Assembly: GCF_038025025.1 (NCBI RefSeq)
Contig: NW_027117353.1
Span: 186,001-250,000 of the forward strand
Origin: Phyllosticta citribraziliensis
Lineage: Eukaryota
Direction of reading: 5' to 3'
DNA length: 64,000 nt
In this document: one piece after another, positions 1 through 64,000 of the stretch
Layout of the letters: each line of letters opens with the position of its first letter
How positions within the stretch are numbered: position 1 is the first letter of the stretch
Program-made: the position numbers and the translations under genes
Notes under the pieces: model-generated
Database searches by the model: none
Told to the model about the DNA's origin: nothing
The model's input: the letters and a program-made list of their open reading frames with translations, nothing else

Positions 1-111
1 ACCGCCCACCACCGCGCAACCTAGACTACAGGATTTGCAAGCTCAGCTCTTCGAAGACTTACCATCCACAACATCGTCGGTCCACCATCGCAAACCTCAA
101 AGCCCGTCGCC

Positions 112-1485
112 ATGCTGCTTTACAAATCACAACCGATCCCGATTCGCGAGCGTCAAGACTGCTTGAAGCTCCCAACTTCGACCAAGATCTACTCTCTCGC
201 CAGATCTTGCATCACGAGCAAGTCGCCGTCAGGTCTTGTCCGCGAGCCATGCAAGCATCCACGCAGTCCAAGTCTAGGACGCGGCGATCACAACTCAACC
301 GACGATTCCTCGACCATCTCTTCCACATCAAGAACAAGCCTGGACTCGGCATACTACGGCCCATTGTCGTCAAACACTTCGATAGCTGAATGCCCAATCA
401 GTGGGTCGGACAAGATCATCACTCAACGGATCGAGGCCGAGGTCGACCGGATCAGCACAGATATCGCACAATGCAACTTCATGGAAGACGGCCTGCGCCA
501 GCAGCACTGGAACGCTTCACTCGACAACCTCGCTGCGACTGAACAAGACGCAACACTTCCCATGCCTCACGTGCAAGACATCTCTCTGGCACTGACGGAT
601 TCGCATGTCTTGGGTGATCCTATTTTCATGAGCTCCGCCGGCTTTGAGGTGGGACCAGCAGGTTTGCAGATTGGACATTGCAGCTACCTGAATCTGCCGG
701 CTGGCGAATGCTGCAGCATGCGCATCATTGGGCCGACTTGCGTGGAGGACCGACCGCGCTTTCAGCTGGTCATGACAACGACCGTGATGGATGTGAGAAC
801 CACAAACAGGCATTGGAAACTATGCTTGATCTACGACGTTACGGAGGCGATCAATGAATTGGCAACGGCAAGGTTGACGGGCAGTCTGGAAATGCAGTTC
901 AAGTCAGCCCAAGGATACAATCAACTGGACGTCGCGGTCGAGTGTCTAGGAGAAACCAGGTCTCCAGACGAGCCATTCGACTGGAACGCATTCATTGAAG
1001 ATGATCTGACGGCACAAGACGTCCAAAGTCCCGCCAGCAGGAGCGGAAAGGAAGCCCAAATAGCACCAGAGTCTCTCGACGTGCCAGCAGACATTGCCCG
1101 CTTCATTCAGAGCGCATCGCTCATGCGATCACGAGCAAAGAAGTTCTTCATCCTTACCCCACGCCCACTCGAGCACCGCAAACGCTCCCTCGCCCAGGTC
1201 TTCCGGCGCAAGAAGTCCATCTGGGCCATCGAAATCGCAAACCTCAGCGTCAGCTTCGTCTCCAGTGAATTGCTCCAGGAGACAGAGGTCCTCGACCGAC
1301 TGGCCAGCCACCTCCGCCGCTGCACGGCCGAGAGCGTCATCAAGTGTTTCGACGACGGTGAGGGCTTCGAGTGGCGCGCCACGCTGCGGCCGGGAATTGA
1401 GACTGCCATCAATTGCTTCCCTATCGACAATGGCCGCGTGGCGATGGCGCGAGAGGTTTGGTGGGTCTGCTTTGTCGAGATCTGA
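112..1485 (+). CDS. Hypothetical protein with degenerate LOV/PAS-like domain and C-terminal DUF resembling fungal RGS-LOV proteins
   Basis: Single 457-aa ORF. aa157-245 (LALTD..DPIFMSSAGF..GHCSYLN..IYDVTE) echo the LOV consensus (FVITD..NPIIFASDGF..GRNCRFLQ..QxDVT). Ends INCFPID...WWVCFVEI. Confidence 0.6.
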   Translation: MLLYKSQPIPIRERQDCLKLPTSTKIYSLARSCITSKSPSGLVREPCKHPRSPSLGRGDHNSTDDSSTISSTSRTSLDSAYYGPLSSNTSIAECPISGSDKIITQRIEAEVDRISTDIAQCNFMEDGLRQQHWNASLDNLAATEQDATLPMPHVQDISLALTDSHVLGDPIFMSSAGFEVGPAGLQIGHCSYLNLPAGECCSMRIIGPTCVEDRPRFQLVMTTTVMDVRTTNRHWKLCLIYDVTEAINELATARLTGSLEMQFKSAQGYNQLDVAVECLGETRSPDEPFDWNAFIEDDLTAQDVQSPASRSGKEAQIAPESLDVPADIARFIQSASLMRSRAKKFFILTPRPLEHRKRSLAQVFRRKKSIWAIEIANLSVSFVSSELLQETEVLDRLASHLRRCTAESVIKCFDDGEGFEWRATLRPGIETAINCFPIDNGRVAMAREVWWVCFVEI

Positions 1486-2198
1486 TTTGCTACTCGGCCC
1501 AAAATGTCCCCTTGCCAGCCTACCGACGTATCGTCCAAGTTCACTTGACACATCGCGATCAGAAGAATCCGGCGCCGCAAACATGCCTTTGTCGTACATG
1601 CCTGTCCGCGATTTCGCATCCAGATCACGCGCGGCTCGCGCAACTCGACAATCTTAGCACCAACACAACCATCGGGCCATGGGAGCCTCTTCCGGTCACG
1701 CAGCAACTGCACTCAACGACAGCTTACGACGCAGTAACTTATGGCGCGGCAACTTACCTTCTCATCTACAGAGGGGACGAGCATGATGCGCAATCAGGCT
1801 GTCACTTCTTACGCACACTCCCTCTTTTTTCAGTCAATGTTTGGGAACGAACGAACCCCCAATTTGGTTTACAATCCGGGCTCTACAGCATTTGCTGCCG
1901 AGTTGGCTCGTCACTTTCATTTGATCATTTCGGTTTTGCTCATCACTGGGCCTGCACTTTTGGTGAAGGGCGTTATCTAGTGGCTTAGTCTGATTTCTTG
2001 CTTTTGCTTCATTTTTGAGATTTCAACCTTTTCGGAGTTTCTAGTCAATCAAAGATGTCATTTGGCTTCGCTCACACTCAGTAGGGGCGTCCGCCCTCTA
2101 AGTCTTATCGCGGCTGTAATCATTGCGTCAAGTCTTTGTTACCCTGCACTGCTCCGCGTCAAGAACACAAGTCTATCCCAAAAAGAAGGCGACAAGCC

Positions 2199-4108
2199 TC
2201 AAACCAGTCTCAACTCCTCTCCTCTCCTTCCCCTTCCCCTCCCACCGCTACCACCCGCCTGCGCCTGTGCCACATCACTCATCTCTTTTCTTTCTTTTCT
2301 TTCCCTCCTCGCCCCAACATCCAACTTCAGCAGCAACCCGGCGAAAAACGCGCTTTCGTGCTTCTTCCACGCCAACATCTGCGCCCCATCAACGAGGCTG
2401 GCCACCTCCTGGCGCATCTGCAACTCCTCGGTCTGCAACTCCTGGAAACGCGTCCGCAGCTTGGCATACCCGCCCGCGTGATCGTTGAGGACGAGAGCCT
2501 GGACGAGCGCGGGGAGGTGTTTGGCGGCGTAGGCCCGGTCCTCATGAGTGACAACGACATTGACGCCACCGGTCACCATGTCAAGCTCTGCAGCTACAAC
2601 GCCGTTTACTATCGCTGCATAAAGCAACTCTCTATTCTCCGCCAAGACGGCGACGCCGGCCCGCTCGAGCAGCACGCTGAAGCGCACGTTTCGTAGAAGG
2701 TACTGCATGTGGCGCTGCCACGAGCGCCGCTCTGCTGCGTTTGGCGCAGCAAGTTCTTTCACGTAGAGCTTTGCAGCTTTGCGGCGCACGAAAGGGCGCT
2801 CCGTGGCCGAAAGCGGTGGCGTCAGGAAGCGGAAGTAGTCAGTGATGACTTGCTCGAGCGTGGGAGTCGGCGTGTCCAGGGGGCGTGCGAACACTTGAGC
2901 CACCTCGACCGCGCGGTCGTGCTGGATAGCGTTGCTGATGGCCGCGCTGTGCTCTTCAGGGGCGTGGGTTGTGGCGATGTCGTCGCCGAGCTGGGCCTAT
3001 GTGGTGGTCGTTGTTATTATCATGTGGGAGGTCTTGCGGAGTGGAGTAGATAGGGAAGAAAGAGATGGATGCACTGGGAGGAAAGGGAGAGGGCTGGACT
3101 TACGAGTTCTTCGGCTCTCCTGCGCATATCGGCCGAAATGGTACGAGGATCGAGACGCGGATCGATGGACTCGTTCGCCTGAGGATCTCTCTGGTCTGCA
3201 CTTCCATCGTTGTCACGTTGTTCATCCTCCTCCTCCTCCTCCTCCTCTTCTTGTTCCTGTTCCTGCTCTGCTCGCTCTCTTTCAAGATCACCATACTTCT
3301 TTGTCAGCAGCCCAACCACAACCACCGCCAAAGCCAGTACCAAAATCACAGCCCGCACAGCGACGGGCAAACCCAGAGCCCACAAAAAGTACAACGTGGC
3401 CATTCTGCCGCATCCAACAAAGGACGCCGTCCACCCCATCGCTACGACGTTGAGCAATACGTCCATATCCTCGCACAGTCGCGGCGAAGACGCGTACCAA
3501 CAGACACGCAAGGAGCCCGCGCCGTCGCGGCTGACGTCAACGCCAGTGGAAGAATAGAGGAAAAGCCAGGCAGCGAAGGCAACGAGAGCGACGCTGAGCG
3601 CAGTCCTGGTCAGTCTATAGGCGAGCGAGATCCATCTGGAGACGTTGCCGCGGGCTGCTGCGACGGTCCTTTGTCCTTTTCGCCACAGCCACCGCAGCAC
3701 CGTCAACGGACGACAAAGCGTGAGCAGGAAAAACGAGCCCCTGAGCCACACGGGCATCTCCCACAATTCGGCGTAGTGCAGGAGCGTCAGGTAGACGACG
3801 CCGATCCACCCGACTGCGACGCCGTAGATAAGTGCCGCCAGGCTGTACGTGAGGTCTTCGTAGAGCGTGACTTGTCTGAAGTTGAAGTCGCGCTCTGGAT
3901 ATAGAAGCTCAGTCTGCGGGGTCCAAATTGACTGGAGGTTGTTGGTGTGGTCTATTCGCAAATAGTATCGTCTGAGCCTGCTCCGGTGGGGCTGGTGGGA
4001 GAATTCCTGCAAGCGAGCCAAGATGTACAGACCCGCTGCGATGATGCAGCACGCGGGTGCGATGATTGCTCTGCGGGCTGCCCATAGGGACTGTCGGCTG
4101 AAAGGCAT
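2199..4108 (-). CDS. Hypothetical multi-pass membrane protein, 600 aa, two exons (4108-3104, 2996-2199)
   Basis: ORFs 3020..4108 and 2199..2903 join in phase 0 through a GTAAGT...TAG intron (3103-2997). Several hydrophobic helices at the N-terminus, a poly-Glu linker and a helical C-terminal half. Confidence 0.65.
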
Positions 4109-4385
4109 GGAGGCGAGGACGGAGTCGTCGGAGACTAGATCAGCAGTGATTCAGTGAGGACCAGAGGTTGAAGATGCAAAGCGGTCGAACACAGGTCAAA
4201 TTTACGAGCTTTTATTAGGAGCCGATACAACTATGCACAGGAGGCGAGGCGCATCGTCCTCCAAGACGAAGTGAAAGTGAGCCATTCGTTAGACGCTAGA
4301 CATGCCCGAGCATCAAAACACGGCATGGTATGTACGCAGATAGATGTCTCAGAGCCACGAAGCAAAAGTCGTATGTACAAGCCAA

Positions 4386-6351
4386 CTAATACGTGTAGCG
4401 GAAGCCTCTGTCCCCCTCGTTCTGCGCAAGAGACGTCAGTTGCAAGACAAGACATGGGGAAAGATAGGGACACGAGGCGAGACTCACGTCTGGATCTTCT
4501 AGAACGACCTCGCCCCTCGCCGCTCTTCTGTTGGCGACGCGGAAAAAGCCACCCAGTGCAAGGACTAGTATTATGTTCATCAGTGCGCAAGCTATGCATG
4601 CGTAGATGCCTGGGCGGTAATCCGGGGCGTCCTGAGTCCTGTGGCAAGACATTAGCATCGAGCGGCCGTGCATTGGAACCCGCAGCGGGAAGACTTTTCG
4701 TACCTGAAGACCAAGCTCCCAGCTATGCCGCCAACGCCGCCAAAACCGACTAGCGTTGCGCTGCAAAAGGCGCGTTTCCACTGTCCCCTGATGTTGTTGG
4801 CCTGGTAGCTCATCGTGGCCGGAACATTGGCATTGGCGCCCGCCGTCACCAAGAAGACGCCGAGGTAGCGGATGCCGGGAGTCTTGTGGAAGCCCATGAT
4901 GGGCAGGCCGACGAGACAGATGACCATGTTGAATAAGATAACGGGCCCGCGCAGCTTCCAGCGGTCACCGGCGTAGCCGTCGGCGTAGATGATGATGGCG
5001 GCGAAGACGTACGGCGGCGCGACCAGGCACTGCGACGCGCCGATGCTGAAGCCCATGTTCTCGTGCAAGATGATGGGTAGGAAGTACGCCAGCGCGTACG
5101 TGATGGTCGTCGTACCGAAGAACACCAGGGCGTAGCCCCAGATCTTCAGGTCTAGCCCTGCGCCGAAGAACTTGCGTGCTGTAAAGGGCTCGGTTTTGGC
5201 GTCGCCGCGGTCTGCGTTGACGCGCGCGATGATGAAGGCGATTTCGCGCTCGTTGAGGAAGTCCCAGGATTTTTGCTTCGAGTCTGGAAAGCCGACCAGG
5301 AGAAAGTAGCCGCCGAAGCCAACGACGCAGGTAAGCTATTATGAGTGTTAGAAATGGCTCACTGGGGCGACCGAGCTGAGGCAGAGGGCGGTCAAGATAT
5401 CTCGAAGGACATATCCTTTTGGCAATCACTGGACCGCGAGATTTTTCACGTACCACTCCCTCGATGATGAAGATCCACCTCCAGCCACCAAGACCCGATA
5501 GTCCGTCCATTTGCATGAGTCCGTAGGCGAGGATTCCAGCGCATGCCGAGGCGACGCAGCCGATGATGTAGAAGACGGAGTAACGCTTGCCCATGTCGTC
5601 TGCACGTAATTCAGCAGCTCGTCTTGAAGAGGTTCTCGTGACACTTACACCTAACGTACCAAGTCGACAAGAGATAGACGGCGCTGGGGAAGAAACCAGC
5701 CTACAATATTCAGCAATGTCCCAACCAGAGTGGCTATTGACAGACTTACCTCGAATACACCCAACAGCGCGCGAAGTCCAGCGAGCGCATTCCACGTGTG
5801 GGCGAAACCCATGCCAATCATGGTAGCTCCCCAAAATACGCAAATTGCGGCGAGGTGCAAACGAGGTCCGATTTTCCGCACGAGCCCGGTCGAAAGGGGC
5901 TGGAAGACGACGTAGGTGACGAAGAAGACGAGCGTGACGAGGGACTGGTGCGCTCACGTCAGTCGAGTTTCGCACACGAGCGGGTTGCGTTGTAACTCAC
6001 GTAGCGATAACCTTTCACCATGTCGAGTTCCACTTGCATGCTGCGAGATTCGGTCAGCGTCGCTCGTGGCGATGGGCTGGGAACAAATGCGACTTCTTAC
6101 CCGGCAATGCTGGCGGCAGACAGGTTCGTCCTATCCATCAGACTGATGCAGTACATGACACCCACTGTCACCACCAAGCGTCGGTCGATTCTGTGAATCA
6201 ACTTCCTCTGCTCCGCCGGCGTGAAGCCGAACGAAATCGCCGCATCTTCAGTGTCGTCGGACCCATTCGAGTAAACGTGGTCGATATGCTCGGGCTGATT
6301 CTTTTCCAGCTCTGCAGACGAAACCGCCTTGTCGTCAGGGGAGGAAGACAT
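4386..6351 (-). CDS. MFS transporter, anion:cation symporter / allantoate permease (DAL5/TNA1)-like, multi-exon
   Basis: Motifs RIDRRLV, SLMDRTNLSAASIAG, LGVFEAGFFP, LSTWY, GLGGWRWIFIIEG, YQANNIRGQWKRA and terminal FRYTY. Seven GT-AG introns restore the frame. Confidence 0.9.
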
Positions 6352-7828
6352 GGCAAAACACAAGTGTCAGGGAGTGACGCGGAACAAAAAAATTGGCCGG
6401 ACAGCTTTCGGTGTCACTTTGGCTGCAAGTCCCTATTTACAGCGCTCGTCGTCGACGTCGTGCCCCGCATTGCTGGGTCACCGCCAAGGGTCAAAGCCCA
6501 TGATGATCCTGAGCGACACCCTCGGGTGACACGCCCTCAAATCTCTTGGCTGTCTACTTGTGGCAGGCACGCCGTTGAGGAGAAGCGCGTCCGTGGAGGG
6601 AAGGCGTCGTCTCTAGTCGTGTGGGGGAAACAAGCTCCCGGCACTAGACAGGCATCTTGATGTCCGGAGGAAATGTGATTGAAGCGTGTGGACAGGGATA
6701 ATCCGGGGCCCCGCATTTGCATGGGAGAGCCCTTCGTGACCGGCCTGTGGGTGCCTTTTTTTTGCACACGCGTGGCGCCGTCAGGGAGTGTTCGTCGTCC
6801 GTCTGGGCCTTTCGCTTGTTGCGTTCAAATCGGGTAAGATTGCTGCTGTTGCGAGTCGTCAAATGGGCTTGGCGGCGTCCAATCATGCGCGAAAGGATCA
6901 GCTTGATGACAAGTTGGCGACCTCAATAAATGTTGGCAAGTGTCTTGGAGACTTCCGCGTTGTTGAACCAGTCAATCTGCCCAGCCTTGGTTCCATGCCG
7001 CATGAAGATATCTGACTCGCACGGCGCCTCCGTGGTGTTCTTGCAAGGCGACAATAATCGCTTCGATTTTCGACGAAGTTGGCCAATACAAGCCTTTCAA
7101 AGAAGAATTGCTTTGAATTGGTTAGTCATAAAGCTTGTCATCCGCAGTCTCCATTCGGCCGGGTCGACGAGGCAAATGCATGACGTCGTCAAAGTATGGC
7201 GCCCTCACTTTGCGGGTATTCCACTTCCGAGTTGCCGATGTGGCTGAAAGTCCAATGACATGGCTTAGAGTGGACGCAGCTATGGAGCGCGGCATCTTGG
7301 ACGATCTAGTCAGATTAGCTGGCAGAGAGAAAGGGGAGCTTTCAATCCTCTTTGATAGAGCGACTTTAACAGCAACGCTGTTTGTCGCAATACCAAGGGA
7401 GGCTTTAGCGACAAGTCGCACTTTGGTTTGTTACGACCATGGTGAAAATATCAAAGCTGCAAGTGAGATGCGGACTTTACGGATAAATAGAGCGGCCAAG
7501 TGTTCGAGAACAACTCCCAAGGCAGGTAGCGCCGAGTCATCTTGTCCCGCCTGGGCATACTACTTAAACACAATGTCAGTCTTTCGCCAGTCCACATTAC
7601 AAGCCAGGGTTTCGCACAAAAGAAAAAGCAAGGCATGTCCAAGAAGAGGTTGAAGACGCGGGTCCTCAAAGACAGATGGGGATTCGATGAGCCACATGCA
7701 CCAAGGCACTGAAATGCGCGGGAACAGGAATGATCCGGGGCCTCTACCAAAACGCCCCGCGAATGAGACCAAAGCAATGGAGGAATGACAGAGGAAAAGA
7801 GAAGACCATGTGGAAGGACAATTCGGTG

Positions 7829-9030
7829 CTAGCAGCATCCCCCCCTTCTTCTCGATCCTGGAATGCGGAAAACTTCTTCCCACTCTTGTACCCCAGTCAA
7901 TAGAGCAGCTCCCCGGTGTTTGCCTTTGCGCCGTCGCCTGGTGCCCGCGCCATCTGTTGTGCCGCTCTTGATGCTGCCGTCATCATCGAAATATCCGCTC
8001 CACCCGCCACTGTCTCCGTATTGGATGCCGCTTTGCGGGTCGTCCGGATCTATCTCGCCAATTTCGATTTTGGTCAAGATCATCCGCGCCAGACGGGCAA
8101 AGAGCTCTTCGACGTTGTCGCCCGAGAGCGCCGATACCTCCATGCTGACTGGTATGGAGACGTCGGTCGCCCACCGCGTTGATATGTCGACGGGGACTTC
8201 TCTCCCTTCTGTTGCAGAAGTCGCGGTATTTTGTGTCCCAAATCCGATGCCTCTGTTTGATCTCATCGAACCCCAAGCTGCTGAGCTGCTTGTACTCGAA
8301 GGTGTGGGAAGCGGTTCGTCAATCAAGGTGGGTTCCACTTCGAAGTGTGACTCTCCATCTGAAAGGTCAGTCTTGTTTCCTGCGAGGATGACGGTAAGGT
8401 CCGGAGAAGCGAGGGCGCGGGCGTCGTTGAGAAAGGTGGGGAGAGCTCTGAAGGATGCGTAGGAGGCAATGTCGTATATCAGGATTGCGCCCGCTGCGCC
8501 GCGGTAATAGGAGCGGGAGACGGCGCGGAAGCGTTCAGTCCCTGCAGTATCCCACAGCTACCATGGTGAGTGGATGCTTGACGGTATGGGTACGAGCATA
8601 ATTACCTGCAGCTTAATGCGCTTCCGACGCGCACCAGTGCCGACCTTGATAATCTTGGATGCGAACTCGACGCCGATTGTTTGCGAGGAATAGACTCTCC
8701 CTGGGTGAGATGATAAGAGCCATATTGATAGAAGGGTGTACAGAGTATCGTACATTCGTTCTTGACAAAGCGATGCAACAGGCACGACCTAGAAGGGTCA
8801 GGGTTCGGTCGCCGGGTAGCTTTGGGGGAGGCGCCTACTTTCCACAACCACTTGGGCCAAGCAGTATGATCTTGGCGAGATAGTCGTACATGCTCCCGAG
8901 CTCCTGGTCAGCAGTGTCAGTGTCGGGCAGCTTTGGTGGAGGAGAGTGAAGTTGGAGTAGTTTGTACCTGGTCGCGAACGACGTTTGAGGAGTTGGTGGA
9001 CGCCGCTGAGGGCGCCCTTTGGCGAACCAT
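7829..9030 (-). CDS. RAB4: Rab4-like small GTPase, 5 exons
   Basis: Spliced product MVRQRAPS...DQ|ELGSMYDYLAKIILLGPSGCGKS, TIGVEFASK, WDTAGTERFR, YYRGAAGA, GNKTD, EVSAL and C-terminal GGCC prenylation motif. A second ATG at 8891 is an alternative start. Confidence 0.88.
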
Positions 9031-10098
9031 GGCGATAGAGTGGAGTAGAAGTGGGTCGAGGGAGAAGAAGGAGCAGTCTCGTGTGGAGGAGCAAAATGAC
9101 GTGAAGCGAAAGGTAACGGGTGTAGGCTGGGGATGCCGGCGGTGGTGGTAACGGCGACAGCGCATCAACCTAAGCGGCGGGCGGGCGGGCATGGATGAGC
9201 GCAACGCGCCGTTCGCATGGCCCGCCGCGTGGTCTTCGCTTGCTACCTACGGCACGATCCGAAGTCAGGTGCAATCTGTAAGCCACCACTCCACTGCCAC
9301 CAGCCCCAGGCGCAATCAACCCAACAACTATGGAATGCTGAATGGTTGGTTCAATCATGTCTGCTTCATGTTCCAATCTCTGCGTGTCTGAAGCCAAAAA
9401 TCCAACGCGAACCATGGCACTCGGACTGCCATGGTACTAGCTGCACCGGTCAACCCAATACTGCCCTGGCCTTGGCTCGTTTGCGTATACGGAGTGCACT
9501 TCAAAGTGTCTGGTGAAACCGTCTGTGTCTCCAATGTCTTTTCAACATGTGGGATGTACGGGTCCAGGACGTAGAGTATGTAAGCGGCGGGCGTCGATCA
9601 TTGAGCAACACTCCAACGGCCATGATCGTGCGTTGGAGAAGAACCGAAAGTTGGACCTTTTCCGATTCCTCTAGAACTCTCTTGCTGCGCGCCGGGTCGC
9701 TTAGCCCGTTGCACCGCCGAGGACGAGCCCTAGGATCATCGCCTCGACAGAACCCAGCACGCGACCTGCCATCCAAAACCATCGTCACGTCTTATCCTCC
9801 TCACCACATCATCCTCATTCATTGCATCGCGACATGTGCGGCAATCGACTGAGAGCTTCCGTCTCCGTCGCGGGCCCCGGCTGCGTCGGACCGCCGACGG
9901 CGTTACGTGCGCATCGTCTGGGCTGAGATCTAACGTCATCGAGTGTCGCGTGTCCCAGATTCGCCTGCACAAGTTTCTCCCACCTTCTGGCCGCCGTCCT
10001 TTTTCTCTCACACGATCCTTCCATGGACCTTTAATTCGCTGTCCCTCTCTCTCCGACCGCCTCTCCGTCTCCGACCTCCTCTCTACTCGCTGCCCACC

Positions 10099-11706
10099 AT
10101 GTCCTGGTTGTCGAGCCTCAAACCCGTCACTACTCTGCCAGAGTACCCTGGCCCGTACAAAGTTGGATCCATCGATGTCGAAATTCCCGTCGCCGGCTTG
10201 AACTCGCCAAGCCCGGCGCCCGATTCGAGCATATCTACTGTCGCATACCGCATCTTCTACCCATGCGAACCTTCTGCTAGCGACAGACCCGTACGATGGA
10301 TTCCCAACCCTCAAAGGGGCTACATGGCTGCGTACGCTCGCTTCATGGGGGCCAATTCGGCCTTTGCCAGTGTCTTTTCGTAGGTCGTCTTACATCCATT
10401 GCGTGGCTCAATGCTCATCCGCAACAGATTCTTCCCTCAACTCTTCTACTACATCAACATTCCCGTCCATCGGAATGCGCCACTCCTCTCGCCCCCAACC
10501 AAATCCTCCCGGTGGCCAGTCATGGTCTTTTCGCACGGGCTGGGAGGCACGAGAAATGCATATTCGCAGATAGTTGGCTCGGTTTCGAGCCACGGAGTTG
10601 TGGTGATTGCACCAGAACATCGTGACGGAAGCTGTCCAATCTCGTACATTCGGGCGACGCCAGATACTCCAGCCAAGGCAGTCGACTACGTCACGCTCTC
10701 CCATGAGCCAAGGGAAGATGTATGGGAAAGGAGAGACGAGCAGCTTAAAATTCGCCTCTGGGAGCTCGGTGTTATCCACGACTCGATGCTCAAGATGGAC
10801 GCTGGCGAAGAAATAAGGAATTTGGATGAGAACAAGTCGAAGAACAAGAAGCTCGACACAAGCAACCTCCTGTCCATGTTCAAGGAAAAGCTTGACATGC
10901 ACCGCCCAGGCTCCATTGTCTGGGCCGGGCATAGCTTTGGTGCTGCGACCATGCACCAACTGGTCAAGACAATCTACTGGCAAACGAGCCCAGAGCGCAA
11001 ATATGCCTACGTGCCGCTCTTCTCGCCAAGAGCCACGTCGGAAATCGCCAAACAAATCACGCCATTCTCTCCAGTCGTACTTCTGGACATGTGGTGCCTT
11101 CCTTTGCAAAGCCCAAATACCAGATGGCTGAAGGACAAGCCTATGCCGTGCTATGCTCCACCGGGACCTGGCGGTACCACTTTGGTGGCCATCCTCAGCG
11201 AGGCCTTTTACAACTGGTCGGTGCACATGAAGGAAACGAAGAGACTACTCTCGGAAGACCCGTCAACGAGTTCGCCGAAGAGGACGAAGCCCGGCCCTCG
11301 CTTCTTCTACCCCGTATCCTCGGCGCATCTTTCTCAATCCGACTTTGGGCTCCTGTTCAAGTGGATCTCGAAGACAATTTTCCACGTCGAGGAGCCTGAG
11401 CGCATTCTCAACCTCAACACCCGGTGCATCCTGCAGATGATGCGCGAAAACGGGTTTGACGTCGCAGAAACGATTCGCATCGATGCCGAGGAGGAGATGG
11501 AGGCAGCGAAAGGCAAGGATATGGAAGTCGTCGAATCGAATAGATCAGGTGACTGGAAGATTCTCGACAGCCAAGGCAAGGTCCGTGGATGGATCGCCGT
11601 CACGACCGATTTGTACGAGAAAGACGAGGATCTGACTGCAGCGTCGAATAAGAGCCCTGCAGATGCCGTCGTCGAGCACGAGGTCTTGGGACAAACGACG
11701 AAGTAA
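10099..11706 (+). CDS. Platelet-activating factor acetylhydrolase (PAF-AH II-like alpha/beta hydrolase), 2 exons
   Basis: LPEYPGPYKVG, PVMVFSHGLGGTR, EHRDGS, nucleophile GHSFG, LLDMW and HLSQSDF. One short intron near 10380-10427. No evident signal peptide. Confidence 0.88.
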
Positions 11707-12288
11707 GACGAGCTGGCTCTCTTGTCTCTAACCTGTTTTTCATTACGGAGCACAAAACTGCTGCATATATTTCAGCGTGGGGGAATGAGTGGGCATAGCA
11801 CGGCATGGGCGTTTGGTTTTTGGATCGGCGTCTTACGTGGCTGCGATGAGGCAGGTCAAAGGTGCATTTGGTTTCAACAGGTTTTAATTTTGCTGTTTAC
11901 CAAGTCTCGACACCATATCTTGATATACACTGGGATGAGTCTTGGAATCAACAGATGTAATTTTCATGAGATTGCTCTTGAATGCTCCCCGTGCTCCCCC
12001 TCACTACTGTAGCTCGAGGAAGCCTAAGAAAGCTCCTTGTGTCCTAGCCAAACTTGTTCGACGTGGCCATGCATAACTTCTAGCTCTCAGCCAAAGCCAT
12101 GGCTTGTCTACATGTAGTCAAAGACAGCCCTCAAGGTTGTCAAATCTTAACTTAAAAGCATGCAATGCAGTTGTCAGGACAATTAGACATCCTGATTGGG
12201 CAGGTGTAGTCACGTGGGAGGGTGGTCTACTCGCGGCAAGAGCGACCCGCCACTCCGCATTTTTTGATTGGCCGTCCGTCGAGTCTGG

Positions 12289-12506
12289 ACGCGTCTTAAC
12301 AAGGGAACCGAAGAACCATCCTGCTCCCCGCCCTCCCGCGCTACCGCGTTACACAACCCCAACTGCTCCTCTACATAACCTTCGACTTCTCATCGCCAGG
12401 AAGGCCGCCGTTGACATACTATCCCCCTTCCTCAAGACACGCGATTGGGCTTCCCTACACATCGACCGCCCAACCAGCCGCGGTCGCGGTCGCGGTCGAG
12501 ACGCGT
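12289..12506. promoter_or_regulatory. Candidate MCB (ACGCGT) G1/S elements upstream of the SRA gene
   Basis: ACGCGT at 12289-12294 and 12501-12506, ACGCGA at 12439-12444. Confidence 0.35.
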
Positions 12507-12912
12507 CAAAGCTGTACCGCAAACACTTCCAACTCCCGGCCTGGATGGTCCTAGTTTAGGACGCAGCATTAACCTCAAGCTTTCCCACATTGCGACTGGT
12601 CAAAACTCAAGTCTCCCTTTTGACACGTTCGAGACCTCTTGGCACGTCTATATAAACAGCCGCGACCTCTTGACAAGGCATCTGTATTAAGCTGTCTTAG
12701 AGACCGTACTTGCTTATAACAGCGATAGACAGAAGCTGGTCTAAGCGCTGTGCTCTCAACCCTAGCGCTTAAGGCTCCCTTGTTGTTCAGCCTCTGTCAA
12801 CTCACATCTTCATCTTGACAGGACGACTCTCGCCTCACTATTATAACGTCGCCAAAGAAGTTTGCTGTGATAGCTACAACAGCGCTAGCCTCAAGGGCCG
12901 CTTTTCATCACA

Positions 12913-15900
12913 ATGGCCATTGATGCAACCAATCCATACTGGGTTCGGAAGCAGCTCGAGTGGCTTACGGCCCCGCGTCCATCGCTGCAAGAGCGGTTGG
13001 CTCGTGGCCGTGATCGGATCCGAGATCAATATGCAGCAGCAGAGAGGGCGCATTATGCCCGACTACAAAATCAAGCTGCCCAGGGTTCTCCGTCAATGGG
13101 AGTATGTCCCCATTCACCCTATTCATTACTTGTCGCGGCGAGGACTAACATCCTACTGAACTAGCCTCCCCAAGGTACCCACAGTACTCCATACCTCCAG
13201 CACATGAGCGCTCCTGGAGCGCAGAAACGAAAAGAGCCTGACTGGAACACCAATGCATACGCCAATGGTCAGCCAGCTCAAAGGCAGAGAGTTCCAATCT
13301 CAAGGGCAAATCCTTCACCACCGTCTACTGGACCGCCAGGAAGATCATTGTCCAACCCAGGGCAAGGTTTTTCTTCTATGCCCGCTCACCCGCCCACGCT
13401 TATGGGGACATCTTATGCTTGGAATCCCGCTTGTGCGATCGGCCAAAACCAAGGACCTGTCCAGGCGTCCCCAGTTGCGCTCAACGGGAGCAGTCACTGG
13501 ATGCCATCATCACAAAATCACCAGCGCAGCCCTGTCCCTCAACCCAATCAGCAGCAGTCACATGCCCCTGCGCCAACATCTCGGGCTGCGCCGGCAACTA
13601 CGGTCACGCGGGAGACGCAACCTCACATGACCCCTTCAGTAAGAACCGGAAGTCTCTCATCTTCGACACCCTCTTCTCCGGCAGTCACGATCAAGCAGGA
13701 AATCCCAGCCTCAAATCCAGCACAGCGGTCATCCACTGAACCACAAGCCCACAATAGCCGCTCTACAACTATCGAAGCTGGATCGCCAGCTGGTCCAATC
13801 AGTGGCACCTCATCACCACGCCGAGAGGGTTTACTAGATGCCAATGTCATCCAGTTGCCAGAAACGCGCTCACATCGGTCTTCGGATGCTTGGCAGAGCA
13901 ATTCACTCTCAGAAGTTCAAAGGCCAACTCCAAGGCTCCCTGTCGTCGATTCATCATCGGCAAATATTGCACCACATTCACCAGCTTCACCTGGCATCAA
14001 CAGCGCGGAGGCGTCAGCTTCGAGCCCAGCCGTTGGTAACGCAGATGCAGGCGAAAGTCACTCTTTGGTGGATAAGGCGATTTCACAGTCAACACCTAGC
14101 TCGACAAATGGCCCCACAGCTTCACCTACGGCGCCAAACACGGGCGGGTCAAATGCCACAGAAACCACGCCGGCCATACCAAAGCAGTCACATGCTGCTG
14201 CGGCCGCTGCCCCATCTCCGGGCACAAGTAGCGGCACGGCTCGAGCGTCCCCTGCAAGTCCTCTTATGGTCCCATTGGATCGCAGGCCAGCAGATGAAGC
14301 GATGCCGGCAACCGATACTGCAGTCGATGAACCCATGTTTGTCGACCACAACATGGATATAGAAGATGTCCATACGGAAGCGGCAGGCGACACTACGCCT
14401 CCCGAAGTCGACGCAGCACAGCCACAGGTTGACTCTCCGAAGGAAGCCTCGAATGACGCTGGTTCAGCGGCGCGCAGCGATCCATCGGCTCAAGCTGCTG
14501 AGTCAAACTCGAGGGCATCGTCTTCGTCCCTCTCCTCACTCGTTGGGTCTCCCTCAGAGCCCTCGAATCATGGCTCGCCTGAGGTCGAGAGTGGAAGACA
14601 AGAATCGCGTCCATTGGTCGCTTCTTCGACCAGCTGCTTGAATGAAAACACTTCCTATGCGGCGGCGGCTTCAAACGCGTCTGCCGATTTCCGCAACGTT
14701 CCAAAGTCGCCCATGGCAGATCGTTTTTCCCCCAATACTGGATCTGTCACACGCGAATCTCTCCCGGCCAGGCGGCCATCTGACAACGTGTGGTCTGATA
14801 GGCGACGCCCTAGTGCGCGACAAGTCTCGCCAGCGGCAGGATCGTCGAATAATTCTGCATCAGGCAACACGGCATCAAAGACATCTTCCGAAAGTGCCAT
14901 TCGATCGTCCGCCGACATTCGACATCGCCTGGAGAAGAATTGGCCAGATGCAAACTTGAAAAATTACGAGTCATTCACTCGAAATATGCTCGAGAAGATT
15001 GCAGCCTTGGCTGCAAAAGGCGTCCCTGAGCGTGTCGTTCGAGCGCACATCAATATAGAGGCGCTACAGCGCATGGAAAAGAAAATCAAAAACTCTGGAG
15101 CAACTGTTTCTGGAGATCCTTATCCGACTGAGTACGACTGCAGCCGGGTCAAAGAGAAATACTGGGCTTGGAAGACCCAGAAGAAGAATGCAGGCGTTGC
15201 TCCTAAGCAATTCCCTCTTCCCGATGGGAATCAGGCTGAGCGCCTTATGCGCAAGCTCGCTGTCCACACATCCAGGGACGGATTTCTTGAGTACATGTAC
15301 CAGGACGAGCGGCCGCAGCTTACTGGTGCAGAAAGAAGTGGCAACACGCACACAGCGCGCCCTGAGCGAACAGGGCAGGCGTCACTGGCACCGGGTCCTG
15401 GACGACAGCTCAAGCGGCCTGCGTGGTACACATCGATCAAACCGCAGGAGTGGCAGAGCAGGTCCAGGCATGCTGGTTATACCGGCGTCGATGCCAAACT
15501 TAGCAAAATCAAAAGGCTCATTAGGGACTGCGCCGAGAAAAAACTCGATGCATTTGACGACATCAGGAAGGAGCTACACCAGTTGGCCTTCTTGGAAGTC
15601 AACAAAATCGTGGTCCGAAAAACTCAGATGCTTCACGAAGACACGGGCTTGCCGCAGCTGTTTGCAGCCGAGTACAGCAAAGGTGTTGACTACCCGTGGG
15701 ATATCCAAGCGGACGCCTTGGAACTGTACAACCGTTGGTGTTTACAGATTTTCTCTACCGATCTCTTGCGGGGAATCGTCAAGTCGCAAAAGGCCCACAA
15801 CAGGAGTACGGATCGTATCGAGCCTGGATTCCCGGGCAAGTCGGGCGCAGCCTACTATGGCCAGGGCGATCTTGTCAACGGCCAGTGGTGGCCGACTCAG

Positions 15901-16380
15901 CTCTGCACCGTCCGAGACGGAGCTCACGGGTCCACCCAAGGCGGCATCTACTCTGTGAAGGGGAAGGCCGCCTTTTCCATCATTGTGTCCGGAGGCTCCC
16001 AATACAATGATCGCGATGAGGGACACGAGCTGCGGTATTCGGGTACAAATTCGACTGACGGGAAATACACGGAAAACACACAGAGCTTGATTCTGAGCGT
16101 CGAGGACAAGAAGCCTGTCCGGGTCATCCGCTCACACAATATTCACAAGGGCGCAAGCAAGTACCGGCCTGCGCGTGGCTTCCGTTACGACGGCCTGTAT
16201 GACGTCGTCGGCTACCAGGTTGTGGACGAGTCGAAGAAAGCATGTCTCTTCCACATGGTACGCAGGCCAGATCAAGACCCCATCCGTGCCGAGGGCAAGG
16301 CCATGCGGCCCACCGAGGAAGAGATTGCCGAGTACGACAAGATCAAAAAAGAGCTCAACTCGGTGGGCTCGGAAATTTGA
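12913..16380 (+). CDS. SRA/YDG-domain protein with long disordered N-terminus, no RING/SET/PHD seen; probably 2 exons
   Basis: C-terminal GQWWPTQLCTVRDGAHGSTQGGI...SIIVSGGSQYNDRDEG..LRYSG...PVRVIRS...GFRYDGLYDV. A likely first exon from ATG 12913 is joined by a GTATGT...CTAAC...AG intron (~13102-13170) to ORF 13204..16380. Confidence 0.8.
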
Positions 16381-17533
16381 GGGAGTGGTGGAATTGGTTT
16401 GATGTGTCTCTGTTATGGTGCGGCATGATACCCAAAATTGCTGTCTCTTCTGCGTATAGACTGTCTTTTTACGGCTTCTGGGTGGATTTCCTGATGGCGA
16501 AACGGCGCTTCTGAGGCTAGCTTGCCGCCTATGGAGTTCAGTCTTTTGAGGTGGTGCCTTGTGGCAAGGGAGGAAAAATGGCGTTGCTTCAGGTCGGCGA
16601 TTCAAAAGGGTGGTTTCGAGTTGCTTCTCGACTGGGTGAGTGGCCGTCAGGCTGGAAAGGGGAATGAGGGAAATTCAAAGGCACGATTGCTGTGTCGAGG
16701 CCGACAAAGGCAGGCCCGGAGAACTAGCTACCTTCGCTGATGCACACGGTGGAAGTGCAAAAAAACCTTCTTTACTCGATTTACGCGTGATTCCAGCTGC
16801 GAGTAGAGGACGACAAAGGGTCCGTCCAACGGCCGAGGCATCAGACCTCTGTATGTATTGTGGCACTCATGAATCGTAAGTAAAGTGACGGCGTTCACAC
16901 AGATCATAATGCCAGCAACATAGGAGGAATGCGGGCTACGAGTGGAGAGATTGTGGTTCACGAGACTTGCGCACCCTCCTTGCTGACACAGCAGACGGTA
17001 CCTTGCATGATTCGCGACAACAAGGAAGTGAGACGGCACAAAAGAACGCATTATCGTTCAATGAGGGAGTGGAAGGTCGCCGGAGCAAGCGCAGTGCTCT
17101 GCGGTGCTAAGGCGCGGTGGGTGAGGTGGGCGGACATAGGCAGACGGCTAAACATCGGGGCCGAGGCGTAGCGGCAGACGTCTGGGTCGTATCTCGACCG
17201 CTTGCGGCGGGCCAACACTCATCCTCTACCTTGCAAGCAAAGACAAAGACGCAACCCCCGCCGTCGCAGAACATCACGACACGATAACTCGCCCGTATTG
17301 TTGATAGCAAGACAGAGTAGCGACTAGACAGAAGGCGCAGAGCAGCAGAGCGACCGGTGGAGAGCCGACGAACGTCGGTCGGGCCCCTCCCCATTCCAGC
17401 GACCTCTCAGCCAGCCGGCAGCCAGTCAACACACGTCACGCGGCTGCGTTTGCGATTCCCGCTACGCTACCATCACGCAACCTGACGACACGACCACGGC
17501 CGTCACGTCACAGGCAATCGATCAGCCATCATC

Positions 17534-19368
17534 ATGTCCAACACCATCACCGTCAGTAGTGAAGCCCGCCCTCTGCCCTTGAAGCGCTCGCTCTGTTCCC
17601 TTTGTCGCGAACCAACAACGCTGCGCAACATGGGCTGACCATCAACGACGAGTGCAGGGCGCCATCTTCGGCCAGATCATCGAGCGGGTCGTCGTAGCGT
17701 CGCAGAATGACTTTGAGGAGAGCGGCGTCGACCAGCAGACGCTGCAGGAGATGAAGGAGGTAGGTGCAACAGCAGTTTCGCATCGTCGGTTGTCGTCATG
17801 GGTCTTTTTCCCTTTGATACGTCATGCGCAGCGCCCGCGGGAGCCGACGACGAGCTGCATGGCAACAACAGCGACGACGACGATGAAGAAAAACAAATTG
17901 GCGTTGTTGTCGTCTTGTGGTCGCAGTGCAGCTCCAGGCTGCCGGCCAGCGAGGGATGGCAGGAAAAGCGGGGTTGGCTGGGCTGGAAGGAGCCGGCGGG
18001 CTCAGAGGCGATCGGGGGGCGAGGGCAGCGCTGCCACTTTGTATCTGCCCTGCCTTTCGCCTATTTTATACCTCCTTCCGGCCCCGCTCAACCTGCGCCA
18101 ACCTGTTCCGGCTAGCGCTGCACGTGACGCCCTCGTGCACCACCACCACCAACACCATCACCATCACTACCCTCCATCTTGTTCAATCTAGCTGACCGTC
18201 CCTCTCGCAGATTTGGCAAAAGAAGCTGTCCGCCCTCCATGTCGCCCAGATGCCCTGGGACCCGGCCCCGCCGCCGCCCATGCAAATCTCAAATCCCCCG
18301 ACCGTCCCATCCAACGACAGCTCCAAAGCCGTGCCCCAGCAGATGCAACCCCCTGCCTCTCAGCCTCCTCACCAGTACGCCCAGAATGCACAGGCCGGCG
18401 GCCCGAGGGTCAAGACCGAACCCGGATACCCTCCCAACATGCCCAACTACCAGATGAACGGCTACGGCTCCATGAATGGCTCCAACATTGCCCAGCAGCG
18501 CGCTGCCCAGCTGCTCCAGCAAAACTTTGGAGACCAGGCCAATGCCTCGATTGCGTCGGCCTATCCTCAGAACAATGTCGGCCTGCCTGGTCAACAGCAT
18601 CAACAGCACCAACAGCATCAACAGCAACGTCCCATGAACTTGCAGATGCCTCCCAATAGGCAGCATCAGCAGCATGCGGCTCAACACCCACCCCAGCAGC
18701 CGCAACAGCAGCAACAGCAGCAGCAGGGTCCTCCGTCGCAAAACCCACAGCAGCAACAGAGCTCAGTATATGCTGCCCAGACTGACGGCGCTGGCGATGC
18801 TGACCTGGCCGACTGGAACGCCTTGGTTGCTTCAAGACGTGCCGAGGCTGCCGGTGACCTTAGCGCCATGCATGCCGCAGATGGCATGCTGCGGGCGCAG
18901 TTCGAGCAGCGCATGGACGTCATCGAAAGTGGCTTGATGCAGCCGCTCGAGGAGCTCCCCAGCGCCAAGGGCAAAGGCAAGAAGCGCAGAAGCGCGCCGG
19001 CGCTCGCTCGCGCCACGCCCGCTGTGTCGAGCAGCAGCATCATCCCGCAGCTGGACGGCGAGCTGGGCGTCGACGACGACGCGAAGCCGGAAGAAAACGA
19101 CGACGAGGCCATCAACTCGGACCTCGACGACTCGGACGAGGAGCAGATCCAAGGCGAGGAGGACGGCCCGCAGGGCGACACGATGATTTGCACGTACGAC
19201 AAGGTGCAGCGCGTCAAGAACAAGTGGAAGTGCACGCTCAAGGACGGCATCCTGTCGACGGGCGGCAAAGAGTAGGTGTGCCCCGATCCCTCTCCGCAAC
19301 GCATGCAACTGACTCCTGTCTTTTCTAGCTACCTCTTCCACAAGGCCCAGGGCGAGTTTGAGTGGTAG
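17534..19368 (+). CDS. TOA1: Transcription initiation factor IIA large (alpha/beta) subunit; exons 17534-17551, 17658-17759, 18211-19271, 19329-19368
   Basis: IIERVVVASQNDFEESGVD..WQKKL, Q-rich linker, AINSDLDDSD, MICTYDKVQRVKNKWKCTLKDG and terminal KAQGEFEW. Confidence 0.95.
17926..18123 (+). other. Predicted long nested RNA hairpin inside TOA1 intron 2
   Basis: Concentric complementary arms: 17926-17932/18117-18123, 17980-17992/18072-18084, 18006-18011/18057-18062 and 18022-18028/18045-18051, plus shorter helices between them. Confidence 0.7.
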
Positions 19369-19865
19369 ACGTTCGACCGACTGGGTTCACGCCGAAAATG
19401 GCTGGCGGCTCCAACCAACCACGATGACATCCATTGATGATGATGGGTGGTGGGTGGGCTTCCTGCTGCCGGCTGCGGGCCCCCTGAACGTGCCTTTTTT
19501 CCTTTTCACTCGACCCCAACAACAACACTCACTCACTTCGTCGTGTACTATAACTCCCCACCTCCTCCTGATCCGTCCTTCTCCCTCTCCCTCTTCCCAG
19601 TACGGCCTCTTTTTCTTCCTTCTTCCTTATTTCTTTCTCAATCAACAATCATCCAACCAAATCAACCTGACCAGTCGATCAATCACTCGGCAAAATGTGT
19701 GCATCAAAAAACTCTCTCAAACAGACAAAAAGAAAAGAAAGTAAAAGACAAAAAATGCTTTTTTCGAAGGGGCATTGATCCGTTGGATACATGTCCTGCG
19801 TTTTGCCTAGGTTGCATTGCAGCCTTTCTTTTCGCTGCTTGCTTGCGGCGTGCGTGGCTTAGTTG

Positions 19866-19949
19866 GCTGCGCTGCGCTGCGCTGCGCTGCGCTGCGTTTC
19901 ACTGCTACGGCGGCATGGACGTCGCGTCGTCGTCGTCGTCGTCGTCGTC
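19866..19949. repeat. Microsatellites (GCTGC)6 and (GTC)8
   Basis: Direct reading at 19866-19895 and 19926-19949, within an SSR-rich intergenic stretch (~19400-21000). Confidence 0.9.
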
Positions 19950-21742
19950 GCTTTCTCCGTCTGCCTGGAACATTGCGCATGCGTCGTGGCTTCGTGGCTT
20001 CTCGCGTCAGTCACTCACTCTGCCCGCGTCGTCGGCACGCGGACGGAGCGCGTTTGCGTTTACATTGCAGCCCTTCTACCTCCACCTACCTACGTCAGTG
20101 ACAGCGCAGACAGGCGGGCGAGCAAGCGGGCGAGCAGGCATTCAAATGGCAATCATTTGTCGTCTGTCGAGGCAACGGGGCGGGGCGGGGCGGGCCGGGG
20201 AGTCATGGCTGCTATGCCTCGGTGGTGGGCATGAGGCGGGCGGGCAGATGGATGGATGGATGAGAAGCTAGCTAGGTAGCTAGCTAGTCGCAGCTTCATG
20301 GCTTCATGGACAGACGAATGGACGGATGGGAGGATGGGAGGATGAGGGAAGGATGCAAGGAAGGGTAGACGCGCCCTGTCTGTCCTGTCCTGTTCCCCCC
20401 CTTCTGTCACTGCTGCGAGTCTGACCGTCGTCCGCCCATCTATTTCTTTTCCTTCCTCTTTTCCTCTCCTTCTCCTTCCATTCCATTACGTTAATGCTAC
20501 AGTCGGCGTTAAACTTCAGGTTCATACTCAGGTTCAGGTTCGGGTTCGGGGTCAAATCAAGTCCGGGTTCATTTTCATTTCCAACTCCTCTTTCAGAAGG
20601 GCGGGCAGGCAGGAAAGAAAGCATGAATGAATGAAGGTATTGGTTGCCGTTGCGGTCGTGAATCTGCCGGGTAGGAAGGAGGGCGGAGAGGGAGGAGGGG
20701 GGCAAAGGATAGGCGCATCAATCAAGGAAGCCATTCATCTCTATGTCACCTGTGTGCAGTCATCGAGATTTTGAACCGATTCACATACATACACCGGGCC
20801 AATCAAGTCAATCAATCAGTCAATCGCATTGTTGTTGTCTAGTGCTTCTCTAAAGGCTGAGCGGGAGGGGAGGGGGGAGACGTGTAGGAAGGACTTGAGG
20901 CGACGCTGTCGTGGCTTGTGGCAGACGAGTGCTTGCTTGCTTGCTTGCTTCTACATTACCTAGCGTCAATCCAGATGTCGAGACGAAGAACGCGTGGCAG
21001 ACGTGACTTTGATCAAAACCCCGGGGCCGCAGCACACTTGGATTTCTGATCAGGACACGAACGGAACCGCGCGGGGCAAGTGAATACACCTTGGCGAGTC
21101 GCACGCCGCGTCAAATGAGGCCAGTCAGCCATGCCCACACCCACACCCATACCACCACCGCAAGCAGCGTCACGGAGAAGCAGACTTTCGTCAAGGGAAA
21201 ACAGCATTAAGCGAGAAAAGAGAAAGAAGAAGCCCCGGGAAGCAAAGCCAAAGGCAAGCAGGCAGACCGCAGAAAGAAAGAAAAAGCCAGTACCTCGCCC
21301 ATCGAAACATTTACATGAAACGCAAGGAAAGAAGAAGCAAGAACCGCCGTGGGGGAAGGGCTTCGGGTATATCAGTAAGGGAACTGCGTGCTCGTAAGGA
21401 GCAAAAACAACCCCGGAAGAAAAGAAAAGAAAACGAGGAGAGACCGATTCGACGCCCCATTTTGTTGGCAAAGGAAAGTACGACGATGACCCAGAAGCAC
21501 AGGTCGAGTGACGAGGGTCGGTGATTTGGCCCTGGTGCGCTGCGATTGGGACATACTGATCGTGGCTTGCGGTCCTTTAGACTACGCGGCGAATGCTGAC
21601 TGCGGCTCGAAGATTATCCAGAAGATGAGTCCTATGACCCGTAGGAGGAAACTTCGGCCCAAGGTGGTTCGTCATTATCTATTACAACATGGCGGAAGCA
21701 AGATGAGAACTTGTTGTACCGAACGTGGCTCTGTCGACTTGA

Positions 21743-22889
21743 TCATAGACGCTTTCCCGGGACGAGGATGAACAGCAGGCAGAGAGCAGCGTCGCAAGCT
21801 GCAATCATGGTCAGAACGGTGAGGGCTCGTCGGCGCAGCATCTTCTTGACAAATGGCTCGCGAATCTTTCCGAAGTTGCCAAAGGTGGTCTCGGAGCGCA
21901 GCGCGAAAACGAGGAGTGGGTCCAGCATATATTGGTGTGTCGCCAGAGAGTAGACACCGACCGTGAATGGCAGAATCAGCCAGCAGCGAGTCGCGCGAGA
22001 GTAGTCGAGGAAAATGAGGGTAAAGGCAGCCCAGAAACCGCTGAACATGGCCAGCAAGCCAATGACGAGACGGACCATCATGCTTGGAGGGACAAGGTTG
22101 CCGAAAGCTTTGGCCTTGAGGAATCCAGGAAAAGCATCGCGCTCCATGGCCTGGAAGACGTAGTCCTTGGCGGAATCAAAGACCTCGGGATCGTCGCGGC
22201 TCTCGATTTCGATGTCGTGCGTCACCCTGTCTAAGATGCTTTGCGGGAGGATAATCTCACGCTCGGATCCAGGCAAGAGGTAGGTATAGAGAATCTTCTC
22301 CGCAGAAGCACGGATGTCGGCACGGGTGACGCTGTGTTGCTCGGGGGTGGTTTCGGCGCCGCCAGAAGAGTCTTGCATGGGAGAGCCGCTGTTTTGCGAG
22401 TTGATGTAGCTCGGGCGGGGCATGCTGTGTCCAGAGTCGTCGGTGCCAACACTGTTTTGAGGAGAGTGCCTGATGCCATCTTCTCTGAGAAAGGCGGACA
22501 GTCGCTGATCAGGAGTCTTGTCCTTCTCGGTCGAAGGACCGGCTTCTGCGACATTGTCCAGGATAGCCGAAGAGCGCTTGCTGCCAGCCTTTTCCAACTC
22601 TGGGGTGCCAAAGAGGTTGGTGCGGCGAAGCTCGCGGACATAGTGTCGGCATAGTGCCATATGCTGGGAGACATCAAGCCTGGAGGCGTGTTAGCTTGGC
22701 GGGGTGGAGTCGGGGAACGAGGACGCACCAAAAGTCCAGATAGTCGACGGAGCGCTGCTGGTCGCGCATGTAAATGTAGAAGAAGAAGAGGTCCACGGGT
22801 GCTGAGGTCCTCCGGGCCAGGACCTCATACAGAGTCGGCAAGCGCTCACGCGTTTGCTCCGGCCCCGGCGAGGTAGCAGGAGTCGACAT
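21743..22889 (-). CDS. RAX1: RGS-domain membrane protein Rax1 (polarity / bud-site selection), 2 exons
   Basis: RLPTLYEVLARRTSAPVDL..FYIYMRDQQRSVDYLDFW|LDVSQHM, DDPEVFDSAKDYVFQAMERDAFPGFL, three C-terminal TM helices and terminal VPGKRL. Confidence 0.9.
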
Positions 22890-24007
22890 GGTGAGCGATC
22901 AGAACGAAAAGTCTTGTCGAGACGAAGCAGTCCAGGTGTCGCAGGCAGGAAACGAAACGTCCAGGACGGAGGGCGCACTCGGATAGCTAAAAGGGCAGAG
23001 TGAACGAGTGATGTTGGTGCGCAGGGCGCCCTCTTGGTGACGCAGAGTCGGTCCTTGGAGTGGCAGCGGGGTTGCGAAGGAGAGCAAGCTGACGGAGCAG
23101 TGTTTGGGCGGCAGAGGCGCAGCGCGCAGCACGACGGGCGAAATGAGGAGTCGGAGCACAGAACGAATGACGGTCGCGGCTGTTTGGCGGTGGGACTGAG
23201 CGAGGAGAAGATTCGAAGGTGATCGCACAGCGACCGGGGAGGAGAGGCCCGGCGGTCAAATTGCGGACGCAAAAAGAGGTGGCTAACGGTGGATGCGAAG
23301 CGAAGGCGACGGCGGTGGAGGAGATGCGATGGTTGAAGGGAGGGCGCGTCGTGTTGTTCGTCTGGGTGGTGTACCTACTAGTGGGCTTCGGCCCAATCAG
23401 CCGCCGCGCAGCCCCTGGGCCCCGGCCGCCAAGCCTCATCTCCCGCCCACAGCACACCTCAGCCATTGTCGAATCACCGTCGCCCTGTCGTATGCACCAA
23501 AGACTTCATCTCATCGCTGTCCTGCCGTACGCCGCCAACTCGTCCCGCGACCTTTGACACCACCAGGCAGTCGTACATCTGGTTTTGCTGTCCTTATTGC
23601 GATCATCATTGCACGGCTTTGGGATCAGCCGTCCATCCGCTACTCTCCCGCTCTGACGACATCATTCCCCGACAACACGGTGTGTGCTCACAATAGCGCT
23701 GAGGAAATCTTGGGTTTCTTTCGGCACCGCGACCCTTTGTGTATAACTAGGTGATGCCTTTTTTCCATGTACCTGTTGAACCCGTTCCCTTTGCCATTCC
23801 TGCTTTTTCGACCAACAACTCCGTGCCTGTGCAAGTAATAACTTCTAGACGATGCCCGTGTGCATCTGTCTTCAAACGTTCCGCCATTGAATTGAACCCA
23901 TTTGGCAGTAGGCATCTTGGATATCAACAGAGAAGGAAAAAGTCCACAGCCTCCCTGGAGCCGCCTCATCCAGCCATGCTTGTTGTCCTCGAAAACCAAC
24001 CACTCCT

Positions 24008-35720: not shown

Positions 35721-37695
35721 CTACCTATGCACCACCAACACGTCCCCAAACCCCTTTTTCATCTTGGCCAGCACCTCCCGCTCGCCCATGCCCAACTCGG
35801 TGCACACCTCGTCGAAGCAATGCAGGCCGTCAAGATATCTCGCAAGCGGCAACTCCCTGCCCAACCCCGTGCGGCCCGTTCCCGCTGTCGCGGCAGCCCC
35901 GACTCCACTGGGCGCCCCCACTGTGTCTTCTGCCTCCGACTCCTCGACCGTTGCTGCGTACGGCGAGTGGTAGCCGTTATGGCCGCGCCAGCGTGCACCG
36001 TGCAGGTGGTCGTGACCGTCGTAGGATGCCGTCGTGCCGGCGAGAGCGCCTGCGCTGGTCGTGACGGCGTACTTGTGAATGCGGTATAGGAAGCCTTTGA
36101 TCACTCCGAAAGTGATGAGGCGGCGGACGTCGATGTGAGTTAGCAGTGTTGCGTTCTCCAGAACCCACGAACGGAGTGTGACGCCCTGGCGAAGCGAGGA
36201 GTATAACTGGATCAAAGTGTCATGAGAGACGGTGGGTTGGTTCGGCGCGAGGACGAGGTTTGCAGTCAAGCCCGTAATGTTCGTGACATGAGTACCACTC
36301 GTTGAGGAGCGATTCGGACGATTGTGTAGCGGAGACGAATGCTGCGAAGGGCTACCGACGGCCGTCGTGACCGTGAAGCTGCCGACGCTGGCTTTGCGCG
36401 AGTGTCCCGACTCCTTTTTGATCTCTCCCGCAGCGTCTCCAATGGAAGCGTCAAGAAACCGTGGGATGCGGACATATTGCGCGCATTCTCCGAGAGCAGC
36501 ATCGTCCGTGAAGAAGTGCGATATCAAAGGTGTTGGCGCATATGTTGCCCCGAACTGAAAGATGTCAAGAAGCACAACGGTATCGTAGTACAGCAAGTGC
36601 TGGATTGCCTTGCGTGTAAGGCCGAGGTCCGTGTCGGCCAGTTGGGCAATGCTGGCAACCGAGTTGATGCCATCGATGAATGGCAGAATCCGCGTGAGTG
36701 TCAGGTCCGAGGAGAGAGTCGCGCAGCGATTGGTCTTGGCCGATGGCGAGGTATACATTTCCAGATCAATCGTCAGCAGTGGCACATGCCAACCATGTAC
36801 GGGGGCTGGAGGGAGCCTGGTAGGGAACAACTTCAGGTTGATCGTATTAGAATCATCTGTCTTCAGTCAGCGGGGTAGAAGCCAGTCTTGATGAACCGGA
36901 CGTACCAATTGGAATCATGCACTCGCAGTAATTGTTCAAGTCCTCCAAGATCATCTCGCAAAGCGCGTAAACCTTGCTCACGGCACCGTCCTCGACAAAG
37001 CCATCATCTTCTGCCACTTCGATCGCCTCTTCCTCATCCGGCTCATCCAATCTCAGGCCCTCGAGCCCCAACGACTGGACCGACTCCTCTCCATCTCCAC
37101 CGCTACCACTGCCCCTCCCACTACTCAAACTCTCGACCTCCCGAATCTTCTCCAAGGCAGCGGGGGCTTTGGCCAGCGCTCCCGCCAACGAGCCTCCCCC
37201 AGCAGCCGCCAGCGCCAGCTGCAGCTCCAGCTCATCGCGCTCCTTCTCCTCGACGCTCAAGAAGCCGCTCTGCTCCTCGAGGTTGCGCAGCAGGCGGCCC
37301 AGCTTGCGCACGACGCTGGCGTAGCTGTTCCAGTCCAGCAGCTCCTCCTCGACCACAAACGCAAAGTTGAAGATGAACTGGTTGCGGTCGTAGCGCCCGT
37401 CGTAGTTGTTGATGCACACCGGGTATCCGATGACGCGGTAGTGGTTGACGCACACCGTCACCAGCCGGTCGCAAAAATCTTGTCGCGGGATAACGTATTC
37501 CGAGATGGAGGCGAAGTCGAAGAGCGGTGTCGATTGGGCGCAGGGCGCTGATGAGGGCGTTATTGAACCCGGAGGAACCTGGTGGAGAACGCGCGAGCCT
37601 GTGTGAATGGCGGGGTGAGTACAGCGACGGCAATGACACAAGGGAGTGGTACCTTTTGCCGGGTGGAAGCGCGTGTAGAAAATGGCTTTGATCAT
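35721..37695 (-). CDS. NPR2: Nitrogen permease regulator 2 (GATOR1/SEACIT subunit), 3 exons
   Basis: MIKAIFYTRFHP..GSRVLHQVP, YVIPRQDFCDRLVTV, YDRNQFIFNF, ILEDLNNYCECMIPIDDSNTINLKLFP, IDVRRLITFGVIKGFLYR, LDGLHCFDEVCTEL. Confidence 0.93.
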
Positions 37696-38133
37696 GGCTG
37701 GTAGCTGATACCAGCTGCGTGGACTGGCCTACGAGCTGGATATCGCGCGCGTGGTGCTACATGGAGAGGTGCAGTGGTGTCGTGTGTTGACAGCGGCAAG
37801 CAGGGCACCCTGGCGGGGAGCAGTCCAGTCGCAATTCCCATGGTCCGTGCACACAGAGAGCTCGATGGCATTCGTAAAACAGGGTCTCAATTCATGTCAA
37901 GCATCCCTATCCAGCGGTTGACGCCACTAAGAGTGTACCATACAAGTGATTCTTTTGCGCCAGTGTCAATCTTGACGTTTCAATCCAGAGTCCCAGGTCC
38001 ATCATCCCCAGGCCTTCTCTTCCTTTCGTTTTTCTCTCGGACATAGTCCACAAGAGTTTAGCATCCCAACACGACGCCAGGACACACTTTCTGCCAATGA
38101 CAAGAGAGCTTGTGAAGCTTCCAGTTGACTCAT

Positions 38134-39091
38134 TTACCTCTCCTTCTTGGGGGTGGCATCAGATGCACTGGTCTGATCACCCAGCCTGTTGTACTCGCGC
38201 GACAGACCGTCGGCCTGCTTCTTCAGGTGCTCGATATCACGGTCCTTGGCCTTGAGCTGCTCCTTCAGCTTAGCAACCTCGCCGGGCTCCGAGGGGTCGC
38301 CGAGCGCGTTGACGCTCTTCTTGCTCTTGACCGACGAGTCGCCCTTGAGCTCCTTGAGCTCCTCCTCGAGGCGGAGCTGGTCCAGGATCATGACGTAGGT
38401 GCGGTTCAGGATCAGCGACAGGAAGAGCGTGAAGCCGCAGAGATACATGTTGCGCTGCGAGTAGAACTTGCGGGCCTGAACCTCCATGCGCTCCGAGCCG
38501 CCCAAGACAGCGGCACTGCGAAAGTTTTAGTTGCTGCTCTTCGAACCAACACGGGGGATCAAGTTGGACATACCCTCCACGCATCTCAGACTTGGACGCG
38601 GCAGCAAGTTCCAGCTGCACGCGGTAGACGCGGTTGACACTGTCAATGAAGAGGACAGTGATGAAGATGAAGGTTATCTAGAGCCTCGAATCAGACACCA
38701 GGTTCCACGCGTCTTCAGACTATCCCAAAACCAACCTTCATGCCATATTGGACTTTTGCCACGAGTGGACTCTCCGATATAAAGGTGAACAGCCGGCGGC
38801 GCCATGTAAAGGGCAGGGGGAAGATGAGAGAGCCGAAGATGAACATCTCCAGCATGAGGAGCATAAAGACCTGTGAAAGAGACCTGTTAGCTCGAGAACG
38901 TGTACTGTCGCGTGTAGTTGCAGAGAGCGAGATGCATCGTGTGCCTGTGTCGTATGACGTCGCTGTGATTGGTACTCGACAGCCATGTACTGCTCGCAGT
39001 GACGAGACACGACCACTTCAATGGCGATGCTGGCTTTTCACACGACACTGAACCGATGGTAGAAACTTACCATGCTGTAGTAGAGCGTCAT
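38134..39091 (-). CDS. BAP29/BAP31 family ER membrane protein (Yet-like), 4 exons
   Basis: MTLYYSM|VFMLLMLEM, LFIDSVNRVYRV, RKFYSQRNMYLCGFTLFLSLILNR, coiled coil and C-terminal KKER dilysine ER-retrieval motif. Confidence 0.92.
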
Positions 39092-40642
39092 GATGGAAGG
39101 TTAAGCCGCGGGGTCGCTGTCGTGACGGGTGTGAAGGTAGAGCGGGCGAGTATTCGCGTTTCGAAGCGGCGTCGAGGAATGAGTCGACAGTGCCGTGGGG
39201 TAGAGTGGATTGGGAGGGAGAAGTGACAGACGTCGATGGCTGTTGTCAAGAAGTAGAAGTAGTGGGGAGAGCTCGGCGGCGGGACACGGTGACGACGCAG
39301 CAGGGCAGGGCAGGGCAGGGTGGCAGGCAACGGCAAGCAGGCAGGCCAAAAGCTGGCTAGAACGGGCTGAGCTGCAGACCCTTACGTCAGTGGATGTGGT
39401 CTGTGCGCCACCACCGAACCGACCCGCTTGCTTCCCGCCCACGACAACCTCGACTACAACTCGAACAGATGCAAGCTCAAGACCACCTGCACCCACGTAA
39501 GCATTCTCTCTCTCTCTTACCCCTCATCCTTCTCCCTCCATGACGAGCACGCTGGGGCCATAAGACACCGACCACCTAGCTGGTTTCCTCCAGCTGGGCA
39601 GGAAAGGGTTACGAAACCAGCTACCCAATAATCTTCTCACCTGTCTGAAGGAAACGGGACGCAGGACCTGAATACCTTTCCACTTTATTTTTTAAATACA
39701 TCGGTAGCTGATTCAAATGCTCATAGGCTTTGTAGGATGGTCTCGTGGGTGTTGGTGGTTGGCAGGCGTTGGCAGGCGCTGGCAGAACAAGCAATGAAGA
39801 GATTTATTTTTGACAAATAATCGCATCGAACCATGCATTCTATGACTGCACATGCCACGAGTCACGATTGCAACAAATTCTCAAAACGTCGGCCTGTCCC
39901 ACCTCCACAGCCCACGCCCCCAAAGCCAAACATATTCATATGTGCAATAATTCATTATGCCAGTGCCTTGCTGTACACAAATCGAGATGACGCGATATAG
40001 ACTCGGTTTCCGGCTTCGAAATAGAAGCCAAGCCGCAAAGCAAAAGTGATGACGGGAAGCAATGCCATACGGAAGAGAAGAAATGTGTGGAGAAGACGGG
40101 CTGTTCTGTGCGGCCTAGAGAAATGATCATGATGGTAAACATGCAAGAAGAGCGCAAGGTGCCAAACCGCAAGGAGAATCAGAGGCTGCGAACGAAGTGG
40201 AGATGCGAGAGGAAGCAACACGCAAAAACGACAAAACGGGACCCCTTTGATCAAACGCTCGATTGGCAGCTGCCAAGTAAATCAGGCAAAGACGGCATGC
40301 GACGGTATGCTGCTCTCCTAACAAGGACGCAAAAATGCAAGAAAGGCCGAAGGAGACAGCGAAGAACAAAGCTCCTCGCGACCAAAGAAAAAGTGACTTT
40401 AGAACCCAGAGCAAAACCTGGTAAGACGATGCGATGCGAATGCTGCCGACTCTTGTAACTGTCCCGATGCCCGTTGCCGTCCTGTTCGTCCATCCTTCCG
40501 TTCCTGTATGCGCCAATATTCCGGCCTGGATGCAGCACGCCGTGTGTGCGTGCGTGGCCCTCCAGGCCCTGTATCCCATGGTATCTTTATACAAACCGCC
40601 CGCCCGCCCAACCAACAGAAAGAAACAGAAAGAAAAAAAAAA

Positions 40643-40661
40643 GGGGGGGGGGGGGGGGGGG
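40643..40661 (+). repeat. G19 homopolymer preceded by an A-tract, just past the histidine kinase stop
   Basis: Direct reading. Confidence 0.9.
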
Positions 40662-40708
40662 AAGGCGTGAGATGAACCCCCTGACCCGACTCTGTAAACG
40701 CCGCACGT

Positions 40709-43700
40709 CTACCCCATGCTCATTGATGCTTCCACTCCGGCACCGCCCACGTTACTCTCATCGTTGCCCTCGTCTTCTCGCTCCCCGGCGCCTGACCACC
40801 GCGCGGCCAGCTCTTCAATCTTCGGCACCAGCTCTGGAATGCGAAATGGCTTGCTGACGACGTCGTCCATGCCGGCGGCCATGAGCTGCGCAATCTGCTC
40901 GGCGCGCGCGTTCGCCGTGACCGCGATGATGGGCAAGTGCCGCACAATCTTGCCGCACGACTCCCACTCGCGGATCTTGCGCGTTGCTGCCAGGCCGTCC
41001 ATGACGGGCATTTCCTGGTCCATGAGGACCACCGAAAGATCGAGAAGGGGGTTATCTTCGTGGTCTGCCGAGCCTTGGCGGTTGGTCGAGGCAAAGTGCG
41101 TGCTATGGCGCAGCTTGTCCAGGCATTCGCCGCCGTGGTTGGCGACGTGGACGCTGAAACCGGCGTTCTTCAGCTGCTTTTGCAGCACTCTTTGGTTGAC
41201 GAGGTTGCTGTCCCACATTAGTCAATAACGAACATGAAAGAAACACTAAAGGAAGGTGATCTTACTCCTCTACAATCAAAACGACGGTATCCTTCCTTTC
41301 CTTTGCCTTCGCGGGAGCATTCTCTGTCGGCACAGAGCTCACGGCGGGTGCAAAGTCCTTGGTTTTGACCACTGATTCCTGCGACCCGCCAGCCCTCTTC
41401 CGCAAATCGCTGGCCGTGCGGCCGAGATTGATGGCGTATTGTTCGCATAGATCCTCTGGGGGGCAGCACCGCCTACCCTTGACGTAAAAGGCAAACGTGC
41501 TGCCTTTGCCTGCTTCTGAGGAGACGCCAATCTCGCCGCCTTGAAGCTCCGTCAGCTCCCGCGAGATAAAGAGTCCAAGGCCTGATCCGCCATATTGCAC
41601 ATGCGTGCGAGGCGACGCTTGTGAAAATCTCAAGAATAGTAGCTTCTTCTCCTCCTCGGTGAGTCCACGGCCCGTATCTTGCACGGCAAAGTGGATGTAA
41701 ATGTTTTCGCCTGTGCCCCAGTCGGATCCCCGGGTCATGTCGATGCGTTTGGAGCGCGTTGGAAAATAGTCCACGAGCCGATTTTCCAGGGACGAAAACT
41801 TCTCGGTCGAGGCTGCGATGGTTAATCGAATAGTACGCTTGGATTCCGTTGTTGTGAATTTGATGGCATTGGTGGTTAGGTTGATGAGGACCTGGAGAAC
41901 TCGGGAGGGGTCCAGTTTCACCCAGTCCACGCCCAGTCTTTGGAAGGATTCGTCCACAACGAATTCCATTTGAATGTCGGCAGTTTGAAGCTCGCCTTCG
42001 AACATTTTCAGGGCTCGTTGGACAACTGTCAATGGCTGCACGTCGACCGGAGTGACAAGGAGCATGGCCGAATCGAGTTTGCTCAGTGTCAGGACATCGT
42101 CGACGATGCGTTTTTGATGCTGCGCGCAAAGAGCAATGGTCTGGGCCGCGTCAATGTTGCTCGTGACGAGCTCTGCGTCAATATCTGCAACACCGCGGCT
42201 GTGGAAGTTGTCGGCATTTGTGTCTTTGAACTCTGCAAGACTCGAGGAAATCTCATCGGCGCATTGAAGGATTGCACTCTGAGACGGGTTAGCATACAGC
42301 AGGACCATTTACAATTGCAGCGGTGAATGACTGCTCCTTGTATAGCTGACATACCAAAGGATTACGCATCTCGTGAGAGGTGATGTCGATAAAGTTCTCT
42401 TGCTGGCGCTTCAACTCAACTGCCTCCTCCATCTTGCGTTTCTGGAAGTCTTCCGCCCACTTTTGCTGGCTGATGTTGGTAATGGTGCCAAAGACACTCT
42501 TGAGGTGACCACGTTCATCCTTTTCAGGGTAGGCGCTGAAGAGAACCCATGTATCTGTTCTGTTGCCATTGCTGTCTTCCCAGGGGGCTCTGAATCGGAA
42601 TTCAGCAGTGACAGCTTCGGCATTCTCGACAAGCCTGCTCCACAAGCTCATGACGAGCTTTTGGTCCTCAACCTTGACTGCATTTATCCAGCGGTCTGTA
42701 CTGGCACTGTTCTTGGGCACTCGTGAGATCAAGTACCACGTGTCGTTGCAATAGGTAATGTGGCCTTCCGAGTCGGCGATGAAGAGGCCTGCAGGGGAGA
42801 ATTCCGCCATTCGTGTGAACCTCGTCTCACTGTCCCGCGCCTCCTGAGTCCGGGCGGCAAGCTGCTCGGACAGCTCCATGCGATCGAGTGCGGCAAGTTT
42901 CGCTGCTCTTTGACCTCGCCGGATCTCTTCTTCAAACAACACGACTGAAGCCAGAGATGTCGCCAACTGCCGACTAAGAAGCTGCACGAATAGACTGTAG
43001 TCGTCGTTGTACGGTTGGCGCGGATTGACACCCAATATGAGGAAGCCCAAAATTGCTTCGCCCGTCGTTGGGTGGATAGGGCATACGACGACCGACCGAA
43101 CCGGATCGTCAAAGCCCCGTCCCTCGATGCCGTCCAGCATATCAGCTGGAAGTTCACCGGTCCCTACTTCAAGCAGGACCGGCTTGTCCGTCTTCATGAC
43201 CTCTCGCAACACCGGACAGAAGCCTTCCGTACTCGTCTTGAGCTCCAGATTGCGTGGTGCGGAAGGGTGGCCTTTCGGCACACCCAGAGACCCTTCTAAT
43301 AGGCATACTTTCGTGCCGAACATGCTGCTGGAATGTATCGAAGAGGAGTCGCTATCGGACTCATCCGAAACAGAGTAAAGTAGCACGAAGGGCGTGTCAT
43401 GCTCGTTACTGGTCAGCGCGGCCAATACCTGTGCCCAAAAGCCCTTGATGTCTCTCGCCGCTGCCGTTCGCTCCCCTACCTCACGAAGAGTGAGCATCCG
43501 TCTCTCGGCGATTTTTCTTCTAGTCTTCTCGAACGCAGGATTGTAAAGACCCATGACTTTTCCGTTTGAAATCATGGGTATTATGGACCATCTGTACAAG
43601 ATCAGCTGTCATACCACCAAGACAAGACTCGATACTCACGAAAAGTACGTCTCTTCAAGGAAGCCGTTGCGCCTGATAAACAAGCAATCATCGTCCTAGA

Positions 43701-45554
43701 AGAAGTGAGAATTTTTACTAACAAAGACATTTGGCTGAATACCTTCATTGTAGCTTGGCCGCTCAGCTTGGCATTGACAAAGACTTCTTTGACCTCGTTC
43801 CAGATTTCAGCCCAAGCGTCCTTGTAACGTTGTCCCATCAACCTGGGATGCTTCTGCCCTGCAAGTAAGACGTAGGCCTCGTTGTATATAGCAACAAGAT
43901 CATCACCCCAGTACATGGCAGCTGGGTGAGGTGATGCCATGACGAGGTTTGCATAGTTTCGGAGATCAGCCGACCAATATTCGATTGGCCCTAGCGGCGT
44001 CGATGCCCAGTCGATGCTGCGGGCAAACTGAATGTGCTTGGGCAGGTCGGAAGTAATGGTTAGGCGGGTCCAATCAAAGAAGCCGAGCTCTTTACGAAGA
44101 TGTATACTTGGGTCACTGCCGAAGAATGAATCAACATCGCCCGCAACAGCAGCTCGGAGAACGCACTCATTTGATAGTGAAGGATGAGATGACATTGCCA
44201 TAATGTCGGGTGTACCGAGAGCGCGATTGGCCAGACCGGTTGCAGCGATGGCGGACGGGGTATCGGGAAGGTCTGTGCCTGTATCTTGCGACGAAGGTAG
44301 GAGAGAGCTTTGGATGGGAGTGTCTGCAGGAAGACCGGGGGAATTGGGTAGGCCGAAGTAGTCTCTTGCTTCTGTTTCTGGAGCCTCGGTGTCCACGGGG
44401 CCCTCGGGCTCGTCGTTGGAGACCAGTAAAGACGCTGATGGCGGCGGTTGCGTCGTGGCCGAGCTGGGGATGGATGACGAGGTCTCCGAGGGTGGCGGCA
44501 TGGCATAGTTGCCGCTCACGATGCGGTATCGTTTTCGAATGGTGTATGCGTTCCAGGATAGGTCGCTGTAGAGAAGGCCCGGGAGACAAACATCCAAAGA
44601 TTCACCATTCACAACGGCAGAAAGGAGCCACGTCTTGAACTGGGCGAAACTTCTGAGGGTTGAAGGGTCTTTGGCATCATTCACAGCTTTTCCGGTAATT
44701 AAATCGACAAGTCCCGTGCTCGATCGGAGCGCCGCATTTGCGAATACTATATTCAAGTACCCTGGACCATATACAGAGGGATCCCCCAAGTCCACGATGA
44801 AGGTCGGTCGGCCATCGTGTTCCAGCAACTCGGTTATACCAATCTGGCTCAGCCCGCGAGGAAGCTCCTTGTCTCGAGAATCGGGGGAGGCGGGGGAGGG
44901 TCGTTGAACTGGGCTGGAGGTTGCGAGGGTGCCGCGAGCGAGAGTGACGGTTCTGATGCCACTGTCCTCGCGGGCATTGCTCATCATCCTCGCAGCGGCC
45001 TCGGAGCTGGAGAAGCGGGCAGGCAGAGGCGGCCTGGCTCGCTTGGTGTTTGAAAAAAAGAGCGGCGACGGGGGCTGCGGCTTCTTGTCGCGGGGAGGCC
45101 AGGAGAAGTCAAAGTGGTCCAGAGTATGGCGCGAGCGAGTGTGAAGCTTGCGACGCTTGTGCAGAGGCTCGGAGGGAGGTTTGACTTCTGGAGCCGAGGT
45201 CGAGTGGCTGGCGGCGCGCTTTTCAGCGGGCTTGGAAGGGGTGACAAAAGAATCAGCGACAGGTTTCGGCGGCGAACAAGGCTGCGGGTCTGAGGAGCGG
45301 TTCAGAGAGGGAGGTTGGCCGGGGGTGGGCTTTGAGGGCCAAGCGGGACGCGCAAAGGTGGTGGTGGTGGTGGTGGTGCTGTGGTGATGCGAGGCGGCGG
45401 CGGCGGCGGCGGCGACTTGAGTACGGACGGGGGTGGAGGAAAGGTTGTCCAGCGTGGCGCAATACTCGGGAGTGCTCAGGCGGCGCTTCTCTGAGTTGTT
45501 GGAGTCGTCGGAGGTGCCCTGTCGTCCGGTGAAGATGGAGCGAGGATTATTCAT
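40709..45554 (-). CDS. Hybrid two-component histidine kinase (PAS/GAF/PAS-HisKA-HATPase-receiver), 5 exons
   Basis: IDWASTPLGP PAS-like region, H-box TSHEMRNPL|SAI, N-box NLTTNAIKF, G1 DTGRG, G2 GGSGLGL, receiver VLIVED..LMDQEMPVMDG..TANA..SKP. Start codon is uncertain. Confidence 0.92.
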
Positions 45555-46403
45555 AGAGGCGGAAGGGCGCGAGTCGTGGGCATGTCGACGCCTCGACGAG
45601 CACAGGCCGAGCAGCAGATGGAAGCTGAAGGCGCGGCTGCGGAATGACGATGGCGACGACTGGCGAGGCTAGCGCACCGAAGGCTAAGGTATTTAGCACC
45701 GGCACTCGGTTGGTACATGTACCAGTGGTAGGCAGGGATTCGGCGTTTGGCTGGGGACCTGAAGAGCAGAGGACCTGAGCGCAGAAACGGCATGGGGGGA
45801 GATGGTGGTGAGGAAGAAGGGAGGGAAGGGGTTGGACGACAGCACCAGAGGCAGTCCAGACGAGCAGAATCATTTTTTCTCTCTCCTCAGTTTGTCGCAG
45901 CAGTGTAGCGGGCGCGGCGGGAGGATTCATGACATCCATCAGCCCAGCCCAGGGTCTCGCCTCGCAGGTGGTGCATCAGTGGGTCCCAGGCCCGCCGCCA
46001 GCTCCAGACCTGACCGACTCTGGGACCCTCTGATCTGCACCCACCCCAGACCACCTCCACCTGCGCCTGCTGAAACACTGCTGCTCTGCTATGCGCATTG
46101 CTTCCTTCACGTCCTTCGCCCTGCATCCGGTTCGCCTCTTTGTGCTCAAGTCGCTTTGTCAACCTCTACAAACTCCCTGCCTGTCACTCTCCGCGTGTCT
46201 GTCCTACAACACTCGCCAAAGCTCAAAGAAGCAACCTTGCAGAATGGACGACAATGACCAACTCGTTGTCCGCTCCGCAAGCAGCCATGCGCCCGCTACT
46301 AAAGAACTTGCTTCTCCACATCTTTCTAGTCTGACCGTCTACGCGCGAGCCATTTCCACTTCTTGCTTCCACGTCTTCTCGCCTTCAGAAACCGCTGACC
46401 ATC

Positions 46404-49400
46404 ATGTCGCAACTACCCGACTCATCTCCCGAGCCCGACGGAGACAGCCAACAACCAGATGTTCTTCACAGGGGCGACATGTATCCAGCCTATGCAACCA
46501 TCCCCGCGGCTCCGTTGCCCAAACCGTACGGATGGTGGGCCGACATTGCTCCCAGGTTGGATGAATCCCAGAGGAACGTCATGCCAATGGTCATCAAAGC
46601 TTACGACCATTTGGTCGAGCGACAGCAGATGGAAATGAATGCCCTTCACGCTGAAGAAACCGCAATGCTGTTCGCAAGAGTCATTGCCAATATGGACCTT
46701 AAGTTTAACGAAATCCCCAAAGAGGAACGCAGGGAAAGGACAAAGCGGACCGCTCTGGTTTTTTGGCGAGCGTGGGGAGCGCAGGTCGATCCAATCTACA
46801 AGCGCGAACGGACTTGGGCAGAGTATGATGATTTTGTTCATGATGCCGCGTTTGAGGCTCTCAAGTACCTGAGGCTGTCAGTGGATGATTTCAACGACGA
46901 ATACGAGCAAGTGTTGGATGATCAGTGGGGGATTGACAACCACGAAAGATACGAAGAACGACGTCGCCGCCGAGATGAGGAGCACATCAAGCAGAGACAA
47001 GAATACCTGCAAGGTATCGGCCCGCTTCAAATAATACCAGGAACACATGGACAAGGGACACCATTGACGCCGCACGGAAGAAGCGCATCAATCCCATCGT
47101 ATACACCACCGAGTCCAACCCAGGTTCACAGGAAGATCTCGAACGACCTGGATGCTGGGAGCAGTTCCGGAGAAAGCCTCAGCATCTCTGGAGCACCTCG
47201 ACCCGTGAAATTTTATTTTGGGAAGCACAATGAGCATCTCACAACACTCCAGCGGGATCTTCAGACTGGCCTTCGTCACGAAGATTTCAAGACATGCAGG
47301 AGGCTCCAAGTTCAGGAGGCCGAAGAGCTGCGTCAGCAGCAGAAACTTGACTTGGCACACTTGCCTCAAGAAAGCGATTCTAAATTCGATTACGCACATC
47401 AGCGAATGTTGGATTGGCACCAAAAGCAAAAACTGAAGATCCGGAGAAAACACCTCCAAGAGTTGCAAGTGTTGGCGGAAGCAAAGAACCTTGACCAACA
47501 ACCAAAACCAACGTCGACGGATCCACAAACCCCCAAACCCTCCTATGCGTCGTATTCAAACAGCCTGAGGAGAGCCAGGAGTCTACAAGGTCGATCAGCT
47601 ACACCTTTCTCGAAAAGGTCAAGAAGCCACGGCCCACGCTACCTAGAATTCGATGACGATGGAGCTGAGATTCCATTCCTACATCGCCGTCCTTTAGAAG
47701 ATGAGAGAATGATCAGTCCTGCCGTCAGATCATCCGCTTCACACCGTAACACCGGCCCGCGCCGTCTCTGCTACGAGAGACATTCCGCACCGGCAGCATT
47801 TACGCCATACACCCCGGAACCAATGATTGGAGGCGAGAGAATCGAGCCGCTTAACGCAGGAACTCTTCTCGACTCGCGACCACCGGTCCCTGCTTTGGTA
47901 ATCACGAAGCCAGCAGACAGCGCACCAGCAGAATCAGGAAGGGGATGGGGAAGGCCTAGGCGCAACAACCCATCAAACTTGACCACTCCCACGTCCGCTG
48001 GCGCTTTCCCAAAACCTGGTCAACCTGGTGGTGGTTTGAATTCTGGAGGTCTTCGTCCCGACGTGTCGATTGGAAATGCACGAAGTGGCCGTGGCCCTCG
48101 AAGTCCTGGAACGCCGAGCCCAACTCCAAGGATATTTTCCAACGATCGAAATCCAGAGTTCTCTTCTAGTTCTGGCAACTTCTTTGATTCGGCTTACTAC
48201 GCGTCGGTGCACACCCCCGACCGCAAGGCTGCTTTCGGATCTCTTTTGAGGCCTAGCTCATCCGCCGCAGTGTTTTCCGACAAGCAGCAGCCTGACGGCA
48301 TGTCTGCTAAGTCTCCTAGCTTCCCGAAGAACAATACAGAACGGGGAAATGGTCCTAGCTCTGTGAGCTTCAAGAATAAGGACCCATTTGCTGCTCCAAA
48401 GCCTTCCGTCAACGGACAACCAGCTTCTTTTTCAAATCCACCGGGCCGTTTCCCAGCGACAACCTCCAGGCCACCTGCACGCCCTTCGACGTTGAACTCA
48501 AACTATCAGCCAGGCGCCATGTCTACGTTTCCCGGCTCTGCTTACGTACCACCTACCAACAGACAAACACCGAAGTCTGTTCTCAGGACGAAGCCGTTGG
48601 ACAACATTGAATCGCGTACAAATGGTTTGGGTGCTGGCCCCGATGGCCCTTTTTCGCCTAGGGCATCTCCCGGGATAGCCTCCTACGACGCGCCGTTGGT
48701 TGGGTCTGATTCGCATCCAGATGATCTATATGCTAGCCCCGATAGCCCCTTTTCGCCTAGGACATCTCGCGGGACAGCCTCTCACAATGAGGATCGGTTG
48801 ATTGAGTCCGACTCGGATCAAAACGATCTGAGTGCTCGCCCTAGAACCACTCGTTTCTTGGCCAGGCCATCTCTCAGGACAACATCTCGCAATGAGACCA
48901 TGGAGCATGACGTAGACGGCTTGGCCCACTCAAGAACCCCAAAGGAGATTGAACTTCCTCGGAATATGCTTGTGGCGTCTCGCAATACTCTTTCTGATAA
49001 TCTCAACGCATACGACGGCTACGATGGCTTTCGAAATTTCAGACCGCTCCCTGCAGCGCCCGAAAGATCAAACGTGCCTCGGAGGAGGCTCATGGCAACT
49101 ACCAGGACACCATTTCAGACCGAGACTCCGTCTGCTAGTTTCAACGCGTATGGCGGCCGAAATGGCTTTCGAGATCTCAGACCGTCCTCTGCTGCGCCTG
49201 AGAAATCTATCGTTCCTCGGAGTAGGTTCTCTGCGACTCCGAGGATACCACCTCAGCATGAGCCTCCATCCGCTGGTTTTAACGCTTACGGCGGCCGGAA
49301 TGGGATTCGGGACCTCGGACCGTCCTCTGCTGCGCCTGAAAAATCTCACGTGCCTCCTCCCAGGCACACTCCAAGACGATCCCGCTCAAGAACTATTCCT

Positions 49401-52148
49401 GGTCCCGATCTCGCCTCTCCTCACACCTTCCCACAATATGAGCGCAATGCGGGTATATCTACTGAGCAGAATCCACCACGTGTCGAAGTTTCCAGACCTG
49501 GAAGCCTCAAGCGGCCACATCCAGATACGTCTCCGGGCCATTGGGACTCTTTAAAAGGTGGCCTTTCTGGTGGGTTTTCGTCCTTTGCAGGCCTTTTCAC
49601 CCCCAGATCCAAGGCACCTGCAGCACAAATCCCTACGCAGTCTGGACCAGGAACATCGGACGACAGGACTGACCTCGAACGTCCGGACAAACGCAGGCGC
49701 CTGAACACACTGGTGGTCGATGATGAGCCTCTTGCAATGGATACCGTCCCAGACGAGATTATTCCCGATCATGAGACGCCAGCCCTTACGCAAGCTGACT
49801 CGCACAATACTGCCCCTAGCTATGAGACGGAGCCGTCTGAAGATAACGAAATCGAGTTTTGGAAAAGATTATTCCCGCACATGCTTCAAGAATCGCGAAG
49901 GCGCAACGAGATTAATAAATGGCAGCACTCTTTCTGGGAAAGGCAAATGAGCAAAGCTGGCTCTGAGTCCGCGGTATTTGACGCGTGGGACAATTTCACC
50001 ACCGAGATAGGGCTTCCCCCCAAGTACAAAAACCCCTCAGATCCGAAGCATAGGGAATATCTGAAGTCCATCGACCCAAAAAGGACTGTCCCTGTGGAAC
50101 CTACGAATGACACGGAAAAGATCGGCGGCAGTGAAAGCGCGGTCTTTCCTGCTACAGACCCTCCTATCGAGGTTACCAGAGAAAAACTCTTCAGGTCAAT
50201 TCAACGATGCCGAAGGCAAAACACACTTCCTGCAGAGCAATGCGATTACTGGGAAAGTCAAGCGAACAAAGCTGACTCTATGGATGAGTTAAGGGATGTG
50301 TGGCTCAGTTATAGAATTAAAATTCCGCCCCTCGAGTACCAAAACCTCTCGAAACAGAAGTCCACGGAGAAGCCGCGACCCGTCCTCAGGGCCGCTAGCA
50401 CCAGAGAACGGATGAGGAAGATCGTAGAGGAGACTCAAATGACCGACAATAAGTCTGCGAGCTGGCTTCGAAAGTTGAACAACGCGGATACAGCAGAAGG
50501 TCTTCGTAAGTGGAAGTCCGACTTCTACAAGGACCATCCTAATTACAATCCCAAAGTCAATGATACCACTCCGTCTGGGAAGCGAGACCGCGAGGGGTGG
50601 CCTTTTAAACCATTCGTCCCATATCCTACGCCGAAAACCTCTTCGAAACCGACCTCCCAACGGACTCCTTCCGGAGTTGTTATTCGAGCTAAAGACACTT
50701 CTCGGGATTTCGCGAGGAAGGACAGACATCTTGACCCGCGAACGGCCATTGAGAGCGGAAAGAGGGGAAGTGGAACGCTTCCATTTTCCAACCGTTTCCC
50801 CCGCCGTGAGACACCAAAAGTGACCGACACATCCCAGTTCGACAGATTCCTCCTCGGCGCGCGCCAAGAGGCGAACAGGGACGGCACGCAGGACGCGTCG
50901 GGCAAGAAGCCCAGCCATGTTCCAAAGGACACCGGAAAACAGCAGAGACCGCCAGCAAAGCAACAGCCTCGCAGACGTGCCCTGAACGCGAGCAGACCGA
51001 AAAAGACGGGCGGGACTGGATCGTCGGATAGTGGCTCTGACACTGACGGACCGGAGTTTGTTGACCCGGACAAGCGCAAAGCTCCAGCGAGTGAAGATGA
51101 CGTGTGGGAGACGCCGTCGGAGGACAGCAGCAGCGGCATTTTTGGCGGGAGTGGTGAAGACGATGATGATGGCGCGAGGGATTATGATTGGGAGCCTACT
51201 ATGCCGCGTGAGATGGAAGTGGACGAGGAAGAGGGTGATGATCAAGAGAAGAAAGGGGATGAGGAAGAGGTCGATATTGAAGAAGAGACCGAAATTGAAG
51301 AAGTGACCGACACTGAAGAAGAGGAAGATAGTGATGAACAGGAGAAGGAAACGGATGATGAAGATGAAGAAGACGTGTTTACCGATATTGAGGAAGAGGA
51401 GTATGCTGAGGATGATAGAGAGGAAGAAAGGGATGGTGGCGCGAAAGACCACATCAGTATCTCCAGTAGTCGTGAGTCAAGTCCATTGAGTGAGAGTGAA
51501 AACGACAACGACGAGACTCTTTCGCGCCTGGACGTCGGCTCCAGATACCTCGGAAGCGACGACGGGGAGTACAACGATCTTTTCGAGGAGGAGGACAACG
51601 ACGAAGACGAGCCCAACAACTCCGAAAGCACCGACTACGGCTCGTCCTCGTCGTCGTCCAACTCGCCCGCCGACCGCCCCAAGCGCAGGCACTCCAGCAA
51701 CAGCTCCTCCTCCAACTCACTCTCCTCCTCCAAAATCGAAGAAAAAGAAGAGGCAGTCCCCGACGCACTCCCCTCCTACCTCAAGCTCAGCCTCCAGCGC
51801 TACATCGCCTACTGGGCCCTCCACGACGGCATCACGCCCACGCAATCCGCCGAATACACGCGGCGCCTGGCCAAGTGCAACAGCGGCGGCTACGCCGATG
51901 TCGAAGAAGACGTCATCGAGCAGCTGCTGGAGCGGCAGCTGGAGCGGCTGCGCGACGCAGATCCCGAACGGCACGCGTGGCTCGCGCAAACGTTTGCGGA
52001 CGAGTGGGTGCCGGGCGTCGGCGGCAAGCATGACTGGACGCGGTTTGTGGAGCCGCCGTGTGATACGCGGAAGGGCGGGTGTGCGGTTTGTGCGGAGAAG
52101 GTTAGAGATGGGGTTACGGTTAGTTCGTTCTATGGGGGGCCGGGGTAG
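46404..52148 (+). CDS. Giant intronless hypothetical protein (1914 aa), mostly disordered, with internal repeats, acidic tract and C-terminal Cys cluster
   Basis: 5.7-kb uninterrupted ORF; no family recognised. Confidence 0.75.
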   Translation: MSQLPDSSPEPDGDSQQPDVLHRGDMYPAYATIPAAPLPKPYGWWADIAPRLDESQRNVMPMVIKAYDHLVERQQMEMNALHAEETAMLFARVIANMDLKFNEIPKEERRERTKRTALVFWRAWGAQVDPIYKRERTWAEYDDFVHDAAFEALKYLRLSVDDFNDEYEQVLDDQWGIDNHERYEERRRRRDEEHIKQRQEYLQGIGPLQIIPGTHGQGTPLTPHGRSASIPSYTPPSPTQVHRKISNDLDAGSSSGESLSISGAPRPVKFYFGKHNEHLTTLQRDLQTGLRHEDFKTCRRLQVQEAEELRQQQKLDLAHLPQESDSKFDYAHQRMLDWHQKQKLKIRRKHLQELQVLAEAKNLDQQPKPTSTDPQTPKPSYASYSNSLRRARSLQGRSATPFSKRSRSHGPRYLEFDDDGAEIPFLHRRPLEDERMISPAVRSSASHRNTGPRRLCYERHSAPAAFTPYTPEPMIGGERIEPLNAGTLLDSRPPVPALVITKPADSAPAESGRGWGRPRRNNPSNLTTPTSAGAFPKPGQPGGGLNSGGLRPDVSIGNARSGRGPRSPGTPSPTPRIFSNDRNPEFSSSSGNFFDSAYYASVHTPDRKAAFGSLLRPSSSAAVFSDKQQPDGMSAKSPSFPKNNTERGNGPSSVSFKNKDPFAAPKPSVNGQPASFSNPPGRFPATTSRPPARPSTLNSNYQPGAMSTFPGSAYVPPTNRQTPKSVLRTKPLDNIESRTNGLGAGPDGPFSPRASPGIASYDAPLVGSDSHPDDLYASPDSPFSPRTSRGTASHNEDRLIESDSDQNDLSARPRTTRFLARPSLRTTSRNETMEHDVDGLAHSRTPKEIELPRNMLVASRNTLSDNLNAYDGYDGFRNFRPLPAAPERSNVPRRRLMATTRTPFQTETPSASFNAYGGRNGFRDLRPSSAAPEKSIVPRSRFSATPRIPPQHEPPSAGFNAYGGRNGIRDLGPSSAAPEKSHVPPPRHTPRRSRSRTIPGPDLASPHTFPQYERNAGISTEQNPPRVEVSRPGSLKRPHPDTSPGHWDSLKGGLSGGFSSFAGLFTPRSKAPAAQIPTQSGPGTSDDRTDLERPDKRRRLNTLVVDDEPLAMDTVPDEIIPDHETPALTQADSHNTAPSYETEPSEDNEIEFWKRLFPHMLQESRRRNEINKWQHSFWERQMSKAGSESAVFDAWDNFTTEIGLPPKYKNPSDPKHREYLKSIDPKRTVPVEPTNDTEKIGGSESAVFPATDPPIEVTREKLFRSIQRCRRQNTLPAEQCDYWESQANKADSMDELRDVWLSYRIKIPPLEYQNLSKQKSTEKPRPVLRAASTRERMRKIVEETQMTDNKSASWLRKLNNADTAEGLRKWKSDFYKDHPNYNPKVNDTTPSGKRDREGWPFKPFVPYPTPKTSSKPTSQRTPSGVVIRAKDTSRDFARKDRHLDPRTAIESGKRGSGTLPFSNRFPRRETPKVTDTSQFDRFLLGARQEANRDGTQDASGKKPSHVPKDTGKQQRPPAKQQPRRRALNASRPKKTGGTGSSDSGSDTDGPEFVDPDKRKAPASEDDVWETPSEDSSSGIFGGSGEDDDDGARDYDWEPTMPREMEVDEEEGDDQEKKGDEEEVDIEEETEIEEVTDTEEEEDSDEQEKETDDEDEEDVFTDIEEEEYAEDDREEERDGGAKDHISISSSRESSPLSESENDNDETLSRLDVGSRYLGSDDGEYNDLFEEEDNDEDEPNNSESTDYGSSSSSSNSPADRPKRRHSSNSSSSNSLSSSKIEEKEEAVPDALPSYLKLSLQRYIAYWALHDGITPTQSAEYTRRLAKCNSGGYADVEEDVIEQLLERQLERLRDADPERHAWLAQTFADEWVPGVGGKHDWTRFVEPPCDTRKGGCAVCAEKVRDGVTVSSFYGGPG
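49005..49360 (+). repeat. Intragenic tandem repeat, 138-nt (46-aa) period, about 2.6 copies
   Basis: NAY(D/G)G..G(F/I)R..RP..AAPE(R/K)S.VP units start at 49005, 49143 and 49281. Confidence 0.9.
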
Positions 52149-53145
52149 TGGGTGGTTGGTAAGGGGGTGGATGGGAGGGGAATGAGGGGGTAAAGGACTT
52201 AGGTCGGTCTCTTTTGTTGCCCGTGTTTGGCTTTGGGTTTATTTACCGCCAGTGCCACTTTAATAATGAAGCTTTGCCGTTGAATTTGACTTGCCGCTCG
52301 CAAACATAGCTACAGTGTATCTGCAACAAGATAAAGGTGCTGTGACCAAACTATGAGAGAATAGTCAATTTCATGCGTAATCGAAGAACCACTGCTGTTG
52401 TGGAGACGGGGTAACCTCCGTAGCCGAAGGACAGTGTCTTGCGTCTTTGCGTTAGCCATCTGTTGTAGACAATCCAAAGGAAGAGAGAAAGTATTTTAGA
52501 GCATAAATCAAAGACATAACCTCATCCTCACTGTCCCTGTTATGTACCTTTAACTATCCTCCTCCTCCTCATCGTCCATCACCGCACGTACCACCCTACG
52601 CACGCACGCACCAGCAAAAAGGAAAAGAGAAAAAATCTGCAAAACGTACAACAGCCGGGATTCGCTGCTGGTCACCCACGCAACTACTAATCGGCCGCAA
52701 GGTAGCTTATCTATGGAAGAGCGGACGGGATTCCGAGTTTTCTACCTGCTATGGTCGTACGTGACGATCGATGTTACTTCTACGCTCTATGTACTGGACG
52801 CTTTTGGCAAGTTAACGCACGGAGCAAAGTGGATGCAGATTCGATGAATTTTGAGACGATTCATGTACATACAGTGAGCGAGAAAAGAAAAGAAAATGAA
52901 AGAGGCGGGTGGAGTAGAGGGATTGCAGAACTGCAATATCGCCCTTCCTTTGCGCCAATTCGCGTCGTGGAACGCCAAAGCGGACGGGCCCGGGTCGTGA
53001 TTTGCCCAATTAAGGCGACATGCAAACGAGCAGTGACGAGCAGAAAGGGGAAAGAAGAAATAAAAGAAAGCAGAAAAGACTTCATAACAGCGTAGACAGG
53101 CACCGCACCGGGTCAGTCTACTCACCGAAAACCCCCACCGCGCAG

Positions 53146-55182
53146 CTACTTTCCACCATTCTTCTCAGCCGCCGCCGCCGCCTTGTCCTCGGGATTCAGT
53201 GGGTTGTTGACATCGTAACCCAGGCCCTTGACAATGCCCAATCCTTTGGTCCTGCCCTCCCTGAACAGGATGCGCTCGCCAACCGTCAGGTACTCCGGGC
53301 GCTGTACGAATCGGAACGCGACGGTGGCGCGGTCGCCCGTTCGGATGTAGGAGCGGTCAATGTCGATGATGGCGCACGTCTGGCTGACAGGGCCGACGTG
53401 TAGCATCGCCTGGTACTTGGTCTTGATGGTCGTTGCGTGCGACAAGATGAGCACCTCGGCAGTGAACTCGCGATACACCTTGGGCTGCGGGGCGGCTGGG
53501 TCCACACGCGGCAGGACGACCATGCCTTTGCGCACATCTTTGCGGCGGACGTTGCGCAGCGCGAGTGAAGCCGATTGTCCCGCTGCGCAGCCGGGCACGG
53601 GGATGCGTTTTCGCTCGATGGAGCGCACTTTGGTTGTGATGAACTGCCCGAGCGAGTCGGGTCCAATGAGCACCGTATCGCCCGAATGCAAGAAACCGGA
53701 TTTGACGACGCCAGAGACCACGGTCCCGACAAAGGGGACGCTGAACGTGTCATTCACATGGAACTCAAAAGGCGCGTCAACGTCGTAGTTGCCGTGATGC
53801 GGGATGATGTTGAGAAACGTGCGGACGAGGTCAACGCTTTCGCCAGTGACGTTGGAAACTTGGAAGATGGGACAAATGCGCCGACTGACGAATTGAGTGG
53901 CTGTGTTAATGCAGGTCTCACGGTCCTTGATGAAGATGGGTATTTTGCGGGCTCCAGGGGATTTGAGAATTTTGGTCAGTTGTGTTATCGTCTCTTGGAG
54001 AATGTTTGGCGGGCAAATGTCGATTTTGGTGATGATAACCATGATTGGGACATTGAGGGCCACAGCGATTCCCAGGTGCTCTCTACACATTTGTTAGCAG
54101 TCGAAATACCATCAACAAGTAGTGACCGTACTTGGACATTCCAATGAGACCGTTATTCGCAGCTACCATGAGGAGACAGTAGTTTGGCTCACTGCTCAGC
54201 ATACCAAAGACAGTCGTCCTCAGGTATTTTTCGTGGCCAGCCAAATCGGTGAAGCTAATGACTTTGGCCTACGGATGAAATGTCAGAGACCGTTTCCAAG
54301 CACAGAACGACCTCACTTACTGATCTTCGGCCAATCTCCTCCCACGACAGTTTCCGGCCGGGGACAGTTGACGACACCACCTCACCCTTGCTGTCGAAGC
54401 CCATGATTTCCATACCAACAGAGCTAGTCCGGCCACTCTCAATCTCATGTTTGTGGCGGAATAGATTCACGCGCATCTTTCCTCTGCCGTCGTCGAGCCC
54501 GCCCTTGACGAGGACACCCAGCATGGTTGATTTTCCAGCATCGACATTGCCGACAACGGCAATCCTCGTTTCAATGACGTCGTCGACACTCTCCGGACGT
54601 CGCCGTATGATAAGCTTCCCACTGACACTCGTGTCTTTTGTATTGAGCGGTCCAACCTCGTTGTTGCCGCCCACATTTCGGGTCATTAATAACCGCGAGT
54701 CGGCATTGACGTCTGCCGCCGCTTTTGTCACCCGCTCGAGTGCAAAGTCCCAGTCCTCGCGCGTGAATCCCATGGGATCACCATTGTCCTCGAGGCCGAG
54801 ATCAAACAGCGCCTCGCCATGGCCTTCGGTCAAGCGGCCGTTGAGGTAGTTGGACAGTTGTGCAATGCTTTCGTCGGCCGTATCGGCGTCGCGGTCAAGC
54901 AGGACGTGCTTGAGCTTGACGGAGCTCGACTCGTCGGCAAGACCGAGCTGGTCGAGAATCTCTAGTTCCTCGTGCTCCTCGTGCGCGGCCGGTTTCGAGG
55001 TGGATGCGGAGCTCTCATTCTTGCCACGCTTGGCTTGTTGTTTCTGGACGTACTCGGCGAAGTCGCTCAGTGCCTGGAAACAACGTTAATTGGTCTGTTC
55101 GGGTGGTTTGTCCGCGAGAGCTTACGGATTCGCCTTTGCGCCTGTCCTGAGGCGCCAACTTCTCTGCCCGTGTGGGGCCCAT
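53146..55182 (-). CDS. GTPBP1: GTP-binding protein 1 (GTPBP1 translational GTPase), 4 exons
   Basis: [39 protein letters not shown] and EF-Tu-like domains II/III ([20 protein letters not shown]). Confidence 0.93.
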
Positions 55183-55704
55183 GGCTGCTTATATTCGGTA
55201 GGGGGCGGTTGTTTTGGTCGGTCGTATTATGCGAGTAGCAATGAGGACGGACCAAGCAAAGTCCATGGAAGGGATGCCGGTATACGCTGTCATTGAATGT
55301 TGGATGAAAGACCGTCGACGACGAAGGGCGTTGCCAGTGGGGAGGTTGCGCACCACCGGGAGAAGCGGTCACCTTTTATGGTCGAGTCGTGAGTGACTGG
55401 TATGACGCATCTATCCAAGGAGTAGCCGTTTGACCAAGGTCCAACCGATAGAAGCGCTGCGCCGCCGCCAAAGTCCAGTCATGAGAATTGAGTCAATGGT
55501 CGAAACTTGGGGCCAAAAGGGCGCCCGTTGCCTTCTTTGCTCCACTGCCGTGGCTCGCGGTCTGGAAAGCTACCCGAGTCATTGAGGCCCGTCTCGGAGC
55601 CTGGCCAACGACGGTCCGATTCATGCGCGCATCCACATCACGTCGCGTCCTCCACCACGCGTAAAGCACCTCTACTACCACCTCTGCACTCAACACTCGT
55701 CAAA

Positions 55705-56156
55705 ATGGCCGAAGCAACCCCCCGAATCAACGCCCAATACCTCGAAAACTTCAAGCACCAGACTGTGCGCATCCTGGGCAAGGTGACGCAGCTGCGCGGC
55801 GAGGAGGCAACCATTGACGCCAGCGGGCCCATCAACTTGCACCTGAACAGAGTACGCCCCACACCTCACAGATCGACCTAAGGGTTGAAAGGGACGTTAT
55901 GGACTGACGGCGCATCAGGATGCCCATTTGACGCCGAACAACGCGGCCGAGGTCATCGGCAAGGTCAACGCCGACCTGAGCGTCAAGGTGCTGACGTCGA
56001 CCGACTTTGGATCCAACATCGGTGCGTCCTGAGACCCCACACGTCACGACCTCCCAGCGACTGCATGACGACTGATAAAGGACAGACTTTACGGCGGTGG
56101 AGGCCGTGGTCGATGCCACTCACAAACATAGGGAGATATTCTACGGCGAGGAATAG
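55705..56156 (+). CDS. RFA3: Replication protein A small subunit (RPA14/Ssb3), 3 exons
   Basis: Spliced product MAEATPRINAQYL..TVRILGKV..|..EVIGKVNADLSVKVLTSTDFGSNI|DFTAVEAVVDATHKHREIF. ACGCGT at 55657-55662 upstream. Confidence 0.9.
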
Positions 56157-56562
56157 GGATTCGAAATGAGGCACGCAAAACACCATAAAAGATACCACAA
56201 TCTCAGCAATGGATAACGGGATTTTATTATCAAGGGATTCCCAAACACTGGCCAAGTCAGGGTAAAAGGAAGAAGGACTCGTCTTCAAAGGAGCGGCAAC
56301 GCGGATAAGCCTGAGGCGACGGTGCAGACGACGCATTGCAAGTCATTGCTGTTCTCTAAGTAAAAATCCGACAAATGCAAAAAGTTCAACAAACCCCCAT
56401 CCCGCCGCAGACTTAAAAGCGACCCTACCCTGTCAACGAGTCGTTGCACGCAAAAACGCCGCGCTAAAACTGACCAACGCCCTTACCCAAAAATAATGAA
56501 TGATGCCGTTTCAAGCAAAAAAAGGATGGCGCTTTTGAAGCCACTGATGCATATGCACACGT

Positions 56563-59426
56563 CTAGAGTTTACTCCGCACAGCCTCAAGCCTGAAACGGA
56601 TGTCCTTGAGTGGCTTCGTGATAGGCTTCCAGCTCTCGAACAGGGCGAGCAAGTCCTCGACCTCGCTGCTCAGTTCTTTGCGCACAAAATCTTCTTCCAG
56701 CAGCCCGCGCATGGCCCAGGGAAGGAAATAGGGGTTGCTGCCAACCGTGCCGACGCTACATCGACGTTAGCAAATTTCCAAGATAAAGACCTTGATTGGC
56801 CAAGAGCGAGGCGGATCTCACCCATCATAGTCCTTGACGATTAAGCTGGGATTTGTGTTCGCTGGCAGGCTTGTCGTATGCAATGCGTGTTGCACTGCTA
56901 ATGCGTAGACGTTTGGGTCGTCGTAGATGCGGCTGTGACCCTCGCCCGAGTATAAACTGCCAGCCAACGCGGGCGATAGTTCTCGAATGAGCCCATGGTC
57001 TGGCAACCCGAGGTTGCGCAGCTTGAGCACGAAGCCTACGAGATGCGTTATGAAGTCGGGTGCATGGATGCGGCCGTCGACAAAGACAGCACGGTATATG
57101 TAAGGATGTGATATGTTGGAAAAGGTCGAGGACTGCGAGTGCGAGATGGTCAGAATTTGGAACAGACGGATGAATAGGCTTGAAGGGCACTCACTTCGAG
57201 AGACACAAGCTGGTCGTCGATACTTCCAACATACACTATCCTCACTCCATAATTCAACACCACCCTCAACGCACCCTGATACTTCTGCGAGACGGTGCTG
57301 TTCGGCCTCGAAAACTCAAATAGCTCGCCCGCCGATCCGCCGAAGAAGCGGCTCCTGTACTCTGGAAAAGGTCCCAGATTGACGCCAGCCATGGCACAAA
57401 CTCCGATTCGCGCCGCGTTGACGCAACCAAATTGGATCAGCTTCGCCACTAGCATGATTGCCACGGGCACGCCCTGTGAGTGACACGCAACGAGGATGAA
57501 ATCTGCGTGGCGAATGTGATCAATCCAGTTTAGGAGAAGCTTCCAGAGTGTGTCTACCCTGTCACCGACGAAGCCCTCTCCTTCCAAAGCTATCTTTTCC
57601 GTCTCGCAGCGGTAACCTTGGCTCAAGGTCCATCGCTCGACTGCCTCGGCTGCAGCATTGGCGAAGCGGATCGATGTGCCCGTAGGCGGCCCAAGGACTC
57701 TTTGCAGAATGGCCGCCGGAAAGTAACCGTGGATTCCAATTGCGAGAGCTTTGCGAACCTTCGGAGGCTCCTTTGCAATGTGAAGGTGTGGGGACTCGGG
57801 CTCGTGGCCTCCTAGAAAATAATGCCGGATTTTGTCCCAATAACTAGGCGCGGCTGCCATTCGATAAGTGGATTTGAATTCGGGTAAAAGAAGATTGGGA
57901 TTTGCTTGTGCTTGTGGTTGAGCTTTTTGAGTTTGCTTTTTGGTGGTTGGCGAGGCCTCAGTGGCCTTTTGCTCTGCCTTTGGCTCGTCGCCAGGTTTTG
58001 GAGTTGTATTTGCGCTTTCGGGCTGAATCGCTTTGACGGGTGTCTCTGGTCTAGAATCTATTTGTTTGGATTTACCACGGCCTCGGCCTCGGAGCGAGCC
58101 ACGAATGGATTTTAATGCAGTCTGTTTCGGCTCTTTGGGAGGTTCATCTCGATGTTCGTTGAACTGAGCTGCCTCCGGATGTGATTGCGAAGGAGTATCC
58201 GCTACGGCCAACTCCCCTATCTGCTTGTGCGTTGAAGCCGCATCTGACTGGTCAAAATCTTTTGGTTGCGAACGAGACCAAAATGCCCAACCCGCCGACT
58301 TTTTGGGCGGCTCTTGATGAATAGGCTTATCTTCATCTGGAGGCTCCTGTGTAGACTCCTGGACGGGTTCTTGCGTTTCCCGTGTTTCCTGCGTTGGCTC
58401 CTGTCCCGTCTGTTCTGCGCTGTCTGCGTTTTCATTAACCTCCGGCGTATCCTTGGGCGGCTCCACAGCCGGTTCCGGGGCCTCGGGTGATTGTTCTGCA
58501 TTCTGTTGGCTACTCCATAACCAGAACCAACTCTTGCTCGTAGTTCCCCTCTGGTGGCCTTTGCTGACATTCTTTGTTGACTCGCCATCAAGCTTGGCTG
58601 GAACATCCTTGCCCACTTCCTCCATTTGCTTGGGTGGGTCTGGTGTCTCGTCGATCGGTGTCACTCCTGGTAAAGATGTTGCTTTTGCTGCCTCGATCTC
58701 GGCCCCGTTTGCCTCTTCTGCCGTCTTGACATCTTTCGCATCGGGATACCCATCGGGTCGCGACCACCATCCATACCACCCTTTTACCGACGACATGTAG
58801 GAGCTTGCTCTGTTTCCAGACAACTGTTGCGTCTGTTCCGGAACGTCGGCGGCAGTCTGCGCCAATTTGTCGTCTTCTTTGACGGGATCTGGAGGCAAAG
58901 GCGGGTCGACATCACGGCCGCTCATGGTATCCTTTGGCTCGGAGGCTAAGCTGGTGCTGGAATCATTTGGACGATCTGAAATTGCGTGTATCTTGGTCGT
59001 GGACGCAGCGATTGCGGTTGACTTGCTCGAGTTCCTCCTATTGCTGGACAATAATCTGGCTGGGGTGCTCGGACCGCTCTCCTGATTCCCTGCCTCGCTA
59101 GAGTCGGAGGTCACTCCTCCAGCAGCCGACGATATGCTCTCTTTGGCCACTTGAGCGATGGGTGCTGCCTTTACCCTCCACGTCCCGGTGCTGTACCAGC
59201 TCTTCCGCGGGGCAAGGCCGGGAGTCGGGCTACTTTCGGATTGTGCAGCGGCGGGGTCTGTCGGTTTTGAGTTGGCCTTCGTTTCGACATTTGTCAGTTG
59301 CCGTGCAGGTGAGGATTGCTCGGCGTCGATATGATCGGAGGCCTGGGGGGCTGGCGTGCCTGGCGCAGAGGCATCGTCGGGCGCGGGCCCCGTGGTGCTT
59401 TGTTTGACCTTCTTGCGGGGCCCCAT
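56563..59426 (-). CDS. YML020W-like uncharacterised alpha/beta-hydrolase-fold protein, 3 exons, C-terminal SKL
   Basis: AIGIHGYFP..LGPPTGTSIRFA, KIALEGEG, ACHSQGVPV, GSIDDQLVSLE|SS, GEGHSRIYDD, NPYFLPWAMRGLL. Introns 57194-57133 and 56821-56756. Alternative upstream ATG at 59486. Confidence 0.8.
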
Positions 59427-59757
59427 AGGAAGACGATCGTAGACGCGTTTGAGGAGATTCGAGCGGCGGATAGGTTCTGTCGGCATGCGAGGAAATAATG
59501 GCGAGGTAGCACTGGGGAGTGGTGCAAGATGACCGCGACTGCGTCATAGGTTGGAGGCCAGGAAGCCCACCTCAGGGCTCCGCCGCGGCTGGGTGCCACA
59601 CTGGCGTCTAGAGGCCCGTGCCGCATATCCCTGGCCCCGCTTCCGGGTGGAGACTTGGCGCTCCGCCGTTTGAACTTTTTGTCGCGCGGCCCCGTGCATC
59701 TGCCAAAAGTTTCTACGGGACTGTCGCCTGCCCTCTCAACACCGTCACGTCGCAGCC

Positions 59758-62405
59758 ATGCCGGTCCAGAAAAAGGTTAGGAAGACCTCGCTGCCTCTCG
59801 AGACCACTGCTAACGTCTCTTTTACAGCACGGCAAGGGCCGCCTCGACAAATGGTACCATCTCGCCAAGGAGAAGGGCTACCGCGCCCGTGCCTCCTTCA
59901 AGCTCATCCAGTTGAACAAGAAGTTCAACTTTTTGGAGAAGAGCAGAGTCTTGATCGATCTTTGCGCAGCGCCAGGAGTATGGTCTCTCCATCTCCCTAT
60001 GACTGTATCTGCTGACGACCCTCCAGTCATGGTGTCAAGTCGCCGCCGAGGTCATGCCCCCAAACAGCCTCATCGTTGGTGTCGATTTGGCTCCGATCAA
60101 GCCCATCCCTCGCGTTATTTCCTTCCAAAGCGATATTACGACTGAAAAGTGCCGCGCGACGCTCCGACAACATCTCAAAACTTTCAAAGCCGACACCGTC
60201 CTCCACGATGGCGCGCCCAACGTCGGAACGGCTTGGGTTCAAGACGCCTTTACACAAGCAGAGCTGGTGCTTCAATCCCTGAAGCTTGCGACTGATTTCC
60301 TCCGCGAGGGTGGTACCTTTGTGACCAAGATTTTCCGCTCCAAGGACTACAACTCGCTTCTCTGGGTTTTCCAACAGCTCTTCGAGAAGGTTGAGGCGAC
60401 CAAGCCCCCCTCCTCGCGCAATGTCTCCGCCGAGATTTTCGTCGTCTGTAGAGGTTACAAAGCTCCTAAGCGCATGGATCCCAAATTCTTGGACTCCCGC
60501 TCCGTCTTCGCCGAACTCGCTGCACCCGCGCCGAACAACGAGGCCAAAGTCTTCAACCCGGAGGTAAAGAAGCGCAAGAGGGAGGGTTACGAGGAGGGAG
60601 ACTACACTCAATTCCACGAGGCCCCTGTCAGCGAATTTATCCAAACCACGGACCCCATTGCTATGCTGGGCAGCTTGAACAAGCTCAGCTTCGAACAAAA
60701 GCCCAATGGCGACGTTGCTCAAGCAACCATTGCAAAGCTGCCAGATACTACGGATGAGATCAGGGCATGCTGTGATGACCTCAAAGTTCTGGGACGCGCG
60801 GATTTCAAGCGCTTGCTGCGTTGGAGGTTGCGGGTCCGTGAAATCTTTGGCTTCTCTTCGAAGCAAAAGAAGAACGAGGAAGAAAAGGCAGAGGAGGAAG
60901 TGGCAGAGGTTGAGCCAATGGACGAAGAGATGCAGATCCAGGAGGAGATGCAAAGACTACGCGAACAGGATGATTCTCGGAAAAAGAAGGAGAGGAGGAA
61001 AGAGAATGAGCGCAAGCAGCGCGAAATCGTCCGCATGCAGCTCCACATGACTACGCCCATGGAAATCGGTATGGAACAACAAGGTCCCAGTGGCGAGGAC
61101 GCCATGTTCCAGCTCAAGCAAGTCGACAAGGCGGGCGCGCTTGGCAAGATTGCAAAAGGCAAGATGGCTATTGTCGAAGACAAGGCCAAGGAGCAGAGCG
61201 GCGACGAGGATGAAGACGAAAGCGATCCTGAGGAGGACCTCCTTGACCAGGAACTTGAGTCCATGTACGAGCAGTACCAGGAACGCAAATCGGCCTCGGA
61301 CGCAAAGTATCGCGCGAAGAAAGCTCGCAAAGAGTCTGGAAAGGAGATTGACGATGATGACTTCGAAGGCTTTTCTGATGGGGAGAAGGAAGAGAGTAGC
61401 GAGGATGAACTCATGGAAGATGCCGACAGTGACGAGTCTTCTGATGACGAGGATGGTCCCAAGTCTCTGGTCACGGATCTGTCGAAGGACAAGACTGAGG
61501 GTGGATTGACGAGGAGAGCAGCCATGTTCTTTGATCAGGATATATTCAAGGGCATTGATGGTCTGGATGACGTCCCTGGCGATGACAGCGGCATTGATGT
61601 TGCAAGCAAGTCGACGTCTCCCGAAGACAAGAAGGCGTCTACGACGAAGCAAGCAAAGGCTGAAAAGCCCAAGAAGGAGGCAAAGGTTGTGGAGGAGAGT
61701 GAGGATGAATCCGAGGAGGACGCCGAGGAGGACGCCGAGGAGGACGAGTGGTCTTCGGATGAAGAGGAAGCCAAATCAGGCTTCGAAACCGTCAAGCGCG
61801 ACGAGACTCAGTGGGACCATGACTCCATACCCATGAAGGATGGTCGGCCAGACATCGACATTATTACAGCCGAAGCCATGACCCTGGCCCAGCAGCTTGC
61901 GTCTGGCAAAAAGACCAAGGAAGACCTTCTTGACGACAACTTCAACCGCTACTCGCACCGCGATGTTGACGGCCTACCTGAATGGTTCCTCGATGACGAG
62001 AACAAGCACGCCCGGATCCAGCGCCCAGTCACGGCTGCCGCGGCTGCCGCAATCAAAGAAAAGCTGCGCGCTCTCAACGCCCGGCCCATCAAAAAGGTGC
62101 AAGAAGCCAAGGCTCGCAAGAAGTTCCACGCGGCACAGAAGCTGGAGAAGCTCAAGAAGAAGAGTGCTCTGCTGGAGAACGAGGAGGGAATGACGGAGAA
62201 GGAGAAGGCGCAGAGCATCGTGAAACTCATGTCCAGGGCGGCCAAGAAGAAGCCGAAGAAGAAGGTCGCGGTCGTCGTGGCCAGGGGCGGCAACAGAGGT
62301 ATTAGCGGTAGGCCCAAGGGTACCAAGGGCAAGTATAAGATGGTGGATGCACGGTTGAAGAAGGACATTCGGGGAATGAAGCGGGCCGCGAAGAAGAAGA
62401 AGTAA
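59758..62405 (+). CDS. SPB1: AdoMet-dependent 25S rRNA 2'-O-methyltransferase Spb1, 3 exons
   Basis: [62 protein letters not shown] and C-terminal KGKYKMVD. Confidence 0.96.
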
Positions 62406-62737
62406 AGGACGCTACTCTGCTGCATTTGATGGCGTTGGGTAGTTGGAAAAGGAAATGCACTTGTATATCATGGGATTTTCTGACCTCGATAAAAGTTGTC
62501 GAGGCTAATAAAAGCAGTTTGTTTCTTTGCTCAGGTCGCAATTGGCTCTGCTCTCACCAAGACCGTCCGGTAGACGACTTGGCACACCAAGCTTTGTTAT
62601 GTCATCACACTTGTCTTCCTTATCGCCTCCGGTGTCGGTGTAATTCACGAACCAGACCTACAATCATCAAAGGTTCATTTACTCATACACATCCCAAAGC
62701 TTCAGCATCTCCGAGTTTGAATCTAGATGCTGTCAGA

Positions 62738-64000
62738 ATGGACGTTCCGGCTGCAGCGAATGTCCTTGGAACAATTGGGGCGGTAAGTCGCATCAAACTA
62801 TATCGTAGAGAGAAGCAGGGAGAAAGCTGATCCATAACCTTCGCGCAGGTTTGCTGGTCTATTCAGGTATGTATCTTCAATTTCTACCCCCAGTCATGTC
62901 TCAAGAGAACCCTGGTTTTGGGAAGAGACACTTGCGCCATCGCGACTTGCGAGCCGACTGAAACTATGCACGCTGTTCTTTTTTCACTTTTTGTCGGCGC
63001 TAATTGTCTGCAGTTAATCCCCCAAATCATCATAAATTACCGCCGACACCATGCAATCGGCCTCCAGCCAGGCATGATGGTCCTGTGGGCATGGGCTGGT
63101 GTCCCTCTTGGAGCGTACAATATTGTCCGAAACTTCAACGTCGCACTGCAAGTGCAGCCGCAGATATTGACGGCGCTGAGCCTGCTCACGTGGGGACAGT
63201 GTGTTTATTACCAAAAAGTGAGTTTACTTTTTTTGTGACTGCGGAATGCAATGCGGACTCCCGCTTTTTCCACGTCTTCGACTGCTTCTTGACCTTTAGA
63301 CCTACCTTCTTACATATGCCGGGCATCAGAAAAAGTCTCTCTATGAGACAACACTGCTCGCACTTCCCCTGGCTCTTATCATGGGTGGGACACAAGCCGC
63401 CATCATTCTCCTTCTCCGACATTACATCTCGTCCTCCACTCTCGCGCACACCAACCCTATCCACGCCACCACGCAAACCTGGCCATTGCCGACCCTCGCC
63501 GCCCTCTCTGCGCTACTCCTGGCTCTCGGTGTCGGCAGGCATTACATCGACATCTATCAACACCGCAGCGTCCGCGGCATTTCGTTCCTCTTTGTCGGCA
63601 TCGATGCTGCCGGCGATGTTTTCAGCGCGCTGAGCATCGTGTTCCAGAGCGAAGTCGATGTCATAGGCATCGTTGCCTACGCCTTGGAGTTCGTGCTGTG
63701 GATGGGTGTGTTTGCTTGCGGAGTTGCCTTCAATTTGAGGCCATGGCTTAGGCGCAAGTGCAGAAGAGGTGAGCACGATGAAGGGTGTGACTTGGGATTT
63801 GGTGAAAGAACAGGCTCTGCGGTTGCTTCTGGAATCGATGTTCGTGCCCCAGACTCTGAGTCGGCTGTTGGGACTATTGCCCTTCACAATCTTCCTTCGT
63901 CGACGTCTGTGTTCAGGACGCCATCCAGTGAGACCGCGATTTCTGGCGCTCGACCCAGAGCTGCTCCTGGCGGAAGGACTTCTGCAAGTGAAGGGCATCC
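62738..64000 (+). CDS. PQ-loop repeat membrane transporter, truncated by the window end; 18-nt microexon at 62849-62866
   Basis: ANVLGTIGA|VCWSIQ|LIPQIIINYRRH..GL, QVQPQI, HRSVRGISFLFVGIDAAGDVFS. Exon 4 is open from 63330 to the end of the window. Confidence 0.85.

What the first reader, a model, noticed from the sequence alone, without database searches (positions are those of the whole stretch)
17926..18123. Long, concentrically nested RNA hairpin in the oversized TFIIA (TOA1) intron 2
Seen: this intron is 451 nt (17760-18210), whereas the other introns I traced are about 50-200 nt. It holds strictly nested complementary arms: GTGCAGC/GCTGCAC, GCCGG/CCGGC, CAGG/CCTG, GCGGGGTTG/CAACCTGC, GGGCTGGAAGGAG/CTCCTTCCGGCCC (13 bp, one G-U), AGGCGA/TCGCCT and AGGGCAG/CTGCCCT. 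These are interrupted by bulges, as in a selected structure rather than a recent inverted duplication. Inference: a cis-regulatory splicing element (possibly TFIIA autoregulation), a milRNA precursor or an intronic ncRNA. I know of no described motif here but cannot exclude one.
Basis: partly seen in the sequence, partly recalled or inferred. Interest (0 to 1): 0.7.

Follow-up and report, generated by a model that had tools for sequence, protein, structure and literature searches.

The report
Conserved promoter-like element in TFIIA intron
The hairpin is really there, but it sits on an ancient, sequence-conserved DNA module inside an unusually long intron of a general transcription factor gene in many fungi, and that module looks more like a backward-pointing promoter than a folded RNA.

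Summary
The nested arms exist at 17926-18123 in the 451-nt intron 2 of a Phyllosticta TFIIA large-subunit gene. The fold is only modestly better than shuffles (z -2.4 to -2.9). The only more extreme place in the window is a coding acidic repeat.

The larger result comes from 80 TFIIA loci of distant fungi. The intron at this position is 240-484 nt in 47 of 49 genomic loci. It carries one ~180-nt element with ordered motifs: AAGCGGGG, a G run, ATTTG, TTTATA, CCGCCAAG-like, and TCAYGTGAC. The window's hairpin lies on this element (motif-chain score 65.9 bits; shuffles 32.6±5.3, 0 of 300 as high).

The hairpin itself is not conserved:
- 4 of 30 orthologs fold better than shuffles.
- RNAalifold finds no consensus pairs.
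- Double changes are not enriched.

The TATA motif points antisense in 28 of 41 orthologs and sense in 1. In a relative's cDNA-containing run, abundant contigs stop at 18028, about 40 nt from that TATA.

Best reading (about 0.4): a conserved intronic antisense core promoter, with hairpin potential as a by-product. No Rfam match, no extra copies, and nothing in three literature searches.

The parts
17534..17551 (+). TFIIA large-subunit gene, exon 1 (MSNTIT)
   Evidence: Sequence. N-terminus identical to P0002 and P0003.
17552..17657 (+). Intron 1 (106 nt, GTCAGT..CAG)
   Evidence: Read from the sequence against the relatives' proteins.
17658..17759 (+). Exon 2 (34 codons, GAIFGQ...LQEMKE)
   Evidence: Pfam TFIIA PF03153, E 1.3e-9. 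Conserved in 68 of 80 loci.
17760..18210 (+). Intron 2, 451 nt, phase 0, GTAGGT...CTGAC...CAG. It hosts the conserved element.
   Evidence: Spliced contig joint 17757->18209 in run X4. Relatives' proteins are contiguous across it. The orthologous intron is 240-484 nt in 47 of 49 loci.
17760..17925 (+). 5' spacer of the intron: not conserved in sequence, conserved in length
   Evidence: The AAGCGGG motif lies 192.9±7.4 nt from the 5' splice site in 38 long introns. The spacer cannot be aligned between clades. In run X12, 17856-17933 is replaced by 80 unlike letters.
17926..18123 (+).
   Evidence: Left arm 49% G, right arm 41% C.
17962..17974 (.). Motif GGAAAAGCGGGGT, the near-invariant AAGCGGGG block
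   Evidence: 14.8 bits in the chain test. A[AG]G[CT]GGG is present in 40 of 41 unique introns, against 3.0 expected.
18014..18019 (.). G run (C run on the - strand), conserved block
18028..18037 (.). Break in a relative's RNA contigs. High-depth contigs end at 18028. A low-depth contig restarts at 18037 next to an adapter.
   Evidence: tables 2, 7 and 8. Contig depths: 432 and 446.5 on the left, 3.5 on the right, 11.4 for spliced exon 3. The strand is not shown.
18063..18070 (-). TATA box, TATAAAAT on the - strand (ATTTTATA on +)
   Evidence: [TC]TTATA is present in 28 of 41 introns (4.9 expected). The opposite orientation is present in 1 of 41 (2.6 expected).
18082..18104 (.). C-rich block CCCCGCTCAACCTGCGCCAACCTG, counterpart of CCCGCCAAG
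   Evidence: GCC[AT]AG is present in 20 of 41 introns (6.0 expected).
18120..18128 (.). E-box GCACGTGAC, counterpart of TCATGTGAC (CDEI-type RTCACRTG read on the - strand)
   Evidence: 7.1 bits. CAYGTGAY is present in 17 of 41 introns (0.5 expected). The name of the consensus is recalled.
18189..18197 (+). Branch-point region (TAGCTGACC)
   Evidence: Sequence. Conserved TGCTAA/CTGAC block in orthologs.
18211..19271 (+). Exon 3
   Evidence: Pfam TFIIA, E 7e-68. 94% identical to the P. citrichinensis protein.
19272..19328 (+). Intron 3 (57 nt)
   Evidence: Sequence. C-terminus of P0002.
19329..19368 (+). Exon 4 (..DYLFHKAQGEFEW, stop)

Best explanation
The hairpin lies on a ~180-200-bp DNA regulatory module that has sat in this intron of the TFIIA large-subunit gene since before the Dothideomycetes and the lichen-forming classes diverged. 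The module's presence is why the intron is long.

Read on the - strand, the module has the layout of a TATA-containing RNA polymerase II core promoter:
1. a CDEI-type E-box (18121-18126);
2. a CTTGGCGG-like block;
3. TATAAAAT (18070 to 18063);
4. about 40 nt further on, a C-rich start region followed by GCCCCGCTTT.

I infer that it fires an antisense transcript. This transcript would start near 18028-18030 and run back over exon 2, intron 1, exon 1 and the TFIIA promoter. It would lower or gate TFIIA-L expression by transcriptional interference or by sense-antisense pairing.

The hairpin potential of the sense pre-mRNA would then be a by-product. In every ortholog the + strand is G-rich left of the TATA and C-rich right of it, so the two halves can always pair in some way. 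Phyllosticta happens to have a more extended register.

Shown: the element, its deep conservation, its motif content and orientation bias, its single-copy state, and the lack of conserved pairing.
Hinted: an abundant RNA with a sharp end at 18028.
Inferred: the strand of that RNA, promoter activity, and any effect on TFIIA.
For: 1. The long intron is conserved. Of 68 loci with a locatable exon 2:
- 47 have a GT..AG intron of 240-484 nt at the same phase-0 position;
- 1 has 75 nt and lacks the element;
- 1 was a mis-call;
- 14 are spliced cDNA-like contigs;
- 5 failed my exon-3 pattern.

2. Similarity between clades is confined to intron positions ~170-340.

3. A profile of 41 unique elements hits once per source, always on the TFIIA strand and inside the intron, in 57 of 81 sources (475 kb). 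The two weakest hits (L004 E 1.9, L076 E 2.6) are not significant. The hits include held-out loci L051 (4e-29), L013, L014 (2e-9) and L002 (2e-6).

4. The window carries the same chain. PWMs were built without the window.
- Window intron: 65.9 bits; 300 dinucleotide shuffles gave 32.6±5.3, maximum 53.2.
- Among 848 natural 451-nt segments of the window, the two that overlap the intron rank first (66.5 and 65.8; the next is 51.3).

5. Motif counts in 41 unique introns:
- AAGCGGG-type: 40 (3.0 expected).
- Antisense-oriented TATA: 28 (4.9 expected).
- Sense-oriented TATA: 1 (2.6 expected).
- CAYGTGAY: 17 (0.5 expected).

6. GC skew is positive left of centre and negative right of it in 41 of 41.

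7. Run X4 holds a spliced contig, so it contains cDNA. In it:
- contigs over 17730-17932 and 17908-18028 have depth 432 and 446.5;
- the next contig (18037-18130) has depth 3.5;
- spliced exon 3 has depth 11.4;
- the high-depth RNA is colinear with unspliced intron 1.
The stop at 18028 is 35-42 nt from the TATA on the - strand.

8. No conserved RNA structure was found. No Rfam family matched.
Against: - The strand, start and level of the abundant RNA are not shown. Contigs cannot show them, and only one relative's run bears on this.
- 13 of 41 orthologs lack [TC]TTATA. They are mainly the lichen-like loci L042, L048, L053, L066 and L071.
- The two best-conserved blocks, AAGCGGGG and the G run, would lie downstream of the proposed start site. 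A conserved ATTTG block would lie between the TATA and the start. Neither is usual for a core promoter.
- No conserved product lies downstream on the - strand: no conserved - strand ORF and no conserved divergent neighbour.
- The fixed 193±7-nt distance from the 5' splice site is not explained.
- The window's hairpin still beats arm-preserving shuffles (z -2.49).
- A profile built without the window found nothing in the window with nhmmer (no residue passed its seed filter). Homology of the window's element therefore rests on the motif-chain test, which I designed after seeing the motifs.
Confidence: 0.4

Rival explanations
1. A sense-strand RNA element of the pre-mRNA. The G-rich and C-rich halves pair in some register and loop out conserved single-stranded motifs that bind proteins. 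This would control splicing or retention of this intron, perhaps as TFIIA feedback.
For: - The window's hairpin is modestly better than shuffles.
- The G|C skew switch is universal (41 of 41), so long-range arm pairing is always possible.
- Isolated compatible changes were seen by eye. One example is L048 to L058, A-U to G-U opposite GTCCTGCTT.
- The fixed distance from the 5' splice site fits an RNA-level or co-transcriptional role better than a DNA-level one.
- The element always has the same orientation relative to the gene.
Against: - 26 of 30 orthologs fold no better than shuffles.
- RNAalifold finds 0 consensus pairs over all clades, 17 in 15 Pleosporales-like sequences and 3 in 14 lichen-like ones.
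- The partner of the invariant motif is inconsistent.
- Pairs with double changes are not enriched (69 of 500 shuffles as high). That structure was derived from one row of the alignment, which inflates its pairing.
- Complementarity to the 5' splice site is not conserved (mean z +0.1; 2 of 30 at or below -2).
- The conserved motifs match classical DNA sites.
- By parsimony from the P. capitalensis protein model, the outermost stem is broken within the genus (inference).
Confidence: 0.22
2. A DNA-level element of another kind. It could be a bidirectional or sense-pointing internal promoter, an intronic enhancer or nucleosome-free region for the TFIIA promoter, or a protein roadblock (for example TBP-TFIIA on the TATA) that stops elongating polymerase and attenuates TFIIA-L.
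For: - The same motif and orientation data as the best explanation.
- C-rich coding-strand composition in both outward directions.
- A low-depth contig starts at 18037 and heads right.
- The high-depth stop at 18028 lies about 8 nt before the ATTTG/TATA block. As I recall, that is where a roadblocked polymerase would leave RNA 3' ends.
Against: - A sense start inside intron 2 would give a protein without the conserved first 40 residues, and the first in-frame Met of exon 3 is not conserved (consensus).
- As I recall, roadblock products are unstable, whereas the observed RNA is about 40 times the depth of the spliced contig.
- As I recall, fungal activating sites rarely act from downstream.
Confidence: 0.2
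3. An independent small non-coding RNA gene, on either strand, nested in the intron. It could be an snRNA- or snoRNA-type gene with an upstream TATA, or an RNA processed from the intron.
For: - A compact conserved block of ~180 nt sits in an intron, with a TATA and upstream-element-like blocks.
- An abundant RNA overlaps the left half in X4.
- On the - strand of the window there is a T5 run at 17889-17893, 137-141 nt from 18030.
Against: - No Rfam family matched at E<=10 in the window region. None matched at E<=0.1 in 8 orthologous loci (57 kb). Only a 5S gene reached gathering score in the whole window.
- No conserved structure was found.
- I saw no C/D or H/ACA box pattern (by eye).
- The X4 contig runs past the T run to 17730 at the same depth.
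- By eye, L016 and L023 have no such T run at the corresponding place.
Confidence: 0.1
4. No function: a chance GC-rich hairpin or a decayed inverted-repeat transposon (MITE relic).
For: - The fold z is only -2.4 to -2.9, and the place was picked after reading 64 kb.
- A stronger outlier in the same window is a coding repeat.
Against: - The motif chain is conserved at the orthologous position in distant classes.
- There is one copy per locus and none elsewhere in 475 kb.
- In relative X4 the core has 3 differing letters and no gaps in 215 aligned nt. The stretch 17730-17932, which covers the adjacent spacer, has 10 differing letters and 7 gap letters in 203 nt.
Confidence: 0.03

Closest known systems
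Natural antisense transcription units that control the sense gene in fungi (Neurospora frq/qrf; yeast PHO84, IME4/RME2). Recalled, not from a call.
   Same: A promoter inside or at the far end of a gene would drive an RNA back over the sense promoter or 5' region. The expected mechanism is transcriptional interference or premature termination.
   Different: - Here the core promoter would sit inside an intron of a general transcription factor gene.
- It is conserved motif by motif across classes. As I recall, antisense promoters are usually poorly conserved.
- Neither activity nor strand is shown.
Intron 'zipper stems' and conserved intronic RNA structures of budding yeasts. Recalled.
   Same: An unusually long intron has complementary segments between the 5' splice site and the branch point.
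   Different: Pairing is not conserved in energy, in partners or by covariation. Sequence motifs are conserved instead.
Fungal TPP riboswitches in introns (NMT1/THI4 type), Rfam RF00059. Accession recalled.
   Same: A deeply conserved non-coding element sits inside an intron of filamentous fungi and could steer splicing.
   Different: No Rfam family matched. There is no conserved fold. The host gene has no metabolic link.
miRNA-like RNA (milRNA) precursors of Neurospora. Recalled.
   Same: A hairpin in a transcribed non-coding stretch.
   Different: The longest uninterrupted helix is about 10 bp. The arms are not conserved as pairs. No small-RNA data were available.
MITEs and other inverted-repeat transposon relics
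   Same: Terminal complementary arms (GTGCAGC/GCTGCAC) and an overall inverted-repeat look.
   Different: It is single-copy in all the sequence I could search and orthologous across classes. The arms are G-rich against C-rich and are not two copies of one sequence.

Membership tests
Conserved structured cis-regulatory RNA (intronic hairpin or zipper stem) | Fold more stable than composition-matched shuffles in this sequence | tested here: met
   z -2.37 (4 of 200 as good). z -2.87 (0 of 150) and z -2.49 with arm-preserving shuffles (2 of 150). The effect is modest, and the - strand folds as well (z -2.84).
Conserved structured cis-regulatory RNA (intronic hairpin or zipper stem) | The same stability in orthologs | tested here: not met
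   4 of 30 representative orthologous elements have z<=-2 on the + strand and 4 of 30 on the - strand. Mean z is -0.36 and -0.31.
Conserved structured cis-regulatory RNA (intronic hairpin or zipper stem) | Consensus structure with compensatory changes | tested here: not met
   - RNAalifold finds 0 pairs on 41 sequences.
- It finds 17 pairs, one with a double change, in 15 Pleosporales-like sequences.
Pairs with double changes number 38 against 34.8±2.5 (69 of 500 shuffles as high).
Caveat: the alignments are sequence-based and poor in the arms.
Conserved structured cis-regulatory RNA (intronic hairpin or zipper stem) | Same pairing partners for conserved segments | tested here: not met
   The most probable partner of the AAGCGGG run differs among 32 sequences and even within one clade: L016, L073, L023, L012 and L015 all differ.
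TATA-box RNA polymerase II core promoter, antisense to TFIIA-L | TATA consensus in a fixed orientation | tested here: met
   TATAAAAT lies on the - strand at 18070-18063. [TC]TTATA is in 28 of 41 introns (4.9 expected). The sense orientation is in 1 of 41 (2.6 expected).
TATA-box RNA polymerase II core promoter, antisense to TFIIA-L | Transcripts that start some 30-120 nt downstream on that strand | tested here: inconclusive
   High-depth contigs of X4 end at 18028, 35-42 nt from the TATA. Depth is 432-446 to the left and 3.5 to the right. Contigs show neither strand nor start, and this is a single run.
TATA-box RNA polymerase II core promoter, antisense to TFIIA-L | Upstream activator sites | tested here: met
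   CAYGTGAY (CDEI-type E-box) is in 17 of 41 introns (0.5 expected), 126-144 nt after the AAGCGGG motif in most that carry an E-box and 155 nt in the window. Only motif presence was tested; binding is not testable here.
TATA-box RNA polymerase II core promoter, antisense to TFIIA-L | Capped 5' ends; TBP/TFIIB occupancy | not testable with these tools
   This needs CAGE, 5' RACE or ChIP.
MITE / inverted-repeat transposon relic | Many dispersed copies in the genome | tested here: inconclusive
   There is no second copy in the 64-kb window or in 80 loci (475 kb in all). The organism's whole genome is not held.
MITE / inverted-repeat transposon relic | Lineage-restricted insertion absent from orthologous sites of distant relatives | tested here: not met
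   The element is at the orthologous intron position in loci with 34-51% TFIIA identity.
MITE / inverted-repeat transposon relic | Target-site duplication flanking terminal inverted repeats | not tested
   I did not look for this, because the orthology result made it moot.
miRNA-like RNA precursor | Near-perfect duplex of about 20 bp in the hairpin | tested here: not met
The longest uninterrupted helix in the MFE is about 10 bp.
miRNA-like RNA precursor | Discrete small RNAs from one arm | not testable with these tools
   No small-RNA run was laid.
Any Rfam family (riboswitch, snoRNA, snRNA, RNase P/MRP, SRP) | Covariance-model match | tested here: not met
   - 17000-19500 at E<=10: 3 chance-level rows, best E 3.
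- 8 orthologous loci at E<=0.1: 0 matches.
- Whole window at gathering score: only a 5S rRNA gene at 52643-52762.

The most novel reading that the evidence does not exclude
The intronic module is a sensor of the factor that the gene encodes. TBP-TFIIA would occupy the conserved antisense TATA inside the TFIIA-L gene. It would then either fire an antisense RNA or block elongation. Production of TFIIA-L would thus be set by the cell's own TBP-TFIIA activity. This feedback circuit would have been kept, together with the long intron and its fixed ~193-nt spacer, since before Dothideomycetes and lichen-forming classes split.
Probability: 0.12. Interest if true: 0.85.

Novelty: new variant of a known kind. 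Interest (0 to 1): 0.6.

Why it matters
As I recall, introns of filamentous fungi are mostly 50-100 nt long and evolve fast. Here one intron of a general transcription factor gene has stayed about 400 nt long. It has also kept an ordered chain of short motifs across fungi whose TFIIA proteins are only 34-51% identical. Non-coding conservation of that depth is rare in fungi and points to a function that annotation misses.

If the module is an antisense promoter or a TBP-TFIIA-sensing device, it would give a directly testable case of feedback control of the basal transcription machinery.

There are two practical points:
- The element misleads gene callers. The 488-aa P. capitalensis model reads it as protein.
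- A striking hairpin in one genome need not be the selected feature.

Tried and rejected
- **Own genome search for extra copies.** No genome is held for this window.
- **Telomerase RNA as the abundant RNA.** No TAACCCTAA-type template lies near. There are 2 one-mismatch hits in the window, both elsewhere, against 3.7 expected.
- **Sequestration of the 5' splice site.** The perfect 10-nt complement 17753-17762 / 18069-18078 is not conserved. Duplex z averages +0.1, and 2 of 30 are at or below -2.
- **A conserved divergent neighbour gene that would own the promoter.**
  - tblastx of window 14000-17760 against the upstream flanks of 38 loci matched only exon 2, apart from three weak stray segments (L037/L038, L069, L075).
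  - Among 23 loci the conserved upstream genes lie on the + strand, and there is no conserved - strand ORF.
- **G|C arm composition as the whole cause of the window's fold.** Arm-preserving shuffles still give z -2.49.
- **nhmmer profile without the window.** It found no hit in the window or in the intron, and no residue passed the seed filter. I replaced it with the motif-chain test.
- **First window scan.** It timed out and was repeated on a coarser grid.
- **Parts of the stretch without contig cover in runs X4, X8 and X12.** No conclusion drawn.
- **Positions of most differences inside the hairpin in X8 and X12.** Not listed (53 rows of table 3 were not shown), so covariation within the genus could not be counted.
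- **Literature.** Three full-text searches (listings and abstract starts only, no paper read) gave nothing on a TFIIA intron element.
- **C/D or H/ACA box patterns, and Sm sites.** Looked for by eye only; nothing convincing.
Full report
**The observation**

The nested arms are in the sequence as described. Folding 17926-18123 gives one long interrupted hairpin of 71 pairs at -103.2 kcal/mol.

- It beats dinucleotide shuffles only modestly: z -2.37 with 4 of 200 as good, and z -2.87 with 0 of 150.
- When each arm is shuffled separately, z is -2.49 with 2 of 150 as good.
- The opposite strand folds about as well (z -2.84).
- I scanned the window with 3868 windows of 198 nt on both strands and regressed MFE on GC. 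Only 3 windows had a lower residual.
- All 3 lie at 51514-51777 on the - strand, in the acidic-repeat part of a 1937-aa ORF (z -4.43).

So the hairpin is the second most "structured" place in 64 kb. The first is plainly an artefact of coding repeats. Energy alone therefore proves little.

**The gene**

Exon 2 and exon 3 match Pfam TFIIA (E 1.3e-9 and 7e-68). The nearest proteins are from Phyllosticta: 94% to P. citrichinensis, 85% to P. paracitricarpa and 80% to P. capitalensis. Read, the model is:

| Part | Coordinates |
|---|---|
| Exon 1 | 17534-17551 |
| Intron 1 | 17552-17657 |
| Exon 2 | 17658-17759 |
| Intron 2 | 17760-18210 |
| Exon 3 | 18211-19271 |
| Intron 3 | 19272-19328 |
| Exon 4 | 19329-19368 |

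Intron 2 is confirmed in two ways. Relatives' proteins are contiguous across it. A contig of run X4 joins 17757 to 18209, skipping 451 nt with GT..AG ends.

**Orthologs**

No fungal genome collection was available, and the window's own genome is not held. I therefore used an alignment of 25 TFIIA proteins to fetch loci from metagenome contigs. 487 stretches matched a pattern, 405 encode a relative, and the best 80 were kept, at 34-51% identity. Exon 2 was found in 68 of the 80. Of these 68:

- 47 have a GT..AG intron of 240-484 nt at exactly this phase-0 position.
- One (L033) has a 75-nt intron.
- One (L019) was a mis-call of mine.
- 14 are spliced, cDNA-like contigs.
- 5 failed my exon-3 pattern.

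After removing duplicates, 40 loci plus the window remained. By their best protein matches, the loci resemble Pleosporales, other Dothideomycetes, Lecanoromycetes and a Geoglossum-like group. These assignments are approximate. The oversized intron is thus an old, conserved feature of this gene.

**The conserved element**

Between clades, similarity is confined to intron positions ~170-340. The weighted consensus blocks, computed without the window, are in order:

1. GTGGCAGCCT
2. CCGAAAGCGGGGC
3. GGGG
4. CCCCAGCATTTG
5. TTTATA
6. CCCTGCCC
7. CCCGCCTAGAC
8. TCATGTGAC

A profile of the 41 unique elements hits once per source, always on the TFIIA strand and inside the intron. It does so in 57 of 81 sources (475 kb). 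The two weakest hits (L004 E 1.9, L076 E 2.6) are not significant. The hits include held-out loci L051 (4e-29), L013 (6e-22), L014 (2e-9) and L002 (2e-6). No source has two hits.

A profile built without the window found nothing in the window with nhmmer, because no residue passed its seed filter. I therefore scored an ordered chain of the eight blocks with spacing limits.

- The window's intron scores 65.9 bits. 300 dinucleotide shuffles gave 32.6±5.3, with a maximum of 53.2.
- Of 848 natural 451-nt segments of the window, the two that overlap the intron rank first (66.5 and 65.8). The next best is 51.3.
- I designed this test after seeing the motifs, but its weights exclude the window.

**Is the hairpin what is conserved? 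No.**

- Of 30 representative elements, 4 fold better than shuffles at z<=-2 on the + strand: the window, L015, L016 and L023. L025 is at -1.99. On the - strand 4 do. Mean z is -0.36 and -0.31.
- RNAalifold gives 0 pairs on all 41 sequences.
- It gives 17 pairs (-17.3 kcal/mol, one with a double change) on 15 Pleosporales-like sequences, and 3 pairs on 14 lichen-like ones.
- The most probable partner of the invariant AAGCGGG run differs even among close orthologs.
54.9% of 1462 cells pair, against 51.8±0.7% in shuffles and 37-45% with slid partners. Pairs with double changes number 38 against 34.8±2.5, with 69 of 500 shuffles as high.

The small excess in pairing is what one expects from a structure taken from one row, laid on a G-rich arm facing a C-rich arm. 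The alignments are sequence-based, so the alignment-based tests are conservative. The per-sequence tests do not share that weakness.

**Within the genus**

- In X4 the core has 3 differing letters and no gaps in 215 aligned nt. The stretch 17730-17932, which covers the adjacent spacer, has 10 differing letters and 7 gap letters in 203 nt.
- In X12, 17856-17933 is replaced by 80 unlike letters, while 17934-18069 aligns with 12 differing letters and 6 gap letters.
- The 488-aa P. capitalensis model reads the element as protein, in two different frames of the window. This shows nucleotide conservation with an indel between, which means non-coding constraint.
- By parsimony, that protein also implies a broken outermost stem. 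This is an inference, not a nucleotide observation.

**What the motifs look like**

- On the - strand the window has TATAAAAT (18070-18063). [TC]TTATA occurs in 28 of 41 unique introns (4.9 expected), and the sense orientation in 1 of 41 (2.6 expected).
- CAYGTGAY occurs in 17 of 41 (0.5 expected). On the - strand it reads as the CDEI/Cbf1-type RTCACRTG; the name of the consensus is recalled.
- AAGCGGG-type occurs in 40 of 41 (3.0 expected). With its A-rich flank it resembles a Mig1/CreA-type site. That resemblance is recalled and untested.
- In all 41 the + strand is G-rich left of the TATA and C-rich right of it.

**RNA hint**

Run X4 holds a spliced contig, so it contains cDNA. The contig depths there are:

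| Stretch | Depth |
|---|---|
| 17730-17932 | 432 |
| 17908-18028 | 446.5 |
| 18037-18130 (restarts next to an adapter) | 3.5 |
| Spliced exon 3 | 11.4 |
| 3672-nt contig ending at 17759, colinear with unspliced intron 1 | 199 |

The sharp stop at 18028 is 35-42 nt from the - strand TATA. Contigs show neither strand, nor start, nor local level, and this is a single run. I treat it as a hint.

**Mechanism**

I think it most likely (about 0.4) that the module is an antisense TATA-type core promoter. Its RNA would run back over the 5' part and the promoter of TFIIA-L and damp it. The hairpin of the sense pre-mRNA would be a by-product of mirrored G-rich and C-rich halves.

The main points against this reading are:

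- The best-conserved blocks would lie downstream of the start site.
- 13 of 41 orthologs lack the TATA word.
- There is no conserved downstream product.
- The distance from the 5' splice site to AAGCGGG is held at 192.9±7.4 nt in 38 long introns, although the spacer cannot be aligned. I cannot explain this.

Rivals:

| Reading | Confidence |
|---|---|
| Sense RNA element with loose arm pairing or linear protein sites | 0.22 |
| Another DNA-level role (bidirectional or sense promoter, enhancer, roadblock attenuator) | 0.20 |
| Nested small RNA gene | 0.10 |
| Chance or MITE | 0.03 |

**Known things**

- No Rfam family matches.
- Three full-text searches found nothing on this element (listings only).
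- The closest known kinds are antisense units such as frq/qrf, and intron zipper stems. Both are recalled.
- It fails the tested features of a conserved structured RNA, a MITE and a milRNA precursor. It meets the sequence-level features of a TATA promoter, but transcription from it is unproven.

**Limits**

- No complete fungal genomes, no raw stranded reads and no small-RNA data were available.
- Most variant positions in the relatives were not listed.
- Class assignments of the metagenome loci rest on best protein hits.

Noticed in passing
window 51500-51790 (- strand), inside ORF 46335-52148 (+): This is the most extreme folding outlier of the window: -139.8 kcal/mol, z -4.43, 0 of 200 shuffles as good. 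It lies in the acidic (GAC/GAG repeat) part of a 1937-aa ORF. It is probably self-complementary coding repeats, not an RNA element.
   Followed up: partly
window 52643-52762 (- strand): A 5S rRNA gene (Rfam RF00001, 87.7 bits, E 2.2e-17). It is the only Rfam match at gathering score in the window.
   Followed up: no
window 13165-16380 (+ strand): A 1071-aa open frame lies upstream of TFIIA-L. By eye, its C-terminal part looks like an SRA/YDG domain; this was not tested. The 1.15-kb gap to TFIIA-L (16381-17533) has no long ORF.
   Followed up: no
P0004 (P. capitalensis TFIIA model, 488 aa) against window 17930-18130: The public gene model reads about 80 residues of intron 2, the conserved element, as protein, and it switches frame relative to the window. 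This is most likely a mis-annotation caused by the stop-poor GC-rich element. In the window, the exon-2 frame also stays open through the intron up to 18191.
   Followed up: partly
window 17760-17965 and the same stretch of 38 orthologous introns: The distance from the 5' splice site to the AAGCGGG motif is 192.9±7.4 nt (range 175-207), although the spacer sequence cannot be aligned between clades. Three loci (L009, L061, L069) have 73-76 nt instead. The length constraint is unexplained.
   Followed up: partly
run X5 on window 17957-17996 (table 7): One contig matches only these 40 nt, the AAGCGGGG region, with unlike flanks on both sides. X5 also holds two different versions of the neighbouring stretches. 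The run probably contains a second fungus with its own copy of the element.
   Followed up: no
L009, L018, L042, L048, L053, L066, L069, L071, L079: about 700-2200 nt upstream of TFIIA exon 2: A very conserved + strand gene lies just upstream of TFIIA-L in these loci (88-94% identity in tblastx between the loci). The Pleosporales-like loci share another, less conserved + strand neighbour. Neither was identified. The window's neighbour is different.
   Followed up: no
window 17753-17762 and 18069-18078: There is a perfect 10-nt complement between the end of exon 2 plus the 5' splice site (GAAGGAG|GTA) and the stretch right after the TATA motif. It is specific to this lineage: duplex z is -2.0 here and averages +0.1 over 30 orthologs.
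   Followed up: yes
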